Source: Oscillospiraceae bacterium (lineage in GTDB: Bacteria > Bacillota > Clostridia > Oscillospirales > CAG-382). Taken from it: 64,000 bases of DNA. The stretch covers positions 36,632 to 100,631 of the forward strand of contig SVQU01000001.1 of the NCBI GenBank assembly GCA_015065165.1, given 5' to 3'. The notes under the pieces were generated by a model that had not been told where the DNA came from, did no database searches, and was given only the letters and a program-made list of their open reading frames with translations. Below are positions 1-64,000 of this stretch, one piece after another; within the stretch, counting starts at the first letter, position 1; each line of letters begins with the position of its first letter. A program made the translations under genes and the position numbers.

Positions 1-546
1 AACGGCAATGGCACTCGTATGCGTATTCAATATTCTATTCCTGCTCGTTGCCTTATAGGTTATAGAAGCATGTTTATGTCTGCAACTCGCGGTGAAGGCA
101 TATTAAACAGTATTTTTGAAGGATATAAACCCTATAAGGGAGATATACAAATTCGCTTCACAGGTTCGCTTGTTGCCAGCGAAGACGGTGAGACTACATC
201 TTACGGTTGCTATAACTCTCAGGAACGCGGCAATCTGTTTGTATCACCCGGTATGAACATTTACGAGGGTATGGTTGTTGGTATTAACCCCAAAGCAGAG
301 GATATTGCTATTAACCCTTGTAAGAGAAAACAGTTAACAGCAATTCGTTCTGCAGGTGCAGATGAAAAATTGATTCTCACTCCGCCCATTATTATGTCTC
401 TTGAAGAAGCTATTGAGTTTATAAACGAAGATGAACTTATTGAGGTTACACCGCTTTCTATCCGCGTTCGTAAGCGCATTCTTAATAAAGAATTGCGTAT
501 GAAAGCCGAAAGTAAGGCGAAAAAAGCCGCATTGGCTAATAACTGA
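1..546 (+). CDS. typA: Translational GTPase TypA/BipA, C-terminal part (5' end outside window)
   Basis: Frame open from base 1. The C-terminal sequence is TypA-like (GEGILNSIFEGYKPYKGD, YEGMVVGINPKAEDI, KQLTAIRSAGADEKLILTPP, EEAIEFINEDELIEVTP). Confidence 0.85.
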   Translation, partial: NGNGTRMRIQYSIPARCLIGYRSMFMSATRGEGILNSIFEGYKPYKGDIQIRFTGSLVASEDGETTSYGCYNSQERGNLFVSPGMNIYEGMVVGINPKAEDIAINPCKRKQLTAIRSAGADEKLILTPPIIMSLEEAIEFINEDELIEVTPLSIRVRKRILNKELRMKAESKAKKAALANN

Positions 547-553
547 TTATAAA

Positions 554-577
554 ACCCGCTTTCTACCGAAAGCGGGT
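554..577. repeat. 24-nt hairpin repeat, copy 1 (ACCCGCTTTC-TACC-GAAAGCGGGT)
   Basis: Perfect 10-bp stem with a 4-nt loop, 8 nt after the typA stop. An A-run lies upstream and no T-run lies downstream on the plus strand. Identical to 819-842. Confidence 0.8.
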
Positions 578-818
578 CAGAGCGAAGACAAATGGGTTAT
601 TTACGTCCTTGAAAGAATAAAAAAGACAAATAACGAGTTTCATTTTTAATATGAAGCTCGTTATTAATTTTATAAGGAATATTAATTTTTATTGTATTTT
701 CAAGGACTTTGAAGAAATGCTCGACTACCTTACCATTGTAAGCCTACGCTCGCATTTCTTCAAAACTAACCTCATTTCTCTCACTCTGCTTCAGTCTGTA
801 GACTTTGTCTACAGACTG

Positions 819-846
819 ACCCGCTTTCTACCGAAAGCGGGTTTTT
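819..846 (+). terminator. 24-nt hairpin repeat, copy 2, followed by a T-run (intrinsic terminator on the plus strand)
   Basis: Same 24 nt as 554-577, followed by TTTTT. Directly preceded by a 12-bp perfect hairpin at 792-818. Confidence 0.7.
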
Positions 847-901
847 GGTTATAGTTAATACATTGAAAAAATAATAGGTTTGATTGGATGTGTATAAAAA
901 A

Positions 902-928
902 ACAGCCATCACGTAATGTGGTGGCTGT
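902..928 (-). terminator. Intrinsic terminator of the ACP/FkbH/DHHW/MBOAT operon
   Basis: Stem ACAGCCA(T)/(G)TGGCTGT with an 11-nt loop. The A-run at 894-901 on the plus strand gives a U-run after the hairpin on the minus strand. Lies 30 nt past the stop at 959. Confidence 0.65.
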
Positions 929-958
929 TTTAATGAATATAGAATTTTGAAATTTATT

Positions 959-1198
959 TTAGCCTCTTTCGGCGATGATATCCATCATTTCGCCGACGTT
1001 TTTCATTGCGCTGACTTCTTTCATTGTGAATTTAACACCGAATTCACGTTCAACCGCACCGATGAGACGGATATGCTCGAGGCTATCCCAATCTTCAATA
1101 TCGTCGGCGGTAGTTTCGCGGTTTACTTCGATATCATCATCGTCGAAAACGTTTCTGAATACTTCGTTTAATCTTTCGTTGATATTCTGTTGTGCCAT
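959..1198 (-). CDS. Acyl/peptidyl carrier protein (PP-binding), DltC-like role proposed
   Basis: 79 aa, acidic, with a DSL phosphopantetheine-attachment motif (EDWDSLEHIRLIGAVEREF). Starts 2 nt after the FkbH-like gene. Confidence 0.8.
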   Translation of the reverse strand: MAQQNINERLNEVFRNVFDDDDIEVNRETTADDIEDWDSLEHIRLIGAVEREFGVKFTMKEVSAMKNVGEMMDIIAERG

Positions 1199-1200
1199 AT

Positions 1201-2988
1201 TTATTCCTCCGAGTTTACGTTTATAACGTGATTTTGATTTTTATAGTCTGTTACAGACAACGACCAGCCGGTGTTGCCGGATTCGTCCTCGCTTATTTTT
1301 GTGAACCCAAAATCCGAGAACAAATTTTTAACCATACCGTTTTTTGCGGTAGGGTAGTAATGACCGATAATTGTATTAATATCGCGTTTCTTACATTCGC
1401 TAACAAGAGTATCAAGCATAGCAAATTCCATATTTTTCTTTAATACTCTGCAACTCATTAACCAAAGGTCGATATCGCAGGTATTCCCTTTGATTTCGCC
1501 AATTACAACCGAAACAACGCCATTATCTCCGAATACATCACTTAACTTACCGTAAAGTGTAATATGGTTGCCATCGGACACGGTAGATTCTATTTCCTGT
1601 TGTGTATATCTCTTTGTGGTGAGATTGAACTGGTTGGATTTGTTGGTCAACTGTGTGATACGCGGAATATAAAGAGGGGAGAACTCTTTAATCTCACCTT
1701 TCATTTCAAGGCTCAACAAATATTCGTTATAGTCTGTAAAGGTTGCCGATTGTTCATTACGCAAAACGTTTGCTTTGTACATATCGTTGCGTTTTAAATC
1801 GTCCGCAGAAAAGTTTGTTACCTCAAAATAACCGTTTCTGTCGATGGTGCGTATATAGTCAATGGGCATGTCCATTTTTGGTACGGCAATTCCCGAAATG
1901 CTTTTTTCTACCAATGCGCGCTCGGTGGGGTTATCATCTGCAAAAACGAAGGAATCAATACCCAAATCCATTTCGTTTGCTGTCGCAACAAGATTTCTGT
2001 CTTTGGTTTCCCAGTTCGCCTTAATTACAATGAAATCTTCGGGTTTAAGCACACCGTCAGGATGGTTTAAGCCTGAAATTGCGTTTTCGTGGTCGTTTTT
2101 TGAAGCAACAGTAAGCATTATACCAATGCTTTTTTGTTTTTTTACGTATTCTTGGAAACCCTTAAAGCATTCGGCATTGGCAGTTTCTTCGCCGATTTCG
2201 ATTCCTTCCACACCGTCATCGCCCACAACACCGCCCCAAAGGGTATTATCCAAATCCAATGCCAAAACCTTTTTGTTCTTGCCAAACAGGGATTTAATAA
2301 TATGGGATAGATTGAACGCAACGTAGGGGATAGCATCAAGGCAGCAGGCATATTTATACATACACCAGGCCTGTTCATCGTGCCATCTGTCTAAACCGAA
2401 ACAAGAGGCAACGTAGTTCAAGTCGCAAATATAAAAGCCTTGATTTTCACGTGCATACTGTGAGAAACGGCGGTTAAGTTCGTTAATGAAATTAACACCG
2501 CCATGGATATCAGAAAAATCCTTATTGCCAAACAAACGGTAAGGGGGAAGCTCGAAATTGTTTTGGATAATAGGGCAATTATATACCGAGCTAAGCCTTT
2601 GCCACATTTTGACATAGTAATCATATCGTTCGTTTAGTTTGTTTTCAACCAACTGATATTCGTCGTTCGCTTCCGGAAGAAAAGATGAGATGTTTCTATA
2701 ACTTGTATGAATATATATTACATCGGGTTTGAATTCCGTCAATTCGGGATTATCAAACATTGCATCCTGCCAGAAGCGGTTATATTCCGATTCGTAAAAT
2801 ACAGGCTCTATGCCCTCGGAAAGAAGGAACAGCTCTAACGTTTTAATAATATCGGGAGTGGTAGAACCGCCCAAAACGGCAATATTCTTTTTTATTCTTT
2901 TGGTGCCGTCATTTAGAAGCTCGCGCTTTGTTCTTCTTCGATAATCTGTCAAAGCTGCAATATCAAACGGGTAATCGGTTCTTGCCAT
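1201..2988 (-). CDS. FkbH-like HAD-IIIC phosphatase/acyl-loading protein with GNAT-like C-terminal domain
   Basis: 595 aa. Contains the HAD-IIIC/FkbH block VLALDLDNTLWGGVVGDDGVEGIEIG. The C-terminal segment (GDNGVVSVVIG...WLMSCRVLKKNMEFAMLD...FGF) is GNAT-like. Confidence 0.75.
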   Translation of the reverse strand: MARTDYPFDIAALTDYRRRTKRELLNDGTKRIKKNIAVLGGSTTPDIIKTLELFLLSEGIEPVFYESEYNRFWQDAMFDNPELTEFKPDVIYIHTSYRNISSFLPEANDEYQLVENKLNERYDYYVKMWQRLSSVYNCPIIQNNFELPPYRLFGNKDFSDIHGGVNFINELNRRFSQYARENQGFYICDLNYVASCFGLDRWHDEQAWCMYKYACCLDAIPYVAFNLSHIIKSLFGKNKKVLALDLDNTLWGGVVGDDGVEGIEIGEETANAECFKGFQEYVKKQKSIGIMLTVASKNDHENAISGLNHPDGVLKPEDFIVIKANWETKDRNLVATANEMDLGIDSFVFADDNPTERALVEKSISGIAVPKMDMPIDYIRTIDRNGYFEVTNFSADDLKRNDMYKANVLRNEQSATFTDYNEYLLSLEMKGEIKEFSPLYIPRITQLTNKSNQFNLTTKRYTQQEIESTVSDGNHITLYGKLSDVFGDNGVVSVVIGEIKGNTCDIDLWLMSCRVLKKNMEFAMLDTLVSECKKRDINTIIGHYYPTAKNGMVKNLFSDFGFTKISEDESGNTGWSLSVTDYKNQNHVINVNSEE

Positions 2989-3003
2989 AATTGCTCCTTG
3001 ATT

Positions 3004-4425
3004 TTAATAATTGATTTTTAATCCTTTAAAGTTGCTAACACCGAATGCGGCGATAGAGAAGCATACGTCAGTAATGCCTTGCTCAGCGATAAAGTCGCTT
3101 ACGTCCGCTTGGAAATATCTATAGTCGGCAACGATGATTTCATCAAAGGAACCAACTAAGAAGGGAGCCAAAGCGTTTCCGTAGCTGTCTTTAAATACTA
3201 AAAGCTTTCTGCCGTTTCCTACATTGGTTTTGATATGTGTGGTATAGGAATCACCGTATAAAAACTTGGTATAACCATTGTTGGTAGAAAAGAGTGTTCT
3301 GCCGGTTATGGGATCTCCGCTATGGCCTGCGCGATTGTAGTATTCCACGGTATATTCACGTGTGGGCTCATACCAAACGATAGTATCGGGGTTATTTCCT
3401 AACACCGGGTCTTTTGTATATGTAGTGTAGAAGGAACCCAAAACACCATCTTCACTTTTTGTAGTAAAGGTGGATATGTTATCAAAAGAAACACCTGCAA
3501 CAGACGCTAGCTCTTCACAAGCATAGTACGCTGCCAATGCTTGCCAATGGTGGTCGGTGCGGAAATAAATTTCTTCATCAACGTGGGCGCTAATGGCGGA
3601 CAAAGTATCTACAAAACCAACGTTGTTTAAAGCGTCTCTCATACCGTAAAAACATTTTTTGTGGTTCGAAATTGATGCTTCGTATCCAACGGGCGCATAA
3701 AATGCAGAGGCTAAAGGTGCAGGCAATACGTAAACGTTTACGTCGCCCATTTCTTCCTTAAAGCCGTTAAGTATATTTGCGGTTTTTTCGCCGCCTGTAG
3801 CAGAGCCGTAGAACTGTTCCATTGCTCTTGTACCGCTTATGAGAACGTTATTCACAATGCGAATGTCGGTTTCTTCGGGAGGCGTAATTTCAGCAGAATA
3901 CTTTTTGATTTTTACGTTTGCTATGCTTTCGGAACGAGAAATTATCGAAATACCGTCGGGTGCAGTGTAATCGATAACACATTGTATCGTACCGCTTTCG
4001 TTAAGATTGGAAACGTCAACCTTTGCGGTGATATCTTTGGCGGTGATATCACTTAGTATGGAATTATATCCTTCCAGCGTTACCGACACCGACATCGAAA
4101 AATCACCGTCAAGCTTAAATCCGTTAGACTTCAATTGGCTTTCGCCGTTTAATACAACGGAAATTCCGTCTATGGTCTTTTGAATAATAGCATCCGATTC
4201 ACTTTGAGAAGTATTGTTATTTTCTTCGGATGATTCTTGAGAGTTGTTGGAAGAAAAATCTTCGGATGAATTAGGTTCGGATGAATTGGGTTTTGGAGAA
4301 TTGGGTTCAGAAGAAGCGGTCTTGGAGGATGAATCGATATTACTGCTTGATTCTGACGTTGTATCGCAAGCGATGGTGGAAATGCACATTGCGAAAATCA
4401 TTAGAAGTAAAAGAAATTTTTTCAT
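3004..4425 (-). CDS. DHHW-family (AlgJ/AlgX-like SGNH-type) extracytoplasmic lipoprotein with YbbR-like domain
   Basis: Signal peptide plus lipobox (MCISTIAC), then a Ser/Pro/Glu-rich linker and a YbbR-like beta segment (VSVTLEG...VDVSNLNESGTIQCVIDYTAPDGISI). Catalytic motifs are YFRTDHHW and KDSYGNALAPF. Confidence 0.75.
   Translation of the reverse strand: MKKFLLLLMIFAMCISTIACDTTSESSSNIDSSSKTASSEPNSPKPNSSEPNSSEDFSSNNSQESSEENNNTSQSESDAIIQKTIDGISVVLNGESQLKSNGFKLDGDFSMSVSVTLEGYNSILSDITAKDITAKVDVSNLNESGTIQCVIDYTAPDGISIISRSESIANVKIKKYSAEITPPEETDIRIVNNVLISGTRAMEQFYGSATGGEKTANILNGFKEEMGDVNVYVLPAPLASAFYAPVGYEASISNHKKCFYGMRDALNNVGFVDTLSAISAHVDEEIYFRTDHHWQALAAYYACEELASVAGVSFDNISTFTTKSEDGVLGSFYTTYTKDPVLGNNPDTIVWYEPTREYTVEYYNRAGHSGDPITGRTLFSTNNGYTKFLYGDSYTTHIKTNVGNGRKLLVFKDSYGNALAPFLVGSFDEIIVADYRYFQADVSDFIAEQGITDVCFSIAAFGVSNFKGLKINY
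4261..4305. repeat. 15-bp imperfect in-frame tandem repeat (3 copies) in the linker of the DHHW lipoprotein
   Basis: TTCGGATGAATTAGG / TTCGGATGAATTGGG / TTTTGGAGAATTGGG. Encodes PNS(S/P)(E/K) repeats on the minus strand. Confidence 0.8.
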
Positions 4426-5880
4426 TTAACTACAAAGCTCCTCTAAATAGTTTAAATATTTGCCTACGGCAGAAAAAGTGCATTCCGCAAACAGAACGTC
4501 TGTTATACCGAATTGCTCAATGGTGTCATTTAATGAAACTGTATATTCTCGGCAATCGACAATATAAATTTCTTCGAATCCCTTCATTAAAAACGGCGCT
4601 AAAGCGTTGCCGTAGCTGTCTTTAACAATCAAAAGCTTTCTGCCGTTTTTGCAATCTTTAGATACTGCTTTTACAGCATAGCTATCACCGCGGATGAAAG
4701 TTGAATACCAACTGCTTCTCTGGTTATCGCCGATATCCCAAAAGAAGCCGTTATAGTCGGGAATACCATCGTGGTCTTTATCAAAGGTCAAGGGATTTTC
4801 ATTAAAGCTTTCTTTTGAATAGTAATATACGTCATATTCGGTATCGGGATAGTATACAGTGAAGTTCTCGGGGTTATTCAGTATTTTAGAGTTGTAATCG
4901 GAATATTTATACATAACGCCGATATATCCTTCGCGTTGTACTTTGGTATATTCCGAAAGGGGGTCAAAGGCGATGCCTGCCTTTTCGGCGAATACTTGCG
5001 CGCCGTAATATGCGCCTAATGCCGACCAGTGCGTGTCGGTTCGAAAATAAATTTCTTCATCTGCATGTATACCCAGTGTGTTATATATATTGACGTCAAT
5101 TACTTTTTCCGACAAATTATTTGATATTGTGTCTATATCTCGTTTGTTACGATATATATATCCTTCGTATCCTTTTGCCTGTTCCACGTAATAAGCGCTG
5201 GCTTTTGGAATAACCATTGAGTAAACGTTTACGCTATTGTTAAGCTTGTCCGCAAATTCGTTTAAAATTTTAGCATATCGTTCTGCACCCGAAGTACTTC
5301 CGCCGTAAAGCTCGATAGCACGTGTACCTACAATTAAAATCGAGCCTGACATTTCGGGGTTTACGTCTCCTTCCGGCTCATCCATTGGTTCGGAAGAAGA
5401 AGTATCCGATTCATCACTTTCGATGGGCGTTGAAGACTCTTCCTCGGAAGAAACTATTGAAGATTCCGAATAATCAGAAATATCAGAAATATCAGAAATA
5501 TCAGAAATATCAGAAGTAACGTCTATTATTGCGCTTGATTCATTTGGGATAGCTTCGCTTGCAATACTATTATCAGCTTCATCATCCGATTCTTCATAAA
5601 CAACGTAAAGTTGTTCGTCATCCTTGATACCGTATAAATCGTTGATTTTGGTTTCGAAATCGATAAATCTATCACGGGAATTTATGGTATCGGTAAAGCA
5701 GTACACTACATCCTTTAGATATTCACCGGAGAAAAACGTTTCAAAGGAAAATTCTGGCCATTCCTTTAAAACGCTATAATCCGAAACCTCTGTACGGGGT
5801 AAAAATACAGAGAAAACAAACATAAAGAGAAATACCGCAACAAAGACGGATACACATAATATTGTTGTAAACTTCTTCAT
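4426..5880 (-). CDS. DHHW-family (AlgJ/AlgX-like) protein with N-terminal membrane anchor
   Basis: N-terminal TM helix (ILCVSVFVAVFLFMFVFSVFL) and an acidic Ser-rich linker. Motifs are YFRTDTHW and KDSYGNALAPF. Paralogue of 3004-4425; its stop abuts the next start. Confidence 0.75.
   Translation of the reverse strand: MKKFTTILCVSVFVAVFLFMFVFSVFLPRTEVSDYSVLKEWPEFSFETFFSGEYLKDVVYCFTDTINSRDRFIDFETKINDLYGIKDDEQLYVVYEESDDEADNSIASEAIPNESSAIIDVTSDISDISDISDISDYSESSIVSSEEESSTPIESDESDTSSSEPMDEPEGDVNPEMSGSILIVGTRAIELYGGSTSGAERYAKILNEFADKLNNSVNVYSMVIPKASAYYVEQAKGYEGYIYRNKRDIDTISNNLSEKVIDVNIYNTLGIHADEEIYFRTDTHWSALGAYYGAQVFAEKAGIAFDPLSEYTKVQREGYIGVMYKYSDYNSKILNNPENFTVYYPDTEYDVYYYSKESFNENPLTFDKDHDGIPDYNGFFWDIGDNQRSSWYSTFIRGDSYAVKAVSKDCKNGRKLLIVKDSYGNALAPFLMKGFEEIYIVDCREYTVSLNDTIEQFGITDVLFAECTFSAVGKYLNYLEELCS
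5473..5517. repeat. 9-bp in-frame microsatellite (ATCAGAAAT, 4 perfect copies plus 1 imperfect)
   Basis: Read directly from the sequence. Encodes (SDI)n, seen as SDISDISDISDISD in the linker of the protein at 4426-5880. Confidence 0.9.
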
Positions 5881-5890
5881 TCAAATTCTC

Positions 5891-7303
5891 CTAAAAGTTC
5901 CAATACAAGAAAGGGTTGTTGCTGCTAAAGGTTTTAACCAATACAGCAGTATTAATAAACAAAAGTAAAATTAAGAAAGCCGTTGTACAAACCATAGCAA
6001 GTGATGCTACGAATGGGTGCGATGCTTCGAAACGGCGTTTAAAGAATTCCGCGATAGGGAAGCAAGCAACAAGTGCAATTGCAAAAATGAAAATGTGAGA
6101 TTTCAGGTTAGAAAAAGTTTCCGTATTTGCGAAAATATTGCCGTTTGCGCCAACTAAATTCTTAAAGAAATTTCCAAGCTCTGATATGTTCTCAAATTTG
6201 AATATACCAAAGCCAATAAGGATAACCAGCTTGTTATATATGTGCATTAAAAGAGTTGGGGCATTTTTTAATCTCTTTTTTCCGATTTTTGTTTCTATAA
6301 AAATAAACACACCGAAATAAAGACCCCAAATTACATAGTTCCAGCTTGCACCGTGCCAAAGTCCGGTTGTGAACCAAACCAAAAACAGCGAGAGAACAGC
6401 GCGACGCTTGCCGAAAATAGGTACGTATAGAAGGTAATCCCTAAAGAAACTACCCAACGAAATGTGCCATCTTTGCCAAAACTCGGATATTGAACGGCAC
6501 ATAAAGGGATGTCTGAAGTTTTCATCAAAATGAAATCCGAAAATTCTGCCAATACCTATAGCCATATCGGAGTAACCCGAAAAGTCAAAATAAACCTGCA
6601 TTGCATAAGCAATTACGCCTATCCAGGTTGCAACAACTGTGGCATCACTAATGTTTTCACCAAAGCAATTGTTAACGATAGTGTTTAAATTATTCGCAAG
6701 GAGAACTTTTTTTGAAAGCCCGATTATTAATCGTGTGAAACCGTCAATTACATCGTAAATCGTGGTACGACGGTTATCAATTTCTTCGGCTACTGTTTGA
6801 TAACGAACAATGGGCCCTGCAACCAACTGAGGAAATAGCGAAATATATAACAAAAGCTTATGGAATTTCTTTTGAACAGGAACCTTCTCCCAATATACAT
6901 CAATCACGTACGAAACGATTTGGAAGGTATAAAAGCTAATACCAAGCGGTAAAGCAATGTTTTGTGCAGGGATATGAGAACCGAAAATTGCATTAACGTT
7001 GCTTATCATAAAGTCGGTATACTTAAATACACCAAGCATACCGAAATTATACAGTAAGCATATAGTTAAAACAGCCTTACAAATCTTTTTACCTCTGGTA
7101 GAATCTATCCAGCGGGCAAGCAGATAATTAAGTAAGGCACTGCCCACAAAAAGGAAAATCTTAAGCGGTTCTCCATAAGCGTAAAAAATCAATGAAGTTA
7201 TTATGAGAACTGCATTTTTTGCGTTTATATTTTTGAATAAAAAGTATGCAGCAAAGCATATCGGAAGAAAAGCATAAAGAAAATATAAATCTGCGAATAA
7301 CAT
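5891..7303 (-). CDS. MBOAT-family membrane O-acyltransferase (AlgI/DltB/PatA type)
   Basis: 470 aa, polytopic. Signature blocks are LPLGISFYTFQ, FPQLVAGPI, YFDFSGYSDMAIG, EFWQRWHISL and LWHGASW (conserved His). Confidence 0.9.
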   Translation of the reverse strand: MLFADLYFLYAFLPICFAAYFLFKNINAKNAVLIITSLIFYAYGEPLKIFLFVGSALLNYLLARWIDSTRGKKICKAVLTICLLYNFGMLGVFKYTDFMISNVNAIFGSHIPAQNIALPLGISFYTFQIVSYVIDVYWEKVPVQKKFHKLLLYISLFPQLVAGPIVRYQTVAEEIDNRRTTIYDVIDGFTRLIIGLSKKVLLANNLNTIVNNCFGENISDATVVATWIGVIAYAMQVYFDFSGYSDMAIGIGRIFGFHFDENFRHPFMCRSISEFWQRWHISLGSFFRDYLLYVPIFGKRRAVLSLFLVWFTTGLWHGASWNYVIWGLYFGVFIFIETKIGKKRLKNAPTLLMHIYNKLVILIGFGIFKFENISELGNFFKNLVGANGNIFANTETFSNLKSHIFIFAIALVACFPIAEFFKRRFEASHPFVASLAMVCTTAFLILLLFINTAVLVKTFSSNNPFLYWNF

Positions 7304-7330
7304 ATAATTCCCCTAAAAGTTTATCAATAA

Positions 7331-7359
7331 ATTATACCACGCAGACAATATTAAGTCAA
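7331..7359 (-). promoter_or_regulatory. Sigma-A type promoter of the MBOAT operon
   Basis: Minus-strand TTGACT-17 nt-TATAAT with an extended TGg, about 25 nt upstream of RBS AGGGGA and the ATG at 7303. Confidence 0.6.
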
Positions 7360-7386
7360 GAGAATTGGCACATATATCCTTTGAAT

Positions 7387-8205
7387 TTAACCATTAGTTT
7401 TTGCCGAAAGTATAAAATTTATTTTTGCGCCTACGAACATTATATACATACAAACGTACAGCCATAAAAGTAATACTATAATAGCCGTGAGGCTTCCGTA
7501 AATATTTGCATAATTACTGAAATTATCAACAAAAAAGGAAAACAAAATTGAAAAAGAAACCCACCCTGCGCTTGAAATGACCGCGCCCGGAATTTGCTCG
7601 GAAAATCTCTGCTTACCGCTGGGGAGAGCTTTATAAAGTATAGAAAATAGCAAAACCAATAAAACAAATCCAATTATAAATCTTAATGAAGAAATAATAT
7701 AAACCAAACCTGTTATATGAGGGAATAAGGAAATGAGTATTTCGTTAATTTTATCACCAAAAACCAGAATAGAAAGCGCGCTTACCAAAATTGCCATAAA
7801 ACTAACGGTATAAAAAATAGAAGCAAGTCGAATTAAAAAATAGTTTCGCGTTTCTTTAATTTCATAAACCGAATTTAAACCGCCAATGATAGCATAAATA
7901 CCTTTTGAGGCTGACCACAACAATACCAAAATTGAAACAATAGTCATTGAAGGCGTGCTTTGAATAACGATTTCGTCAACGTACAATGAAAAAAACGAGT
8001 TAAACACACCGGGAAGTAAATTATCGTTGAGTATATATATTGCACTCTCGGAGGTTCCCAATTGCTTTAAAATAGAAATGAGCAACATTATGAGCGGGAT
8101 TAAAGATAAAAACATAAAGAATGCGGTTTGTGCCGCGTAGGCGCCAATACGGCTTGCCGTAATTTTTCTTGCCAGATATTTGACGTTTTTTATCAATTCG
8201 TTCAT
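7387..8205 (-). CDS. YihY/BrkB-family membrane protein
   Basis: 272 aa, multi-TM. The N-terminal block IGAYAAQTAFFMFLSLIPLIMLL is typical of the YihY family. RBS is AAGGAGG. Confidence 0.7.
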   Translation of the reverse strand: MNELIKNVKYLARKITASRIGAYAAQTAFFMFLSLIPLIMLLISILKQLGTSESAIYILNDNLLPGVFNSFFSLYVDEIVIQSTPSMTIVSILVLLWSASKGIYAIIGGLNSVYEIKETRNYFLIRLASIFYTVSFMAILVSALSILVFGDKINEILISLFPHITGLVYIISSLRFIIGFVLLVLLFSILYKALPSGKQRFSEQIPGAVISSAGWVSFSILFSFFVDNFSNYANIYGSLTAIIVLLLWLYVCMYIMFVGAKINFILSAKTNG

Positions 8206-8246
8206 AATATCCTCCTTTCATTGATGTTAACAACACAAGCCTTTGA

Positions 8247-8275
8247 TTGACTATGTTGATTTTTTGTGGTATAAT
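8247..8275 (+). promoter_or_regulatory. Sigma-A type promoter for 8304-8810
   Basis: TTGACT-17 nt-TATAAT with an extended TGg. Confidence 0.55.
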
Positions 8276-8303
8276 ATCAAAAAAATGTGCATAGGCGGAA
8301 AAA

Positions 8304-8810
8304 ATGTTAAAATTCAAAAGCGATAAATCTGTTGAAGAACTTATAAAACAGTGGGATGAGCATACTTCTATTTCACGTTTTGCGGGCAGTGATGAAACTA
8401 TGGATTTGATTTATGTTTCAAAACGCAAAGGACGAAAGGTAAGACTTGTGAGAAAAGCTCCTTTGGCACGCGAGCCTTTTTCATCCGTATTTAGAGGTGT
8501 GATTCGTGAAGCTGAGCAGGGAAGTGAGATAGCGGGATTATTTACAAAATCTATTTTTGATTATGTATTAATTTCCGCAATATTCTTTATGTTGTTTTAC
8601 ATACGCTCGTACGTTATTCAGCGCGGCGACAGTCTTGCAACAATAAATACACTGATAATATTCGCTATAATAGGCTCTGTTTTGTGTCTGTATAATTTCC
8701 GCGCCACAAAGCGCAAATATGCCGATTTTATATCCGGAATAACCGGAAAAGAAACTAATTTGTTTTTGAAAAAATCCGAAATCAAAGACAAAGACGGCTC
8801 GGATAATTAA
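8304..8810 (+). CDS. Hypothetical membrane protein
   Basis: 168 aa. Soluble N-terminal part followed by two predicted TM helices. I recognise no family. Confidence 0.55.
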   Translation: MLKFKSDKSVEELIKQWDEHTSISRFAGSDETMDLIYVSKRKGRKVRLVRKAPLAREPFSSVFRGVIREAEQGSEIAGLFTKSIFDYVLISAIFFMLFYIRSYVIQRGDSLATINTLIIFAIIGSVLCLYNFRATKRKYADFISGITGKETNLFLKKSEIKDKDGSDN

Positions 8811-9463
8811 TAGAGGTCAACAAGAAGAATCTTTTCTAAATCCTCAAAAGAATAAGCTATATAGGTAGCACCCGCCTCTTCGTGCTCGTTGGGAGATGCG
8901 GTGCCGGTATATACGCCCAAAGAATCGATACCTGCATTTCTTGCTCCGATGTCATCATACTTCATATCACCTATCATAAGTGCAAAGTGCCTTTTATCTG
9001 TGATATCGAAGCGTTTAAGGGATTCTTCTATTACCTCGTGTTTTTTGGATATAGATTCATCCAGATTAGAGCCTGTAATATACTCGAACATATCGAATAT
9101 ACCAAAATCGCGAAGAAAAGTTTTTGCGTATTCTTCATATTTTGAGGTAGCAACGCCGAGTCTATAACCGGCGTTTTTTAATTTTTTTAGTAAATCGGGA
9201 ATTTCGGGGAAGAGATGTGATTCTTTTGCGCCTTTTAAATTATATCTTTCGCGAAATTTGAAAATCGCTTCGCTCGCTTCGGTTTCATTCAAACCGAAAC
9301 GTATAAAAGAATCTCTTAGGGGTGGGCCTAAAAAAGGTCTTAATTCCTCAAGAGTATATTCCATTCCGTATTGTCTGAGCGCATACTGCGCGCTTTTGAC
9401 AACACCCTCTAAGGTATTTATAAGCATCCCGTCCAGGTCGAATAAAAGGTGTGTGTATTTCAT
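8807..9463 (-). CDS. HAD-family hydrolase (phosphoglycolate phosphatase-like)
   Basis: DxD motif LLFDLDGMLINT, VATSK, and GDMKYD near the C-terminus. RBS is AAGGAG. Confidence 0.8.
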   Translation of the reverse strand: MKYTHLLFDLDGMLINTLEGVVKSAQYALRQYGMEYTLEELRPFLGPPLRDSFIRFGLNETEASEAIFKFRERYNLKGAKESHLFPEIPDLLKKLKNAGYRLGVATSKYEEYAKTFLRDFGIFDMFEYITGSNLDESISKKHEVIEESLKRFDITDKRHFALMIGDMKYDDIGARNAGIDSLGVYTGTASPNEHEEAGATYIAYSFEDLEKILLVDLY

Positions 9464-9615
9464 AAATACTCCTTAAAATAAAGTGTATATTCATTATACC
9501 ATTTTATGTATGATATTTCAATTAAATATAAAAAATTACTTGAAATGCTATTTCTTTTGTGCTAATATATAATAAACCCTAGTAAAATGTTAATATAAGG
9601 AAAAGAGGTACAGAG

Positions 9616-10233
9616 ATGAATAAAATAATCACAATAGGACGTCAATTTGGATCCCTTGGATCTGAAATTGCAAACAAGCTTTCGGAACTTACCGGTATTC
9701 CTTGTTATGACAGAGATGCTTTGATTGCAATTGCTGAAAAACACGGTATTCCTGCCGAAACCTTTGAAAAAGCCGATGAACAGGCAACTTCAAGCTTTTT
9801 ATATTCTTTAGCTATGTCAAGTTACAGCGGAAATATTGCTCATTTCGGTATGAATGATCATATCCTTACGGATAAGGTGTTCAACATTCAGACGGTTGAA
9901 ATTAAACGCATCGCTCAGGAAGGAGACTGTATTATTGTAGGTAGATGCGCCGATGATATTCTGGATTCCTTTGACGGCGTATTAAAGGTATTTATTCATG
10001 CACCTTTAGAGTATAGAATAGACATTATAAAAAAATATGGTGAAACGGATGAAAATGCTATAAAGAAACAAATTTCGAAAGCTGATAAGAAGCGTGCTTC
10101 ATATTATAATTTTTACACCGGTAAAGGTTGGGGCGACCCTAAAAACTATCACATGAATATTGATAGCAGTCTTTTGGGTGTTGAAGGTACCGCAAAGCTA
10201 ATTAAGTCTATTATCGACGAATATTATAAATAA
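9616..10233 (+). CDS. Cytidylate kinase-like family protein
   Basis: 205 aa. The N-terminal IITIGRQFGSLGSEIANKLSELTGIPCYDR is typical of the Firmicute cytidylate-kinase-like family. Confidence 0.65.
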   Translation: MNKIITIGRQFGSLGSEIANKLSELTGIPCYDRDALIAIAEKHGIPAETFEKADEQATSSFLYSLAMSSYSGNIAHFGMNDHILTDKVFNIQTVEIKRIAQEGDCIIVGRCADDILDSFDGVLKVFIHAPLEYRIDIIKKYGETDENAIKKQISKADKKRASYYNFYTGKGWGDPKNYHMNIDSSLLGVEGTAKLIKSIIDEYYK

Positions 10234-10245
10234 TAATCGATTTTT

Positions 10246-10287
10246 ATCTCCGTATGAAATTATAAATTATTCATACGGAGATTTTTA
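10246..10287 (+). terminator. Intrinsic terminator
   Basis: 13-bp stem ATCTCCGTATGAA/TTCATACGGAGAT followed by TTTTAT. Confidence 0.75.
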
Positions 10288-10296
10288 TATAAAAAT

Positions 10297-10325
10297 AAGT
10301 GCGTAAGCTTTACACTTACGCACTT
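10297..10325 (-). terminator. Intrinsic terminator of the MsmX/MalK-like gene
   Basis: 11-bp stem AAGTGCGTAAG/CTTACGCACTT. The plus-strand A-run at 10291-10295 gives a U-run on the minus strand. Confidence 0.7.
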
Positions 10326-10330
10326 TTAAA

Positions 10331-11451
10331 TTAATGAGCGATAATCTGTTCGGTGTCCTTATCGAAGATATGGATAAGAGAAGTATCTACGGCAATCTTA
10401 ATGGTGTCGCCTGCTTTAGCAGTGGACTTGGAAGATACACGAGATACGAGGGAAGTGTTTTCACCAACAGTGAGGTAAAGGTTGATTTCTGCACCCATAA
10501 GTTCGGTGAACTCAACCTGAGTTTCGATAATAGTGTCCTTGAACTTTTCCATATAAACGGGTTCGTCGTGGAAAGTTCGGGACGAAGACCTGCGATAACT
10601 TCCTTGCCGATGTAATCTGCAAGATTAGTATCTTCAAATTTTTCGGGCTGAAGCTTGAAGGAAACGTTTTCGAATTCGAGGAATACGTCGTCCTGTCCCT
10701 TGGGTTTGGTGATCTTTGCATCAACAAAGTTCATTTGAGGAGTGCCAAGGAAGCCCGCAACGAAGATGTTGCAAGGGTAGTCGTAAAGGTTTTGAGGAGT
10801 ATCAACCTGCTGGATGATACCGTCTTTCATAACAACGATACGTGTAGCCATGGTCATAGCTTCAACCTGGTCGTGGGTAACGTATATAAAGGTTGTTTCG
10901 AGTTTCTTGTGAAGCTTGGTAAGCTCTGTTCTCATGGTAGCACGAAGCTTAGCGTCGAGGTTGGAAAGAGGTTCGTCAAGAAGGAATACCTTAGGTTCAC
11001 GAACGATTGCACGACCAAGCGCAACACGCTGCTTCTGACCACCGGACAAAGCCTTGGGTTTTCTGTCAAGGAGGTGGGAGATGTCAAGAATCTTAGCAGC
11101 TTCTTCAACGCGGCGTTTGATTTCTTCTTTTCTAACCTTACGGAGTTTAAGACCGAATGCCATGTTATCAAAAACAGACATGTGAGGATAAAGAGCGTAG
11201 TTCTGGAATACCATCGCAATATCTCTGTCTTTAGGTGCTACGTCATTAACTCTTCTGTTTTCGATGAAGAGTTCGCCTTCGGTAATTTCTTCAAGACCAG
11301 CGATCATACGAAGGGTAGTAGTCTTACCACAGCCGGAAGGACCAACGAAGATAACGAATTCCTTATCCTTGATGTCAAGGGTGAAATCCGAAACCGCAGT
11401 TACGCCACCGGGGAATCTTTTGTAAATGTGTTTAAACAATACACTTGCCAT
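10331..11451 (-). pseudogene. Orphan sugar-ABC ATPase (MsmX/MalK/UgpC type) interrupted by a -1 frameshift near 10574
   Basis: The N-terminal 290 aa are canonical ([33 protein letters not shown]). After GLRPE the frame is lost. The conserved C-terminus ([11 protein letters not shown]...[11 protein letters not shown]...IHIFDKDTE) continues in another frame as ORF 10331-10552. Confidence 0.8.
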
Positions 11452-11575
11452 TTGTAACCTCCATATGAGGATAATGCCTCATTTCTATCACAACAATGAT
11501 ACCAAAAATTATCTAATAATGCAACTGATTAAACTCCCAAAATTTTATGCTTTTGTTTATTCAATTTGCATAATA

Positions 11576-12046
11576 TCACGAATTTTCAAAGCCATGGACA
11601 AAACCATCGCCGTCTTTTGAACAGATATCGCCGGCAATAACCCTTCTGTTTCGAATGAATAACGTAGCAAAAACGTTGCCATCGTACTCATAATTGTTGA
11701 TTTTATACACGTAAACCGTAGCATCCTTACCTGCATATCTTTTTAGGTTTAAGCCTTGGGAACGTTGAATTTCGTTATATTGTTCGTAAATGCTGTTGAA
11801 ATTATTGGGAATGTTTACTTCGAAAACCTGAATAGGTACAGGCTCTGCCTCGTAACCCATTTTCGAAAGAAAATCCACCATTTCTTCTTCTGTTGATATG
11901 TTTTTGTAGTCGGTGGAAACGTTTGCCACGTCGGCCGAAGCGCTTATTGACGGCAAAATTCCCACAGCAGATGCAAGCACAATAACCGAAACTGCCACCA
12001 CGGCAAAAAACTTCAAGCCCGATGCTTTCATTGTATAAACGAACAT
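11576..12046 (-). CDS. DUF4830-like secreted/anchored protein
   Basis: 156 aa with a signal/anchor helix. The segment FLSKMGYE...IPNNFNSIYEQYNEIQRSQGLNLKRYAGK...YVYKI resembles DUF4830. Confidence 0.6.
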   Translation of the reverse strand: MFVYTMKASGLKFFAVVAVSVIVLASAVGILPSISASADVANVSTDYKNISTEEEMVDFLSKMGYEAEPVPIQVFEVNIPNNFNSIYEQYNEIQRSQGLNLKRYAGKDATVYVYKINNYEYDGNVFATLFIRNRRVIAGDICSKDGDGFVHGFENS

Positions 12047-12101
12047 ACTTCATTCTCTCCTAAAAATAATCTTTGTTAAATTATATTAGAGAGATTGGCA
12101 T

Positions 12102-14015
12102 TTATTCATCGTAAGACGATATTATTTCTTCAAGTTTTTCCAACTCGGCATATAGATTATCTATCTTTGCCTCACATTCGGTTTCTTGTCTGTAGATTTC
12201 ATCAAGTGCCACGTAATCGCTTATAATGCTTTCGTCGGTTGATTTACTTCTTAATTCAGCCAATTGGTTTTCAAGGTCGGAAATTTCTTTTTCTGCTTTT
12301 TCATACCGCGTTTTTGCAGAACGGTATTGATTTTTACGTTGCTTTGCTTCTTCAAAATCGGCTTTTCCGGCACCGCTAATCTGTTTGCTTACAACCGTTT
12401 CTTTTTTTGTACACTTTTCAATATAATCTTCGTAGGTGCAGTGCTTCCAATTATATCCCGAATCGAAACCGTCTTTGTCAATTTCAAGTATAGCGGTTGC
12501 AAGGTTTTTTATAAAATATCGGTCGTGGGAAACGGTTATTATAGTTCCGTCATATTCATTTAATGCTGATTCCAGCATTTCACGGGAATCAATGTCCAAG
12601 TGGTTCGTCGGTTCGTCAAGAATTAACAGACTGACACCGCAAGCGACCATTTTCGCGATAGATAAACGCGCTCTTTCGCCACCGCTTAAAACCGAAACGC
12701 TTTTAAATACGTCATCGCCGCGAAATCCGAAGGATGCCAGCATAGCGCGGATTTCGGTGTTTGTCTTGTCTGAATAAACGTTCCAAAGCTCATCAATAAC
12801 GGTGCTGTTTTGGTCTAAAAGCTGTTGTTCTTGGTCGTAATAACCGATTGTTTGGTTATAACCTAATTCAAAAACACCGCCGATTTGCTTTTCTCTGCCT
12901 GTTAAAATCTTTATAAGGGTAGATTTACCGCAACCGTTTTTACCTATAATAAAAAGATGTTCACCGCGTTTGATTTCAAAAGAGAGGTTTTCAAACAAAG
13001 GTTTGTTAGGGTAACTCATAGACAAATTACGTACAGACAGCACGTCGTTACTCATAGCACCCGAATGAGAAATTGAAAACTTTATACCTTTTTCTTTTTC
13101 CTTGGGTTTTTCTAACTTGACCATTTTGTCAATGGTTTTTTGACGGCTTTCGGCGGCAATAATGTTTTTCTCACGGTTCCATTTTCTTTGGTTTTCTATA
13201 AAAGCCTCTAAACGTGCGATTTCCTTTTGTTGCAGGTTGTAGTGCTTAAGCTTTGCTTCGTCCAAGGCTTTTTTCTTTTCACGGAAGGTGGTGTAGTTAC
13301 CATCGTACATTTCGGAAACACCGTGTGATATTTCTAAGGTTTTATTTGTTATTTTATCAAGAAAATATCTGTCGTGAGAGATTATTAAAAAGGTTTTTTT
13401 AGAAGAAATAATATAATTTTCAAGCCATTCGCAGGTTTTATAATCCAAATGGTTGGTCGGCTCGTCCAAAAGCATAATGTCGGGTTCGGAAAGCAAAAGC
13501 TTTACAAGTAAAAGCTTTGTTTTTTGACCGCCGCTTAGTTCATCGGCACTTTTGGTTAAATCCGATTCTTCAAAACCGAATTTGGCAAGCATCGATTTTG
13601 TCTTACTTCGACATTCATTTCCGCCGAGTAAATTAAATCTTTCGGTATTGTCGGAAAATGCTTTGATTACCGATTCATCCCCGGCTTCGATTCTAATTCT
13701 TAAATCGTTGATTTCGTTTTCGAGCTTGATAAGTTTATCAAAAGCCGAAAGTGCTGTTTCATATATGTTACAATTAAATCTGTGTGCATCGTTTATCTGT
13801 TCAAGACAGCCTATTTCGGCGTCCGCGGTTATGTACACGTCGCCCTTTGACGCTTCCAACAAACCTCGTATAACCGCAAAAAGAGTAGATTTACCTGCAC
13901 CATTAACGCCGATAACACCTACTTTGTCGCCTTCGTTTACCGAAAAATCTATTTTATCTAAAATAACATCTGCGCCGTATGATACTGAAACGCCATCACA
14001 GACAATTATGCTCAT
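12102..14015 (-). CDS. ABC-F family ATPase (two ABC domains plus C-terminal coiled coil)
   Basis: 637 aa. Two Walker A sites (GVNGAGKST, GKNGCGKST), two signatures (LSGGQKTK, LSGGERARL), no TM domain, Lys/Glu-rich tail. Confidence 0.85.
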   Translation of the reverse strand: MSIIVCDGVSVSYGADVILDKIDFSVNEGDKVGVIGVNGAGKSTLFAVIRGLLEASKGDVYITADAEIGCLEQINDAHRFNCNIYETALSAFDKLIKLENEINDLRIRIEAGDESVIKAFSDNTERFNLLGGNECRSKTKSMLAKFGFEESDLTKSADELSGGQKTKLLLVKLLLSEPDIMLLDEPTNHLDYKTCEWLENYIISSKKTFLIISHDRYFLDKITNKTLEISHGVSEMYDGNYTTFREKKKALDEAKLKHYNLQQKEIARLEAFIENQRKWNREKNIIAAESRQKTIDKMVKLEKPKEKEKGIKFSISHSGAMSNDVLSVRNLSMSYPNKPLFENLSFEIKRGEHLFIIGKNGCGKSTLIKILTGREKQIGGVFELGYNQTIGYYDQEQQLLDQNSTVIDELWNVYSDKTNTEIRAMLASFGFRGDDVFKSVSVLSGGERARLSIAKMVACGVSLLILDEPTNHLDIDSREMLESALNEYDGTIITVSHDRYFIKNLATAILEIDKDGFDSGYNWKHCTYEDYIEKCTKKETVVSKQISGAGKADFEEAKQRKNQYRSAKTRYEKAEKEISDLENQLAELRSKSTDESIISDYVALDEIYRQETECEAKIDNLYAELEKLEEIISSYDE

Positions 14016-14044
14016 TTGCTTCCTCCGAAATTTGCTCGCTTATG

Positions 14045-14073
14045 AATATAACATAACGTTGCAAAAATGTCAA
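14045..14073 (-). promoter_or_regulatory. Sigma-A type promoter of the ABC-F gene
   Basis: Minus-strand TTGACA-17 nt-TATATT with an extended TGt. Confidence 0.55.
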
Positions 14074-14206
14074 TCAATTACAGGCATTGACTTTGTTACA
14101 TAAATATAACGTCAAAATACCGTTCCTGCTTTATGCAAGAACGGTATTTTAAGTTGCGTTAAACGACTTTTATTGGTTTTTATTAACTGTTACTATTCAG
14201 GCTGTT

Positions 14207-14419
14207 TTATTCGATTGCAGATGCGACTTCTCGTTCTCTGAAAAAGAGACTGATTAACCAAATACCGCTTATGGCAACAAGAGTATAAATGATTCTGCTT
14301 ACAATGTCGCCCTGGCCGCCGAATATCCAAGCAACGATGTCAAATCTGAAAAGTCCGATAGAACCCCAGTTGACAGCGCCGATAATAACAAGGAATAATG
14401 CTATTCTGTCAAGTATCAT
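14207..14419 (-). CDS. DUF378-family small membrane protein
   Basis: 70 aa with two TM helices. Motif IIGAVNWGSIGLFRFDIVAWIFGG. RBS is GAGGAGG. Confidence 0.75.
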   Translation of the reverse strand: MILDRIALFLVIIGAVNWGSIGLFRFDIVAWIFGGQGDIVSRIIYTLVAISGIWLISLFFREREVASAIE

Positions 14420-14531
14420 AATTCATCCTCCTCGATGATATTGTGTGCATAATAAATAATAATATGCCATTGACATTATTGAAATTTTTGGTATTATATT
14501 TATTTGAAATGATTTGATTGAGGTATATATT

Positions 14532-15185
14532 ATGAGAATGAGACCTAAAAAGAATCGCGATAAACGTATGGATGCTGTTAAGGATTGGTTTATACAGCAG
14601 GATGAAAACGGGGTTGCGATGATAGATTCTTCCTATGATAACAACAACGAGCTTTTTCTTGAAATAGGTTGTGGAAAAGGTGCTTTTATAACCGGTTTAT
14701 CTAAGCAATATCCCGAAAACCGTTTGCTTGCTGTCGAGCTTGTTCCCGACGTTTTGATGATGGCGATGGAAAAAGCAGAAAGGGAAAACGCTTCTAACGT
14801 TCGTTTTCTTCACGCTAATGCCGAAAACATTGCGGATATCATTCCCGAAGGCTCTGTTTCCAGATTATATTTAAACTTTTCTGACCCTTGGCCTAAAAAA
14901 CGAAATGCAAAACGCAGGCTTACAAGTCCATTATTCCTTGAAAGATATAAAAAAATACTTGCCAAGGACGGCAAGATAATTTTTAAAACAGACAACAAGG
15001 GTTTGTTTGATTATTCGCTTGAAAGTTTCGCAGAAAACGGGTTCGCCGTAAGCGAAGTTTGTTTTGACTTGCACAGCGACCCCGTATTTTCCGTTGATAA
15101 TATTAAAACTGAATATGAAAACAATTTTTCGGCAAAGGGATTTCTTATAAATCGCCTTGTTGCTCAAGTTCGCGAAGAGAAGTAA
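14532..15185 (+). CDS. trmB: tRNA (guanine46-N7)-methyltransferase
   Basis: SAM motif LEIGCGKGAF and LNFSDPWPKKRNAKRRL. I chose the ATG at 14532 because GAGG lies 8 nt upstream; the ORF track starts at 14514. Confidence 0.85.
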   Translation: MRMRPKKNRDKRMDAVKDWFIQQDENGVAMIDSSYDNNNELFLEIGCGKGAFITGLSKQYPENRLLAVELVPDVLMMAMEKAERENASNVRFLHANAENIADIIPEGSVSRLYLNFSDPWPKKRNAKRRLTSPLFLERYKKILAKDGKIIFKTDNKGLFDYSLESFAENGFAVSEVCFDLHSDPVFSVDNIKTEYENNFSAKGFLINRLVAQVREEK

Positions 15186-16632
15186 AAACAACCTCGCGCT
15201 CGTCAAATGGGTATTGAACACCTTCGATTTCCTCGTACATTTCGTGTCCTTTACCTATAAGTAAAACTATGTCGCCCTTCGAAGCAATTCGGAGGGCTTC
15301 TTTTATCGCATCGCGGCGGTTGGGTATAATTTCATATTTGCCGTCGGTTTTGTGCATACCGATTAAAATGTCCGAAATTATATCTTCGATTTTTTCAAAA
15401 CGAGAGTTATCCGAAGTAATTATAGACAAATCCGAATTCGCGCCGATAACCTCGCCCATGCCGTAACGTCTTAATTTACTTCTGTTACCACCGCAACCAA
15501 AAACCGAAATTATTCGTTTGGGGTTGTAAAGCTTAATCGTATCAAACAAGGTTTTAACGCTGAATTCGTTGTGAGCAAAATCGATTATAACGGTATAATC
15601 CTTTTCAATAGGAACAATTTCCATTCTGCCTTTTACAAAGGCTTTCGAAAGACCTTGCTTAATTTCGTTATAACTTAGACCGTCCCGGCGTGCACAAGCC
15701 GCCGCCAAAGCTGCATTGCAAAGAGAAAAACGACCTGGAGTTTTTAAATCTATTTCCGCGGAAATATTATCTTCTGCAAAAGTGAACTGTGTGGTCAGTT
15801 TATTATCGCCAACGTGGAATTCTCCGTTGCCGAAAGAATAGTCGGGATTTTTCAAAGAATCTTCAGAAACGGTAATTAAAGGGCATGTGATACCATTAAT
15901 TATTTCATCGTAATTATCGCTGTCGGCATTTATTATAACCTTTTTGCACTGATCGAAAATCATCTTTTTGCAATTAAGATATTCTTCGAAATCCTTATGT
16001 TCGTTTCCGCCGATATGGTCGGGTGAAAGGTTTGTAAAAATACCCGTGTTAAATTCGATGCCATAGGTTCTATCCATTTTAAAGCCTTGTGAGGTTGCCT
16101 CGATAATGGCGGTATCACAACCCGCATCTAACATTTCCTTATAATATTTGTGCAAAAGATAGGATTCGGGCGTGGAGTTTGCTGTTTCGTATTCTTTGTC
16201 GCCGATATAGGTGCCGGTAGAGCCGATAACGCCCACTTTGTGCCCTGCGGCTTCGTAAACACTTTTTAACATAAACGAAACGCTGGTTTTACCTTTCGTG
16301 CCTGTTATAGCAATAGTGTTAAGCTTTTCTGCAGGCCTGCCGAAAAAGTTAGCAGAAGAAAGAGCAAGGAACTTTCTTGTGTCATCCACAACAATTTTAA
16401 CAGCATCGTCGGGGAGAGAAATATCCTGTTGAACTGCAAAGACACGAACACCTTTGTTATAAAGTTCGCCTGCAAAATCGTGAGAATCAAAGGTGAATCC
16501 TTTTAAACAAACAAACATATCCGATGGTGTGATTGCTTTTCGAGAATCGAAAATAATATCACTGATTTCGAAATTCGGTTGGAAATTATTGCATTTATAC
16601 TCTATATTATTTAAGATATCAATTAATTTCAT
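15145..16632 (-). CDS. murE: UDP-MurNAc-L-Ala-D-Glu:meso-DAP ligase
   Basis: 495 aa. Mur ligase P-loop AITGTKGKTS, plus TNLSPDHIG, and DNSR for the DAP-type DNPR motif region. Confidence 0.9.
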   Translation of the reverse strand: MKLIDILNNIEYKCNNFQPNFEISDIIFDSRKAITPSDMFVCLKGFTFDSHDFAGELYNKGVRVFAVQQDISLPDDAVKIVVDDTRKFLALSSANFFGRPAEKLNTIAITGTKGKTSVSFMLKSVYEAAGHKVGVIGSTGTYIGDKEYETANSTPESYLLHKYYKEMLDAGCDTAIIEATSQGFKMDRTYGIEFNTGIFTNLSPDHIGGNEHKDFEEYLNCKKMIFDQCKKVIINADSDNYDEIINGITCPLITVSEDSLKNPDYSFGNGEFHVGDNKLTTQFTFAEDNISAEIDLKTPGRFSLCNAALAAACARRDGLSYNEIKQGLSKAFVKGRMEIVPIEKDYTVIIDFAHNEFSVKTLFDTIKLYNPKRIISVFGCGGNRSKLRRYGMGEVIGANSDLSIITSDNSRFEKIEDIISDILIGMHKTDGKYEIIPNRRDAIKEALRIASKGDIVLLIGKGHEMYEEIEGVQYPFDEREVVFTSLRELEQQGDL

Positions 16633-16654
16633 ATTAAGACTCCAAACAAAAATT

Positions 16655-17434
16655 TTATTGTATAAAAGTTCCTTTAAAAGAAGTTGTACAACCGCCGTTT
16701 ATAAACATATTTCCACAATTGCGGGTTTCTACGTTTATTATTCCGCCCGGTTGGTATACCTGCACGTTATTGCCGCAGAGATTTTCATATTGCGCAGCGG
16801 CAACACAGGCGCAACTGCCTGTAGAGCAGGAAAGTGTTTCGCCGATGCCGCGTTCCCAAACTCGCATTACGATTCGGTTGTTATTGGTTACACAAGCGAA
16901 TTCTACGTTTGTGCCGTTTGGGAATAAAGGATGGTGTTCAATGGAACTGCCGAAATGTTCAAATTCGCGGTCGTCTATACCGTAAGTTAAAAATATAACG
17001 CAGTGTGGGTTACCCATTGAAACCGAGTAATAGGGAAGTGAAACGCCCGAAACGTCGAGGTTTCCGTGGTCGATAATCGAAGCCCTTCCGATTTCGGCGG
17101 TTATATGGTCCCCGTCAACCGAAACGGTTCTGATTCCGCTTTTTGTTTCCACAGTGAAAATTCGTTTTTTGAAAAATCCGCTGTCCGAAACGTATTTTGC
17201 AGAACACCGCAACGCATTACCGCATATTTCTGCTTCGAAACCATCGGGATTATACACGTGCATGAAATAATCGGCATTTTCTGAACCGCAAATAAATACA
17301 GCGCAATCGCAACCTATTCCGTAATGTCTGTCGCAAATAATACGGATAAACTCTGGATTAGGAAGTTTGTGTTGGTTGGGAGTTCCGAAAACCACAAAAT
17401 CGTTACCTAAAGCATGTATTTTATGAAAATTCAT
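16655..17434 (-). CDS. dapF: Diaminopimelate epimerase
   Basis: 259 aa. Motifs FHKIHALGNDFVVF, SMGNPHCV and catalytic Cys segments (CGNALRC, SCSTGSCA). Confidence 0.9.
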   Translation of the reverse strand: MNFHKIHALGNDFVVFGTPNQHKLPNPEFIRIICDRHYGIGCDCAVFICGSENADYFMHVYNPDGFEAEICGNALRCSAKYVSDSGFFKKRIFTVETKSGIRTVSVDGDHITAEIGRASIIDHGNLDVSGVSLPYYSVSMGNPHCVIFLTYGIDDREFEHFGSSIEHHPLFPNGTNVEFACVTNNNRIVMRVWERGIGETLSCSTGSCACVAAAQYENLCGNNVQVYQPGGIINVETRNCGNMFINGGCTTSFKGTFIQ

Positions 17435-17571
17435 AAATTATCACTCACATTATATCATATTTAATTTGTTTTTCAATAGATAAGTTATGTTGTGTACATA
17501 TTTTAATTCCAAAAAAGTAAAAAACACTTGAAAAATATATTAAATGTGTTACAATAAATAAAAATAGTCTT

Positions 17572-18165
17572 ATGGAGGCGCAAGTGAACAACGGATTTTT
17601 TGCAATGCTGTTTAGAATGAAGCATATTGAACGGTGGGGGATTATGCATTCGCTTATACCTGACCATCTTTCTACTCATTCTTTAGAGGTTGGATTTATT
17701 GCTCATGCGCTTTCTGCTATCGGTAATGAAAAATTCAACAAAAATTATGACAGCAGCTTGATAACAATGAAGGCTATTTATCATGATGTTCCCGAGATTT
17801 TCACCGGTGATATTCCTACTCCCGTAAAGTATTACAGCGAGGAAACCAAGCAGGCTTATTCCAAGGTGGAGGAGGCTTCGCTTAATAAATTAACCGAAAT
17901 GCTTCCAGCGGAATTTCGTAGCAGTTATATGGAATTGTTTAATTATTCCAAGGATGAAAAAACGCTTATTAAAGCGGCAGATAGAATTTCTGCATATATT
18001 AAATGTCTTGAAGAAAAGAACTACGGTAACCGTGAATTTGAGATAGCGGGGAAACGTCTTTTGGACGCGATTAAGGACATGAAATGTCCCGAAGCGGATT
18101 ATTTTTTGGAGAATTTCTTAGAACCCTTTGGATTTCCTATCGATTCAATTCTTCAATCCGAATAA
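17572..18165 (+). CDS. HD-domain 5'-deoxynucleotidase (YfbR-like)
   Basis: Motifs RWGIMHSLIPDHLSTHSLEVGFIAHAL and YHDVPEIFTGDIPTP. The true start may be the GTG at 17584, which follows GGAGG. Confidence 0.75.
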   Translation: MEAQVNNGFFAMLFRMKHIERWGIMHSLIPDHLSTHSLEVGFIAHALSAIGNEKFNKNYDSSLITMKAIYHDVPEIFTGDIPTPVKYYSEETKQAYSKVEEASLNKLTEMLPAEFRSSYMELFNYSKDEKTLIKAADRISAYIKCLEEKNYGNREFEIAGKRLLDAIKDMKCPEADYFLENFLEPFGFPIDSILQSE

Positions 18166-18223
18166 CAAGGTTTCAATATTTTGAAATATATTTTAGAAAT
18201 TAATAAAAAGTGAGGATTTACTT

Positions 18224-19012
18224 ATGAAAATTGGTCTTATATCCGATTCTCTTCGTCTTGGCTTTGCTGAAAGCATAAAGGTTGCTAATCAGCTTGGAGT
18301 AACCGGTGTACAAAAGTATATGACTTTTGGCGATTTCACTGCAGATACTCTTGTTGGCGACAAACTTAAAGAAGTTAAGGATATTATGGATTCCAACGGT
18401 CTTATTTTCTCTGCTATTTGCGGCGACTTTGGCGTTGACCTTGATGATGAATATGTTGTTGACGATTCTAAACGTGTTCTCGAAACCGCAAAAGAATTGG
18501 GCTGTAACATCGTTACCACTCATATCGGTCATATCACCGATACTGATGATGCCAGAATGGAAAAAATCAGAAAGAACGCTCAGGAACTTGCTGTTTTTGC
18601 AGATAGTATTGGTTCTTATTTCGCTGCCGAAACAGGTACCGAAAAAGCAGTTGTTATGAAGTCTTTCCTGGATTCTCTCGGTGCAAAGGGCTTGCGTGTA
18701 AACTACGACCCTGCTAACCTTGTTATGGTTGCCGGTGATGACCCTGTAGCAGGTGTTTATACTCTTCGTGATTACATCGTTCATACCCACGCAAAAGACG
18801 GTATTAAGACCGGTGAAAAGACCTTCCTCGAAGTTCCTTTGGGACAGGGCGGTGTTGATTTCGATAAGTATATTGCGGCTCTTAATGATATCGGATATGA
18901 TGGCTATCTTACCATAGAACGCGAAGTAGGGGATAATCCTGCGGCTGATATCACTATGGCTGTAGACTTCCTTAAGGGTAAACTTAACACCTTGGGCATT
19001 AAGTTAGGTTAA
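18224..19012 (+). CDS. Sugar phosphate isomerase/epimerase (xylose-isomerase-like TIM barrel)
   Basis: 262 aa. Motifs VTTHIGH, ETGTE, YDPANL, HAKDG and LTIERE are typical of the AP-endonuclease-2/TIM barrel family. Confidence 0.75.
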
Positions 19013-19022
19013 ATATTTTATT

Positions 19023-19049
19023 ACGGCGGAGTTTTACTCTGCCGTTTTC
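19023..19049 (+). terminator. Intrinsic terminator
   Basis: 9-bp stem ACGGCGGAG/CTCTGCCGT (one G-U pair), loop TTTTA, then TTTT. Confidence 0.7.
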
Positions 19050-19220
19050 TTTTCACCTCTACACAGTATATTCACAGAATGAATTTTTGTTATAAATGCA
19101 TATTAATGTTAATTTCAACAAAAAACATCGCAAATATGATGGAGAATATACAAAAATGATAATAGAAAATGACGTGCACGAAAAAACAAGAAAAATATAG
19201 AAAAAATGTAACAAATTCTA

Positions 19221-19249
19221 TTGATTTTTTTTAATAATCGATGTATTAT
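19221..19249 (+). promoter_or_regulatory. Sigma-A type promoter of the decarboxylase operon
   Basis: TTGATT-17 nt-TATTAT, about 60 nt upstream of the ATG at 19312. Confidence 0.5.
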
Positions 19250-19311
19250 GTTAAAAGAAAATATAATAGGGGAGAATGTGTTTTTCTTCTCTTGGAAAGG
19301 AAGTTCGATCT

Positions 19312-19677
19312 ATGAATTTAACCACACTTATGAAGATCGGCGAGAACATCAACGAAGGTTCTTCCATTGGTGAAAGAGCAGCCGTTGGTATTCAGGTTGT
19401 CGCTATCGGTATGGGCGTTGTTTTTGGTGTTTTGATACTTCTTATCGGCATACTGCAAATTTTTAAATTGTTTGCTAATAAGAAATCGGCAACAACCGAA
19501 ATTAAAACTCCTGCCGCTGCACCCGCACCTGCTCCCGTTTCTGCGGCACCGGTTGCCGCTGTTCCCGCTTCTGAGGAGGAAGCTATTGTTGCAATTGCTA
19601 CTTCTGCCATTGCCGCATACAGAGGTGAAAGCGATTGCGCTTTCAAAGTTCTTTCAATTAAAAAGATTGTTAAATAA
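19312..19677 (+). CDS. oadG: OadG-family gamma subunit of Na+-translocating decarboxylase
   Basis: Single TM helix (VVAIGMGVVFGVLILLIGILQIF) and an Ala/Pro-rich linker. The start at 19312 is supported by AAAGGAAG 8 nt upstream. Confidence 0.7.
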   Translation: MNLTTLMKIGENINEGSSIGERAAVGIQVVAIGMGVVFGVLILLIGILQIFKLFANKKSATTEIKTPAAAPAPAPVSAAPVAAVPASEEEAIVAIATSAIAAYRGESDCAFKVLSIKKIVK

Positions 19678-19691
19678 AAGGAGATTTTATC

Positions 19692-20099
19692 ATGGCTAAA
19701 AAGTATATTGTTACGGTTAACGGCACCGGTTACGAAGTTATCGTTGAAGAAGCCGCTATGAACGCTAATTTTAACACTGCACCTGCAGCAGCACCTGCAG
19801 CAGCACCTGCACCCGCAGCGGCTCCCGCACCTGCAGCAGCACCCGCGCCCGCAGCAGCACCTGCACCTGCAGCAGCTCCCGCTGACGGCGTTAAAGTAAC
19901 CGCACCTCTTCCCGGTAACATTCTTCGTGTTGAAGTTTCCGCAGGCGCAACCGTTAAGAAGGGTGATATCCTTTGTATTCTCGAAGCAATGAAAATGGAA
20001 AATGAAATCGTTGCTCCTCAGGATGGTACCGTTGCAAGCGTTTCTGCAACTCAAGGTTCTTCCGTTAACACCGGCGATCTTCTTTTCGTTATTGGTTAA
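19692..20099 (+). CDS. Biotin carboxyl carrier subunit (free-standing biotinyl domain)
   Basis: 135 aa. Biotinylation motif EAMKMENEI within the C-terminal lipoyl/biotinyl fold, preceded by an (AAAPAP)n linker. Confidence 0.85.
   Translation: MAKKYIVTVNGTGYEVIVEEAAMNANFNTAPAAAPAAAPAPAAAPAPAAAPAPAAAPAPAAAPADGVKVTAPLPGNILRVEVSAGATVKKGDILCILEAMKMENEIVAPQDGTVASVSATQGSSVNTGDLLFVIG
19779..19883. repeat. GC-rich in-frame Ala-Pro linker repeat
   Basis: Iterated GCACCTGCAGCAGCA-type units encoding APAAAPAAAPAPAAAPAPAAAPAPAAAPAPAAAPA. Confidence 0.85.
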
Positions 20100-20138
20100 T
20101 GCTTGATTAACTGCGAAAATTAAGAAAGGTGTTATATT

Positions 20139-21365
20139 ATGTTAGAAGCATTGAAAGGATTGTTTGAACAATCCGGATTTGGTAATTTATATAATGCCGA
20201 AGTTCCTTTTGAATATTTTGGCATTCAGTCCAATTTTGACTTTGGTACGATAATTATGCTCGTTGTAGCGTGCGTATTGTTTTATCTTGCTATAGTTAAA
20301 AAGTTTGAACCGCTGTTGCTTCTTCCTATAGCGTTCGGTATGTTACTTGTAAACATTCCCGGTCCTATTGGCGATGCAGTATATCACAGCGATATCTTTA
20401 TCAACGAAACAGGTCATATTAACTGGACGGCACTTGCCGAAGGTGGCGGTCTTATCGACTATCTTTACCTTGGTGTAAAGCTTGGTATTTATCCTCCGCT
20501 TATCTTCCTTGGTGTTGGTGCTATGACCGACTTTAAACCCCTTATTGCAAACCCCAAGAGCCTTCTTTTGGGTGCGGCGGCACAGCTTGGTGTATTTGCC
20601 GCATTCTTTGGTGCACTTGCTTCCGGTTACTTTACTATTGAAGAAGCTGCATCTATCGGTATTATCGGTGGTGCGGACGGTCCTACTGCTATTTACGTAA
20701 CAAAGACTCTTGCACCTAACCTTCTCGGCGCTATTGCGATTGCCGCATATTCTTATATGGCTCTCGTTCCTTTCATTCAGCCTCCCATTATGAAGGCATT
20801 TACTTCTAAACAGGAACGCCAGATCGTTATGGGCCAGCTTCGCAACGTTTCCAAGACTGAAGAAATTATTTTCCCCATTGTCGTTGCTCTTGTAGTAAGT
20901 ATCATTCTTCCTTCGGCTGCTGCACTTGTTGGTATGCTTATGCTTGGTAACCTTCTTAAGGTTTGCGGTGTTGCTGATAGACTTTCTAAGACAGCGCAAA
21001 ATGAGCTTATGAATATCGTTACCATTCTTCTCGGTATTTCTGTAGGCGCAACCGCTAATGCGGCTAACTTCCTTAAGACTCAAACTCTTCTTATCATTGT
21101 TCTTGGTCTCTGTGCATTTGCCGTTGCTACTTTCGGCGGCGTTATTTTTGGTAAGATTATGTGCTTCGTTACCAAGGGTAAGATCAATCCTCTTATCGGT
21201 TCTGCAGGTGTTTCTGCCGTTCCTATGGCAGCGCGTGTATCCCAGATGGTTGGTCAGAAAGAAAACCCCGCAAACTTCTTGCTTATGCACGCTATGGGCC
21301 CCAACGTTGCCGGCGTTATCGGTTCTGCCGTAGCCGCAGGCGTGTTCCTTGCAATGTTCAGTTAA
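20139..21365 (+). CDS. oadB: Na+-translocating decarboxylase beta subunit
   Basis: 408 aa, polytopic. OadB/GcdB/MmdB-like blocks are [22 protein letters not shown] and [17 protein letters not shown]. Confidence 0.85.
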
Positions 21366-21387
21366 TTAACGGAAAGGTGAAATTATT

Positions 21388-22800
21388 ATGGCAAAACAAG
21401 TTAAAATTACAGAAACAATAATTCGTGATGCTCATCAGTCTCTTATCGCTACTCGTATGACCACTGATGAAATGCTTGAAATTCTTCCCGAACTTGATAA
21501 AGTTGGTTATCATTCTCTTGAAGCTTGGGGCGGCGCTACTTTCGACTCCTGCCTCCGCTTCCTTAACGAAGACCCTTGGCAGAGACTTCGTACCATTAAA
21601 GACCACGTAAAGAATACTCCTCTTCAGATGCTTTTCAGAGGTCAGAATATTCTTGGTTACAGACACTATGCCGACGACGTTGTTGAATATTTCGTTCAGA
21701 AGTGCGTTGCAAACGGTATGGATATCATCCGTATTTTCGATGCTCTTAACGACCCCCGTAACCTTAAGACTGCTATTAACGCAACCAAGAAGGAAAAGGG
21801 ACACGTTCAGGGATGTGTATGCTATACCACCGGTCCCGTTTTCACCAACGAATACTTTGCAAAGTATGCTAAGCAGTTGGAAGAAATGGGTGCAGACAGC
21901 ATCTGTATTAAAGATATGGCAGGTCTTCTTAAGCCCTATGATGCTTATGACCTTGTTACTGCAATTAAGTCTATTGTAAAGATTCCCGTACAGCTTCACA
22001 CACACTATACCACCGGTATTGCTTCTATGACCATTCTTAAGGCTATCGAAGCAGGTGTTGACGTTGTTGACTGTGCGCTTTCTCCTCTCGCTCTCGGTAC
22101 TTCTCAGCCCGCTACCGAACCTCTCGTAGCAACCCTTCAGGGTACTCCTTATGACACCGGTATCGATCTTGCACAGCTCGATAAGATCGCTAAGCACTTC
22201 GACGGTCTCCGTGAAAAGTATCTTGCCAGTGGTTTGCTCGATCCCAAGGTGCTTAAGGTTAACGTTAACGCTCTTATGTATCAGGTTCCCGGCGGTATGC
22301 TTTCTAACCTTCTTTCTCAGCTTAAGCAGGCTGGCGCAAGCGATAAGCTCGAAGCTTGTCTCGAGGAAGTTCCTCGCGTTAGAGAAGCAGCAGGCTATCC
22401 TCCTCTTGTAACTCCTACCTCTCAGATCGTTGGTACTCAGGCTGTATTTAACGTTCTCTTTGGTGAATATAAGAACGTTACCAAGGAATTCAGAGGTATG
22501 GTTAAGGGTGAATACGGTAGAACTCCCGTTGATATCGACCCTGAATTCGTAAAGAAGATTATCGGCGATGAAAAGCAGATCACCTGCCGTCCCGCAGATA
22601 ACATCAAGCCTGAGCTTGAAACCTTGAAGTCTAAGCTCGGTGCTAGAGCACATCAGGAAGAAGACGTTCTTTCTTACGCTCTCTTTGATCAGGTTGCAAT
22701 GAAGTTCTTCGACAAGAGAGACGAAGGCGAAACCATCGCTGCTGCTGTGGCAAATGCTGCAGATGCAAAATACAACGTAAACATTCACGAAGTTAAATAA
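21388..22800 (+). CDS. oadA: Oxaloacetate decarboxylase alpha subunit, carboxyltransferase domain only
   Basis: 470 aa. Motifs ITETIIRDAHQSL, SLEAWGGATFD, IKDMAGLL and HTHYTTG. There is no C-terminal biotinyl domain. Confidence 0.85.
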   Translation: MAKQVKITETIIRDAHQSLIATRMTTDEMLEILPELDKVGYHSLEAWGGATFDSCLRFLNEDPWQRLRTIKDHVKNTPLQMLFRGQNILGYRHYADDVVEYFVQKCVANGMDIIRIFDALNDPRNLKTAINATKKEKGHVQGCVCYTTGPVFTNEYFAKYAKQLEEMGADSICIKDMAGLLKPYDAYDLVTAIKSIVKIPVQLHTHYTTGIASMTILKAIEAGVDVVDCALSPLALGTSQPATEPLVATLQGTPYDTGIDLAQLDKIAKHFDGLREKYLASGLLDPKVLKVNVNALMYQVPGGMLSNLLSQLKQAGASDKLEACLEEVPRVREAAGYPPLVTPTSQIVGTQAVFNVLFGEYKNVTKEFRGMVKGEYGRTPVDIDPEFVKKIIGDEKQITCRPADNIKPELETLKSKLGARAHQEEDVLSYALFDQVAMKFFDKRDEGETIAAAVANAADAKYNVNIHEVK

Positions 22801-22815
22801 ATCGTTGAATAGAAA

Positions 22816-22843
22816 ACAGACCTGGAAAACAGGTCTGTTTTTT
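22816..22843. terminator. Bidirectional intrinsic terminator between oadA and sigG
   Basis: Stem ACAGACCT/AGGTCTGT with an A-run upstream and a T-run downstream. Confidence 0.75.
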
Positions 22844-22859
22844 GTATTATCGAGGCATT

Positions 22860-23633
22860 TCAACTCATATGCTTTTTCATTTTTTCCAAAGCGTTTTTTT
22901 CTAATCTACTGACTTGTGCTTGAGAAATTCCGATTTCTTGTGAAACTTCTGTTTGTGTTTTACCGTTATAAAACCTCATTAATAAAATGCTTTTTTCGCG
23001 CTCGCCTAATGTGTTAAGAGCATTTTTAATTGCTATATTGTCTAACCATATTTCATCATTCGAGCTATCATCACGTATCTGGTCAAGAACATACAAAGAA
23101 TCGCCGTTTTCTGAATAAATAGGGTCGTACAGAGAAATTGGTTCCATTATCGCATCAAGCGCGGATGAAACGGTTTTTACATCTTCACCCATTTCTTTTG
23201 CAATTTCTTCTACAGTGGGTTCGTGGGAGAGTTTCAGCGATAAAGCTTCTTTGGCTTTTAACGCGCGGTATGCTACGTCTCTCATCGAGCGCGGAACACG
23301 TATGGAATTGAAATCTCTTAAATATCGTCTCAGTTCACCAATTATCATAGGCACGGCATAGGTGGAAAATTTCACGTCTAGGGTTGGGTCAAAATTATCT
23401 ATCGCTTTAATCAATCCAATGCAGCCCACTTGGAATAAATCGTCGGGATTTTCGTTTCGATTTCTAAATGATTGTATAACACTTAACACAAGACGAAGAT
23501 TACCGTTTATTAACTCTTCGCGAGCGTTTTTGTTACCTGCCTTTGATTCTTGTAAAAGCCTTTTCTTTTCATTTTCTGATAACGTTTTTAATTTTGACGT
23601 ATTTACACCGCATATTTCTACTTTATTATACAT
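22860..23633 (-). CDS. sigG: Sporulation sigma factor sigma-G
   Basis: 257 aa. The N-terminus NKVEICGVNTSKL and the blocks NGNLRLVLSVIQSF, DDLFQVGCIGLIKAIDNFD, VKFSTYAVPMIIGELRRYLRD and GISQAQVSRLEK match SigG rather than SigF. Confidence 0.85.
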   Translation of the reverse strand: MYNKVEICGVNTSKLKTLSENEKKRLLQESKAGNKNAREELINGNLRLVLSVIQSFRNRNENPDDLFQVGCIGLIKAIDNFDPTLDVKFSTYAVPMIIGELRRYLRDFNSIRVPRSMRDVAYRALKAKEALSLKLSHEPTVEEIAKEMGEDVKTVSSALDAIMEPISLYDPIYSENGDSLYVLDQIRDDSSNDEIWLDNIAIKNALNTLGEREKSILLMRFYNGKTQTEVSQEIGISQAQVSRLEKNALEKMKKHMS

Positions 23634-23636
23634 AAG

Positions 23637-23687
23637 TTAGACCTCCAAATTGGGTTCAATTGGATTGTGCCCGTTTTAGAGGTCTAA
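23637..23687 (-). promoter_or_regulatory. Hairpin sequestering the sigG ribosome-binding site
   Basis: Perfect 9-bp inverted repeat TTAGACCTC (23637-23645) / GAGGTCTAA (23679-23687). The 3' arm in the mRNA covers 4 of the 5 nt of the GGAGG SD. No U-run follows. Confidence 0.6.
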
Positions 23688-23697
23688 AATTCGTTTT

Positions 23698-24963
23698 TTA
23701 ATTATTTAAATCCTTCTTTTTAAGCAAATTGAAGCTACACGTAAACATTGTTCCGTGCTCTATATTGCTTGTTACTGATATGCTGGCTTCGTTGTTTTCT
23801 ATAATGCGTTTCGCTATTGAAAGCCCAAGTCCGCTACCGCTGCTTGTTCTGGAACGCGCTTCATCAGCCCGATAGAACCTATCGAAAATAAACGGTAAGT
23901 CATTCTTCGGGATTGGCTCACCCGTATTGTACACACTAACAACGGCTTTATCATTTACTATGTGAGCAGTAAAAACTATTCGCCCATTTGCGTTTGAATA
24001 TTTAACGGCATTGTCTAACAGAATTGAAAATAATTGTTTTAATGAGTATTCGTCTGCCTTGATAAATATATCGTTTTGTATATTAATATCAAGCAACTTG
24101 CCGTTTTCGAAACAAACGCTTTCAAAGGGCAGCGCTATGTCATAAGCGATGTTGCTAAGGTTTATATCCGTAAGCTTGGGTTTGGACGTTGGTTCATCAC
24201 TTTTAGCCAAATACAACGTCATATTAACGATTTCCGACATTTTATCGGCTTCGTCCTTTATGTACCTAAGCCATTTTTGGTCTTCCTCTTTAATATTGTT
24301 GTCGGAGGATAGAAGAATGTCGGCATTCGTAGATATGATAGTGATAGGTGTTTTTAGGTCGTGTGAAACGTTTGAAATTAATTGATTTTGCTGTTTTATA
24401 GATTTTTCTACAGGCTTAATAGCAATATTAGCCACCACAAAAGAAATTATCAAAAATCCAATAAGAGCACATGAACCGATTATGGAAAGGGAAATCATAA
24501 GCTGACGCATATTTTCATCTTCGTATTGCTTATCAACAAGAACTATACGTGTACCGATAGGAAGAGTTTTACATAGGAAGCGCATATTATAGTCAACAAG
24601 CACGCCTTCGGTTTTGCCTTCCTTTTTTATGGCGTTTAAAATTCCTGTTACGTATTGTGTTTCTTTTTCGGTAAGATACTTTCCATCACCAAATCCATCA
24701 ATATAGCATAAACCTGAGGTAGCGTCGATATCTATAATCACAGCAGGTAAATATGAATAATCCGACTCTGCTTCTTTATCGGGTCTAAATAAAAAATTCG
24801 GAGAATTTCTAACGTCGTCTGCGATATTTTGCATTGCTGAAACAGTTTTATCTCTTTGGAAACTGGCATTTTGGAAATATATAAATGCTAAAGATGATAA
24901 TAAAATTAAAGCAATCAACAGCATATTTGTAAGAACGAATTTGAATTTTAACTTTTTAATCAA
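23698..24963 (-). CDS. Sensor histidine kinase (two TM helices, HisKA plus HATPase)
   Basis: H-box SHDLKTPITII, N-box LLDNAVKYS, G-box GSGLGLSIAK. Probable TTG start. Confidence 0.85.
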   Translation of the reverse strand: MIKKLKFKFVLTNMLLIALILLSSLAFIYFQNASFQRDKTVSAMQNIADDVRNSPNFLFRPDKEAESDYSYLPAVIIDIDATSGLCYIDGFGDGKYLTEKETQYVTGILNAIKKEGKTEGVLVDYNMRFLCKTLPIGTRIVLVDKQYEDENMRQLMISLSIIGSCALIGFLIISFVVANIAIKPVEKSIKQQNQLISNVSHDLKTPITIISTNADILLSSDNNIKEEDQKWLRYIKDEADKMSEIVNMTLYLAKSDEPTSKPKLTDINLSNIAYDIALPFESVCFENGKLLDINIQNDIFIKADEYSLKQLFSILLDNAVKYSNANGRIVFTAHIVNDKAVVSVYNTGEPIPKNDLPFIFDRFYRADEARSRTSSGSGLGLSIAKRIIENNEASISVTSNIEHGTMFTCSFNLLKKKDLNN

Positions 24964-24968
24964 AATAA

Positions 24969-25646
24969 TTATTCCTCTTTTAGGTTTAGATGATATCCGA
25001 TTTTTCTAACGGTTGAAATTGTTACGTTTGAATTCAAAGAATTCAACTTTTTTCTAATAAAGGAAACATACACTTCAACGTTATTATCCTCGGCTTCGGA
25101 GAGATATCCCCAGATTTTTGTTATAAGGTCTTCTTTTGAAAAAACTTGTTGCGGATTGGAAATTAACAATTTTAATATTTCGAATTCTTTATGTCCGATT
25201 CTCATAGAACGATTATTGCATTGGAGTGTATAAGTATTCAAATCTAAAATCAGGTTGCCGTAAGAAATTTTATCGATAATTATATCTCCCGTACGTCTTG
25301 TCATAGCTCTGACACGTGCGAGTAATTCGTCTTTGGAAAAGGGTTTTGTAAGATAATCATCTGCGCCGCAATCTAGTCCTTTTACCTTATCGCTGACTTC
25401 ATCACGGGCGGTTAATAGTATTATCGGGGTTTTAATGTGAGAGCTTCGTAAACGCCTAGTAACCTCGAATCCATCCATTTGCGGTAACATAATATCCAAC
25501 ACTATAACGTCGTAAATTCCCGATGAAGCATATTCACAACCATCTTTACCATTGTGTACAACGTCGCAAATATACTTTTGGCTTTTGAAAATTTCGCATA
25601 TCGTTTCTGCTAATATAAGGTCATCTTCGACGATCAGTATATTCAT
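24969..25646 (-). CDS. OmpR-family response regulator
   Basis: Receiver domain (ILIVEDD, DVIVLDIMLP, KP) plus a winged-helix C-terminus (TVRKIGYHL). RBS is AAGGAGG. Confidence 0.9.
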   Translation of the reverse strand: MNILIVEDDLILAETICEIFKSQKYICDVVHNGKDGCEYASSGIYDVIVLDIMLPQMDGFEVTRRLRSSHIKTPIILLTARDEVSDKVKGLDCGADDYLTKPFSKDELLARVRAMTRRTGDIIIDKISYGNLILDLNTYTLQCNNRSMRIGHKEFEILKLLISNPQQVFSKEDLITKIWGYLSEAEDNNVEVYVSFIRKKLNSLNSNVTISTVRKIGYHLNLKEE

Positions 25647-25700
25647 AAATACACCTCCTTATGATAGTGTAACGCTTTAACTTAAATGCAACTTAAAAAT

Positions 25701-25735
25701 AGACTGTCGTAACATAAAATACGACAGTCTTTTTT
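25701..25735. terminator. Bidirectional intrinsic terminator
   Basis: 10-bp stem AGACTGTCGT/ACGACAGTCT flanked by an A-run and a T-run. Confidence 0.75.
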
Positions 25736-25741
25736 AATTAA

Positions 25742-26776
25742 TTAAAGCTTAATTGTTTCAACCTCGGCAGTTTCTTTTTTTACTGTAGTTTTGTCATGCA
25801 GGGTTAACAAGAAAATTGCGCCGCCTACAAGTGCAAACATAAGGCTTATTGCAAGCATTTTATAGAAAGCGGATGAATAGCTGGTAAAGTTTGCAACTAC
25901 TTCGGCAGGAATCGTATCTCTGAGATGAATTAACCAAAACGCTTTGTTGGAAAGTGCAGATACTTTAAAGCCGTTTTTTGCGATAAATTCGAATACTATT
26001 CCAATATATTGACCGATGGCAGTAAATATCAAAGCGTTAGCACCAATAGCTATATAAGCAATTCTTCCTGCGGTTTTGCAAGCAATACGGTAACCTACAT
26101 AAGAAAGTAAAGAAACAACCGTGCCCAAAGCACAGAAAATATATCTTACGTCGCTAAGGCTGGACTTGCTGATGGCAGGGGAAATATAATAATACGCAAC
26201 AAAATATAAAGCAATACCGATTATAGAAAAAGCAATCGAGCTGATTATACCGCGCGCAGTGTTCTTCTTTACGGGTTGGGTGTCATTCGGTTCCTCATTG
26301 CTGTTCTCGAGGGCTTCTAAAGCGCAGTGTTCGCACATCAAATGGTTTTCTGAATTTTTGGTAACCTTTTTGGGGTTTCTGGCGCCAAACTTGTTGCCGC
26401 ACTTGGAACAATATTGAACACCGCGAATTTCGTTTTCGGATAAAAGCTCGACGCATTTATCCATTAATTTAAGAAAAGTGGGAATGTTTCCGTTGCAAAA
26501 AACGCGCAAACCGTCATCCGAAAGGGAATAATCAACAACGTTAAATTCCTCGACTATAGAAGAGAAGGTTTCGGAAACGTTATATTTTTTTAAAGAGTTT
26601 TCTTCGTTATCCGAGAACTTAAAGTTAAAATACGCAACCTTTTTTCCTGCAGATTCGTACACAGTGATTAAATAACCGCCGTATATTGCATATGCGTGGG
26701 ATTTGTTAATGTTTTTATTGTCGGAAAATGTAAAATTTAATTCCTCCAACGCTGATATAAGATTTTTACTTATCAT
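25742..26776 (-). CDS. Hypothetical zinc-ribbon membrane protein
   Basis: Soluble N-terminal domain, a CxxC...CxxC ribbon (CSKCGNKF...CEHCALE), then about 6 TM helices. I chose the ATG at 26776 because of GTGGAG 7 nt upstream; the ORF track starts at 26824. Confidence 0.6.
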   Translation of the reverse strand: MISKNLISALEELNFTFSDNKNINKSHAYAIYGGYLITVYESAGKKVAYFNFKFSDNEENSLKKYNVSETFSSIVEEFNVVDYSLSDDGLRVFCNGNIPTFLKLMDKCVELLSENEIRGVQYCSKCGNKFGARNPKKVTKNSENHLMCEHCALEALENSNEEPNDTQPVKKNTARGIISSIAFSIIGIALYFVAYYYISPAISKSSLSDVRYIFCALGTVVSLLSYVGYRIACKTAGRIAYIAIGANALIFTAIGQYIGIVFEFIAKNGFKVSALSNKAFWLIHLRDTIPAEVVANFTSYSSAFYKMLAISLMFALVGGAIFLLTLHDKTTVKKETAEVETIKL

Positions 26777-26856
26777 ATTTTTACTCCACTTATAATATTC
26801 AATACATTTTATCATTTTTAACAAGCAAGTTGGTTAACAATTTGTTAACATTTTCG

Positions 26857-27588
26857 CTAAATGAATATATCGATGGCAGAAAACAATACAAAACCAAATA
26901 CAAACGAATAGGTTTCTGTGCTGTGTTTATCAATAAGCTTCAGTAAAAGCTTTGCGAAAATCAACGTACCTATAACAATACCAAGAAATATATATATTAG
27001 AAAATACACGTCAAGGGAATTTATTGCGTTTATGAATGAATCATAAATTCCGAAAAACAATAACATATAAGAAAAACTTATTGCCGGTAACACTAATGCA
27101 AGCGAAAGAGAAAAGCCTATAAAAAATAGATTTATATAACCATATTCAATTGCGTTAATGTTACAAAAATGAAAAAGAAAAGACAGAAAAAAAGCAATCA
27201 ATATTCCGCATAAAAAGCATATTATGGTTATAAAAGTCTTTTTGCCCTTAAGATTTATTCTCGCAAAGTAAATTGAGCTTATCAACGATATAATACAAAA
27301 GAAAAATTTAGATGATTTAGGGAATTCTGCCAAGAAGTATTCTAAAGGGTATGAAATTATAAATACGCCTAATACCGCACCAATGAAAATGGGAAAGAGA
27401 AGATATAATGATTTTCGTATATGTTTGAAGAAATTGGCTGTACTTTCCAATATTTCTTCGAACACACCGATTAACATCGCTACCGTTCCTCCACTGACAC
27501 CGGGAACCAGAGTTCCACCCCCTATAAGAATACCCTTAAGGATATTAAACAAAGCAATTTTTATCGAAATCAAAACGCTCTCTCCCAC
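26857..27588 (-). CDS. DUF368-family membrane protein (candidate polyprenyl-phosphate transporter family)
   Basis: N-terminal signature GTLVPGVSGGTVAMLIGVFEEIL, polytopic. The start is uncertain: GTG at 27588, or TTG at 27573 after GGGAGAG. Confidence 0.7.
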   Translation of the reverse strand: MGESVLISIKIALFNILKGILIGGGTLVPGVSGGTVAMLIGVFEEILESTANFFKHIRKSLYLLFPIFIGAVLGVFIISYPLEYFLAEFPKSSKFFFCIISLISSIYFARINLKGKKTFITIICFLCGILIAFFLSFLFHFCNINAIEYGYINLFFIGFSLSLALVLPAISFSYMLLFFGIYDSFINAINSLDVYFLIYIFLGIVIGTLIFAKLLLKLIDKHSTETYSFVFGFVLFSAIDIFI

Positions 27589-27634
27589 AGAATAAAAAAT
27601 AAAAAAATACTGCTAAATATATATTCATTTTCTA

Positions 27635-27663
27635 TTGACAAAATGTTTAATTTCTTGTATTAT
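27635..27663 (+). promoter_or_regulatory. Sigma-A type promoter of potABCD
   Basis: TTGACA-17 nt-TATTAT. Confidence 0.55.
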
Positions 27664-27703
27664 CAAAGTGTTATATTATTATTTCGATATATGGAGAAAA
27701 GAA

Positions 27704-28837
27704 TTGAACAAACGCGAATCCGGTGCTTTTTTGCGCCTTCAAAACATCTCGGTTAAGTTTGATGATGACACAATACTTGATAATTTAAGCCTTGATATAA
27801 ACGAAAAGGAATTCGTTACGCTTTTGGGCCCCTCAGGTTGCGGTAAAACTACAACTTTGCGTATACTCGGCGGTTTTGTAACTCCCAATTGCGGCGACGT
27901 TTTGTTTGAAGGCAAACGTATAAATGACGTTCCCTCTCACGAAAGACAGATAAACACTGTCTTTCAAAAGTATGCGCTTTTCACACATTTGAACGTTTAT
28001 GAAAATGTCGCTTTCGGTTTGCGTGTACAGAAGAAAAGCGAGAAAGAAATTCAAGAAACCGTTCACGAAATGTTAGAGCTTGTTAACCTTAAAGGTTTTG
28101 ATAGACGAAATATTAATTCCTTAAGTGGCGGTCAGCAGCAGCGCGTTGCTATCGCGCGTGCTTTGGCGGTAAAACCTCGCGTTTTGCTTTTGGATGAGCC
28201 CCTTGGCGCTTTGGACCTTAAGCTAAGAAAAGATATGCAAAACGAACTTAAGGGTATACAGCAACGTCTTGGAATTACCTTTGTTTACGTTACTCACGAC
28301 CAGGAAGAAGCGCTCTCTATGTCGGATACTGTCGTTGTAATGGATAGCGGTAAAATTCAACAAATTGGCACTCCTTTGGATATTTATAACGAACCTGAAA
28401 ATGCGTTTGTTGCCGATTTTATTGGCGAAAGTAACATTATCGACGGCATAATGCTTGAAGACTTTAAGGTTTCGATGGCGGGCAAAACCTTTGACTGTCT
28501 GGACAAAGGCTTTGCTAAAAACGAGCCCGTTGACGTTGTTGTTCGTCCGGAAGACGTGGATGTTGTTCCTGTTGAAAAAGGTATGCTCTCGGGCGAGGTT
28601 ACAAGCGTTACCTTCAAAGGTGTTCATTTTGAAATTATCGTTGACATTAACGGCTTTAAATGGATGATACAAACCACCGATTTTGAACCCGTTGGAGCAA
28701 AAATCGGTTTGTATATCGAGCCTGATGCAATCCATATCATGAAAAAGAGCGAATATTCGGGTATGTTCGGAGATTATAGCTCCTTTAGTGATGAACTTGA
28801 AAAACTTTCTGAGAATATAGAGGATGAAGATGAATAA
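27704..28837 (+). CDS. potA: Spermidine/putrescine ABC transporter ATPase
   Basis: Motifs [24 protein letters not shown] and [10 protein letters not shown], with a PotA-type C-terminal regulatory domain. I chose the TTG at 27704, after GGAG; the ORF track starts at 27635, inside the promoter. Confidence 0.85.
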
Positions 28838-29663
28838 GCGTTCTTCTTTACTTCAAAAATTTGTTGCGGCGCCTTATATTGTTTGGTCTGTTTTGTTTAT
28901 AGTTGTTCCGCTTGTGATGGTTGTTTACTATACCTTTACCGACAGCAACGCCAAATTTACATTAGACAATATTTATACTCTTTTAGAGCCTGACTATGTC
29001 TCTATTTTCGTTCGTTCTGTGGCATATTCATTTATCGCAACTGTGGTTTGCTTGATTATAGCGTTTCCTCTCGCTTATTTCATTTCTCAATCTAAGCCCA
29101 CCACACAGAAAACTGCAATGATGTTGATTATGCTTCCTATGTGGACTAATTTGATTATCAGAACATTTTCTTTAAGCAATATCATTGCGGATGAGGGTGT
29201 TATTAACAGCCTTCTTCAGTCTATCGGCTTGCAAATTCATATGATTGACAGCCCCTTTGCCGTTATTTTGGGTATGGTATACAACTATTTACCTTTTATG
29301 GCGTTGCCTATCTACACCGTTATTTCTAAACTGGATAAAAACGTTGTAGAAGCGGCGCAGGATTTGGGTTGTAATAAATTTATGGTTATTACCAAGATAA
29401 TTATGCCTCTTTCCAAAAGTGGTATCATTTCGGGCATTACCATGGTATTTGTTCCTGCGATTAGTACGTTCTACATCTCTCAAAAACTCGGTGGCACAAA
29501 CAGCCGTCTTATCGGTGAAGAAATTGAAGCTGCATTTATGAGCAGCGGAGATAAGAACTTTGGTAGTGCTATCTCTCTTGTTTTGATGATTTTGATTATG
29601 CTTTCTATCGCTGTAATGAATAAGTTTTCGGATGATGAAGAGGATGGAGGTATGATACTGTGA
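28824..29663 (+). CDS. potB: Spermidine/putrescine ABC permease
   Basis: 279 aa, 6 TM helices, EAA-loop region [12 protein letters not shown]. Overlaps the end of potA. Confidence 0.85.
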
Positions 29664-30469
29664 AGCATTTATCGCGAATTTATATCTCTTTGATTTTTCT
29701 TCTTTTGTATGCACCTATTATTGTAATGGTAATCTTTTCCTTTAACTCAAGCGAGAGTCTTAGTGTTTTCGAAGGCTTTTCGTTAAAGAACTACCAAGAG
29801 GTATTTAGAAACTCTGAGGTTATCGGAGCGTTCAAGAATACTTTAATTCTTGCTGTTGCTACTGCGGCGATTTCAGGAATTCTCGGCACTGCTGCGGCGG
29901 TTGGCATAAGTAGAATGAGGGCTAGGTATATACGCAGAAGCGTTTTGTCTGTTACCAACATACCTATGATGAACCCCGATATAGTAACCGGTGTGTCTTT
30001 GATGTTGCTTTTCGTTTCTGCCGGTACTATTATCGGTCTCGAAACTACGTTAAGCTTTTGGACGTTACTGATTGCACACGTAACCTTTAGTTTACCTTAT
30101 GTTATTTTATCTGTATTGCCTAAGATAAAACAGATGGATAAACACCTTACAGAAGCCGCTATGGATTTGGGCTGTACGCCTTTAAGCGCCTTTTTTAAGG
30201 TTGAATTGCCTTGCATAATGCCCGGTGTTGTTTCGGGTATGCTTATGGCGTTTACTTTGTCCTTGGATGACTTTTTAATTAGTTATTTTGTAACTGGAAG
30301 CGGTTTCCAGACACTGCCTATTTACATTTATTCGGCTGTTAAGCGTGGTGTTCGTCCCTCCCTTTATGCCGCAAATACCATTATTGTCCTTGCTGTTTTA
30401 GTATTGCTGATTCTTATAAACTTTGTTGGCGATAAAGACGATAAGCCTAAGGCAAGAAAGGAGAAATAG
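29660..30469 (+). CDS. potC: Spermidine/putrescine ABC permease
   Basis: 269 aa, EAA-loop TEAAMDLGCTPL. The GTG start overlaps the potB stop. Confidence 0.85.
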   Translation: MKHLSRIYISLIFLLLYAPIIVMVIFSFNSSESLSVFEGFSLKNYQEVFRNSEVIGAFKNTLILAVATAAISGILGTAAAVGISRMRARYIRRSVLSVTNIPMMNPDIVTGVSLMLLFVSAGTIIGLETTLSFWTLLIAHVTFSLPYVILSVLPKIKQMDKHLTEAAMDLGCTPLSAFFKVELPCIMPGVVSGMLMAFTLSLDDFLISYFVTGSGFQTLPIYIYSAVKRGVRPSLYAANTIIVLAVLVLLILINFVGDKDDKPKARKEK

Positions 30470-30471
30470 GA

Positions 30472-31728
30472 TTGAAAAGATTTATACCTTTTGTTCTTTC
30501 TTTGTTGTTTCTTGCCACTTCGGCTCTTTGTGGATGCGGCGAAGTTGAAGAAATGGAAATTGAATATGCCGAAGGAACATTAAACTTTGATTATTCCGAG
30601 CTTTCGGGCACGGAGGTTAAGGTTTATAACTGGGGCAACTATATTTCCGATGGTGCTGACGGCACAATTGACGTCAATGAAGAATTCGAAAAGCTTACCG
30701 GTATTAAGGTTATTTATGATAACTATGATTCCAATGAGAGCTTATATGCAAAGCTTGCGAGCGGCGGTGCCGATTACGACGTTGTAATCCCTTCGGATTA
30801 TATGATTGGACGTTTGATTTCCGAAGGATATCTTGAAGAAATTAATTTTTCCAATATCCCCAACTATGAATTCATAGACCAGGCGTATAAGAATACTCAG
30901 TATGACCCCGAAAACAGATACAGTGTGCCTTATAACGTGGGTAAGGTAGGTATCATATATAACACCTATATGGTCGAAGGTACTCCCACAAGCTGGTCAT
31001 TAATGTGGGATGAGAATTATAAAGGAAAGATTTTAAACTTCAATAACTCCCGCGATGCTTTCGCTATTGCTCAGTTTTATAATGGTATAGACATAAACAC
31101 CACCGATAAAGCAGAGCTGGATAAAGCCTTTGATTCCTTGGTGGAACAAAAGCAAATTCTTCAAAGTTACGTAATGGATGAGGTTTTCAACAAGATGGAA
31201 AGCGGCGAAGCTGCTATCGCCCCGTATTACGCAGGCGATTTCTTCACTATGTATGGTAACAATGAAGATTTGGCTTTCTATTATCCCGAAGAAGGCACCA
31301 ACGTATTCATTGATGCGGCATGTGTTTTAAAGGGTGCAAAAAATAAAAAGGCGGCAGAGCTTTATATCAATTTCTTGATGGACCCTGCTATCGCTCAGGC
31401 TAATGCCGAATATATTTATTACGCTTCGCCTAATACCGAGGTAATTAAGAACGAAGATTATCTTGCATTTCTTGAAGAATTGCATCCTGATGCATATGAT
31501 ATTCTTTATGGCGACGTTGATAATCCAAAGGATGATTCCTTTATCGATTTACCCGCTGAAACCAAATCTTATATGACAGAGAAATGGACACAATTAGGCG
31601 CAACCTCCACCGAGGAAAGCGGCAATGATATTGTTTACGGAATCTGTATAGTGCTTCTTGCCTTAATAATGTTCTGGTTTGCTTTTTCCACGGTGAGAAA
31701 GAAGACGCGCGAAAGAATGTACGATTAA
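30472..31728 (+). CDS. potD: Spermidine/putrescine-binding lipoprotein with an additional C-terminal TM helix
   Basis: Lipobox region LATSALCGCG and a PotD-like body (VYNWGNYI, YDVVIPSDYM). The extra C-terminal hydrophobic helix is IVYGICIVLLALIMFWFAFSTV, followed by RKKTRER. Confidence 0.8.
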   Translation: MKRFIPFVLSLLFLATSALCGCGEVEEMEIEYAEGTLNFDYSELSGTEVKVYNWGNYISDGADGTIDVNEEFEKLTGIKVIYDNYDSNESLYAKLASGGADYDVVIPSDYMIGRLISEGYLEEINFSNIPNYEFIDQAYKNTQYDPENRYSVPYNVGKVGIIYNTYMVEGTPTSWSLMWDENYKGKILNFNNSRDAFAIAQFYNGIDINTTDKAELDKAFDSLVEQKQILQSYVMDEVFNKMESGEAAIAPYYAGDFFTMYGNNEDLAFYYPEEGTNVFIDAACVLKGAKNKKAAELYINFLMDPAIAQANAEYIYYASPNTEVIKNEDYLAFLEELHPDAYDILYGDVDNPKDDSFIDLPAETKSYMTEKWTQLGATSTEESGNDIVYGICIVLLALIMFWFAFSTVRKKTRERMYD

Positions 31729-31740
31729 ATCTAAAAGAAA

Positions 31741-31764
31741 AACCGCCCAAAAGGCGGTTTTTTT
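31741..31764. terminator. Bidirectional intrinsic terminator between potD and rsmA
   Basis: Stem AACCGCC/GGCGGTT with an A-run upstream and a T-run downstream. Confidence 0.7.
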
Positions 31765-32587
31765 AATTTATAGCTTTATAAATTTCATCGGCAATTTTGC
31801 AAAATCCTTTAATATCAAGCTCTTCGCCACGTACGGTCTCGGAATAACCGCATCCTATGATTATTGATGATAGCAATTCTTTGGATAATGAACTTCCGAA
31901 GAAGGAATTTAAAGAATTTAAAAGTGTTTTTCGTCTTTGTAAAAAAGCCGCTTTAATCACAGAAAATAAAATATCTTTATTGGCGGGGGCAACAGGCGGT
32001 TTTTCGTATACGTCAAAGCGTATAACAGCACTGTCAACATTAGGCTTGGGATCGAATGAGCCTGCTTTTACGGTAAAAAGACGTTTTACAGATGCGTAAT
32101 AACTTATTGATGCAGTAATTGCACCATAACCGGCGGTTCCTGCTTTGGAACAAAAACGTTCCGCAACCTCTTTTTGAACCATAACGGTTATTGTTTTAAA
32201 GCCATATTCACCCTCAAGAAGCTTCATTACTATATCGGTTGTGATGTAATAGGGAAGATTTGCGCAAACACAAACGTTCCTGCCTTCGAATTCGTTTTTA
32301 ATTAATTCATTTACATCTGTCTTAAGTATATCGGCATTAATTACCTTTACATTTTCGCATCCTGAAAGCTTTTCGGGGAGAATGTCCATAAGCTCGGTGT
32401 CGATTTCAATAGCCACAACCTTGTGTGCAATTGCGCTCAATTCGCGGGTAAGAATTCCAAAGCCGGGCCCTATTTCTATAACGCAATCCTCGGATGTGAT
32501 TCCGCTTTCTGCCGCTATTCTTTTAGGTATAGCAGAACTTGTCAAAAAGTTCTGCCCATATTGTTTTTTCTTTTTAAATTCTGTCAT
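31763..32587 (-). CDS. rsmA: 16S rRNA (adenine1518/1519-N6)-dimethyltransferase
   Basis: Motifs KKQYGQNFL, VIEIGPGFGILT and ANLPYYITT. Confidence 0.9.
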   Translation of the reverse strand: MTEFKKKKQYGQNFLTSSAIPKRIAAESGITSEDCVIEIGPGFGILTRELSAIAHKVVAIEIDTELMDILPEKLSGCENVKVINADILKTDVNELIKNEFEGRNVCVCANLPYYITTDIVMKLLEGEYGFKTITVMVQKEVAERFCSKAGTAGYGAITASISYYASVKRLFTVKAGSFDPKPNVDSAVIRFDVYEKPPVAPANKDILFSVIKAAFLQRRKTLLNSLNSFFGSSLSKELLSSIIIGCGYSETVRGEELDIKGFCKIADEIYKAIN

Positions 32588-33144
32588 TATTCTTTATCGA
32601 TAATAGTAAGGAATTTTGCGGTACCTTCAATAGCAAACTGTCCGTGAGGAATAGAAGGCGAGAAGTAAATTGAATCGCCTGCGGAAAGCTGGAAATCTCT
32701 ATTCCCAATTGTAACACCTAATTTTCCTTCGAGGACGTAGTTGAATTCCTGTCCGGAGTGAGTTACAAGCGCAGGGTGTTCGTCCGATTCGGAAATGGTA
32801 ACAATCATAGGTTCTTTATCTCTACCTATGTAGTTATGCGCAAGCGCCTCAAAAGAATAGCCGGGGAAGCGTTCAATAATAACGCCTGCATTCTTACGGG
32901 TAATGCAATATTCTGCCATGCGAGGAGCTTCACCAATGATTAACTCTGTAGGGTCAACACCCAATACCGCAGCGGTGGAATAAATGATACTTATAGGAAT
33001 ATCCTTTTCGCCGTTCTCGTATTGCAAATACGTTTCCAAGGGTAAAGAAATGGCATTTGCAACTTCTTCTGCGGTCATATCTACAGCATCGCGAAGATAC
33101 TTAATTCTATCGGCTATTTGTTTGATTTGTTCGTTAACGTTCAT
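32587..33144 (-). CDS. XRE-family HTH regulator with C-terminal cupin domain (PuuR-like architecture)
   Basis: 185 aa. N-terminal HTH (IKYLRDAVDMTAEEVANAISL) and a cupin region (HSGQEFNYVLEG...GDSIYFSPSIPHG). Its stop overlaps the rsmA ATG (TAATG). Confidence 0.8.
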   Translation of the reverse strand: MNVNEQIKQIADRIKYLRDAVDMTAEEVANAISLPLETYLQYENGEKDIPISIIYSTAAVLGVDPTELIIGEAPRMAEYCITRKNAGVIIERFPGYSFEALAHNYIGRDKEPMIVTISESDEHPALVTHSGQEFNYVLEGKLGVTIGNRDFQLSAGDSIYFSPSIPHGQFAIEGTAKFLTIIDKE

Positions 33145-33197
33145 AAAAACTCTCCGTTAAGTTATTTGCCTTATTATAACATTATAGGAATATATAG

Positions 33198-33992
33198 TCA
33201 AGATTTAAAATCTATATTATCCAATACAATCTTTCTGCCTTTATACGAAAAAGCATATTTTTTGAATTCTTCCTCCGAAAGGGACATAATAAATTCTTTA
33301 TCTATCCGTGAAATTCTCGTATCGCTAAAATAGGGCATGGGTGAAATTTTTGCATTTGAATTATGAGGGCATACGTTTTGACAGATATCGCACCCCCATA
33401 CAATATTATGCTCTTTTAAAAGCGCTATTTCATCTTGTGTTTTTGCTTTCTTTTGGGAAATGCCCGAAAGGCATTTATTTCTGTCAATTCCGCGCTCTAA
33501 AATAGCATTGTTGGGACATGAAGCAATACATAATCCGCAATTATTACAATATGCAATATCCTCTGCCTTGGAATCGCATATAAAATCGGTTAAAATTGAA
33601 CCGAGGAAAACAAAGCTTCCGAACTCTTTATCAAAAAACAAAGAGTTTCTTCCGATGAACCCAAGACCGCATTTCGCGGCGGCAAGCTTTTCATTGATGG
33701 GTGAGTGGTCGCAGAAGCCCTTGAATTTAAAATTTAAATTCTCGGATAATTCTGCCGTTATGCTTGTGTATAGGCTTTGGCAGAAGTTGTGATAATCGTA
33801 AATTCTTGCATATTCCGAAAAGCCGTCGGTTGCACTATCATTTGTGGAACGATAGGGAATACAGAATATTATTGCGGATTTTGACCATTCCGGTAATATA
33901 CGTTGGTTGATAATATCACATTCTTTGATATCGATAATACCTATTCTTGTAAGATTGTGCCTTGCCAAGATATTTTTTATTAAATCAAACAT
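33198..33992 (-). CDS. queG: Epoxyqueuosine reductase-like 4Fe-4S protein (short QueG type)
   Basis: Two ferredoxin motifs (CNNCGLCIASCP, CDICQNVCP) and the QueG-like block AAKCGLGFIGRNSLF. Shorter than classical QueG. Confidence 0.65.
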   Translation of the reverse strand: MFDLIKNILARHNLTRIGIIDIKECDIINQRILPEWSKSAIIFCIPYRSTNDSATDGFSEYARIYDYHNFCQSLYTSITAELSENLNFKFKGFCDHSPINEKLAAAKCGLGFIGRNSLFFDKEFGSFVFLGSILTDFICDSKAEDIAYCNNCGLCIASCPNNAILERGIDRNKCLSGISQKKAKTQDEIALLKEHNIVWGCDICQNVCPHNSNAKISPMPYFSDTRISRIDKEFIMSLSEEEFKKYAFSYKGRKIVLDNIDFKS

Positions 33993-34066
33993 AAATACCT
34001 CTTTAAGAAAGGATATAGAAAAACAGGCGTACCGAATAATCGGACGCCTGTATATTTGACTTTGAA

Positions 34067-34387
34067 TTAGTCGGTGATATAAGGGATAAGTGCAAGGTGT
34101 CTTGCTCTCTTAACAGCGATGGTGAGCTGTCTCTGGTGACGAGCGCAAGTACCGGTAACTCTGCGGGGAAGAATCTTAGCACGTTCAGAAAGGTTCTTGC
34201 TGAAACGTCTAACGTCTTTATAGTCGATGTAATCAACTTTATCTGCGCAGAAAGCACAAACTTTCTTTCTTCTCTTGTTGCGGAAAGAAGCTCTGTCGGA
34301 GCGCTGTTCGCGAGGTTCTCTGTTTTCCTTAACTTCTGCATCTGCAGCAACAGTAGCCTCGGTGTTAACGATCTGTTCGTTTTCCAT
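34067..34387 (-). CDS. rpsR: 30S ribosomal protein S18
   Basis: The C-terminal 70 aa are canonical ([53 protein letters not shown]). There is an N-terminal extension. Confidence 0.9.
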
Positions 34388-34411
34388 TTTAAAATCCTCC
34401 TTATAAAGTAA

Positions 34412-34843
34412 TTAGAAGGGCAATTCGTCGTCTGCGGAAAGGTCCTCAAAACCGGAATCTGCCGTAGGTGTGCTGTAGGTGGGGATATTGTTTTGAGGCA
34501 TTCCTTGGTTAGGTGCTCCATCGGACTTGCGGTCAACGAAGGAAACTTCGTCTGCAACAATTTCGGTAGCGTAATGCTTAACGTTATTATTGTCAGTCCA
34601 ATTGCGGTTTTGCAAAGTGCCCGAAACAAGAATAGGTCTGCCCTTTGTGAAGAAGCGAGAAACAAATTCTGCTGTTTGTCTCCAAGCAACAATATTGAAA
34701 AAGTCGGTCTGCGCCTGTTCGCCGGAACGAGCTCTTCTGTTAACGGCAATGCTAAAACGCGTTACAGAAACACCGTTGGGGGTTGTTTTTAATTCGGGAT
34801 CGGCAACTAAATTGCCAACTAAAATAACTTTGTTAAATGCCAT
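34412..34843 (-). CDS. ssb: Single-stranded DNA-binding protein
   Basis: Starts MAFNKVILVGNLVADPELK, OB fold, acidic tail DDELPF. Confidence 0.95.
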   Translation of the reverse strand: MAFNKVILVGNLVADPELKTTPNGVSVTRFSIAVNRRARSGEQAQTDFFNIVAWRQTAEFVSRFFTKGRPILVSGTLQNRNWTDNNNVKHYATEIVADEVSFVDRKSDGAPNQGMPQNNIPTYSTPTADSGFEDLSADDELPF

Positions 34844-34879
34844 TTTTATACCTCACTTTCAGCGAATGAAGTCGCTAAG

Positions 34880-35167
34880 TTACTGTTCGCACTTAACGAT
34901 GAGCGAACGAAGAATACCATCGGTAATATTATAAATTCTGTCCAATTCAGCGGGGAACTCAGGCGCCGACGCGAATTTAACGAGAACATAATAACCTTCG
35001 GTAAGATCTTCGATGGGGTACGCGAACTTTCTGTTGCCCCATTCTTCAACCTTTTCGACTTCTGCATTAGAGCCGATAAGAGAAGTGAACTTTTCAACGA
35101 GAGCCTTAACGGTTTCTTCGCCGAGAGAGCTGTTGGCAACGAAAATTGTTTCGTACTTGTTCATCAT
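34880..35167 (-). CDS. rpsF: 30S ribosomal protein S6
   Basis: Contains NKYETIFVA...EEWGNRKFAYPI. First gene of rpsF-ssb-rpsR. Confidence 0.9.
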   Translation of the reverse strand: MMNKYETIFVANSSLGEETVKALVEKFTSLIGSNAEVEKVEEWGNRKFAYPIEDLTEGYYVLVKFASAPEFPAELDRIYNITDGILRSLIVKCEQ

Positions 35168-35298
35168 TTCTACACCTCCTTCTGGACTTTGACCCCGATT
35201 GTAACGGGGTAAGGAGAAAACACGAAGTTTTCATATCTTAAACATTATACAACAAAAATATCCGTTTGTCAACTAATTTTTATTGTATTTCGTTTTGT

Positions 35299-36414
35299 TT
35301 ATTGACCCTGATTATATCTCTTCAACAAACGACGGATTTTAGCTGCGCTGTCAAGCAAGGGAGATATGGATTCGTCATTGTTGAGGGTGCAAAGAATCTT
35401 TGCGATGAATTTACACATATCTACCTGTACAAACCAAGGACGTTTAAGAAGTTCGGGGGGAGCGTATGTAAGGTTTGTAGAGTAGAGCTTTTTAAGTTTG
35501 CCTTCTTCGTAAAGCTTGTCGAATTTATCCAAGCCTTTGGTAAAGAATGCAAAGGAAACTGCAGCATAAACGTCGCTAACGTTTTGCTTTTGGATTTCGT
35601 TGATAACGTCGATAACGGATTCGCCCGAAGCGATCATGTCATCGATAATAAGAACGCGCTTGCCCTCTAAAGAACCGCCGATGTATTCGTGCTGAACAAT
35701 GGGATTCTTACCATCTACGATTCTGGAGTGATCGCGTCTCTTATAGAACATACCAACATCCAAGCCGAGAACATTTGCATAGTAAATAGCTCTGTCCATA
35801 GCACCTGTATCGGGGCTGATAACTGTCATATTATCTCTGAATATATCATCGCCCTCATTCTGGATAAAGCGCTTGAGCATGGAATAAGTAGGATAAATAT
35901 TTTCAAAGGAGGTACCGGGAATTGCGTTGTAAATTGTGGAATCGTGTGCATCAAAGGTAAGGATGCAGTCTACACCGAGATGCTGCAGTTCTTCCAAAGA
36001 CTGTGCGCAGTCAAGAGATTCTCTGCCTTTTCTCTTGTGCTGACGGGAAGAATAAAGCAAGGGCATAAGAACGGTAACGCGACTTGCTTTGCCGCCGATT
36101 GCGGAAAGAACGCGCTTAATATCACTAAAGTGGTCATCGGGGCTCATGTGATTTTCAAAACCGCAAAGGTCATAGGTACAGCTGTAGTTACCTATGTCGC
36201 AAAGAATGTAAATATCTCTGCCGCGAACCGATGCGTTGATTTTCACTTTGCCTTCGCCATTGTTGAATCTAACTTCTTCAATGGGAATAATGTAGCTTTC
36301 GCCGTTTTCTTCGTTTCTTAACTGACGAATAAATTGGTCAACCTCAGCGCCCTGTTGCTTTAAGCTTTTGAGAACGATGAGACCCATTTTGCCGTGAGGG
36401 GAATTCTGAGCCAT
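35299..36414 (-). CDS. prs: Ribose-phosphate pyrophosphokinase family protein (long form)
   Basis: Motifs VLMPLLYSSRQHKR, DAHD, VISPDTGA and IIDDMIASGES. I chose the start at 36414 because of AAGGAG 7 nt upstream; the ORF track extends to 36546. Confidence 0.8.
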   Translation of the reverse strand: MAQNSPHGKMGLIVLKSLKQQGAEVDQFIRQLRNEENGESYIIPIEEVRFNNGEGKVKINASVRGRDIYILCDIGNYSCTYDLCGFENHMSPDDHFSDIKRVLSAIGGKASRVTVLMPLLYSSRQHKRKGRESLDCAQSLEELQHLGVDCILTFDAHDSTIYNAIPGTSFENIYPTYSMLKRFIQNEGDDIFRDNMTVISPDTGAMDRAIYYANVLGLDVGMFYKRRDHSRIVDGKNPIVQHEYIGGSLEGKRVLIIDDMIASGESVIDVINEIQKQNVSDVYAAVSFAFFTKGLDKFDKLYEEGKLKKLYSTNLTYAPPELLKRPWFVQVDMCKFIAKILCTLNNDESISPLLDSAAKIRRLLKRYNQGQ

Positions 36415-36584
36415 AATGACACTCCTTAAACATAAATTTTTGTCCATACATATTCTAACTAAATTCTTACAATTTGTATATTGCCAAAATTCACAAAATG
36501 AAAGATATTTTTCGTGATTTTTGGCAACAATTATCAAAACTTGCAATAATCTTTATTTTGTGCGAAAAATTTAACAACTTATAA

Positions 36585-36613
36585 TTGACATATTAATATA
36601 TATGTGTTATTCT
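36585..36613 (+). promoter_or_regulatory. recA promoter
   Basis: TTGACA-17 nt-TATTCT with an extended TGt. Confidence 0.6.
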
Positions 36614-36618
36614 GTATT

Positions 36619-36632
36619 AGAACAAAAGTTCG
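36619..36632. promoter_or_regulatory. LexA operator (Cheo/SOS box) at the recA promoter
   Basis: AGAACAAAAGTTCG fits the Firmicute consensus CGAAC-N4-GTTCG. It lies immediately downstream of the -10 element. Confidence 0.75.
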
Positions 36633-36649
36633 TATTGGAGGTATTTAAT

Positions 36650-37708
36650 ATGGCTGTTAAAGACACAAAGGATAGCAAAAGATTAGCGCTTGAAACAGCG
36701 CTTGCACAAATAGAAAAACAGTGCGGTAAAGGCTCGATAATGCGCCTTGGTGAGAATGCGGGAATGGAAGTTAAAAGCGTTTCCACAGGCTCTCTTTCTC
36801 TTGACGTTGCTTTGGGCATCGGCGGTGTTCCCAAAGGAAGAATCATTGAAATATACGGACCTGAATCTTCCGGTAAAACAACCTTGGCGCTTCACGTGAT
36901 TGCCGAGGTTCAAAAGGAGGGCGGGGAAGCGGCTTTTATCGATGCGGAGCACGCACTTGATCCTATCTATGCACGCGCTCTCGGTGTTGATACCGATTCA
37001 CTTCTGGTTTCTCAGCCCGATTACGGCGAACAGGCTTTGGAAATTACAGAGGCGTTGGTTCGTTCAGGCGCTGTAGAGGTTGTTGTTGTAGACTCGGTTG
37101 CCGCATTGGTACCTAAAAGTGAAATCGACGGCGATATGGGCGATTCTCACGTTGGCTTGCACGCTAGACTTATGTCCCAGGCGCTTCGTAAGCTCTCGGG
37201 TGCTATTGCCAAATCCAACTGTATTGTTATATTCATCAACCAGCTTCGTGAAAAGGTTGGTGTTATGTACGGAAACCCCGAAACCACCACCGGCGGACGT
37301 GCGCTTAAATTCTACGCTTCTGTTCGTTTGGACGTTCGTAAATCCGAACAGCTTAAAAACGGCAGTGAAATTGTGGGTAACCACGTTAAGGTTAAGGTTG
37401 TCAAAAACAAGGTTGCGCCTCCTTTCCGTACCGCAGAATTCGATATAATTTACGGCAAGGGCATTTCCAAGGAAAGCGAAATTATCGAGCTTGGTATCAA
37501 TTGCGGTGTTATTGATAAAAGTGGTTCTTGGCTTTCTTACAATGGCGAAAAGCTTGGTCAAGGTAAGGATAAGGTTAGAATGTTGTTAGAAGAAAACGTT
37601 GCTTTGGCAGAAGAACTTTCTGAAAAAATCATGGCTCATTTCAGCGATGATCCTCAGCAAATTATAGCCGACACCGTTGATGACGACGATTTGTTCGACG
37701 AGGAATAA
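36650..37708 (+). CDS. recA: Recombinase A
   Basis: Motifs [10 protein letters not shown]-like ([10 protein letters not shown]), [12 protein letters not shown] and [25 protein letters not shown] at 36650. Confidence 0.95.
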
Positions 37709-37717
37709 TATATAACA

Positions 37718-38335
37718 ATGCATACAATTGACAGCGTTCGTCGTAATGATGACAGCAACGAGGCTGTCGTAATATGTGATGGCGAATACTTTAGAATTAC
37801 CGTTCACGATCTTGATAATCTAGAGGTTGAAGATGGTTCTCTGATTGATGACGAAACCTTTGAATATCTCGAGGAAGCGGCAGAAAGGCTTTCGTGTATT
37901 AAAAAAGCCTTCGACTTTTTATCATACGGCGACCTATCCGAAAAACAATTGCGGGACAAATTAACGCGTAAGTTTGATAAGAACTTGTCGGCAGACGTAT
38001 CCGCTTTATTCGTAGAGCGTGGGTATATTGACGATCTTAAGCTTGCAGAAAAATATGTAGAAACCTTTTATGAGTTTAAAAATATGGGGTTTTCGCGTAT
38101 AAGAGCAGAGTTGTTCCGACGCGGTATTTCCCGCGAGAACATTGATTTGGCTTTGGAAAAGTATGAGGACGAAGACCAAAGCGAAAGAGTTGAAGAGTTT
38201 GTACGTAAAAAATATGACGTTTCCCGTTTAAATGACGTTAATTATCGCAGAAAGGTTTATGCAGGAGCAATTCGAGCAGGTTTTGCCGGCAGCGATATAA
38301 GTGATTTTTTAAGAAATTTTGAAAGTGAGTACTAA
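37718..38335 (+). CDS. recX: RecA regulator RecX
   Basis: 205 aa, helical-repeat protein directly after recA. Contains LSYGDLSEKQLRDKL...ERGYIDD. Confidence 0.75.
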   Translation: MHTIDSVRRNDDSNEAVVICDGEYFRITVHDLDNLEVEDGSLIDDETFEYLEEAAERLSCIKKAFDFLSYGDLSEKQLRDKLTRKFDKNLSADVSALFVERGYIDDLKLAEKYVETFYEFKNMGFSRIRAELFRRGISRENIDLALEKYEDEDQSERVEEFVRKKYDVSRLNDVNYRRKVYAGAIRAGFAGSDISDFLRNFESEY

Positions 38336-38336
38336 T

Positions 38337-39662
38337 ATGGCAATTAAAGTGGGTTTTGTTTCTCTTGGTTGTCCTAAAAACCTTATAAACACAGAAGTGA
38401 TGCTGTCTAAATTGGTTGACCACGGTATGAAAATCGTAGCTGAAGATATAGATGCGGACGTTGTGGTTATTAACACCTGCGCATTTATCGAAAGTGCAAA
38501 AAATGAAGCGATCGACAATATCTTGGATATTGCTTGGTTAAAGAAGAATCGTTCGCTCAAAGGGATTGTCGTAACCGGCTGTTTACCTCAAAGATATAAG
38601 GAAGAATTTTTGAAAGAGCTTCCCGAGGTTAACTGCATTTTGGGCACGGGTTCGATAGACGATATATGTGAAGCGGTTGAAGTGGCATACAAGGGAGGCA
38701 CTTTTAGCAGCTTTAAAGACGTTAACGAAGCCCCTCTCGGCGGTGAACGAGTTATTACCACACCCGATTACTTTGCATACGTTCAAATTGCAGAGGGCTG
38801 TGATAACAGATGTACATATTGCGTTATCCCCGATATCAGAGGTAAATTCCGCAGCCGTAATATGTCTGATATTGTAGAAGAAGTTGAAAACCTTGCCTCC
38901 ATGGGAATTAAGGAAATTTGTTTGGTTGCACAAGACACTACCAGATATGGCGAAGATATATATGGTACTTATGCTCTCGACAGCCTTATTTCGGAGCTAT
39001 CTACTATTGAGGGTATCGAGTGGATAAGAGTTTTATATTGCTATCCCGACAGAATTACCGACGGACTTATCGCTGAGTTCAAGAATAATGATAAATTGCT
39101 TAAGTATATCGACATGCCCATTCAGCATATTAATGATGATATACTCAAGAATATGAATCGCCGTGATACCACTGAAAGCATAAAAAATGTTATAGCAAAA
39201 TTGCGTAGCGAGGTTCCCGAAATAGTTATCAGAAGTACTGTTATCGTTGGATTCCCAGGGGAAACCGAAAAACAGTTTAATGAATTGCGCAAATTCGTAA
39301 AAGAGACAAAATTCGAACGTCTTGGCGTTTTTGAATATTCCCGCGAGGAGGGAACTCCTGCGTATGATATGCCTAAACAGGTTTCTAAATCAACCAAGCA
39401 GAAGCGTTGTGAAGCTATAATGAGCGATCAAAACCGAATTCACAACGATTTTAACGCCAAATTTATCGATAAAACCCTTACGGTAATTTGCGAAGGCTAT
39501 GACCAGGTTTCGGAATGCTTTTTCGGACGTTCTTATGCTGATGCGCCTGATATAGACGGTAAAGTGTATTTTACCGCACCCAAGCGTATAAATGAGGGCG
39601 AATTTGTATCGGTAAAAATAACCGAGGTATTGGATTACGATTTATTTGGTAAAGTTTGCTGA
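38337..39662 (+). CDS. rimO: Ribosomal protein S12 methylthiotransferase
   Basis: UPF0004 N-terminus (VGFVSLGCPKN, NTCAFI), radical-SAM CDNRCTYC and a TRAM C-terminus. Confidence 0.85.
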   Translation: MAIKVGFVSLGCPKNLINTEVMLSKLVDHGMKIVAEDIDADVVVINTCAFIESAKNEAIDNILDIAWLKKNRSLKGIVVTGCLPQRYKEEFLKELPEVNCILGTGSIDDICEAVEVAYKGGTFSSFKDVNEAPLGGERVITTPDYFAYVQIAEGCDNRCTYCVIPDIRGKFRSRNMSDIVEEVENLASMGIKEICLVAQDTTRYGEDIYGTYALDSLISELSTIEGIEWIRVLYCYPDRITDGLIAEFKNNDKLLKYIDMPIQHINDDILKNMNRRDTTESIKNVIAKLRSEVPEIVIRSTVIVGFPGETEKQFNELRKFVKETKFERLGVFEYSREEGTPAYDMPKQVSKSTKQKRCEAIMSDQNRIHNDFNAKFIDKTLTVICEGYDQVSECFFGRSYADAPDIDGKVYFTAPKRINEGEFVSVKITEVLDYDLFGKVC

Positions 39663-39693
39663 TTTTGTTTAATCTCTTGATGGAGGAAATTCT

Positions 39694-40311
39694 ATGAATC
39701 TTCCCAACAAATTAACATTAGGAAGAATAATAATCATCCCGTTTTTTGTATTTTTCTTGGTTTACAATCTGTTTGATAATCCTAATATAAGCCGTTTGAT
39801 CTCGGCAACATTGTTTATTATTGCATCCGTAACCGATTTTCTTGACGGTTATCTGGCTCGTTCGCGAAATTTAATTACCGATTTCGGTAAGTTTATGGAC
39901 CCGTTAGCGGATAAGTTTTTGATATTGGGTGCGATGTTTGCTATATGCTTTTCGGATTATATTTTCGATTATCAGGCGGTTGGCTTTGAAACTGTAATTT
40001 CGGTGGAAATAATTAAGCATTTGTTCTTTTGGACTGCTATTGTGGTTGTTTTCAGAGAGCTTGCTGTTACTTCTATGCGTTTGGTTGTTGCAAAATCAAG
40101 CGGCGCTGTTATTGCGGCAAGCAGTTTGGGCAAGATTAAAACCGTAACACAGATTGTAGCAACCTGTGCTGTGATGCTGGAGCCTGTGATTTTGCCGTTT
40201 TGCCAGGGAATAATCACCTTGATTTCCACGGTACTTATGCTGGCATTTACCTTGATTTCGGGTATAAATTATATAATGACATATTGGAAGTTTATTAACA
40301 CAAATAAATAA
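39694..40311 (+). CDS. pgsA: CDP-diacylglycerol-glycerol-3-phosphate 3-phosphatidyltransferase
   Basis: CDP-alcohol phosphotransferase motif DFLDGYLARSRNLITDFGKFMDPLADK. Confidence 0.85.
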   Translation: MNLPNKLTLGRIIIIPFFVFFLVYNLFDNPNISRLISATLFIIASVTDFLDGYLARSRNLITDFGKFMDPLADKFLILGAMFAICFSDYIFDYQAVGFETVISVEIIKHLFFWTAIVVVFRELAVTSMRLVVAKSSGAVIAASSLGKIKTVTQIVATCAVMLEPVILPFCQGIITLISTVLMLAFTLISGINYIMTYWKFINTNK

Positions 40312-40321
40312 GAGGAAAACC

Positions 40322-41713
40322 ATGAAGCTTTTTAATACACTTACTAAACAAAAAGAAGAATTTGTTATTCGCGACGGCAAGGTAAGGATGTACGTTTGCG
40401 GTCCTACCGTTTATAACTATTTTCATATAGGAAATGCAAGATGTTTTGTTGTTTTCGATATGTTACGCCGTTATTTGGAATATCGTGGAAACGAGGTTAC
40501 TTTCGTTCAGAACTTTACCGATGTTGACGATAAGCTTATTCGCGCGGCAAAGGAAAACAACACTACTGTTCCTGAAATCGCCGAAAAGTATATTAAAGAA
40601 TACTTTACCGATGCTCGCGGTCTTGGTGTAAAGGATGCTACTATTCATCCCCGCGCTACAGAAAACATCGATAAGATAATTGAAATTATCGAAAAACTTA
40701 TCGAAAACGGACACGCATACGTTTCGGGTAACGACGTATACTTTGATTCTCAAAGCGATGGTGAATACGGCAAACTTTCTCACCATAATTTGGATGAATT
40801 AGAGGCGGGCGCACGTATCGACGTTAATGAAACAAAGAAACATCCCTTTGACTTTGCTCTATGGAAGGGCAAAAAAGAGGAAGGGGAGATTTCTTGGGTA
40901 TCACCTTGGGGTGAAGGACGTCCCGGCTGGCACATCGAATGCTCGGCGATGGTTAACAAATATCTTGGCACCGATATCGACATCCATGGCGGTGGTGTTG
41001 ACTTGGTATTCCCTCACCACGAAAATGAAATTGCACAAAGCGAATGTGCAACCGGCTGCACCCTTGCAAGATTTTGGCTGCACAACGGACATATAAACGT
41101 AGATAATAAGAAAATGAGCAAATCTGCAGGAAACTTCTTCCTTGTTAGAGATGCTTCGGGTAAATTCGGTTATAAAGCTGTTAGATTTTTCTTGTTGTCT
41201 TCACACTACAGAAGCCCTATCAACTATAGCGACGATATTCTTACACAGGCTTCTGCGGCGGTTGACAGATTGAATAACTGTCTTAACAATATCGAATTCG
41301 CTTCAAAAAATGCAAGCGGAGAGTTGTCTGATAGAGAAAAAGAAAGTATCGTTTTGCTTAATGCCAAGCAGGCAAGTTTTATAGAAGCAATGGATGATGA
41401 TTTGAACACTGCTGATGCTATCGGCTTCCTATTTGAAATGACAAGAGATATCAATATCACTATTGCGAACGGTGCTTCTGCTGATTATATCGATGCAGTT
41501 AACAGTATATACGTTCCTCTTTGTGAGCTTCTTGGTTTCGGTAAAGATAAAGAAGACGAAGACACCGCATATATCGAAGAAATGATTCAAAAGCGCACTG
41601 AAGCCAAAAAAGCAAAGAATTATGCCGAAGCCGACGCTATACGCAATAAGCTACGCGAAGAAGGTATAATTCTTGAAGATACGCCTCAAGGTGTAAAATG
41701 GAAAAGAGCTTAG
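40322..41713 (+). CDS. cysS: Cysteine-tRNA ligase
   Basis: Motifs [17 protein letters not shown] (HIGH), GWHIECSAM and KMSKS. Confidence 0.95.
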
Positions 41714-42102
41714 AATTCATCAAACGAAATTACAGTCCGTTGGTCCTTGCGTACCTTGGAGATTCCTTTTATGAAACTCTGGCAAGGGAATATGTGATTT
41801 CTGACGGTGATTGTGTGGTTTCTAAGTTGAACGAAACTATCAAAAGTATAATAACCGCGGTTTCGCAAAGCAAGATTGTGGCAATTGTTTTGCCCGAACT
41901 GACAGAAACCGAAACATGGTTCTACAAATCCGGCAGAAATGCAAGAAATACTCACCATGCCAGAAGTGCCGAAGCAGTAGAATACCGACGTGCTACGGGT
42001 TTGGAATGTTTATATGGTTATTATTACTTGTCGGGCAATTATAAACGTGCAAAAGAGCTGTTTATATTTGCAATGAAGCGTTTGGAAAATACAGAGGGGT
42101 GA
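41698..42102 (+). CDS. mrnC: Mini-ribonuclease III
   Basis: 134 aa. Motif LAYLGDSFYETLAREYV. Its start overlaps the end of cysS. Confidence 0.8.
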   Translation: MEKSLEFIKRNYSPLVLAYLGDSFYETLAREYVISDGDCVVSKLNETIKSIITAVSQSKIVAIVLPELTETETWFYKSGRNARNTHHARSAEAVEYRRATGLECLYGYYYLSGNYKRAKELFIFAMKRLENTEG

Positions 42103-42107
42103 AAACT

Positions 42108-42716
42108 ATGGTTGAACTTACTCAAAAGGAAAAAGAAATTTATGAATATATAACCGAATGTCTTGACAAGAACGGTTATGCGCCTTCTGTCAGGGATATT
42201 TGCAGTGCAGTCGGTATTAAATCAACTTCGTCTGTGCACGAATATCTCCGCCGTTTGGAAACCAAGGGATATATTAAAAAATCCTCGGGCAAGAGTCGAG
42301 CGTTGAGTATCGACGGCGAAAAGCGTGCAGATTCGGCAAGAATGGAACGCGTTCCGATTTTGGGGCGTGTTACAGCCGGGCAACCTATTCTTGCTGTTGA
42401 AAATTACGAAGGTTACGTAGATTTTCCGTCTTCAATGGCACGCGGCAAGGCGAATTTGTTTGCTTTGCGTGTTATGGGTGAAAGTATGATCGAGGCAGGA
42501 ATACTTGATGGAGATATCGTTGTTGTCGAAAGCAAGAGATATGCTGACGATGGAGAAATAGTTGTGGCAATGATAGAGGATGAAGCAACGGTTAAGCGTT
42601 TTTACAGAGAAAGCGATAAGATCAGGCTTCAACCCGCAAACCACACTATGCAACCGATTTATAGCAGGGATGTTACTATTCTTGGTAAAGTGATTGCTAA
42701 TTTTAGGTTTTATTAA
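42108..42716 (+). CDS. lexA: SOS repressor LexA
   Basis: N-terminal wHTH (YAPSVRDICSAVGIKSTSSVHEYL) and an S24 peptidase domain (VMGESMIEAGILDGDIVVV, ATVKRF). The ATG at 42108 lies 5 nt after the mrnC stop. Confidence 0.9.
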   Translation: MVELTQKEKEIYEYITECLDKNGYAPSVRDICSAVGIKSTSSVHEYLRRLETKGYIKKSSGKSRALSIDGEKRADSARMERVPILGRVTAGQPILAVENYEGYVDFPSSMARGKANLFALRVMGESMIEAGILDGDIVVVESKRYADDGEIVVAMIEDEATVKRFYRESDKIRLQPANHTMQPIYSRDVTILGKVIANFRFY

Positions 42717-42788
42717 TGTCTGAATTCCGCTTAAATAAAAATACATAAATAAACTCTTAAAAAATATGAAATTTTATATATTTTGCTA

Positions 42789-42818
42789 TTGACATTTGGG
42801 GTATGTTTGTGTTATTCT
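42789..42818 (+). promoter_or_regulatory. Promoter of tRNA-Lys
   Basis: TTGACA-18 nt-TATTCT with an extended TGt; the same TGTGTTATTCT as at recA. Confidence 0.55.
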
Positions 42819-42838
42819 ATTTGGGCGGTTGCAGATAT

Positions 42839-42914
42839 GATCCATTAGCTCAGCCGGTAGAGCACATGACTTTTAATCATGGTGTCCGGAGTTCGATTCT
42901 CCGATGGATCACCA
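42839..42914 (+). tRNA. tRNA-Lys (anticodon UUU)
   Basis: Manual cloverleaf fold. Acceptor GATCCAT/ATGGATC, D-arm GCTC/GAGC, anticodon stem CATGA/TCATG with loop CTTTTAA, T-arm CGGAG-TTCGATT-CTCCG, encoded CCA. Confidence 0.85.
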
Positions 42915-42916
42915 AA

Positions 42917-42948
42917 AAGCCGAACACTGTAACGGTGTTCGGCTTTTT
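42917..42948 (+). terminator. Intrinsic terminator after tRNA-Lys
   Basis: 11-bp stem AAGCCGAACAC/GTGTTCGGCTT plus a T-run. Confidence 0.8.
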
Positions 42949-42977
42949 CGATAATTATTTAAAAGGAGATTACCGCT

Positions 42978-43469
42978 ATGAATAATATTGTTAATGCAGA
43001 AATCGTAATGGAAAACGGCGGAGTAATTAAGCTTGAGCTTTATCCCGACGTTGCACCCATCACTGTCGAAAACTTTGTCAAGCTTGCAAACGAGAAGTTT
43101 TACGACGGTTTGATTTTCCACCGAGTGATTTCGGGTTTTATGATTCAGGGCGGAGATCCCAACGGCGTGGGCACAGGCGGTCCAGGTTGGCAAATTAAGG
43201 GCGAATTTGCACTTAACGGTGTTGCAAATGATATTTCGCACGAACGTGGTGTTATTTCTATGGCACGCTCTATGGCTTACGATAGCGCAGGTAGCCAGTT
43301 CTTCATCTGCCACGCAGACAGCACTTTCCTTGACGGTCAGTATGCCGCATTCGGTAAAGTAACCGAAGGTATTGAAGTTGTTGATGAAATTGCCGACGTA
43401 GCTACCAACGCTTATGATAAGCCTCTTGTAGAACAAAAAATGAAATCCGTTAGAATTATCGCGGAATAA
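42978..43469 (+). CDS. ppiB: Cyclophilin-type peptidyl-prolyl cis-trans isomerase
   Basis: Motifs FHRVISGFMIQGGDP and SMARS...GSQFFI. Confidence 0.9.
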   Translation: MNNIVNAEIVMENGGVIKLELYPDVAPITVENFVKLANEKFYDGLIFHRVISGFMIQGGDPNGVGTGGPGWQIKGEFALNGVANDISHERGVISMARSMAYDSAGSQFFICHADSTFLDGQYAAFGKVTEGIEVVDEIADVATNAYDKPLVEQKMKSVRIIAE

Positions 43470-43484
43470 TAACGAGTTGTTGAT

Positions 43485-45137
43485 ATGTTAAATAAATTTT
43501 TAGATAAGATCGATTTCGATTCTTATGAAGACTTCAAAGCGAATTACAAAGTAAATATACCCGAAGGCTTCAACTTTGCTTATGATATTGTTGATGCTTG
43601 GGCAGAGCAGGATGTTAACAAGCCTGCTTTGTTGTACTGCACTGACGACGGTGCACGTGTAAATTACACCTTTGATGATTTGCGTAAGCTTTCCAACAAA
43701 GCCGCTAATTTCTTTGTATCTAAGGGTATTTCTAAGGGCGACAGAGTTATGCTTATGCTTAAGCAACGTCCCGAAGCCTGGATTTGTATTCTTGCGTTGT
43801 GTAAAATCGGCGCAGTTTGTATTCCTGCTACCTTCCAGCTTACGCAGAAGGATATTGTGTACCGTTGCAACGCCGCAAAAGTTAAGATGATCGTTGCTGT
43901 TGATGATGAACATATAATTAAAGCCATTACCGATGCAATGCCTGAATGCGAAACGCTTCAGAATATAGGAATTGTTGGAGAGGTTATTCCTGAAGGTTTT
44001 ATTGATTTCAGAAATACCTATTGCGATTTCAGCGATGAACTTATTCGTATTCCCAACGATGTTAAAGATCCTATGCTTTTGTATTTCTCGTCGGGTACAA
44101 CGGGTATGCCTAAAATGATTTTGCATAATTATGCGTATCCTATCGGTCATATTCTTACGGCAAAATATTGGCAGCACGTTGAAGAAGGCAAGCTACATTT
44201 AACTATGTCCGATTCCGGTTGGGCAAAGTTTGCTTGGGGTAAAATATACGGTCAATGGATTTGCGGTGCAGTTATCGTTGCTTATGATAACGAAAAGTTC
44301 AACGCTAAAAATACCCTTGAGCTTATTCAGGAAATTAAGCTTACCACCTTCTGCGCACCTCCTACGATTTTCCGTTTCTTAATTAAAGAAGATATTTCGA
44401 AATACGATTTCTCGTCTATTAAGCATTGTTGCATAGCAGGTGAGCCCCTTAACCCCGAAGTATTTTATAAGTTTAAAGAGCTTACGGGTCTTACCTTAAC
44501 CGAGGGATTTGGTCAGACAGAAACCCCCGTTTTGCTTGCTAATTATGACGGAGTTGAAATCAAGCCCGGATCTACAGGTAAACCTTCGCCCGATTTTGAT
44601 ATTGATATTGTTGACGAAAACGGAAACAGCTGTGAGGATGGTATCGTAGGTTCTATCGTTATAAAGAATCTTTCCAAGCATTATCCCGCAGGTCTTTTCC
44701 AAGGTTATCAAGAGGACGATGCGGCTAATGAGAGAGCGTTTGCAAACGATTGTTATAACACAGGCGACACCGCTTGGCGCGATGCTGACGGATATTATTG
44801 GTTCGTTGGCAGAAACGATGACGTTATTAAGTGTTCGGGTTACCGTATAGGTCCCTTTGAGGTTGAAAGTGCCTTGATGATGCATCCCTCCGTGTTAGAG
44901 TGCGCAGTTACTGCCGCACCCGACCCTGTAAGAGGACAGGTTGTTAAGGCAACTATTGTTCTTGCAAAAGGCTATACCGCAAGCGAGGAGCTTAAGAAGG
45001 AAATACAGAACCACGTTAAGAAGGTTACTGCACCTTATAAATATCCCAGAATTGTAGAATTCGTTACTGAATTGCCCAAAACCATAAGCGGAAAAATTAA
45101 ACGTTCTACCATTCGTCAAAACGAGAATAATGGATAA
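43485..45137 (+). CDS. AMP-forming acyl-CoA synthetase (medium-chain/ACSM-like)
   Basis: 550 aa. Motifs YFSSGTTGMPK, GYRIGPFEVESAL and SGKIKR. Confidence 0.85.
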   Translation: MLNKFLDKIDFDSYEDFKANYKVNIPEGFNFAYDIVDAWAEQDVNKPALLYCTDDGARVNYTFDDLRKLSNKAANFFVSKGISKGDRVMLMLKQRPEAWICILALCKIGAVCIPATFQLTQKDIVYRCNAAKVKMIVAVDDEHIIKAITDAMPECETLQNIGIVGEVIPEGFIDFRNTYCDFSDELIRIPNDVKDPMLLYFSSGTTGMPKMILHNYAYPIGHILTAKYWQHVEEGKLHLTMSDSGWAKFAWGKIYGQWICGAVIVAYDNEKFNAKNTLELIQEIKLTTFCAPPTIFRFLIKEDISKYDFSSIKHCCIAGEPLNPEVFYKFKELTGLTLTEGFGQTETPVLLANYDGVEIKPGSTGKPSPDFDIDIVDENGNSCEDGIVGSIVIKNLSKHYPAGLFQGYQEDDAANERAFANDCYNTGDTAWRDADGYYWFVGRNDDVIKCSGYRIGPFEVESALMMHPSVLECAVTAAPDPVRGQVVKATIVLAKGYTASEELKKEIQNHVKKVTAPYKYPRIVEFVTELPKTISGKIKRSTIRQNENNG

Positions 45138-45549
45138 ATTGTATTCAAAGGCTGCGCTTATCACAAAGGCTGTGTTTTGCGTATGCCTTTCTCCTCTTTA
45201 TATGTTATTATCAGCCTTATTAACGATAGAAGACGGATTTTTGTATTTGGTTTTTTCTATTGTTCCCGTTGTTTGCCTATATACAATTCCGTTTTGGATA
45301 ACGTTGATTTTTATAAAAAAATATCCCGTGGTTAAAATAGGGAAGTATGCACTTTTTGATTGTTTGTGTTGCTTTGCGCCTGCAGTGCTTGGTATGGTTT
45401 TGGCAGACGTTGCATATACTGTTGCGTGGGGTGCCACAAATGTTTCTGGAATAATGACATTAATATTTGTTGTGATATATTTAATTATCACTTTGGTGTT
45501 TGTTTTATTGTATTTTCTTTTTTCGTATAAATTAAAGAGCCGCCCTTAG
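45130..45549 (+). CDS. Hypothetical 4-TM membrane protein
   Basis: 139 aa. Its start overlaps the stop of the acyl-CoA synthetase. Its last 10 nt overlap the 5' end of tRNA-Arg. Confidence 0.5.
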   Translation: MDKLYSKAALITKAVFCVCLSPLYMLLSALLTIEDGFLYLVFSIVPVVCLYTIPFWITLIFIKKYPVVKIGKYALFDCLCCFAPAVLGMVLADVAYTVAWGATNVSGIMTLIFVVIYLIITLVFVLLYFLFSYKLKSRP

Positions 45550-45616
45550 CTCAGCTGGATAGAGTAACGCATTCCGATTGCGTTGGTCGAGGGTTCGAAT
45601 CCCCCAGGGCGGGCCA
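45540..45616 (+). tRNA. tRNA-Arg (anticodon CCG)
   Basis: Manual fold. Acceptor CCGCCCT/AGGGCGG, D-arm GCTC/GAGT, anticodon stem ACGCA/TGCGT with loop TTCCGAT, T-arm GAGGG-TTCGAAT-CCCCC (one A-C mismatch), discriminator G, encoded CCA. Confidence 0.8.
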
Positions 45617-45621
45617 GAAAA

Positions 45622-45651
45622 AGACCAACTCGCATGAGTTGGTCTTTTTTT
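45622..45651 (+). terminator. Intrinsic terminator after tRNA-Arg
   Basis: 10-bp stem AGACCAACTC/GAGTTGGTCT, loop GCAT, T7 run. Confidence 0.85.
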
Positions 45652-45823
45652 AACTAAATCCGCCTTCGTCGGAAGAAATCCACCCGCGGTGGATAAAATC
45701 GCTTCGCGATGAAATCTGCCTTACGTCAGGATAAGAAGGCGGATTTAATTTCATCTGAGGCGGTACGCCGAAGATTTCATCCGAGCAAAGTGAGGATTTC
45801 ATCGTGCGTAGCACGACTTCATT
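45652..45823. repeat. Inverted array of eight degenerate 9-mers (GATTTCATC and complement), each next to a short GC-rich hairpin
   Basis: Left arm units on the plus strand start at 45652, 45672, 45692 and 45708 (NANNAAATC). Right arm units start at 45747, 45773, 45795 and 45815 (GATTTCATY). A 12-bp perfect inverted repeat AAATCCGCCTTC / GAAGGCGGATTT lies at 45656-45667 and 45735-45746. Confidence 0.75.
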
Positions 45824-45848
45824 GATGCGCTGCAATTCCCGCAACTCC

Positions 45849-45877
45849 TTGCAATCTCCCCGATTTTATGCTATACT
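45849..45877 (+). promoter_or_regulatory. Sigma-A type promoter for 45893-46564
   Basis: TTGCAA-17 nt-TATACT. Confidence 0.55.
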
Positions 45878-45892
45878 AAAGATAGAAAGGCG

Positions 45893-46564
45893 GTGAGGGA
45901 TATGGGCTCTAAATCTATGAAGCAGAATTATATTTATATCACATCGAAAGAATGGTTTGAAGAAACACCGCTTAAAAATCCAGTTTTGTCACTCGACCAC
46001 AACTTAGAACAAATATATCCCAAATTTTATAATATTGAGTATGACCTAAAAATTCTCGCAACCAAGCCTGCAACTGCCGAAGAAAAGGAATGTCCGGGAT
46101 ATAATGATTATAGGGAAAAATACGGTAAATTGGATATTTCGGCAATTGATATTGCGGTTTCAAGTAATACTTCAAAAAACGTTTTTTTGAATGGTTTTAA
46201 TCAAAAACAATTTGAATATATAGCACCGCTGATAAAAGAAACTGCAGAAATATTGTGTTTGTTTAAGTGCCCTAAAATTAATGATCTTTCTCTTTTGTCA
46301 ACGTTCAAAAATCTAAGATGTGTGCACATATATTGGAACAATTCATTAGAGAATTTATGGGATATGAAGGATAATTCCGCTTTGATGGCATTATCATTTG
46401 TATACGTTACAAAGTTAAGTAATGTAGAAGCATTAGCTAACACGCATATCGAATATATTAACTTGGATAGTTCCGACAATTCCGGGAAAAATAAAAAATT
46501 AGATGTTGATAAATCTGTTTTTGAGAAAATGAAAACATTAAAGCATCTGTTTTTGACAATTTGA
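45893..46564 (+). CDS. Hypothetical protein with leucine-rich-repeat-like C-terminal half
   Basis: 223 aa. Shows LxxLxxLxNL periodicity (INDLSLLSTFKNLRCVHIYWNNSLENLWDM...LSNVEALANTHIEYINL). The start is uncertain: GTG at 45893 or ATG at 45902. Confidence 0.5.
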   Translation: MRDMGSKSMKQNYIYITSKEWFEETPLKNPVLSLDHNLEQIYPKFYNIEYDLKILATKPATAEEKECPGYNDYREKYGKLDISAIDIAVSSNTSKNVFLNGFNQKQFEYIAPLIKETAEILCLFKCPKINDLSLLSTFKNLRCVHIYWNNSLENLWDMKDNSALMALSFVYVTKLSNVEALANTHIEYINLDSSDNSGKNKKLDVDKSVFEKMKTLKHLFLTI

Positions 46565-46630
46565 TCCGTGGGAGTTCGAAACCTTATTAAGGAACGACAA
46601 AAATATCTATTTCGTAGCTTCTTGACAGAA

Positions 46631-46660
46631 AAACCGACAAGTTTCGACTTGTCGGTTTTA
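46631..46660 (+). terminator. Intrinsic terminator
   Basis: 10-bp stem AACCGACAAG/CTTGTCGGTT, loop TTTCGA, then TTTTA. Confidence 0.75.
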
Positions 46661-46787
46661 CTTTTTCACTTTTAACTCTTCACTTTTCACTCTTCTCTTT
46701 CGAAGCTTGTCGATTAGGTAATAAGTAATAGTGAATAGTGGAGATGTAAAGGTATCCGCTTCGCGGATGATGTGAACGATTTCATTA

Positions 46788-46816
46788 TTGCAGTTAACTA
46801 AAATATATGTTATAAT
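46788..46816 (+). promoter_or_regulatory. Sigma-A type promoter of the HIT/HExxH/P-loop operon
   Basis: TTGCAG-17 nt-TATAAT with an extended TGt. A GATTTCATT unit (46778-46786) abuts the -35 element. Confidence 0.55.
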
Positions 46817-46848
46817 TTTGTAAGAGTATGAAATAGTGAGGATAATGT

Positions 46849-47310
46849 ATGTGCTTAATTTGCGACAGGATAAATATGATTAAGGATAACAAAAATCCTT
46901 GGTTTGTTAAAGAATTGGAAACGGGTTATGTAGTAATCGGTGATAACCAGCATTTCAAAGGCTATACTTTATTTCTTTACAAGGAACATAAAACCGAATT
47001 ATTTCAATTGGAGCATTCTGTAAAAATGAGGTTTTTAGAAGAAATGTCGATTGTTGCAGAAGCTGTGGCGAAGGCATTTGGTGCAGAGAAAATGAATTAT
47101 GAACTTTTGGGTAACGGTGATACGCATTTGCATTGGCATTTATTTCCCAGAGTAAGCGGAGATTTAGAAAACTACGGAAACAATGGAAAAGGACCCGTAT
47201 GGTGGTATCCAATGGAAAAAATGTTTAGCGCCGAAAATCGTCCTTCCGATGAAGAACTTACTGAAATGAAATCAAGACTGGCGACTGAGTTGGAGAAATT
47301 GCTATTTTAG
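46849..47310 (+). CDS. HIT-family nucleotide hydrolase/transferase
   Basis: 153 aa. N-terminal CLICD and the histidine triad GDTHLHWHLFPR. Confidence 0.75.
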   Translation: MCLICDRINMIKDNKNPWFVKELETGYVVIGDNQHFKGYTLFLYKEHKTELFQLEHSVKMRFLEEMSIVAEAVAKAFGAEKMNYELLGNGDTHLHWHLFPRVSGDLENYGNNGKGPVWWYPMEKMFSAENRPSDEELTEMKSRLATELEKLLF

Positions 47311-47317
47311 AAGAGGA

Positions 47318-47791
47318 ATGCGTATGCGAAAGATAATATATATCTTAATACAATTTACATGGGGATTTTTGCAAACACTTTTCGGTTTGGTGGTTTTTCT
47401 AACTCACGTTAAGGATAAGCATTATTTTTACCATGGGGCAATAATTACAGAATGGTCGGGAAAATCAAGTGTTTCTTTAGGTATGTTTGTTTTTATCACC
47501 AAAGAACCTTTTTTCTACGAGAAATTAAAAGATGAGTATAGCGCGGATGAACTTTGGAAACGATTGCTTGTGCACGAGTATGGGCACACAATACAATCGC
47601 TAATTTTAGGCCCGTTATATTTACCATTTATAGGAATTCCTTCAACAATATGGGGTTTTTCGCCATCTCTCAACGGCAGGAGAAAAATTAAACAAATTTC
47701 TTACTTTTCATTTTTTACAGAAAAATGGGCGAATCATTTAGGTGAAAAGTTTACACAAGAAAAATCAATGGAGAATTTAGTTATAGATTAA
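47318..47791 (+). CDS. Hypothetical membrane protein with HExxH motif
   Basis: 157 aa. N-terminal TM helix and LLVHEYGHTIQS (HEYGH). Starts 7 nt after the HIT gene. Confidence 0.55.
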   Translation: MRMRKIIYILIQFTWGFLQTLFGLVVFLTHVKDKHYFYHGAIITEWSGKSSVSLGMFVFITKEPFFYEKLKDEYSADELWKRLLVHEYGHTIQSLILGPLYLPFIGIPSTIWGFSPSLNGRRKIKQISYFSFFTEKWANHLGEKFTQEKSMENLVID

Positions 47792-47804
47792 CTATAGTAT
47801 AATT

Positions 47805-48320
47805 ATGATATATTTAATTGCCGGCACATCCCACACAGGCAAAACTTTATTAGCACAAAAATTACTTGAAAAATACAAAATTCCGTATTTGTCAATCGAC
47901 CATTTGAAAATGGGGTTGATAAGAAGCGGAAATACCGATTTAACCCCTTGCAGTGATGATGGGGAATTGACCAATTATCTCTGGCCGATTGTTAGAGAAA
48001 TGATTAAAACAGCTATTGAAAACAAACAAAATTTGGTGGTTGAAGGTTGTTATATTCCTTTCGATTGGGAAAACAGCTTTGAAAAGGAATATCTTGAGCA
48101 AATAAAATACGTTTGTCTTATAATGAGTGAAAAATATATACGAAATCATTTTGAAGATATAAAAGGATTTGAAAGCGTTATAGAACAAAGAATGTATGAT
48201 GATTTAGATATTGATGATTGTATTAATGACAATAATCGCAATTTAGAGATTGTAAAGAAATATAACCAAAAATATATCTTAATTGATGATGAATATGCGG
48301 TGGATGATACGTTAATATAG
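47805..48320 (+). CDS. P-loop kinase-like protein (2-phosphoglycerate-kinase/adenylate-kinase-like fold)
   Basis: 171 aa. Walker A IAGTSHTGKTLLA at the N-terminus and a hydrophobic strand plus acidic residue NLVVEGCYIP. Confidence 0.55.
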   Translation: MIYLIAGTSHTGKTLLAQKLLEKYKIPYLSIDHLKMGLIRSGNTDLTPCSDDGELTNYLWPIVREMIKTAIENKQNLVVEGCYIPFDWENSFEKEYLEQIKYVCLIMSEKYIRNHFEDIKGFESVIEQRMYDDLDIDDCINDNNRNLEIVKKYNQKYILIDDEYAVDDTLI

Positions 48321-48448
48321 CCTAAATGGTTTGTTTATACTAAAAAAATCCATATTTCAACAAATATCTATTAAAAAATACCATTGTTTATATTTTAAGT
48401 CTATGATATTATGATTTTGCAAATTTATGTTGAAATTTAAGGGGCTAT

Positions 48449-49900
48449 ATGCTATTACCGTATTACAGTTCGGAACACATATCTGCATTTGATGCCGAAG
48501 AGCATCACGCCAATAATGCACCAAAGCTTATTGGTTTTTTTACATTATTTATAACCGTTTGCTTTTTCATCGCAACACCTCTTGGGGTTATATACAGCCG
48601 GGAACAGGATTTTTGGGGAAACGTATATAGAATATTAACCTCTCCGTCAAAGCTTGTTACCGATTATTTTGCTTTAGGCGGGCTTGGCAGTGCGTTTTTT
48701 AACACTGCGGTTTGTGGTCTTGCTACCAATTTTATAATCATTTTTAGCGGTATTAAAGCAAAAGCCACTACTTTTGCCGGATATATGCTTGTTGTTGCAC
48801 ATGGATTTTACGGTTTAAATTTTCTTAATATGTGGCCGACAATTTTTGGTGTGCTTTTGTATTGCGCTGTTTGCAAACAAAAGTTTTCGGATAACGTTCA
48901 TATAGCGTTGTTTTCTACAGCGTTGGGGCCGTTTATAAGTGATTTTATTTTCAGATATACGATTACCGATACGTTCGACGCATCACACCCGCAGGTAACT
49001 GTTTTGGGTATTATTTTTGCTTTATGTTTCGGCATTGCGGCGGGTTTTGTTGTTCCTGCGCTTTTGCCCGGAACAACGGCTATGCACCGTGGCTTTAATA
49101 TGTATAAAGCGGGTTTGGCTATTGGTATTTTGGGTATATTCGTTTATTCATTTATGTATGAATCCTTGGGTATCCCTGCGCCCGACGTGATAAAAATAGA
49201 TAATCCCGAATATTATGCTCTTGAATATGGATATCGCGGGTTTATGAACATATTTTTCATTATATTGTTCACATGCGCAATTATATTTGGTTTTATATTT
49301 AACCGATACAGTTTTCGCGGATATAAAGAACTGTTTAAAAGTGTAAGCTACGGTGTTGACTTCTTGGATAAATTCGGCATGTCTGTATGTCTGATTAACT
49401 TCGGCATATACGGATTTTGTATTTTGGGTTATTTAAATTTAATTTTCATTTTACCCCAAATCTTTGGATTTTTGCCTTCGGGTATAGGCTTTACCGGTCC
49501 CACCGTTGGTGTTGTGTTTGCAGCATTGACATTTTCTGCAGATGGACAGCAACCCAGAACGGTTGCTCCGATTGCTTTAGGGTATGTTCTTTTATCGGTT
49601 GCCGTTTGTATTATTTGTTCTATTTTGAAGGCTCCCATCCCGTGGACGCTGTCTACACAGGGATATATAAACGGTCTTGCTTTCTCGACTGGTTTGTGTG
49701 CGTTTAGCGGTAAATACGGCAAACGTTATGGCGTGCTTGCGGGATTTTTAAGCGCAATTATTTGTACGTCAACTTCAGAAATGCATGGCGGTTTCGTTTT
49801 GTATAACGGCGGCTTCACCGCAGGTTTGACGGCACTTGTTTTGCTTCCTATTTTGGATTTTTATAAAGTTAAACCCAAATTTGAAGACGATATTAAATAA
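48449..49900 (+). CDS. Polytopic membrane protein of unknown function (possibly DUF1576-like)
   Basis: 483 aa with 10 or more hydrophobic helices. RBS is AAGGGG. The family name is from memory only. Confidence 0.55.
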   Translation: MLLPYYSSEHISAFDAEEHHANNAPKLIGFFTLFITVCFFIATPLGVIYSREQDFWGNVYRILTSPSKLVTDYFALGGLGSAFFNTAVCGLATNFIIIFSGIKAKATTFAGYMLVVAHGFYGLNFLNMWPTIFGVLLYCAVCKQKFSDNVHIALFSTALGPFISDFIFRYTITDTFDASHPQVTVLGIIFALCFGIAAGFVVPALLPGTTAMHRGFNMYKAGLAIGILGIFVYSFMYESLGIPAPDVIKIDNPEYYALEYGYRGFMNIFFIILFTCAIIFGFIFNRYSFRGYKELFKSVSYGVDFLDKFGMSVCLINFGIYGFCILGYLNLIFILPQIFGFLPSGIGFTGPTVGVVFAALTFSADGQQPRTVAPIALGYVLLSVAVCIICSILKAPIPWTLSTQGYINGLAFSTGLCAFSGKYGKRYGVLAGFLSAIICTSTSEMHGGFVLYNGGFTAGLTALVLLPILDFYKVKPKFEDDIK

Positions 49901-49934
49901 ATACATTATGGCTTTTTAATTGTATATGTGAATT

Positions 49935-49966
49935 ACAGCCGAGAAAACTTAGGTTTTCTCGGCTGT
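49935..49966 (+). terminator. Intrinsic terminator
   Basis: 14-bp stem ACAGCCGAGAAAAC/GTTTTCTCGGCTGT, loop TTAG, with a T-rich tail. Confidence 0.75.
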
Positions 49967-50064
49967 TCTTTATAGATTTATTTTTGAATTTATGATATAA
50001 TTTTACAAATCGATGCACCCAAATTCGAAAAAGCCACACTATATATACGAAAGGAGGCGAGGAA

Positions 50065-51648
50065 ATGCAAAAAACGAACGAAATGCGTGATAGACTTATA
50101 AAGGACTTTACCGAAAACTATATAGGAAAGTTGTTTTACTTCTGCTTAAAAAAGACAGGAAGCAATGTCGAGGCGGAGGATTTAACTCAAGATATTTCTC
50201 TTCATATTATTACCGCTTTGAACAAAGGAACAATACCTACAAGCTTTTCTGCTTGGGTATGGCAGATAGCACGTAATCGATATTCAAATTGGGCAAAAGA
50301 AAAGCATAATCGAAACGAGTCGGTAACCGGTTACGATATCGGAGATTATGAGCTTGAAGACCAAGACGCAAATGTGCTTGGTGAAGTGTTACATACAGAG
50401 CAAATTGCTCTGCTTCGACGAGAGTTGGCATTCATCAAAAGCGATTATCGCAATATTGTCGTTGCCTACTATATCGAAAACAAAACTGTTCGCGAAATTG
50501 CATCATCGCTGTCGCTTTCTGTGAATACGGTGAAGTCTCGGCTTCTACGTGCAAGAGAAATTTTAAAAGAAGGTATGGATATGACAAGAGAATTTGGAAA
50601 ACGAAGTTATAATCCCGAAAACATTGGGTTTGTTTCAAGCGGTGATCAATCAAACGGATTGCCTTGGAAAGCGGTGAATAGAAAGATACCGCACAATATT
50701 TTACTACAAGCGAGCAATAACCCTTCGACGGTTGAAGAATTGTCTATCGAGCTCGGTGTTGCGCTTCCTTATATGGAGGAAGAGGTTGAAATGCTGCATC
50801 AAGCTACGCTGCTTGATAAGCAAGGTGATAAATATATTACGAATTTCTTTATACTTGATAAGGACTGTCAAATAGAAATTTATAATGTATTACGACAAGG
50901 AGCAAATGAAAGAAGCAGGCTTATCAGTGAGTTTATGGACGATAGTATAGCAGATATCCGAAAGCTTGGCATTGCAGGAGACCACATTGACGATAATATT
51001 ATTCGTTGGTGGTTAGTGCCCCATCTTATTGATCGTTTGATCGAAATTTCAGTAAAGTCGAAAAGTAATGTTTATGAACCGCCTGTACGCGCCAACGGCG
51101 AAACATGGGGATTTGTTGGATATGAGATATTCGAATATCCCGAGGAATTAGGTATGGGTCAAAACGGTGCAGGAAACAGTGATAATATGTTTTGGGTATA
51201 TGGAGGTTTTCCTCCTAAACAAAACGTAGCGTTATTGCTATGCGATTGCATTAGAAACAATCGTATTGTCGCATCTTTTTCCGATATAGAGAAAAAAGTA
51301 TGGGAAAACATAGAAGGAAAATATGCACATATCTCCGAAAACGGAGAAATAATCCCCGACATTCTTGTTCTTACAGGCGATAGATTTGCAAAAATTGATC
51401 AGCTTTTCCAAGAGCACAGAAATTATAATAAACTTATGGAAAATATGAATGGTGCATACGATAAGGTAGAAGCAGTATTCAAAAAGTACAGTCATAAGGT
51501 TTTGCACGACAACCTTGGGTATAACATCAGAATGGAATTCTATTTAATGAGAATGATGTCAGTGAATGATTTGTTTGCTGATGGTGTGCTCAAAGCCCCT
51601 GATAATCCCGAAAATACCACCGCATTAATGTATGTTGTATTAGGATGA
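50065..51648 (+). CDS. Sigma-70/ECF-like sigma factor with about 340-aa C-terminal extension
   Basis: Region 2 (AEDLTQDISLHII...WVWQIARNRYSNW) and region 4 (VREIASSLSLSVNTVKSRLLRAREIL) lie within the first 185 aa or so. The remaining sequence is unassigned. RBS is AAAGGAGG. Confidence 0.75.
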   Translation: MQKTNEMRDRLIKDFTENYIGKLFYFCLKKTGSNVEAEDLTQDISLHIITALNKGTIPTSFSAWVWQIARNRYSNWAKEKHNRNESVTGYDIGDYELEDQDANVLGEVLHTEQIALLRRELAFIKSDYRNIVVAYYIENKTVREIASSLSLSVNTVKSRLLRAREILKEGMDMTREFGKRSYNPENIGFVSSGDQSNGLPWKAVNRKIPHNILLQASNNPSTVEELSIELGVALPYMEEEVEMLHQATLLDKQGDKYITNFFILDKDCQIEIYNVLRQGANERSRLISEFMDDSIADIRKLGIAGDHIDDNIIRWWLVPHLIDRLIEISVKSKSNVYEPPVRANGETWGFVGYEIFEYPEELGMGQNGAGNSDNMFWVYGGFPPKQNVALLLCDCIRNNRIVASFSDIEKKVWENIEGKYAHISENGEIIPDILVLTGDRFAKIDQLFQEHRNYNKLMENMNGAYDKVEAVFKKYSHKVLHDNLGYNIRMEFYLMRMMSVNDLFADGVLKAPDNPENTTALMYVVLG

Positions 51649-51657
51649 GACAAAGAT

Positions 51658-51680
51658 ACCGCCGAGAATTTCTCGGCGGT
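51658..51680. terminator. Hairpin between convergent genes (weak U-run)
   Basis: 10-bp stem ACCGCCGAGA/TCTCGGCGGT, loop ATT. Confidence 0.45.
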
Positions 51681-51696
51681 AGTTTGATGTTATGAG

Positions 51697-53049
51697 TTAG
51701 CTTATTGGGTAATAAAATTCAGCAGGGATATACTTATAAAATGTGTTAAGTAGGTTTTGTTTTGAAAACGCGCCGCCCTCGAGGGTTGTGCCGTTTTGAG
51801 CTTCGTAACTGTGCGCACCGTGAATTTTTGCAAGCTCCTCGGTATAATCCTTTAAAAGGTATACCTCGTAATTTCTATAGCCTTTATCGTCGTTTGCAAC
51901 CTTTTCGGCTTTTGTGTAATGGTTAACAAAGGGGATAACTTGAGGCTCTGCAATTGTAACTTCGTTTGTTTGCAAATCCTTTTTAATATCAAGGGAAAGC
52001 ATACAGCCAAGGTTATTAATACCTCTGTCCATACCCGAAACAAAGTTTCCAAGAGAGTAAACAACAAGTATTTTCTTACCAGTGGGGGAAGTTTTCCATT
52101 CCATAGGTTGTATGCAATGGGGATGCATACCGAGAATTAGGTCTACATCTAATTCGCAAAGAAATTCCGCTTGATTCTTTTGGAAGCTGTTTAAGGTGTG
52201 GGTATTTTCGTTACCCCAATGGCAGGAAGCAATTATGAAATCGGAATTTTCTTTCGCAATTTGCACTTGCTTGCGGATTAGTTCTTCATCGAAGAACGGC
52301 ACAACAAAGGGATTTTTGCTATCAAGAGTTATGCCGTTTGTACTGTAGGTGTAGGTTAGAAAAGCAATTTTAATGCCGTTTTTTTCTATGATTTTTATAT
52401 TGTTTGTGGATTCTGCATTAGGATAACAACCCAAAACATCAACGTCGCGCGATTCAAAAAAATCGTTACAATGTGTCAGATAATTTGTGTTACCCGAATC
52501 GAGCATATGATTGTGAGCAACGTTAATTATATCAAATCCAACATCGACAACCGTTTCGCCCATAGCGTTGGGTGTGTTAAAGCAAGGATAACCATATACT
52601 GATCCGCTGCTTCCGCCGATTAAGGATTCTTGGTTTAGATAGGCGATGTCTGCTTCGGCAATGATATCCTTAACATTTTTGTATATGGGTGAAAAATCAT
52701 ATTGGGCGTTATGCAGATCTTTATATGTTGGTTCGGTATTATTGTTTTGCGCTGCACGTTCGATTGCATCGTAATAAATGCAAGGGTGTATCAAATTGTC
52801 GGGGCAGGCAAGAAAGCTAACGGTGGAATGTGTAATAGGTTCTTCGATAAAAGAATCTGAAGAATTTGCATCGGAAGAGCTTTTTTGGTCTGCATTATCC
52901 GATAACGAAGCATCAGAGGTGAATTCATTTTCCTTTGATGGTTTTGTTTCTGAAGAATTGTTATCCTTTGTAAAATCACATCCGGTAAATGAAAGTACAA
53001 ATAAGAGTGTAATTAACAAACTAATTAAGAAATTTATCTTAAGTTTCAT
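51697..53049 (-). CDS. CapA-family (PGA_cap metallophosphatase-like) lipoprotein
   Basis: Lipobox LSFTGCD and a Ser/Asp-rich linker. Motifs NVAHNHMLDSG, SCHWGNE and GMHPHCIQP. I chose the ATG at 53049 because of GGGAGGG 6 nt upstream. Confidence 0.75.
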   Translation of the reverse strand: MKLKINFLISLLITLLFVLSFTGCDFTKDNNSSETKPSKENEFTSDASLSDNADQKSSSDANSSDSFIEEPITHSTVSFLACPDNLIHPCIYYDAIERAAQNNNTEPTYKDLHNAQYDFSPIYKNVKDIIAEADIAYLNQESLIGGSSGSVYGYPCFNTPNAMGETVVDVGFDIINVAHNHMLDSGNTNYLTHCNDFFESRDVDVLGCYPNAESTNNIKIIEKNGIKIAFLTYTYSTNGITLDSKNPFVVPFFDEELIRKQVQIAKENSDFIIASCHWGNENTHTLNSFQKNQAEFLCELDVDLILGMHPHCIQPMEWKTSPTGKKILVVYSLGNFVSGMDRGINNLGCMLSLDIKKDLQTNEVTIAEPQVIPFVNHYTKAEKVANDDKGYRNYEVYLLKDYTEELAKIHGAHSYEAQNGTTLEGGAFSKQNLLNTFYKYIPAEFYYPIS

Positions 53050-53230
53050 AGGTATCCCTCCCTGATTTCTCATATATTATAATACGTTGTATGACAAATA
53101 GCAACTGTTTTCTTTTTTGTAACATTTAAAAGGTGTATTTCACTTGACAATAAACACTGTAAAATATATAATAAACACATAGTATATATGTTATCTTTTC
53201 ATAACATAAGTAAATTTGGAGAGTTTAATT

Positions 53231-54175
53231 ATGAAAAAGTTATTTGTTTTGTTGCTTGCTTTAGTTTTTGCAACATCTTTAAGCATTCCTGCTCTTGCAG
53301 AGAATGATTTTGACCTTGTCTGCACACAATCTTATACCGATGACGGTAAGGTTATTGTTAAAGCATCTGTAACCGATATTATGGACGAAACAGGTATTGT
53401 TTTGCTGGAATATCACATCAAGTACGATGAATCACTTCTTAGATTGGATGTTTTTGACGTAAATATTCCCGAATCATGGGAACCTTTTTTTGAAAACGAA
53501 ATGGCTGAGGATAACAGCACACCTATTAAAGACGGTTTGATTTGGTGGGTACTTAACGCTGAAGTCGGTTATGGCATAAAAGAGGATGACGAGTTAGCTA
53601 TCGAGCTTCAATTTACCTTTTTGAGCGATGAACCTGCTGACATCGAATTTAATTACAAATCTGTTGGTAACGACTATCTAGAATATATGTCCGGCCCTAA
53701 CAGAAGTGTTCACGTTGAACCTATGGACTCTGACAAACCTATTGAAGATCTGCCCAGCGAAGATGAATCCTCCAAAGTTGAATCCAGCAACGTTGAATCA
53801 AGTGTAGAATCCGAAACCGATTCTACAGACGCAGAATCCAGTGAGGCAGAATCTTCTTCTATTGAATCCGATGTGGAATCCGGCGAATCATCCGTGGTCG
53901 ATTCCGAAGTAGAATCCAGCGAGGTAGAATCCAGCAACGTTGAAGCCCCTGATGCATCGAACGAGGATGAATCCGGTATGGAATCTTCTACAGTAACTTC
54001 TACAAATTCCGAAAGCAGCATTAAAGAAAGCTCTGTTGCTTCCGGTGCCACTGCGTCGGATAGCAGTAAAGCTGATGATAGCAACGGAAGCGGTTTGACT
54101 ATCGCTATTATTGCCGTAGTCGTTATTGTTGTAGGTGCAATGGTTGTTATCATTGTAAAGAAAGGCAAGAATTAA
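53231..54175 (+). CDS. Cell-surface protein: signal peptide, cohesin-like beta domain, (V/E)ESS-rich linker, C-terminal TM anchor
   Basis: Signal peptide MKKLFVLLLALVFATSLSIPALA. The domain segment GKVIVKASVTDIMDETGIVLLEYHIKYDESLLRL resembles a cohesin. C-terminal helix LTIAIIAVVVIVVGAMVVIIV followed by KKGKN. Confidence 0.55.
   Translation: MKKLFVLLLALVFATSLSIPALAENDFDLVCTQSYTDDGKVIVKASVTDIMDETGIVLLEYHIKYDESLLRLDVFDVNIPESWEPFFENEMAEDNSTPIKDGLIWWVLNAEVGYGIKEDDELAIELQFTFLSDEPADIEFNYKSVGNDYLEYMSGPNRSVHVEPMDSDKPIEDLPSEDESSKVESSNVESSVESETDSTDAESSEAESSSIESDVESGESSVVDSEVESSEVESSNVEAPDASNEDESGMESSTVTSTNSESSIKESSVASGATASDSSKADDSNGSGLTIAIIAVVVIVVGAMVVIIVKKGKN
53765..53946. repeat. Low-complexity in-frame repeats encoding (V/A/I)ES(S/E) units
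   Basis: Recurrent GAATCCAGC/GTTGAATCC/GTAGAATCC units. Confidence 0.7.
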
Positions 54176-54177
54176 TA

Positions 54178-54771
54178 ATGATTAAATTCATTCGCGAAAA
54201 TTCTTCTGCAATTGTTAAATTTATCATCACTCACATTGTAATGTCGGTGCTTGGTATTATGTTGGGTTTGGCTATTCTTACCTTAGAAAACGACACACCC
54301 GGCATTAGTCCTATAGCATTGATTGGTAGTGCATTCACCATTGGTTTTATGTGCTTTATGCATTATGATGATATGTTTTTTATAGCGGTTAAAGAGGGAA
54401 TACGTGTTCGTACTGAGGGTGGCAAAATTGATATTTTCAAAGGCTTGAAGATCACACTTATTGCTTATGCTCCCGTTATGTTAATCGGTATTATAGTTAT
54501 AATCGCAAATCTTTTTGGCAGTGAGGATAGCTCTGCGATTACATTGCTGTTGTATTATGCATTCCAAGGCAGCTTTATTTCTCTTTATAAAATTTTGCAA
54601 TATCTTGGCGTTGTGGGATATGTAATTTTAACTCTTATACCTGCTATCGTGGCAAGCTCTTTGGGCTATGCTATTGGTGCAAAGGACAAAACACTTCGCG
54701 GTTTGATGGGCATGGACGTGGCACCTCCCTTTGACGGTCCTTTGGAAAGAAAACCCAAAAACAAAAAGTAA
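54178..54771 (+). CDS. Hypothetical polytopic membrane protein
   Basis: 197 aa with about 5 TM helices. Starts 2 nt after the surface-protein gene. Confidence 0.55.
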   Translation: MIKFIRENSSAIVKFIITHIVMSVLGIMLGLAILTLENDTPGISPIALIGSAFTIGFMCFMHYDDMFFIAVKEGIRVRTEGGKIDIFKGLKITLIAYAPVMLIGIIVIIANLFGSEDSSAITLLLYYAFQGSFISLYKILQYLGVVGYVILTLIPAIVASSLGYAIGAKDKTLRGLMGMDVAPPFDGPLERKPKNKK

Positions 54772-54823
54772 TAATCGTTATTTAGAACGCATATAATTTT
54801 ACAAATTCACTTGTGAGGTTTCT

Positions 54824-55564
54824 ATGCGTTCTAATACTTTTAAAGAAGTTAAATACAGTATATTTATATTTGCTTCGATTTTGTTTTGTGTAATGTTGTT
54901 TTATCTTATCGCCTCTATGTTCATTTCTATGGGGTACGATAAATTTGAAAAGAACAAAGCAGCAAATGCAGATATTATTAATTCTCCCACTGTGATTATC
55001 GACCCGGGACACGGCGGAATAGATGCAGGCGCATCGGCAAACGGTCTTATTGAAAAAGACTTGAATTTGGAGATTTCAAGAATTACATCAAAGTTTTTAG
55101 TTACTTTTGGATATAACAGCGCTTTAACACGTGATGAAGACGTTTTGCTTTTCGATCCTCAGATTGAGGGTTCAAGGAAAACGCAGGATCTACGAAATAG
55201 AGTTATTTTTGCTGAAAAATATGATAATTCTTGTTTTGTGAGTATCCATATGAATAAATTCCCAAGTGAGGTTTGCAAGGGACTTCAGGTTTTTTATTCA
55301 GAAAACAACCAATTGGGAAAAGAACTTGCACAATCCTTACAGCTTAATGCAGGCATTTTACAAACATATAACAAGCGAAAGATAAAAAACGGAACAGATA
55401 CAATTTATCTTCTTGAAAACTTGGAAATTCCTGCGGTTTTAATAGAATGCGGTTTTTTATCAAATTTGGAAGAAGCCAGAAATTTAAATAAAACAGAATA
55501 TAAAACGGCACTCTCTTTTTCGATATATTGCGGGATTGCCGATTTTTTGGAGAACAAACAATGA
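54824..55564 (+). CDS. cwlD: N-acetylmuramoyl-L-alanine amidase, CwlD-like (spore cortex)
   Basis: N-terminal TM helix. Amidase_3 motifs VIIDPGHGGIDAGA, SIHMNKF and ECGFLSN. Confidence 0.75.
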   Translation: MRSNTFKEVKYSIFIFASILFCVMLFYLIASMFISMGYDKFEKNKAANADIINSPTVIIDPGHGGIDAGASANGLIEKDLNLEISRITSKFLVTFGYNSALTRDEDVLLFDPQIEGSRKTQDLRNRVIFAEKYDNSCFVSIHMNKFPSEVCKGLQVFYSENNQLGKELAQSLQLNAGILQTYNKRKIKNGTDTIYLLENLEIPAVLIECGFLSNLEEARNLNKTEYKTALSFSIYCGIADFLENKQ

Positions 55565-56931
55565 AAACCGAATTTATATGCGAAAATTGCGGATACGTTG
55601 CACCCAAGTGGCACGGCAGATGTCCGCAATGCGACGAATGGAATACATTTGTAGAAAGGGAAGAGGTGGTTACCTCTGCATCTAAGAATGTAAAAAGAGC
55701 TAAGCCTAACAATAGCATTGTTTTAGATAACCCCAAAGCGCAGAAAATTAAAGATATCTCTTTTCTTGAAAAGGAACGCACTTCTACCGGTATTGGTGAA
55801 TTTGACAGAGTTCTCGGAGGAGGTATTGTTTCGGGTTCGGTGGTTTTGCTTTCGGGTGAACCCGGAATAGGGAAGTCTACCCTTTTATTGCAAATTTGCA
55901 CTAAATTAGGCGACCAAGGGCGGATTTTGTACGTTACCGGCGAAGAATCTGCCGCGCAAATTAAAATACGTTGCAGACGTCTTGGTGTTGAACACGACCA
56001 GGTTTATATTTTAAGTGAAAATAATATCGAAAATATTATCGGCGAAATTAATTCTTTGCAACCCGAGGTTGTTATAATCGACTCGATACAAACGATGTTT
56101 GATGAAAATTATCCGTCATCTCAAGGCAGCGTTACACAGGTACGCCAGTGTGCTTTAAGACTTATAAGCAAAGCAAAGGAAGATAACGTTTCGATTTTGC
56201 TGGTCGGACACGTTAACAAAGAAGGTTCCATCGCAGGCCCTAAGGTTCTGGAACATATGGTAGATGCTGTTTTATATTTCGAAGGCGACAAACAGCACGC
56301 ATATAGAATTGTTCGTGCCGAAAAGAACCGATATGGTTCTACAAACGAAATCGGTGTGTTCGAAATGTGCGATAACGGGCTTACCGAAATAGAAAAACCC
56401 TCTGAAATGTTGCTTTCGCAACGTCCAAAGGGTGTGCCCGGAAATTGTCCTGTTTGCGTTATGGAAGGGTCGAGACCGATTATCGCCGAAATTCAATGCT
56501 TATCAACCGCTACTGTCTATCCATCGCCCAGAAGAATGTCATCAGGCATAGATTATAACCGTTCGTCTTTGCTTTTAGCGGTATTGGAAAAACGCTTAGG
56601 TTTGAAATTTTCTACTCAAGACGTTTATATTAACGTTGCCGCAGGTATGAGGCTTATTGAGCCCGCTTGTGATGCGCCGTGTGCAATGTCAATGATATCA
56701 ACCTATAAAAACACACCGATTCCCGATGATTTGATCGTATTCGGTGAAATAGGCCTTGCGGGTGAGTGTAGATCTGTATCCAATACAAATCAGCGTATAA
56801 ATGAAGCGGCAAGATTAGGATTTAAGCGAATAGCACTGCCATATAGATCCTTAAAGTCGGTAAAAGCACCTACCGGTATCGAATTAATCGGAATCAGAAG
56901 TGTTTTTGATCTTTCTAAATTATTAGATTAA
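55561..56931 (+). CDS. radA: DNA repair protein RadA/Sms
   Basis: Zinc finger CENCGYVAPKWHGRCPQCDEWNTF, Walker A GEPGIGKSTLLLQ, the KNRYG motif and a Lon-like C-terminus. ATGA overlap with cwlD. Confidence 0.95.
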   Translation: MKTEFICENCGYVAPKWHGRCPQCDEWNTFVEREEVVTSASKNVKRAKPNNSIVLDNPKAQKIKDISFLEKERTSTGIGEFDRVLGGGIVSGSVVLLSGEPGIGKSTLLLQICTKLGDQGRILYVTGEESAAQIKIRCRRLGVEHDQVYILSENNIENIIGEINSLQPEVVIIDSIQTMFDENYPSSQGSVTQVRQCALRLISKAKEDNVSILLVGHVNKEGSIAGPKVLEHMVDAVLYFEGDKQHAYRIVRAEKNRYGSTNEIGVFEMCDNGLTEIEKPSEMLLSQRPKGVPGNCPVCVMEGSRPIIAEIQCLSTATVYPSPRRMSSGIDYNRSSLLLAVLEKRLGLKFSTQDVYINVAAGMRLIEPACDAPCAMSMISTYKNTPIPDDLIVFGEIGLAGECRSVSNTNQRINEAARLGFKRIALPYRSLKSVKAPTGIELIGIRSVFDLSKLLD

Positions 56932-56971
56932 GTTGTTAACAAATTGTTAACAATCGGACAAGGAGGTAAAA

Positions 56972-57766
56972 ATGGAGCGATTTTGCGACCCGAATCTCCC
57001 GAAAACAAGAGTAAAAAGAGTATTTATATCTCAATTAATGCCGGATGAACTTGTATCTGAATTTAATGATATGGGTATTAAAACCTATAAATTAGGAAAA
57101 ACTCCCAATATAAGAACCGAATTGGCGTATCATCCGGACGTGCTGGTAAATAATTTCAGAAAAGGCTTTTGGATGTGTGAAAATGACGCTAAATACATAC
57201 CAAAAGAAATTCCGCGCAGTATGATTCTTGAATCAGAAACCGAATTGGGACAAATATATCCGTATGATTGTTTATTTAACAACTACCGAATCGGCAGAAC
57301 GCTTATTTGTGGTAAAAGTGCAGATTACTTAATTAAGGCGTACGCGACCTATGATGAGCACAGAATTATCTATGTACAGCAAAACTACACCAAGTGTTGT
57401 AGTATTCCTGTAACGCATAATGCAGTGATAACTTGTGATTATTATATAGGTAGAGCACTGAGAGCCAACGGTTTTGATGTATTAACCTTAAAGGATTCTG
57501 ACACAATAGGACTTAGAGGATACAGCCACGGATTGATCGGCGGATGTGCCGGTAAGCTTTCTGATAAACTCATTGGTTTTACAGGTGATTTAAATAAATA
57601 TACGTACGGAGATGATATAAGAGATTTTTGTGCCAATTATGGTGTAGATGCGTTTTCTTTATCAAGTAAACCTATGTATGATTACGGCGGAATTCTGCCC
57701 ATAACCGAAGTAGTCCCAAAAGGCGAAGAAGACACTGCCACCGACATTTTTGATATTAAGGGTTAA
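56972..57766 (+). CDS. Hypothetical protein, possibly pentein/GME-fold (amidinotransferase-like)
   Basis: 264 aa. Motifs AYHPD and SHGLIGGCAG (candidate nucleophile Cys). RBS is AAGGAGG. The fold assignment is tentative. Confidence 0.45.
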   Translation: MERFCDPNLPKTRVKRVFISQLMPDELVSEFNDMGIKTYKLGKTPNIRTELAYHPDVLVNNFRKGFWMCENDAKYIPKEIPRSMILESETELGQIYPYDCLFNNYRIGRTLICGKSADYLIKAYATYDEHRIIYVQQNYTKCCSIPVTHNAVITCDYYIGRALRANGFDVLTLKDSDTIGLRGYSHGLIGGCAGKLSDKLIGFTGDLNKYTYGDDIRDFCANYGVDAFSLSSKPMYDYGGILPITEVVPKGEEDTATDIFDIKG

Positions 57767-57878
57767 ATTTCAGTTTAATGCTTCCCTCTATTGTATAAAA
57801 TTTTTATTTTATACAATTGGATATAGAAGAGAATAGGTCAAAATGTATATACCCTTTTACTGCAATAGACAAAATTAA

Positions 57879-57908
57879 AACGGCAACTAACGTTGCCGTT
57901 TGTTTTTT
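57879..57908. terminator. Bidirectional intrinsic terminator
   Basis: 9-bp stem AACGGCAAC/GTTGCCGTT, with an A-run upstream and TGTTTTTT downstream. Confidence 0.75.
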
Positions 57909-57920
57909 ATTCTCCGAATT

Positions 57921-58916
57921 TTATCCTCTGTCTACAAATACTTGTTCATCGGTTGACCAAGGATCTTCCGGACGTTCCTCGGGATGCTGTTCGTAATACG
58001 GGTCTATTACGTATTTCTTTGATACAGGATACGCGCAATATACTCCAATGTACGTTAACAGCGAAAACATAAACATACAAAACAGAATTATAGCCACTTG
58101 TGGTAACAAAACGTAAATATAAGCGTAAACAATAACAACTACTATAACCGCAAGCACACCAACGAGGTTTCGTTTGATACCCAGAGCTGTGAGAAGAAAA
58201 GAATTCTTTATCATCTTCCCTATTGACATCTTACATGTTACTAACTGTAAATAGATATAGAATCTCATTACGTAGTAAATCGCTGAAATGGCTATAATTG
58301 CATAGAAAAATACAAGATTAATAAATGATGCCGATGATGACGCGCTGTACACAATCAAATCGTAAACAAGCATAACAATTATGCCTGCATCTAACACACT
58401 GATAATAATACCTTGTTTAAAATTACGTTTTATTGCGTAAAAATAATCATACCAGGTGTAAATGTGTTCACCTGTGCAAACGTTTCGGATATTGTATACC
58501 AGCCCAATTGTAGACAAACCAAAAGTAAACACCAATGCAAAAGCAGAATACATTAATACCTTTGAGATAGTTGAAAAAACACGTCTGCTTGCAGAGGCAC
58601 AGAATGCGCTGTATAAAGCCGCTATCGCAGGGCCGTTGTCATTCTTTGCTATCGCGCTTATTTGCGCATACAGCGGGTCTGCGGCGGTTGTGGTGTAATC
58701 GTCCAATGTTCCCGATAAACCAAACAATGCGATGAAAAAGAAAATATTGCACAATGCGAAGATTAAATTCGATGCAGAAAATTTGCCCAGACGCATTTTC
58801 ATTAATTTGAAGAAAAATCCGAAGCCAAGCTTTTTATCGAATTCAACCTGTTTTTTTGTAATACCCTTTCCGGATTTATTGTTTGTACCCGAAAAGAAAT
58901 CATATATCTTACCCAT
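57921..58916 (-). CDS. Polytopic membrane protein (possibly YesL/DUF624-like)
   Basis: 331 aa with 6 or more TM helices and an acidic C-terminal tail. The family assignment is uncertain. Confidence 0.5.
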   Translation of the reverse strand: MGKIYDFFSGTNNKSGKGITKKQVEFDKKLGFGFFFKLMKMRLGKFSASNLIFALCNIFFFIALFGLSGTLDDYTTTAADPLYAQISAIAKNDNGPAIAALYSAFCASASRRVFSTISKVLMYSAFALVFTFGLSTIGLVYNIRNVCTGEHIYTWYDYFYAIKRNFKQGIIISVLDAGIIVMLVYDLIVYSASSSASFINLVFFYAIIAISAIYYVMRFYIYLQLVTCKMSIGKMIKNSFLLTALGIKRNLVGVLAVIVVVIVYAYIYVLLPQVAIILFCMFMFSLLTYIGVYCAYPVSKKYVIDPYYEQHPEERPEDPWSTDEQVFVDRG

Positions 58917-58928
58917 TAGAAAATTACC

Positions 58929-59837
58929 TTAAGCACGTGGATGAAATTTTATATAGCTCTTGTTTATTTTTTCTTTTAGGAACTGTGTATATCTTTGAGT
59001 AGAAGCGATATCGGAATGTCCTAAAATCAATTGGATGTCGTGTATATCGGCGCCGTTTTCTATTAGATGCGCCGCGAACGAATGTCGCAATGTGTGGGGT
59101 GTAATATCTTTTTTAATACCTGCAGCAGAAACATAGGATTTTAAAATCTTCCAAAATCCTTGTCTTGTCATTTTTTCGCCCGTAACGTTAACAAAAAGTG
59201 TTTTTTCGCCCGAATCACAAACAAAAAGCTTTCTGGCTTTATCAAGATATGATTGAATAGCTTTTGCGGCTATAGGATAAATCGGAATAAATCTTTCTTT
59301 TTCGCCGGAACCACAACGAATGAACGAAAGCTGAGAGTTGAAATCCGAAAGCTCGAGACTAATAAGCTCGGAAACCTTTATACCCGTAGCATAAAGCACT
59401 TCCAACATAGCTTTATCTCTAAGCCCCTTAATATCGTTCGTGTCGGGTTGTGCCAAAAGCTTTTCAACCTCTTTTGAGGTAAGAACGATAAGCTCTTTCT
59501 TCTCTACTTTATCATTATGCACAGCCTTTGCAGGGTTATTCTCACAAATACCCTCGGATATCAAAAATTGATATAGACTTCTTAAAGAAGATAAAGTACG
59601 GGATACAGAAGCTGAAGAAAGACCCTTATCAGAAAGATATTCTTTAAAGTTTGAAACCGTATCGCAATTTACATCTATAAAATCGGAAATATTGCTAAAT
59701 ACAGCAAACTCTAAAAATTTATCAAGATCACGGCGATACGCTTGGATAGTGTTATCGCTGGATTTCTTCACGTCTCTTAGATGCGAAAGATAGTTATTAA
59801 GTTGTGATGTAAGATTCAAATTTTCACAACCGGTCAT
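58929..59837 (-). CDS. xerD: Tyrosine recombinase XerD/XerC type
   Basis: N-terminal SAM-like domain (NTIQAYRRDLDKFLEF). Catalytic region ATGIKVSEL...HTLRHSFAAHLIENGADIHDIQLILGHSDIASTQRY. Confidence 0.8.
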   Translation of the reverse strand: MTGCENLNLTSQLNNYLSHLRDVKKSSDNTIQAYRRDLDKFLEFAVFSNISDFIDVNCDTVSNFKEYLSDKGLSSASVSRTLSSLRSLYQFLISEGICENNPAKAVHNDKVEKKELIVLTSKEVEKLLAQPDTNDIKGLRDKAMLEVLYATGIKVSELISLELSDFNSQLSFIRCGSGEKERFIPIYPIAAKAIQSYLDKARKLFVCDSGEKTLFVNVTGEKMTRQGFWKILKSYVSAAGIKKDITPHTLRHSFAAHLIENGADIHDIQLILGHSDIASTQRYTQFLKEKINKSYIKFHPRA

Positions 59838-59851
59838 AATATAAATTCCTG

Positions 59852-60454
59852 TTAGTTTAATTCAAATAATAAAGTTAATAAAAAGCAAATGATTAACGAA
59901 ATTGTCAGCACAGTAAATAATCTAAAATAATAGATTTTTGTATATTCCCTTTTGCCGATACCGCTGCAGGCAAGTGAAGAAATTTCAAATAAAGCCACAG
60001 TAATAATAATCAAAAAGAAAATCACAGCCGCAGAAATAACGCAAACTGTTGCGGTTCTGACATTAAAGGCGCACATCGTCAAAAAATTTGACAGCACAAA
60101 AATGTTGAAGGTGCTATACAGACAAATAAACGCTTTGCCCAAAAACGGTACGAGAGAAACAAAACAAGCAATTAGTGTTATCAAAATAAATTTCAAATGG
60201 AGTTTGTTTGAAAGATAAATCGAAAAAACCAACGCGTTTTGCGGATGAAATTTCCCTATTGCTGTAAAAAACGATAACAGCAATGTAAAAGAAAACAATA
60301 ATATACAAAAGAGCCTTTTATTACGAAAAAAGTACCTGTACAAAAAGTAATTTGTTTTCTGTAGGAAAATTTTAAATTTGCTCGGCGGTATATGTCCCTT
60401 GGGAGTATATACAGTTAAAGCAGTCGTTATATTTTCTGTCATTTTTATCACCAT
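59852..60454 (-). CDS. Hypothetical polytopic membrane protein
   Basis: 200 aa with about 5 TM helices. A sporulation role (SpoIIM-like position next to xerD) is only a contextual guess. Confidence 0.45.
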   Translation of the reverse strand: MVIKMTENITTALTVYTPKGHIPPSKFKIFLQKTNYFLYRYFFRNKRLFCILLFSFTLLLSFFTAIGKFHPQNALVFSIYLSNKLHLKFILITLIACFVSLVPFLGKAFICLYSTFNIFVLSNFLTMCAFNVRTATVCVISAAVIFFLIIITVALFEISSLACSGIGKREYTKIYYFRLFTVLTISLIICFLLTLLFELN

Positions 60455-60484
60455 TAGATGTCTATGATAATAAAAATGATAAAA

Positions 60485-61318
60485 TTACATTTCAGAGGAA
60501 ATTTCGTCTGCCCTTTTTGTACAAGCGCTCATCGCCCTTGAAACAGCACCGCAAAAATCATCCTTTTCGAAAGAGTTTAAAGCGGCAAGAGTTGTCCCGT
60601 TAGGAGATGCAACGTTACATATTAAGGTTTCTATTTCATCGCCGCTTTTCTCTATCATCGATACAGAGCCTTTAATGGTTTTAAGAATAAGAGGCAAAGC
60701 CGTTTTCTTATCAATCCCCTGTTCCTCTGCTGCATCAAGCATAGCTTTTACAAACAAATAAACGTATGCGGGTGATGAACCTTGAACCGAGATGATAGGA
60801 TTCATCAGTTCTTCTTCAATAGATGTAACGTATGCAATCGAAGACATCAATTGGCAGAAGAATTGAAAATCCTTTTGGTTAACCTGCGCGTTAGGAGTAA
60901 CGGCAAGAACGCCCTCGCCGATTAGAATAGGTGTACTCGGCATGGTTCTAATAATAGGAAACGAATAGCCGACAACCTGTTCCATATAATCCATAGTTAC
61001 AGCGGCGGCAAAAGACACAACAATACATCTATGAAGAACGCCGGGGATATCCGCAAGCTGTTTCAAAACGCTACCCACAACGTTGGGTTTTACAGCAAGG
61101 AAGATATACTCTGCTTCGGAAACTGCAGTTTCTAAACACAGCGAAGTGTTTATACCCAACTTTTTAAATGCGGGAAATTTATTGTCATTTCTATTGTAAA
61201 CCGTTATATATTCTGCGGGCATTGTTTTGGTGTTAACAAGACCACACGCCACGGCAGAAGCGATTTTTCCGCTACCTATAAAAAGAAGCTTTTTATATTT
61301 GCCTGCAACACGAGACAT
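60485..61318 (-). CDS. proC: Pyrroline-5-carboxylate reductase
   Basis: Rossmann fold LLFIGSGKIASAV and C-terminal VASPNGTTLAALNSFE. Confidence 0.85.
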   Translation of the reverse strand: MSRVAGKYKKLLFIGSGKIASAVACGLVNTKTMPAEYITVYNRNDNKFPAFKKLGINTSLCLETAVSEAEYIFLAVKPNVVGSVLKQLADIPGVLHRCIVVSFAAAVTMDYMEQVVGYSFPIIRTMPSTPILIGEGVLAVTPNAQVNQKDFQFFCQLMSSIAYVTSIEEELMNPIISVQGSSPAYVYLFVKAMLDAAEEQGIDKKTALPLILKTIKGSVSMIEKSGDEIETLICNVASPNGTTLAALNSFEKDDFCGAVSRAMSACTKRADEISSEM

Positions 61319-61606
61319 ATTATGTACCTCTCTTATTTGGAGTGTGCACTAAACATAATAATACAAAAATCCAATTATTTCAAGTGTTTTGGCAAAAGTT
61401 AATTAAATTTATACATTATCACCATATGTTATGTAAACAACGTTATGTAAACCTTGGCAACTTGCGGGATATTTTGTAGCGCATCGAAAATAAGAAACAA
61501 TATATAGTGCTCGTTTTGTTTTTGATATTTTTTGTTAGAAATTATTACAACCGCAAAACAGCAATATGCACAAAAACGATTTTCTGCAAATTATGACCTG
61601 TTCTTA

Positions 61607-61635
61607 TTGAAATATGTCTCAAGTGATGTTATAAT
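61607..61635 (+). promoter_or_regulatory. Sigma-A type promoter of the pseudouridine synthase gene
   Basis: TTGAAA-17 nt-TATAAT. Confidence 0.55.
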
Positions 61636-61684
61636 GATTCTCGGATGAATTCCCTCCCCTATTTTATTGTTTAAGGTAAGCTTT

Positions 61685-62635
61685 ATGCGCGAAATTATTA
61701 TTAAGAAAAACGATGCCGGACAACGCTTGGATAAATTTTTAACAAAAAAATTTAAAAATATGCCTATCTCCCTTATTTATAAATTAATAAGAAAAAAGAA
61801 GATAACCGTTAACCGCAAACGTACAAAAGAAAACGTTATCCTTTCCGAGGGTGATTTGATTTTAATTTTCGTTTCGGATGAATTGCTTGGCGGTGATTCT
61901 TCCAAAAAGAAATTTACCGCCGGCAAGGTTAACGTTATATACGAGGATGAAAATATTTTAATTGTTGATAAGGAATCGGGACTTATTGTTCATTCAGATA
62001 CTAATGATGAATCCGACACTCTTATCGACCGCATTACCGCGTATTTAATTAATAAAGAAGAGTTTAACCCAGACGAAGAAAACAGCTTTGCCCCCGCTTT
62101 GTGCAATAGAATTGACAGAAACACCCAAGGTTTAGTTATCGCGGCTAAGAACGCTCAGGCGCTTCGCGAAATGAACGATATTATTAAGAACCGTAATATA
62201 CAGAAAACTTATCTTGCTGTTGTTCACGGTGTTATAAAGCCCCAGGAAGGCGAAATTAAGCTTCAGCTGGAAAAGGATTCGGATAAAAATATCGTAAAAG
62301 TTAAAAATACTTCTACTGTTAATTCAAAAACCGCTATTACCAAGTACAAAACCATTGACAAAACGCGTAATAACGATTTTAGCCTTTTGGAAATAGAGCT
62401 TATCACAGGAAGAACACATCAAATCAGAGCAACTTTTGCTCATATCGGTCATCCCCTTTTGGGCGACGGTAAATATGCCGTTAATAAAAAAGACCGTGAG
62501 ATTGGTTATAAATCACAGGCTTTGTGTTCTTATTCTATTAAGTTTGTTGGTTGTGAAAAATACGAATTGCTTTCTTATTTAAATAAAAGTGAATTCATCG
62601 CAACTAAACCCGATTTTTTAAAGTTGTTTATGTAA
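61685..62635 (+). CDS. RluA-family 23S rRNA pseudouridine synthase with S4 domain
   Basis: S4-like N-terminus (RLDKFL...). Motifs HRLDRNT-type NRIDRNTQGL and RTHQIRATFAHIGHPLLGDGKY. Confidence 0.85.
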   Translation: MREIIIKKNDAGQRLDKFLTKKFKNMPISLIYKLIRKKKITVNRKRTKENVILSEGDLILIFVSDELLGGDSSKKKFTAGKVNVIYEDENILIVDKESGLIVHSDTNDESDTLIDRITAYLINKEEFNPDEENSFAPALCNRIDRNTQGLVIAAKNAQALREMNDIIKNRNIQKTYLAVVHGVIKPQEGEIKLQLEKDSDKNIVKVKNTSTVNSKTAITKYKTIDKTRNNDFSLLEIELITGRTHQIRATFAHIGHPLLGDGKYAVNKKDREIGYKSQALCSYSIKFVGCEKYELLSYLNKSEFIATKPDFLKLFM

Positions 62636-62641
62636 TAAAAA

Positions 62642-62665
62642 AAGACCGCTTTATGCGGTCTTTTT
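62642..62665. terminator. Bidirectional intrinsic terminator
   Basis: Stem AAGACCGC/GCGGTCTT flanked by an A-run and a T-run. Confidence 0.75.
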
Positions 62666-62668
62666 GTT

Positions 62669-63964
62669 TTAAATTTCATTTTTAAGAATATCTTCGTAGG
62701 TTTCGCGCTTTATAATTAACTTATCTACGCCGTTATTTACCGAAACCATTGCGGGTTTTGGTATGCGGTTATAGTGAGAAGCCATAGAGTAGTTATATGC
62801 GCCCGTAACGGCAACGGCAAGAATATCTCCGCGGGAGAATTCCTGAACCTGCATATCCTCCCCTATCAAGTCGCCGCTTTCGCAACAACGGCCTGCAACC
62901 GAAGCGGTGATATTTCTGGGAAGGTTGGCTTTGGAACCATTGTAAACCGTATATTCAGATTCATAAAGGGCATAACGGGGGTTATCGGGCATACCGCCAT
63001 CTATACAAACATAGTTTTTATATCCCGTAATCTGCTTAAATGCGCCAACGGTATATAATGTCATACCTGCATTGGCAACGCAGAATCTACCCATTTCAAA
63101 AAGGAATATAGGCGATTCAAGACCTCTTTCGGAAACCATTATATCAAGCTCGTTTTTGATTTCGCGCAAAATTTCATCAACAGTTACAACGGGGTGTTTT
63201 TCAGTATATCTAACACCGATACCGCCGCCGAGATTGATTTTTTTGAAAGTGAAGTCAAGCTTATTCTTAACCTCAACAGCAAAGTCGAGCATAATTCTCG
63301 CTGCATCGGTAAAAGGAAATTTATCGAAAATCTGACTGCCGATATGGCAATGTATACCTTCAAGCTGAAGGTTCTTACATTCGAGAGCAGTTTTTACAAA
63401 TTCCAACGCCTGACCTGTTTCGATAGCAACACCGAATTTTGAATCCACACTGCCCGTAACAACAGCACGGTGGGTGTGAGGATCGATACCGGGGGAAAGC
63501 CTTAACAAAATGGGTTGAACCTTATTTCTCCCCCCTGCTTGGGCGTTAAGATAAACAAGTTCGTCAAAATTGTCAACAACAAAACCGCCGATATTGTTAT
63601 CCAACGCATAATTAATATCAGCTTCGGTTTTATTATTTCCGTGGAAATAAATCTTTTCGGAGGGAAAACCAACGCTTAGAGCAGTGTATAGTTCGCCGCC
63701 GGAAACAACGTCTGTACCAACGCCCTCGTCCTTTGCTATTCGGTATATCTCTTTACAGCAAAGGGCCTTACTTGCATACAAAGGAAGACTTTCTTTGCCG
63801 AAATACTTTTCAACCGCCGCTTTATATTCACGGAAATTGCTTCTGATTTTAGCCTCATCGGTTACGTATAAAGGCGTACCGTATTTTTCGGCAAGCTCGA
63901 CAACGTCAGAACCGCCGAATGCCAAGTGTCCATTCTCGAGAACTTTAATATTATCGTGAAGCAT
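62669..63964 (-). CDS. lysA: Diaminopimelate decarboxylase
   Basis: 431 aa, PLP-dependent fold III. Motifs LYASKAL, HCHIGSQ, GGGIGV and CESGD. Confidence 0.9.
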   Translation of the reverse strand: MLHDNIKVLENGHLAFGGSDVVELAEKYGTPLYVTDEAKIRSNFREYKAAVEKYFGKESLPLYASKALCCKEIYRIAKDEGVGTDVVSGGELYTALSVGFPSEKIYFHGNNKTEADINYALDNNIGGFVVDNFDELVYLNAQAGGRNKVQPILLRLSPGIDPHTHRAVVTGSVDSKFGVAIETGQALEFVKTALECKNLQLEGIHCHIGSQIFDKFPFTDAARIMLDFAVEVKNKLDFTFKKINLGGGIGVRYTEKHPVVTVDEILREIKNELDIMVSERGLESPIFLFEMGRFCVANAGMTLYTVGAFKQITGYKNYVCIDGGMPDNPRYALYESEYTVYNGSKANLPRNITASVAGRCCESGDLIGEDMQVQEFSRGDILAVAVTGAYNYSMASHYNRIPKPAMVSVNNGVDKLIIKRETYEDILKNEI

Positions 63965-64000
63965 CTTCGCCTCCTATAGACATTTCTATAATTTTTGACC

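Follow-up and report, generated by a model that had tools for sequence, protein, structure and literature searches.

A conserved Clostridial operon joining an FkbH-family loader and a dedicated acyl carrier protein to an MBOAT and DHHW ecto-proteins

A 64,000-nucleotide stretch of DNA (the window) contains a minus-strand run of five tightly packed genes at positions 7303–959 that encode, in order, an MBOAT membrane acyltransferase, two DHHW ecto-proteins (DHHW1 and DHHW2), an FkbH-family loader, and an acyl carrier protein (ACP). It is proposed, with a probability of about 0.55, that this operon is a self-contained pathway in which a small acyl group (glyceryl), built on the carrier in the cytoplasm, is passed to a Tyr side chain of the MBOAT, then to a Ser side chain of a DHHW protein, and finally to an extracytoplasmic envelope glycopolymer. 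Direct observations are the order of the genes, the families of their products, the integrity of the catalytic motifs, and the conservation of synteny. This gene combination is conserved in dozens of species, and no description of the combination of MBOAT, FkbH, and ACP was found in the searchable literature, in keeping with the initial annotation of this DNA, which knew of no characterised example. The host is a gut Clostridia genome.

The ORF coordinates give the five genes and intergenic gaps of 10, 0, 15, and 2 nt, exactly as first annotated, and all of the motifs quoted at that time are found in the translations. A sigma-70-type promoter (TTGACT-17 nt-TATAAT with an extended -10 TG; 7331..7359, minus strand) had also been proposed and is borne out by 11/12 matches plus the TG. 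A consensus scan of 9 kb gave just one other 11/12 site, and weaker promoter-like matches show no excess (29 found versus 27.4 expected from shuffles). A ribosome-binding site read from the sequence (AGGGG; 7310..7314, minus strand) precedes the ATG of the MBOAT gene by 6 nt. The operon ends at an intrinsic terminator (893..931, minus strand) made up of a 10+3 bp hairpin (931-899) followed by a T-run. This hairpin was missed by a consensus terminator scan, but its earlier assignment is upheld by the RNA fold energy of -16.8 kcal/mol (z -6.4 versus shuffles, with 0/200 shuffles equally stable). The neighbours of the operon are housekeeping genes, and no further acyltransferase, ketosynthase, or glycosyltransferase able to use acyl-ACP is encoded within it. 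The compact layout, the dedicated promoter and terminator, the lack of another enzyme able to use acyl-ACP, and the family membership and intact catalytic residues of all five products favor the proposed pathway. The family assignments made initially hold in Pfam, NCBIfam, and AlphaFold-model fold matches.

The loader (595 aa; 1201..2988, minus strand) scores 259.7 bits against TIGR01686 (cut-off 146.65) and 60.1 bits against the NCBIfam HAD-IIIC model (cut-off 35.75), with a Pfam FkbH_N match of 44.9 bits at its N-terminus. The HAD-IIIC phosphatase domain contains the motifs D245-L-D247-N-T249, S296-K-N, and D351-D352, while the C-terminal domain contains an invariant Cys513 (SCRV; codon 1452-1450). 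This C-terminus was initially described as GNAT-like, and in the AlphaFold model (mean pLDDT 85) it does match GNAT folds. The catalytic residues (HAD motifs and Cys) are invariant across 59 homologues. Furthermore, the DxDxT, SKN, DDxP, and SCR Cys motifs are identical in a Streptomyces tetronate-type FkbH from a KASIII-FkbH-ACP-PPTase cluster, with which the loader shares only 28% identity. FkbH-like proteins are also encountered outside polyketide clusters, as exemplified by BF1531 of Bacteroides fragilis and the fkbH-domain gene cj1302, which lies within a flagellar glycosylation locus of Campylobacter jejuni. The BF1531 structure (PDB 3SLR; E 5.7e-49 with the loader) spans the N-terminal and HAD domains, and its title mentions a phosphatase domain. 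No reported MBOAT/SGNH partner was found in the literature for either BF1531 or cj1302.

The dedicated ACP (79 aa; 959..1198, minus strand; Pfam PP-binding, 24.3 bits) starts 2 nt past the loader stop and contains a phosphopantetheine site at Ser39 in WDSLEH (codon 1084-1082). The ACP scores under all NCBIfam fatty-acid-synthesis ACP cut-offs, and its best PDB match is 2LML (E 8e-18). This best solved relative is an unassigned 'putative acyl carrier protein' rather than DltC, and the ACP is not DltC-like. The loader shares a HAD and GNAT-fold core, all catalytic motifs, and a neighbouring dedicated ACP with the FkbH/OzmB/tetronate 'glycerate utilisation' loaders. The glyceryl-ACP of polyketide pathways is used by ketosynthase-type enzymes or by dehydrogenases and methyltransferases, whereas the only possible consumers in this operon are the MBOAT and the exported SGNH-like transferases. 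A small secondary-metabolite cluster (e.g., tetronate or butenolide) that leaves the envelope unmodified would fit the pairing of FkbH with an ACP, as the two make up the 'glycerate utilisation' core in tetronate clusters, and polyketides are the topic of nearly all FkbH literature. Such a cluster is nevertheless highly improbable here, as ketosynthase, FabH-like, PKS, and NRPS genes are absent from the operon and its flanks, and the loader and ACP are partnered by an MBOAT and by two exported SGNH-like transferases from a family with a known role in polysaccharide O-acylation.

The MBOAT (470 aa; 5891..7303, minus strand; Pfam MBOAT, 80.6 bits) contains the conserved His317 in LWHGASW (codon 6355-6353) and can be aligned to the DltB structures 6BUG and 8JEM, WHG block included. 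The protein ends in FLYWNF, an FxYxxF acyl-shuttle motif containing Tyr467 (codon 5905-5903), and such a tail closes 72/73 of the MBOATs at loader loci in a set of 80 genomes. The FxYxxF motif has been demonstrated to function as an acyl-Tyr shuttle in PatA, for which acetyl-CoA is the demonstrated donor, and fusion of the FxYxxF tail characterises MBOATs with acyl-CoA as their presumed donor (PMC12148441). A fused C-terminal motif of this sort is typical of PatA/AlgI-type enzymes, and the operon MBOAT is predicted to be independent of DltX.

In the Dlt route, a cytoplasmic acyl group moves from its thioester on a small dedicated carrier protein to the MBOAT, to an acyl-Tyr in FxYxxF, to an SGNH-type ecto-enzyme, and to a wall polymer (PMC12148441). 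The proposed operon route has this carrier-thioester-to-MBOAT-to-ecto-enzyme logic in common with the Dlt pathway (DltA, DltC, DltB, DltX, and DltD; teichoic-acid D-alanylation). In contrast to the Dlt pathway, the operon contains an FkbH-family HAD/GNAT enzyme as loader instead of the adenylating DltA, a carrier that is not DltC-like, an MBOAT that scores 150 bits against the NCBIfam DltB model (far below the cut-off of 375), a Tyr motif fused to the MBOAT rather than located on the DltX microprotein, an ecto-enzyme of the DHHW/AlgX type rather than DltD, and a cargo that is probably glyceryl rather than D-alanyl. The operon was initially described as 'Dlt-like', and this description stands for the logic of the pathway but not for its descent. 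Derivation from Dlt was rejected due to the fused FxYxxF tail, the low DltB score, and a carrier that is best matched by 2LML.

DHHW1 (484 aa; 4426..5880, minus strand; Pfam DHHW, 191 bits, and ALGX) is a DHHW/AlgX-type SGNH-like ecto-acyltransferase with an N-terminal membrane anchor (residues 1-32) followed by a Ser/Asp-rich linker, and contains the motifs D282-x-H284, Ser422 (KDS), and D442-x-R444. Its PDB matches include 4NZK (E 2.4e-66) and B. cereus PatB1 (5V8D/5V8E), and in the alignment to the PatB1 structures the Ser, Asp/His, and Asp-x-Arg motifs are conserved. The paralogous DHHW2 (473 aa; 3004..4425, minus strand; Pfam DHHW, 115 bits, ALGX, and YbbR) possesses a lipoprotein signal peptide (…ISTIAC), a Ser/Pro-rich linker, a YbbR domain (residues 98-166), and the motifs D291-H-H293, Ser414, and D434-x-R436. 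Second DHHW copies of the lipoprotein type are also found at related loci, but a single membrane-anchored DHHW is the rule in most related cassettes, and DHHW2, with its lipoprotein signal and YbbR domain, is an accessory of the present lineage.

A fused-FxYxxF MBOAT paired with a DHHW-family ecto-acyltransferase is also found in PatA1/PatB1, which O-acetylates the secondary cell-wall polysaccharide of B. cereus, and in CcsH/CcsI, for which a role in clostridial acetyl-cellulose has been proposed. These systems transfer acetyl and contain neither a carrier nor a loader, whereas the operon encodes and conserves both an ACP and an FkbH-like loader. One MBOAT with two SGNH-like proteins is likewise the arrangement in alginate O-acetylation (AlgI/AlgJ/AlgF/AlgX), and DHHW1 and DHHW2 each match the ALGX Pfam model. 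AlgJ is described as membrane-anchored and AlgX as soluble with a carbohydrate-binding module (PMC4148444). Alginate acetylation also lacks a carrier and loader and is located inside a polymer-synthesis operon, whereas in the present case the second copy combines a lipoprotein signal with a YbbR domain, and the surroundings of the operon contain no genes for polymer synthesis. The initial statement that the AlgI/AlgJ/AlgX and PatA/PatB systems lack a carrier protein agrees with the recent literature, where this is stated for the non-Dlt MBOAT/SGNH pathways (PMC12148441).

The elements of the pathway that we infer are the identity of the acyl group, its passage from the ACP to the MBOAT and onward, and the acceptor. 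Conversion of 1,3-bisphosphoglycerate to glyceryl-S-ACP is the established loading chemistry of the FkbH family, and the output of the loader is probably glyceryl groups drawn from glycolysis. First, the loader would take 1,3-bisphosphoglycerate and the HAD domain would strip the 3-phosphate. Cys513 of the GNAT-fold domain would hold the glyceryl group until its transfer to the ACP, where the phosphopantetheine arm attached to Ser39 would receive it. Next, glyceryl-S-ACP would dock at the cytoplasmic face of the MBOAT, which, using His317, would bring the acyl group through the membrane to Tyr467 in its own C-terminal FLYWNF motif, a step that would combine the donor logic of Dlt with the acyl-Tyr mechanism of PatA. 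Finally, the membrane-anchored DHHW1 would accept the acyl group on Ser422 and transfer it to a sugar hydroxyl of the wall polymer, with DHHW2 serving as either a second AlgX-like transferase or a polymer-binding partner.

Synteny was probed in 80 species-level genomes fetched through the loader and representing its closest relatives (53-81% identity). An ACP lies ≤5 kb downstream of the loader in 74/80 loci (adjacent in 68), an MBOAT lies within 10 kb in 65/80 (median distance 1.6 kb; 38/45 among loci with full flanks), and the MBOAT-DHHW-FkbH-ACP order is repeated at 33. Co-occurrence of the FkbH-like/ACP and MBOAT/DHHW genes, as predicted initially, is thus strong across many species and several chromosomal contexts, and the earlier proposal survives this comparison. 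Where the DHHW homologues are only 47% identical, the cassette is kept although the genes around it are unrelated (one such locus is flanked by shikimate genes, the other by BrkB and BipA). Sister cassettes combine this loader and ACP with MBOATs that are more distant, and at 23 DHHW-less loci a different candidate ecto-partner is present, either a GDSL_2 protein or a membrane-anchored, unassigned protein of 373 aa. The loader-ACP link therefore tracks the MBOAT relay and no single protein.

Against the carrier-fed pathway, the fused FxYxxF means that the MBOAT could run on acetyl-CoA independently of the ACP, and 15/80 loci pair the loader and ACP without an MBOAT within reach, although some of those contigs are short. 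For five of the MBOAT-less loci, two of them DHHW-DHHW-FkbH-ACP, the sequence extends a full 10 kb in either direction. Moreover, a Bacteroides locus (with dehydratase, SDR, and GT4) and a Subdoligranulum plasmid (with dehydratase and SDR) each contain an FkbH-ACP pair with no MBOAT in the sequence examined; the loader-ACP pair does not require an MBOAT. The operon might instead hold two independent modules, an acetyl-CoA-dependent MBOAT and DHHW O-acetyltransferase (PatA1/PatB1- or CcsH/CcsI-like) beside an FkbH-like enzyme and ACP that supply glyceryl or lactyl to a separate cytoplasmic step on the same polymer, the shared target being the sole reason for co-transcription. The fused FxYxxF described for acyl-CoA-using MBOATs (PMC12148441), the B. 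cereus MBOAT and DHHW pair that works without a carrier, the clostridial cellulose loci proposed to do likewise, and the FkbH-ACP cassettes that lack a nearby MBOAT are consistent with this arrangement, which we regard as possible but doubtful. The operon encodes no other acyltransferase, ketosynthase, or glycosyltransferase to consume the acyl-ACP, the cassette travels as a unit among unrelated chromosomal contexts, and the MBOAT pairing recurs with different candidate ecto-partners, a pattern not readily accounted for by an MBOAT that makes no use of the ACP.

The carrier-fed MBOAT-DHHW relay could also transfer a group other than glyceryl. This might be 3-phosphoglyceryl, should the HAD domain fail to act on its bound substrate, or else lactyl, pyruvoyl, acetyl (derived from acetyl phosphate), or a group from some other small acyl phosphate. 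The low identity to the tetronate-type FkbH, an extra N-terminal domain in the loader, and the usual role of the GNAT fold as a CoA-thioester binder point in this direction. A different group is unlikely, however, given that the HAD phosphatase motifs and family Cys are all invariant, the loader scores well over the curated FkbH cut-off, and dehydratase/reductase genes are confined to sister cassettes. A (3R)-hydroxyacyl dehydratase of the MaoC/HadB type is present at thirteen sister loci, in many cases accompanied by an SDR or an aldo-keto reductase, and no such addition is found at any DHHW-type locus in the 80-locus set. The presence of this (3R)-hydroxyacyl-ACP dehydratase-like protein is explained by a 3-hydroxyacyl thioester such as glyceryl, which lends support to the glyceryl or hydroxyacyl group tentatively put forward at the outset. 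The motifs shared with the Streptomyces FkbH and the phosphatase domain named in the 3SLR title likewise speak for glyceryl. The restriction of the dehydratase/reductase genes to the sister cassettes suggests that glyceryl is turned into pyruvoyl or lactyl there, and that the group is used without modification in the DHHW-type cassette.

The five-gene operon is proposed to encode an envelope acylation pathway in which an FkbH-like loader would charge a dedicated carrier protein (ACP), the carrier would feed an MBOAT, and the acyl group would then pass through the DHHW ecto-proteins to an envelope glycopolymer. The probability of this complete mechanism is estimated at roughly 0.55. In the predicted loading step, 1,3-bisphosphoglycerate would be converted to glyceryl-S-ACP. 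The initial annotation had read the operon as a Dlt-like trans-membrane acylation system with an FkbH-like loader, an interpretation that is supported, with refinements, as far as computation reaches.

The open reading frames encode the MBOAT (7303-5891, 470 aa), DHHW1 (5880-4426, 484 aa), DHHW2 (4425-3004, 473 aa), the loader (2988-1201, 595 aa) and the ACP (1198-959, 79 aa), all on the minus strand and separated by gaps of 10, 0, 15 and 2 nt, in exact agreement with the initial gene calls. The near-consensus promoter proposed for the operon (TTGACT-17-TG-n-TATAAT, 7359-7331, minus strand) matches the consensus at 11 of 12 positions and is one of only two such sites in the first 9 kb. Weaker promoter-like matches in these 9 kb are no more frequent than in shuffled sequence, and so only the top site carries weight. 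A ribosome-binding site (AGGGG) lies 6 nt 5' of the MBOAT ATG. The predicted hairpin and U-run at the end of the operon also held up, as the hairpin (931-899) with its T-run (element 893-931) folds with an energy of -16.8 kcal/mol (z = -6.4), a stability equaled by 0 of 200 shuffled sequences. This terminator was overlooked by a consensus scan and was recovered from the sequence together with RNA folding. Outside the transcription unit lie an upstream BrkB-family gene and the convergent 3' end of typA/bipA. Within the 400 nt that separate the ACP gene from the end of typA/bipA, a second strong terminator hairpin (818-843, plus strand) opposes the operon terminator (893-931, minus strand), so that each transcription unit is cleanly insulated from the one converging on it. 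The second 11/12 extended -10 promoter match (8247-8275, plus strand) occupies the short gap beside the start of the divergent BrkB-family gene, just 5' of a 168-aa open reading frame (8304-8810) that has no Pfam family. The wider neighborhood is of a housekeeping nature (HAD hydrolase, cytidylate-kinase-like protein, ABC ATPases, MurE-like Mur ligase, DapF). No regulatory RNA was detected in the operon by Rfam, and the sole Rfam/ARAGORN matches in the 64-kb window are tRNA-Lys(UUU) (42839-42914, plus strand) and tRNA-Arg(CCG) (45540-45616, plus strand).

Searches of Pfam and NCBIfam confirmed the families initially assigned to the five products (MBOAT, two DHHW proteins, FkbH/HAD-IIIC and PP-binding). 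The loader scores 259.7 bits against the TIGR01686 FkbH domain (cut-off 146.65), covering model positions 3-320 of 323, and is additionally matched by HAD-IIIC (60.1 bits, NCBIfam) and FkbH_N (Pfam). The residues D245, D247, T249, S296-K-N, D351-D352 and C513 (within the DLDNT, SKN, DDNP and SCR motifs) are invariant in 59 homologues, and a Streptomyces plasmid FkbH encoded within a KASIII-FkbH-ACP-PPTase cluster shares all of them. The invariant cysteine is presumably the acyl-enzyme residue, as reported for OzmB. In the AlphaFold model of the loader (mean pLDDT 85), the region up to residue ~395 matches 3SLR (BF1531; N-terminal and phosphatase domains), while the C-terminal region matches many GNAT acetyltransferases, bearing out the GNAT-like C-terminus suspected from the sequence. 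The FkbH_N domain (residues 1-235), which is also present in a Streptomyces tetronate-type homologue, is modeled as an alternating strand-helix fold; it contains an invariant S42-T43 pair in a GGST block, nearly invariant glycines and a nearly invariant H94, a pattern that recalls SGNH block I.

The ACP gene starts 2 nt 3' of the loader stop codon. Its product contains a PP-binding domain (Pfam) with a DSL serine and falls below every cut-off for the ACPs of fatty acid synthesis (NCBIfam). The best solved relative is 2LML, a 'putative acyl carrier protein' (E 8e-18), and DltC is absent from the best 60 PDB matches. The curated FkbH model, the HAD motifs, the conserved cysteine and an adjacent stand-alone ACP are all matched. 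The donor module of the operon comprises a genuine member of the FkbH family and its carrier. A role in secondary metabolism was considered and rejected, because neither the operon nor its flanks contain a gene for a ketosynthase, PKS or NRPS. FkbH modules of this kind have so far been linked to polyketide pathways, and the only others in the literature searched are the unassigned genes BF1531 and cj1302, the latter from the Campylobacter flagellar glycosylation locus.

The MBOAT is matched by the Pfam MBOAT family at 80.6 bits, and the WHG block that contains its conserved catalytic histidine (His317) can be aligned with the corresponding block in DltB structures. It is not a DltB equivalog, scoring 150.2 bits against TIGR04091 (LTA_dltB; NCBIfam) where the cut-off is 375. 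The C-terminus of the protein is FLYWNF (residues 465-470), an FxYxxF motif fused to the MBOAT and retained in 72 of 73 MBOATs of related loci. This motif functions as an acyl shuttle in which the tyrosine is acylated before the group is passed to the SGNH partner, and it is located on the microprotein DltX in Dlt systems but at the MBOAT C-terminus in PatA and other non-Dlt MBOATs (PMC12148441). Given the fused tail, acetyl-CoA could simply be the donor to the MBOAT, which is the main alternative to supply by the carrier. This alternative is considered unlikely, however, as the operon holds no other enzyme able to use an acyl-ACP, and the association of MBOATs with the loader-ACP pair persists across loci that have different candidate partner proteins. 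The ACP is regarded as the likely, though putative, donor to the MBOAT relay, and if such a relay operates, its acceptor is very probably an envelope glycopolymer.

Both ecto-proteins are well above the Pfam DHHW (PF14286) cut-off of 25 (DHHW1, 191.1 bits; DHHW2, 115.4 bits), both are also matched by ALGX, and neither is matched by DltD (Pfam). DHHW1 possesses an N-terminal membrane anchor together with D282/H284, Ser422 and D442-x-R444, while DHHW2 possesses a lipobox (...ISTIAC), D291/H293, Ser414, D434-x-R436 and a YbbR domain (Pfam). DHHW1 is close to the unassigned structure 4NZK (EUBSIR_00411; E 2.4e-66) and distantly related to Bacillus cereus PatB1; for 4NZK itself, the best of the matches listed is 45% identical. 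DHHW1 retains the KDS serine as well as the D-x-H pair and the D-x-R-x-Y block. Its signature reads DTHW in place of the DHHW of the family, such that the first histidine is replaced while the aspartate and second histidine are kept. In both proteins, a low-complexity linker that is acidic or Ser-rich connects the catalytic domain to the membrane or lipid anchor (DISDISDISDISDYS... in DHHW1 and SSEPNSPKPNSSEPNSSE... in DHHW2).

The conservation of the operon was examined in species-representative genomes, where a scan for the loader gave at least 599 stretches that encode it, mostly in gut and rumen Clostridia. The best 80 (53-81% identity) were kept; nearly all of these are from Clostridia MAGs (Oscillospiraceae, Ruminococcus, Acutalibacteraceae, Lachnospiraceae), and one is from Eisenbergiella tayi DSM 26961, which is in culture. 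Among these best 80 of at least 599, an ACP lies within 5 kb downstream of the loader in 74 loci and directly adjacent to it in 68. An MBOAT is present in 65 of the 80 fetched loci, at a median distance of 1.6 kb from the loader, and in 38 of the 45 loci of this set that are flanked on each side by 6 kb or more. A DHHW gene is found immediately upstream of the loader in 37 of the best 80, and the full MBOAT-DHHW-FkbH-ACP order is found in 33. The synteny of FkbH and ACP genes with MBOAT and DHHW genes, on which the initial annotation had staked its reading, is therefore seen in relatives. Most cassettes encode a single membrane-anchored DHHW protein, and a lipoprotein-type second copy, as in the window, is encoded in six loci and in one further locus, L081. 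Two DHHW homologues at 47% identity each reside in a five-gene cassette of the same make-up, with shikimate-pathway genes beside one and BrkB and BipA genes adjoining the other, the latter as in the window. This combination of a shared cassette, low DHHW identity and differing neighbors indicates that the cassette travels as a unit.

Four DHHW loci have no MBOAT. Two of these are on truncated contigs, and two from Ruminiclostridium MAGs (L044 and L050) truly have no MBOAT within 10 kb, in which case either the MBOAT is encoded elsewhere or their DHHW proteins are supplied with the acyl group by a different route. In both (L044, 7120-12005; L050, 7040-11770), a peptidyl-tRNA hydrolase gene is directly followed by two DHHW genes, an FkbH-like gene and an ACP gene, the L050 ACP having been detected by tblastn. 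Several loader-ACP loci with full flanks contain no MBOAT, indicating that the link of the pair to MBOATs is not a strict one.

Other partners of this loader-ACP pair are found as well. In Lachnospiraceae and other taxa, the pair precedes the gene of a more distant MBOAT (30-35% identity, with the FxYxxF end), and no DHHW gene is present. Within the best 80 of at least 599 stretches, 23 DHHW-less loci of these sister cassettes encode either a GDSL_2 SGNH protein or a membrane-anchored 373-aa protein instead. The latter has no match in Pfam, NCBIfam or PDB sequences; GGS and DxxH motifs identified by eye hint that it may adopt an SGNH/DltD-like fold. Its gene (13968-15089 in L029) is 3' of the MBOAT in the loci L029, L047, L063 and L071, homologues occur in 11 loci besides L029, and the gene is positioned elsewhere in eight sister loci. 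In seven Lachnospiraceae loci, a conserved ~510-aa multi-pass membrane protein with no Pfam or NCBIfam match is encoded directly 3' of the ACP (L027, 12206-13735; homologues in L016, L038, L041, L059, L066 and L073), with a GDSL-type SGNH gene just 5' of the loader. The Eisenbergiella tayi cassette is set within an envelope-glycan cluster (L074, 6560-17316) of GT2, YdjC, DUF6056, FkbH, ACP, MBOAT, DUF6056, GT2 and GDSL_2 SGNH genes, with a second MBOAT on the opposite strand.

Sister cassettes also bear on the nature of the acyl group. In 13 of the best 80 loci (of at least 599), a MaoC/HadB-like (3R)-hydroxyacyl dehydratase is encoded beside the ACP, in many cases accompanied by an SDR or aldo-keto reductase; such a dehydratase is found in none of the DHHW-type loci among the same 80. 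The dehydratase loci include L029 (9998-15089), L043 (1463-5920) and L085 (8935-12406), and an MBOAT is present in some and not in others. Loader-ACP genes with a dehydratase and an SDR, and with no MBOAT in the DNA examined, occur in a Bacteroides MAG locus that also encodes a GT4, and on a Subdoligranulum variabile plasmid, where the open reading frames 3' of the cassette belong to no informative families. A dehydratase and a reductase acting on the ACP thioester would fit well if this thioester is 2,3-dihydroxypropanoyl (glyceryl). The 13 dehydratase loci look like a route in which glyceryl-ACP is dehydrated to pyruvoyl and then reduced to lactyl, paralleling the conversion in the bryostatin loading module. 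The dehydratase and reductase genes of the sister cassettes thus indirectly support the view that glyceryl is what the loader primarily makes, and that it is also the group transferred by the window cassette, in which tailoring genes are absent. On balance, the assignment of glyceryl as the group carried is somewhat favored.

Of the known systems, Dlt is closest to the operon in working logic, and the dedicated carrier protein is a Dlt-style feature. The two differ in their components: Dlt employs the adenylating loader DltA, a separate DltX and the ecto-enzyme DltD, whereas the operon has no AMP-binding match in its five products and instead encodes an FkbH/HAD-IIIC loader, an MBOAT with a fused FxYxxF motif and DHHW/ALGX-type proteins. 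Consequently, the label 'Dlt-like' holds for the working logic and not for membership, as there is no DltA, DltB equivalog, DltX or DltD. By membership, the operon falls among the MBOAT-DHHW pairs within the PatA/AlgI-type MBOAT-SGNH acyltransferases; like PatA1/PatB1 and CcsH/CcsI, it pairs a DHHW protein with an MBOAT that bears a fused shuttle. In contrast to PatA/PatB, AlgI/J/X and PatA1/PatB1, which have no carrier protein, its ACP and loader are co-operonic and conserved. Because a PatA/AlgI-type MBOAT and DHHW proteins are joined to a Dlt-style carrier with its own loader, the operon is a hybrid. The initial annotation knew of no characterized example of this combination, and none was found in the literature searched, which took in few subscription journals, so that an earlier description may exist.

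MBOAT-SGNH relays control bacterial envelope acetylation or D-alanylation, modifications on which resistance to lysozyme, cationic peptides and phages depends and which shape host recognition. A carrier protein is described as being used by Dlt only, with all other MBOAT-SGNH relays using acyl-CoA (PMC12148441). The operon would break this division and contradict that recent generalization on donor usage (PMC12148441), and, if the proposal is true, fused-Tyr MBOATs can accept acyl-ACP donors. The chances are about even that the cassette is the first carrier-protein-fed MBOAT-SGNH acylation outside Dlt, placing a glyceryl ester on a wall polymer, with pyruvoyl or lactyl groups in the sister cassettes that have a dehydratase and reductase. 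What is predicted is a glycerate ester derived directly from a glycolytic intermediate, which would be chemically new as an envelope substituent and, if real, would represent a kind of envelope decoration so far unrecognized in the gut microbiota. Among human and animal gut bacteria, the cassette is common in Oscillospiraceae, Ruminococcus and Lachnospiraceae, and it may therefore affect the surface chemistry, immunogenicity and phage susceptibility of these abundant commensals. The system is tractable, consisting of five genes with a solved close homologue of one ecto-enzyme (4NZK), and Eisenbergiella tayi DSM 26961, which contains a variant cassette, is a possible experimental host.

FkbH-like genes that are ~34% identical are also widespread on plasmids and megaplasmids. 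The records are NC_003078.1 631223-632589 (Sinorhizobium meliloti pSymB) together with ~40 from Sinorhizobium, 52 from Bacillus, 15 from Ralstonia and 13 from Clostridium, and many of them have no gene listed under the match.

Follow-up and report, generated by a model that had tools for sequence, protein, structure and literature searches.

The question raised by this locus is the nature of a dense array of short inverted words and palindromes lying directly behind a tRNA-Arg gene in a 64,000-nt stretch of contig SVQU01000001.1 of an Oscillospiraceae bacterium (the window). A sequence-only reading had proposed a non-coding set of cooperative protein-binding sites, such as an operator array, iterons or a recombination site. 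The array was found to be a real non-coding multi-hairpin module belonging to a known family, the Gut-1 RNA motif; its larger extent and its genomic context are new.

The array behind tRNA-Arg

When the sequence was re-read, all eight 9-mers reported earlier were found exactly in place, together with the perfect 12-nt inverted repeat 45656-45667/45735-45746, which a repeat search extended to 16 nt at 94% complementarity, and a second site at 46754-46786, which reads ATCCGCTTCGCGGATGATGTGAACGATTTCATT. The array is far beyond chance, and a chance origin is excluded. The word GATGAAATC occurs five times in the 64-kb window against 0.94 expected (0 of 100 shuffles reach five), three of the five copies lying inside the element, and three words at 8-24 nt spacing occur once in the window where none is expected. 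The + strand of the element folds with -62.3 kcal/mol (z = -3.26), a value equalled by none of 200 shuffles, and the G+C content of the element is 48% against 38.6% for the window. The features of the locus are as follows.

45540-45616, + strand: tRNA-Arg(CCG) with encoded CCA (ARAGORN; Rfam tRNA 56.9 bits)
45618-45651, + strand: hp0, bidirectional intrinsic-terminator hairpin AAAAAGACCAACTC-gcat-GAGTTGGTCTTTTT followed by a T run; perfect 14-bp inverted repeat with arms 45618-45631/45636-45649
45651-45826, + strand: composite element with left terminal word TAACTAAATC and right terminal word GACTTCATTGA (nhmmer homologues, alignment, covariation)
45656-45667, + strand: long-range stem P1, 5' strand, AAATCCGCCTTC; 98.4% paired across 42 sequences
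45659-45673, + strand: hpL1, a local alternative using part of the P1 5' strand; 87.8% paired, covaries at columns 12 and 13
45678-45694, + strand: hpL2, ATCCACC-cgc-GGTGGAT; 95.4% paired, 4 of 7 pairs with double-sided change
45698-45710, + strand: hpL3, ATCGC-ttc-GCGAT; 95.7% paired, within the Gut-1 model match 45651-45720
45714-45732, + strand: hpL4, ATCTG..CAGGAT, imperfect; found in every homologue, the stem register varying
45735-45746, + strand: P1, 3' strand, GAAGGCGGATTT (inverted repeat, covariation); P1 is formed in the minimum-free-energy fold
45753-45775, + strand: hpR1, ATCT-GA-GGCG-gta-CGCC-GA-AGAT, with a tandem G.A internal loop; 85.0% paired
45779-45797, + strand: hpR2, ATCC-GA-GC-aaa-GT-GA-GGAT, with tandem G.A; 83.9% paired
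45801-45817, + strand: hpR3, (A)TCGTGC-gta-GCACGA; 97.5% paired, 4 of 4 inner pairs with double-sided change
45849-45877, + strand: outward sigma-70-type promoter TTGCAA-17-TATACT with TG extension, serving the 220-aa gene and lying 23 nt beyond the element end
45902-46564, + strand: 220-aa cargo gene of the first cassette; no Pfam match
46569-46626, + strand: X module ..AGTTCGAA..AAAAATATCTATTTCGTAGC..GACAG, a conserved cassette end; aligns with the X modules of L097, L017, L120 and L247
46627-46662, + strand: second terminator hairpin AAAAACCGACAAGT-ttcg-ACTTGTCGGTTTT (inverted repeat)
46754-46786, + strand: second-element remnant, hairpin ATCCGC-ttc-GCGGAT and terminal word GATTTCATT, arranged as the right end of full elements
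46788-46793 and 46811-46816, + strand: promoter TTGCAG-17-TATAAT of a HIT-family gene, abutted by the second-element remnant

Over about 175 nt the element comprises P1, which closes hpL2 to hpL4 into a four-way junction, and three more hairpins in an inverted arm, with a terminator-type hairpin in front. The 5' strand of P1 covaries with both its long-range and its local partner, and P1 shows double-sided changes at columns 12 and 13 of the 42-sequence alignment. The 9-mers are the junctions between hairpins, every hairpin foot being AUC...GAU. The words described earlier are thus present, but they are not sites with separate palindromes behind them, since GAU-GAA-AUC is a 3' foot, a 3-nt linker and the next 5' foot. 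The front hairpin, hp0, serves as the tRNA terminator and at the same time acts as the opening hairpin of the repeated unit; its hairpin families recur by different tRNAs in other MAGs, always 5 nt ahead of the element, and in one homologue subgroup a conserved non-terminator hairpin takes its position.

The second terminator hairpin also precedes elements in L008, L097 and L077, and the X modules of L097, L017, L120 and L247 lie between an element and the next terminator with its element. Readings of X as an ORF, as the remnant of a tRNA and as a promoter were considered, none of them convincing.

Gut-1 membership and strand bias of the fold

The Gut-1 motif was described by Weinberg et al. 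2010 (PMC2864571), who gave its occurrence as 'human gut only, no sequenced organism' and regarded it as a likely sRNA. As published it consists of three consecutive hairpins joined by (G)UGAAAU/UGAUAU linkers with YYYYYCARYNAAAU ahead, and the window element has this organisation: three consecutive hairpins with (G)UGAAAU or UGAUAU linkers were found by cmscan, and the upstream consensus reads TTTTTTTAACTAAAT in the window and TTTTTTCAACTAAAT in the family. Two Gut-1 matches were obtained in the window, 34.9 bits on the + strand (45651-45720, E 1.2e-4, model positions 1-77) and 27.7 bits on the - strand (45743-45824, E 7.6e-3), neither of them reaching the gathering threshold of 50 bits. Over its full length the window element can be aligned (nhmmer E 1e-10 to 1e-39) to the elements of L097, L037, L005, L121 and L031, the homologues whose left arms score 50-77 bits; among full-length homologues the left arms score above the gathering threshold in this range, always in tRNA sense. 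The left arm of the window copy is a diverged copy of Rfam Gut-1 (RF01706). Apart from tRNAs no other Rfam family passes its threshold in the window, other sub-threshold matches near the site having E values of at least 0.2. The Gut-1 identity of the array had been missed in the sequence-only reading.

The published model covers the first three hairpins only. Its description lacks the fourth hairpin, the closing stem with which hairpin 1 competes, the inverted three-hairpin arm, the tRNA and terminator rule, the promoter and the link to a four-helix-bundle (4HB) gene set out below; a tRNA with terminator, the closing repeat and the reversed array can already be seen in the sequences flanking the original seeds. 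The paper library searched gave nothing on Gut-1 beyond the 2010 paper, neither a follow-up nor a reported host organism. At least 62 full-length homologous loci were recovered in Oscillospirales MAGs (nhmmer, E down to 2e-39), the family being found in MAGs of this order from the guts of humans, ruminants, horses and other animals. In an alignment of homologues the words are invariant and the spacers variable, each hairpin keeps a position-specific identity across species, and the word class changes in concert at all eight sites; L013 mixes both word types. The word is a real signal, conserved throughout the family, and on this point the sequence-only reading is supported. A coding region, which had been doubted at the outset, was rejected: the minus-strand frame is broken in 28 of 49 homologues, and the element lengths, 160-201 nt, are spread over all three residue classes. 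A phage origin was also rejected, a scan of viral contigs (120 loci) having returned mostly coding D-E-I repeats and only two loci with the element, both at the tRNA-side end of the contig.

Base pairing of the element is supported by covariation. In the alignment of 42 sequences the paired fraction is 88.6% of cells, slid controls giving 29-44%; double-sided change is seen in 26 of the 51 pairs, and 234 compensatory cells were counted, a number reached by none of 500 shuffles (70.5 +/- 8.1). As the sequences between the words covary as hairpins, the suggestion of plain double-strand binding sites was not upheld. The fold also distinguishes the strands. On the + strand, tandem G.A accounts for 85 cells in hpR1 and hpR2 (43 G.A against 3 T.C cells in the former, 42 against none in the latter), U.G pairs occur at two hairpin feet, and in 41 of 49 homologues it folds more stably than its complement; the non-Watson-Crick pairs favour the tRNA-sense strand. 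The loops are mostly triloops; in the left arm C(UUC)G is the commonest (39 of 180) and UNCG does not occur. As an indicator of RNA versus DNA the loop types are ambiguous, C(UUC)G on the + strand being C(GAA)G on the - strand and the right-arm loops being purine-rich on the + strand. An independent sRNA gene on the minus strand, with a promoter, about 190 nt of transcript and a shared terminator, was considered and set aside: no promoter is conserved, and that strand carries U.C/C.U and A.C mismatches.

Position, turnover and the candidate 4HB partner gene

The position of the element follows simple rules. At least 30 of the 62 copies follow a tRNA of the same sense at a distance of 35-46 nt; these tRNAs represent at least 11 amino-acid types, and none of the 62 has a tRNA downstream. 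For at least half of the copies the terminator in front comes after a tRNA CCA end. At the left border stand, without exception, a hairpin and then CAACT, the element starting 5 nt after the terminator in nearly every copy, and at the right end the element provides or adjoins a -35 box; in the non-tRNA subgroup the right end is shielded as well, by a terminator facing the element. The tRNA, the element and the cargo genes are all co-oriented. Other placements include a reversed copy inside a tRNA leader (L031) and short Gut-1 arrays within 3' UTRs ahead of a terminator, as in L004.

The tRNA-Arg gene, whose orthologue is present in L123-L126, is a conserved anchor directly behind which variable DNA begins. 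At the orthologous site L123-L125 carry an element of the GATAT-word type (GAUGAUAUC class) whose terminator and cargo differ from those of the window, L126 lacks an element even at E<=10, and the 220-aa cargo gene is absent from the site in these relatives. The proposal that the array marks the boundary of swapped DNA was therefore borne out, all sequence 3' of the tRNA CCA differing among close relatives. From ACCA|TGCAAAAAG to the right L385 and L387 show 100% identity, and to the left they are unrelated; the break is at the tRNA 3' end. Repetition of the element within genomes is indicated: several loci occur per MAG, tandem copies exist, some contigs are cut inside the element, and units of terminator, element, promoter, gene and X are repeated in L035, L097, L031, L254 and the window. 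L378 derives from the same sample as the window contig, its protein accession belonging to a different MAG. Identity over the whole flanks of relatives was uninformative.

A single gene recurred among the 286 neighbouring ORFs. Found by ORF clustering at 18 loci, it was assigned at 90.5 bits to PF05635, a four-helix bundle (Avd-like), a family to which Avd has been linked (PMC10053308). This 4HB gene lies 26-59 nt behind about a third of the copies, at a fixed distance and orientation, and the element supplies its -35 box, the last word CATTGA(C/A) being the -35 hexamer at 17-18 nt from TATAAT. About 70% of the copies, that of the window included, have no adjoining 4HB gene. In a few loci the 4HB gene is followed by immunity-type genes (WapI-like, DMP19-like, nucleotidyltransferase).

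The 4HB proteins form two clades, A and B, that are 50% identical. As a metagenome scan for GATAT-type elements had given only two true matches in 120 loci, the correspondence of clade and word was tested from the protein side instead. A GAAAT-type element lies upstream of the clade-A gene in 10 of the 10 places fetched, and a GATAT-type element accompanies clade B in 24 of 24, and in L312 besides, so that clade matches word class in 34 of 34 places fetched. This match, in physically linked DNA, could be a matter of co-inheritance. Avd binds nucleic acid without specificity, and no PF05635 protein is known to read sequence.

Interpretation of the module

The reading preferred here, tentatively and at somewhat less than even confidence, is a cassette-junction module read as a folded single strand, of which the window copy is an instance without its own partner gene. 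The array would be one copy of a dispersed, multicopy module of about 175 nt whose left half is Gut-1 (RF01706). Together with the terminator hairpin, which is used by the upstream tRNA, and the outward promoter, the multi-hairpin element may form a three-part junction that opens cassettes of small accessory genes, placed directly after a tRNA CCA end or after the previous cassette in gut and rumen Oscillospirales. The tRNA-sense strand is predicted to fold into eight short hairpins, three of them closed by a long-range stem that would compete with the first hairpin, and so to present the invariant 9-nt words at the hairpin feet. These words (GAUGAAAUC here, GAUGAUAUC in the sister class) would act as a recognition code for a trans-acting partner bound to the folded strand, either DNA exposed in replication or recombination or read-through RNA, and the purpose may be the gain, loss or control of cassettes. 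The best candidate for the reader is the PF05635 four-helix-bundle (Avd-like) protein. Having no 4HB gene, the window copy would be a non-autonomous one marking the cassette with the 220-aa gene. Several findings tell against the reading: the lack of a recombinase or transposase within 3 kb of any copy and of target-site duplications, the majority of copies that stand without a 4HB gene, the possible co-inheritance of clade and word, the absence of any known sequence reading by PF05635 proteins, the reversed copy in L031 and the mixed words of L013. Of the sequence-only proposals, a site bound by a protein, with a role in regulation or in recombination, may still hold if its substrate is a folded single strand of nucleic acid.

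Covariation, variable stem lengths, U.G pairs and tandem G.A on one strand would also be expected of a structured RNA, made in tRNA sense by terminator read-through or by processing of a longer transcript, with single-stranded GAA linkers as putative binding sites. It could, for instance, sequester a protein as a sponge, govern the processing or stability of the downstream mRNA, or act as a fail-safe trap that catches transcripts reading through. The constant Rfam orientation, the short arrays in 3' UTRs, the co-orientation of tRNA, element and cargo and the published rating ('RNA? Y', 18 covarying positions; Weinberg et al. 2010) agree with such an RNA, which nonetheless appears rather unlikely: nearly every copy sits 5 nt behind a strong terminator with no conserved promoter ahead, and since the promoter lies beyond the element the cargo mRNA excludes it. 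The terminator facing the right end in the non-tRNA subgroup, the predominance of triloops without UNCG in the left arm and the failure of the element to be conserved at the orthologous locus in close relatives speak against it too.

An unlikely account is that of an intergenic repeat, selfish or neutral, akin to REP/BIME or MITEs, which gene conversion or an unlinked enzyme would spread, for which insertions at terminators would be harmless and in whose permissive sites the 4HB and cargo genes would hitch-hike. The element is dispersed and appears to be multicopy, causes assembly breaks and adjoins terminators on either side, and by eye the L035 copies are more alike within a genome than between genomes. 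Its outermost words form imperfect terminal inverted repeats (CAAyTAAATC...GATTTCATTG in the window family, CAATGATATC...GATATATCATTG in L123), as in MITEs and transposon ends, and no mobility gene is linked, no recombinase, transposase or integrase being recurrent among the 286 neighbouring ORFs or present within 3 kb of any copy. MITE and transposon ends differ, however, in having a target-site duplication, which flanks none of the 62 copies, and a cognate transposase. REP/BIME of enterobacteria, which can act at the DNA and RNA level, resemble the element as multicopy intergenic palindromic units that form mosaics of alternating orientation behind 3' ends and terminators. Within a genome the sequence of REP stems is conserved, whereas here the stems vary, only feet and linkers are fixed, the hairpins are fixed in number and position-specific across species, and no RAYT-type transposase was found among the 286 ORFs. 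A passive repeat also leaves unexplained the fixed spacing and orientation of the 4HB gene, with its -35 box taken from the element, and the complete agreement of clade and word class.

Least probable, and indeed quite improbable, is the original idea of a double-stranded operator or iteron array, in which a regulator would bind the 9-mers cooperatively on the duplex and control the outward promoter. The invariant words with variable spacers, their concerted change of class and the place of the right arm at about -35 to -110 of the promoter, with the last word forming the -35 box in many copies, fit an operator. Against it, the promoter in the window is 23 nt past the element. The two-turn phasing noted earlier is not kept in homologues, where words are spaced by about 15 to 26 nt, and duplex binding accounts neither for self-complementary spacers with compensatory changes nor for strand-asymmetric mismatches. 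Iterons are directly repeated 17-22-bp initiator sites by a rep gene, with an AT-rich region and DnaA boxes. The short words, roughly 20-nt spacing and non-coding setting recall iterons and DnaA-box clusters, but the words are 9 nt long, run in opposite orientation in the two arms and form part of covarying hairpins. The surrounding genes are chromosomal housekeeping genes (recA, cysS, lexA), and neither an initiator (rep) gene nor an AT-rich unwinding region is present. The supposed DnaA box, TTATCCACC, arises from a G-to-A change present in only 2 of 42 homologues, the same count being obtained for TTATCCAC.

A more specific form of the preferred cassette-junction reading, possible though on balance improbable, is that the Gut-1 element and the PF05635 protein are a two-part system with matched classes (GAUGAAAUC with clade A, GAUGAUAUC with clade B) that assembles and exchanges small accessory cassettes at tRNA CCA ends in Oscillospirales, an integron-like platform of Firmicutes in which a multi-hairpin single-strand site replaces attC and copies of the window type are served in trans. 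Toxin-immunity and nucleotidyltransferase genes are among the cargo in this case. Like attC, the element is a structure-conserved, sequence-variable and strand-specific site bordering small, promoter-poor tandem cassettes, and cargo turnover at a fixed chromosomal anchor is seen at the tRNA-Arg site. Unlike attC it has eight hairpins rather than a single bulged hairpin with extrahelical bases, no R''/R' core sites and ends that do not match RYYYAAC/GTTRRRY; no IntI-type integrase lies within 3 kb, the site has its own terminator and promoter, and the anchor is a tRNA 3' end. No integrons are known from Firmicutes.

Other systems share single traits. PF05635 proteins, namely Avd of diversity-generating retroelements and the 23S rRNA intervening-sequence proteins, are small four-helix bundles tied to structured nucleic acid and stable-RNA genes, and the only recurrent neighbour gene of the element is of this family. 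No reverse transcriptase, template repeat or variable repeat is found nearby, however, and the 4HB gene lies behind tRNA genes, not inside rRNA. Recombinase-associated orphan immunity gene arrays (rAID-1), reportedly described in Bacteroidales by Ross et al. in 2019, also occur in gut bacteria and consist of tandem small genes, toxin-immunity genes included, every one of which is accompanied by a conserved module between the genes; they differ in phylum, no recombinase was found here, the intergenic module is the Gut-1 composite, and immunity-type cargo is confined to few loci. In type III toxin-antitoxin arrays, tandem near-identical repeats stand behind a promoter and are followed by a terminator and the toxin gene, whereas the unit stems here differ and neither an upstream promoter nor a ToxN-like neighbour is present.

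The locus places Gut-1 in named host lineages, Oscillospiraceae and Acutalibacteraceae MAGs, and makes the published motif only the left third or half of a larger two-armed module. That module obeys rules of its own: it stands behind a terminator, usually at a tRNA CCA end, and before an outward promoter, and the 4HB clade tracks the linker word. Should the coupling to the 4HB protein prove non-functional, the element would still be a useful marker of variable islets by tRNA genes and a cause of assembly breaks that recurs. A functional coupling would mean a new way for gut Firmicutes to assemble and exchange small defence or immunity genes, and would give PF05635 a function outside diversity-generating retroelements.

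The array behind tRNA-Arg(CCG) and its relation to Gut-1

Re-reading of the sequence confirmed every position given in the sequence-only reading, for the eight 9-mers, the perfect 12-nt inverted repeat and the further word site (46754-46786) alike, and the array was found, as proposed, directly behind tRNA-Arg(CCG) and a terminator, which a repeat search defined as a hairpin of 14 perfect base pairs with a T run. The background frequency of the 9-mer was checked within the window, where GATGAAATC exceeds expectation (5 versus 0.94 expected), three of the five lying inside the element, and a triplet of words at 8-24 nt spacing occurs once versus 0 in shuffles. The array is real, and no artefact. 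Folding of the element gave -62.3 kcal/mol (z = -3.26) for the + strand and -59.2 kcal/mol (z = -2.39) for the - strand, and each word reads as GAU-GAA-AUC: GAU is where one hairpin ends (its 3' foot), GAA is unpaired, and with AUC the following hairpin begins (its 5' foot). Elsewhere in the window, positions 5470-5515 hold about 4.5 copies of a tandem 9-nt repeat, ATCAGAAAT.

Features of the element and its surroundings in the window (left end and arms of the element as in the alignment of 42 homologues)
45540-45616: tRNA-Arg(CCG), upstream of the array
45651-45826, + strand: the element, a composite multi-hairpin unit
Element, left end: CAACU, then the 5' strand of the long-range stem P1, AAAUCCGCC, which alternatively pairs locally as hairpin L1
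Element, left arm: hairpins L2, L3 and L4, joined by GAA, then the 3' strand of P1, GGCGGAUUU
Element, right arm: hairpins R1, R2 and R3, joined by UUC, then the terminal word CAUUGA
Promoter: TTGCAA-17-TATACT, 23 nt beyond the element
46569-46626: X module, a cassette-end stretch, AGTTCGAA..AAAAATATCT.TTT.GTAGC..ACAG
46754-46786: element remnant, adjoining TTGCAG-17-TATAAT

A permissive Rfam scan matched Gut-1 (RF01706) at 45651-45720 (+ strand, 34.9 bits) and, inverted, at 45743-45824 (- strand, 27.7 bits), both below the Rfam threshold of 50 bits. The left arms of homologues score 50-77 bits, above that threshold, always on the strand equivalent to the window + strand. Gut-1 was described as a likely non-coding RNA from human-gut metagenomes only, with function and host not given; its consensus starts YYYYYCARYNAAAU, one contig carries four copies 240 nt apart, and in the published alignment flanks some members already lie behind a tRNA and terminator, with a closing repeat and reversed array 3' of the three modelled hairpins (Weinberg et al. 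2010, PMC2864571). In the paper library searched, no follow-up papers on Gut-1 after that report were found.

Scanning genomes, one for each species, with three GATGAAAT words as query gave at least 120 loci. Among the matches listed, most were MAGs of animal gut origin (human, ruminant, horse and others) that bear the labels Eubacteriales, Acutalibacteraceae, Oscillospiraceae, Faecousia and Christensenellaceae. Within these listed loci nhmmer recovered at least 62 full-length homologues of the window element. Contigs end inside the element in several listed loci, several listed loci carry two or three copies, and some single MAGs contributed several loci among the matches listed, which together indicate a multicopy repeat. 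The window itself comes from the MAG of an uncultured Oscillospiraceae bacterium, and an ENA metagenome contig was identical to the window contig over the compared region. The array is firmly placed as a diverged member of Gut-1, a known motif family, and as part of a larger composite unit. At L007:1100-2500, on another contig, two short Gut-1-type arrays are enclosed by a dispersed hairpin repeat of another kind, GTCATCCTGAGCGAAGCGTAGCGTAGTCGAAGGATCT with its variants.

Conserved structure of the composite unit

The fixed plan of the element and its covariation were derived from an alignment of 42 homologues (A2). Of the cells in P1 and the six hairpins together, 88.6% were paired, versus 29-44% with partners slid, and 26 of 51 pairs displayed double-sided change; compensatory cells numbered 234 versus 70.5 +/- 8.1 in shuffles, a value reached by none of 500. 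The local hairpin L1 was 87.8% paired and covaried at the two columns where P1 does so, so that both mutually exclusive partners are maintained. The non-Watson-Crick cells are strand-biased: R1 and R2 contain 85 tandem G.A cells on the + strand (U.C on the - strand), and U.G pairs occur at two hairpin feet. For 41 of 49 copies, folding gave the + strand as the more stable. Comparison of loop types across homologues did not tell RNA from DNA. The suggested two-turn helical phasing is not conserved, since word-to-word spacing varies between about 15 and 26 nt in homologues; nor is the DnaA-box-like word. The frame of the minus-strand ORF, already regarded as a by-product, likewise lacks conservation.

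Cassette borders, turnover and the accompanying gene

Among the loci listed, in window orientation, a same-sense tRNA (Arg, Gln, Trp, Val, Phe, Leu, Thr, Ser, Gly, Pro or Glu) lies 35-46 nt upstream of at least 30 of the 62 copies, and none of the 62 has a tRNA downstream; several further copies follow ...CCAGAAAAAG ends, tRNA 3' ends missed by ARAGORN. The window's other tRNA, tRNA-Lys(UUU) at 42839-42914, is not followed by an element. On the left, every copy is bordered by a hairpin, then CAACU or CAGUC (five bases), then AAAUCC. Identical terminator hairpins adjoin different tRNAs in different MAGs, the family CCGACAAGTTTCGACTTGTCGG being also the window's second terminator (46627-46662), and in one subgroup this position is taken by a conserved hairpin that is no terminator; the unit thus includes its upstream hairpin. 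At the right end an outward promoter directs away from the element, and the final word, CATTGA(C/A), itself serves many copies as -35 hexamer, with a TG-extended TATAAT 17-18 nt away.

Cassettes are closed by the conserved, roughly 60-nt X module, which precedes the next terminator and element. In the window it is followed by a terminator hairpin (to 46662) identical to hairpins in other MAGs, and the same pair divides tandem elements at other loci. The end of the X module resembles a tRNA 3' end (..CAG|AAAAA). Positions 46663-46753 hold a T-rich heptamer series (CACTTTT AACTCTT CACTTTT CACTCTT) with a 27-nt partner, 78% complementary, and a similar UUUUCAAUUUUCAACUUUCAAUUUCC run occurs in published Gut-1 seed flanks (Weinberg et al. 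2010, PMC2864571).

The suggested alignment with relatives showed that the array does bound exchanged DNA. The relatives compared share at least 90% identity in the flanking AMP-binding protein, and two other states lie behind the same tRNA-Arg(CCG). Loci L123-L125 carry a different terminator and an element of the same architecture with all words GAUGAUAUC/AUAUCAU, which passes the Gut-1 threshold (59 bits), followed by an acetyltransferase gene; L124 adds a second terminator and a mini-array of GATAT type. L126 has a third terminator and unrelated genes, with no element detected even at E<=10. Loci L385 and L387 are 100% identical rightwards from ACCA|TGCAAAAAG (terminator, element, promoter, the gene described below and beyond) and unrelated to the left, where L387 has a tRNA-Pro ending ...CCCCGACCA and L385 a ParA-like region; the tRNA 3' end is thus a recurrent breakpoint. 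No target-site duplications were found around the 62 copies listed, nor any transposase or integrase among 286 neighbouring ORFs of the listed loci.

At L031:1202-1774 one copy stands in reverse orientation between a strong promoter (TTGACA-17-TGgTACAAT) and tRNA-Leu(TAG), 9 nt before the tRNA, a position that predicts opposite-sense transcription within the tRNA leader; two tandem copies lie behind that same tRNA. L013 (~6000-6250) has a short GAAAT-type array running directly into a hairpin array joined by CGATAT words, so both word classes can share one locus. Only two viral-collection (IMG/VR) contigs among the matches listed, L227 and L209, carry the element; in both it lies at a contig end and follows a tRNA 3' end with its terminator, and L227 also has a truncated start of the gene described next. 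These contigs may mark where a prophage or island borders on a tRNA gene.

The sole recurrent neighbour among the 286 ORFs is a ~115-aa PF05635 (23S_rRNA_IVP, Avd-like) four-helix-bundle (4HB) protein, present at 18 loci, whose gene, at 14-16 of 48 informative loci, begins 26-59 nt beyond the element and shares its strand. No 4HB gene was found in the window. The subfamily is very large (at least 8000 candidates, all scored ones matching), its best-matching clusters mostly lying on 0.5-2 kb contigs. A GAAAT-type element was upstream in 10 of 10 places fetched for two first-clade proteins. A divergent clade (1431 clusters, 50% identical to the first), typified by L312, where a GATAT-type element behind a tRNA precedes the gene, had a GATAT-type element ~44 nt upstream in 24 of 24 places fetched (three proteins, several contexts). 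The clade-to-word match is striking and, element and gene being physically linked, is no proof of recognition. L254:2012-2845 reads tRNA-Trp, terminator, element, promoter and about 60 nt from the start of a 4HB ORF, abruptly joined to a second element starting GAAATCCGCC, a promoter and a full 4HB gene; it is a tandem copy with its junction within the 4HB 5' end.

Genes translationally coupled 3' of the 4HB gene vary (nucleotidyltransferase (NTP_transf_2), DMP19-like, WapI-like immunity protein, DUF6678) and look like orphan immunity or toxin-antitoxin-type cargo. Variable small genes occupy this place at L054, L035, L057, L048, L116, L065, L037 and L247, several without a Pfam match. In the window, the variable region after tRNA-Arg holds a small P-loop kinase-like gene (47805-48320) with weak, below-threshold Zeta_toxin and AAA_33 matches.

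Possible modes of action

The identity of the array is firmly shown, as a diverged Gut-1 member within a larger composite unit, apparently undescribed before, that has strict positional rules and rapid turnover; its mode of action is what we infer. Selection acts strongly on the element to keep a single-strand structure, with a bias to one strand, and the element lies at the edge of exchangeable cassettes anchored at tRNA 3' ends. With a terminator on one side and an outward promoter on the other, its position is a poor one for transcription, and on these three properties together a junction module acting as a folded single strand is tentatively favoured. It is tentatively proposed that a factor acting in trans would read this strand, the linker word serving as a specificity code and the PF05635 protein being the prime candidate.

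The main rival, a true RNA function from read-through transcripts, is rated as rather unlikely. Multicopy occurrence is what a REP/MITE-like selfish repeat would display, the gene associations then being incidental; set beside the recurrent 4HB neighbour, this is judged doubtful. Repeated words in two orientations recall a duplex operator array, which, with spacing not conserved and structure strand-biased, seems quite improbable. The larger architecture and its genomic logic are apparently unreported, and through them the question of the role of Gut-1 becomes directly testable.
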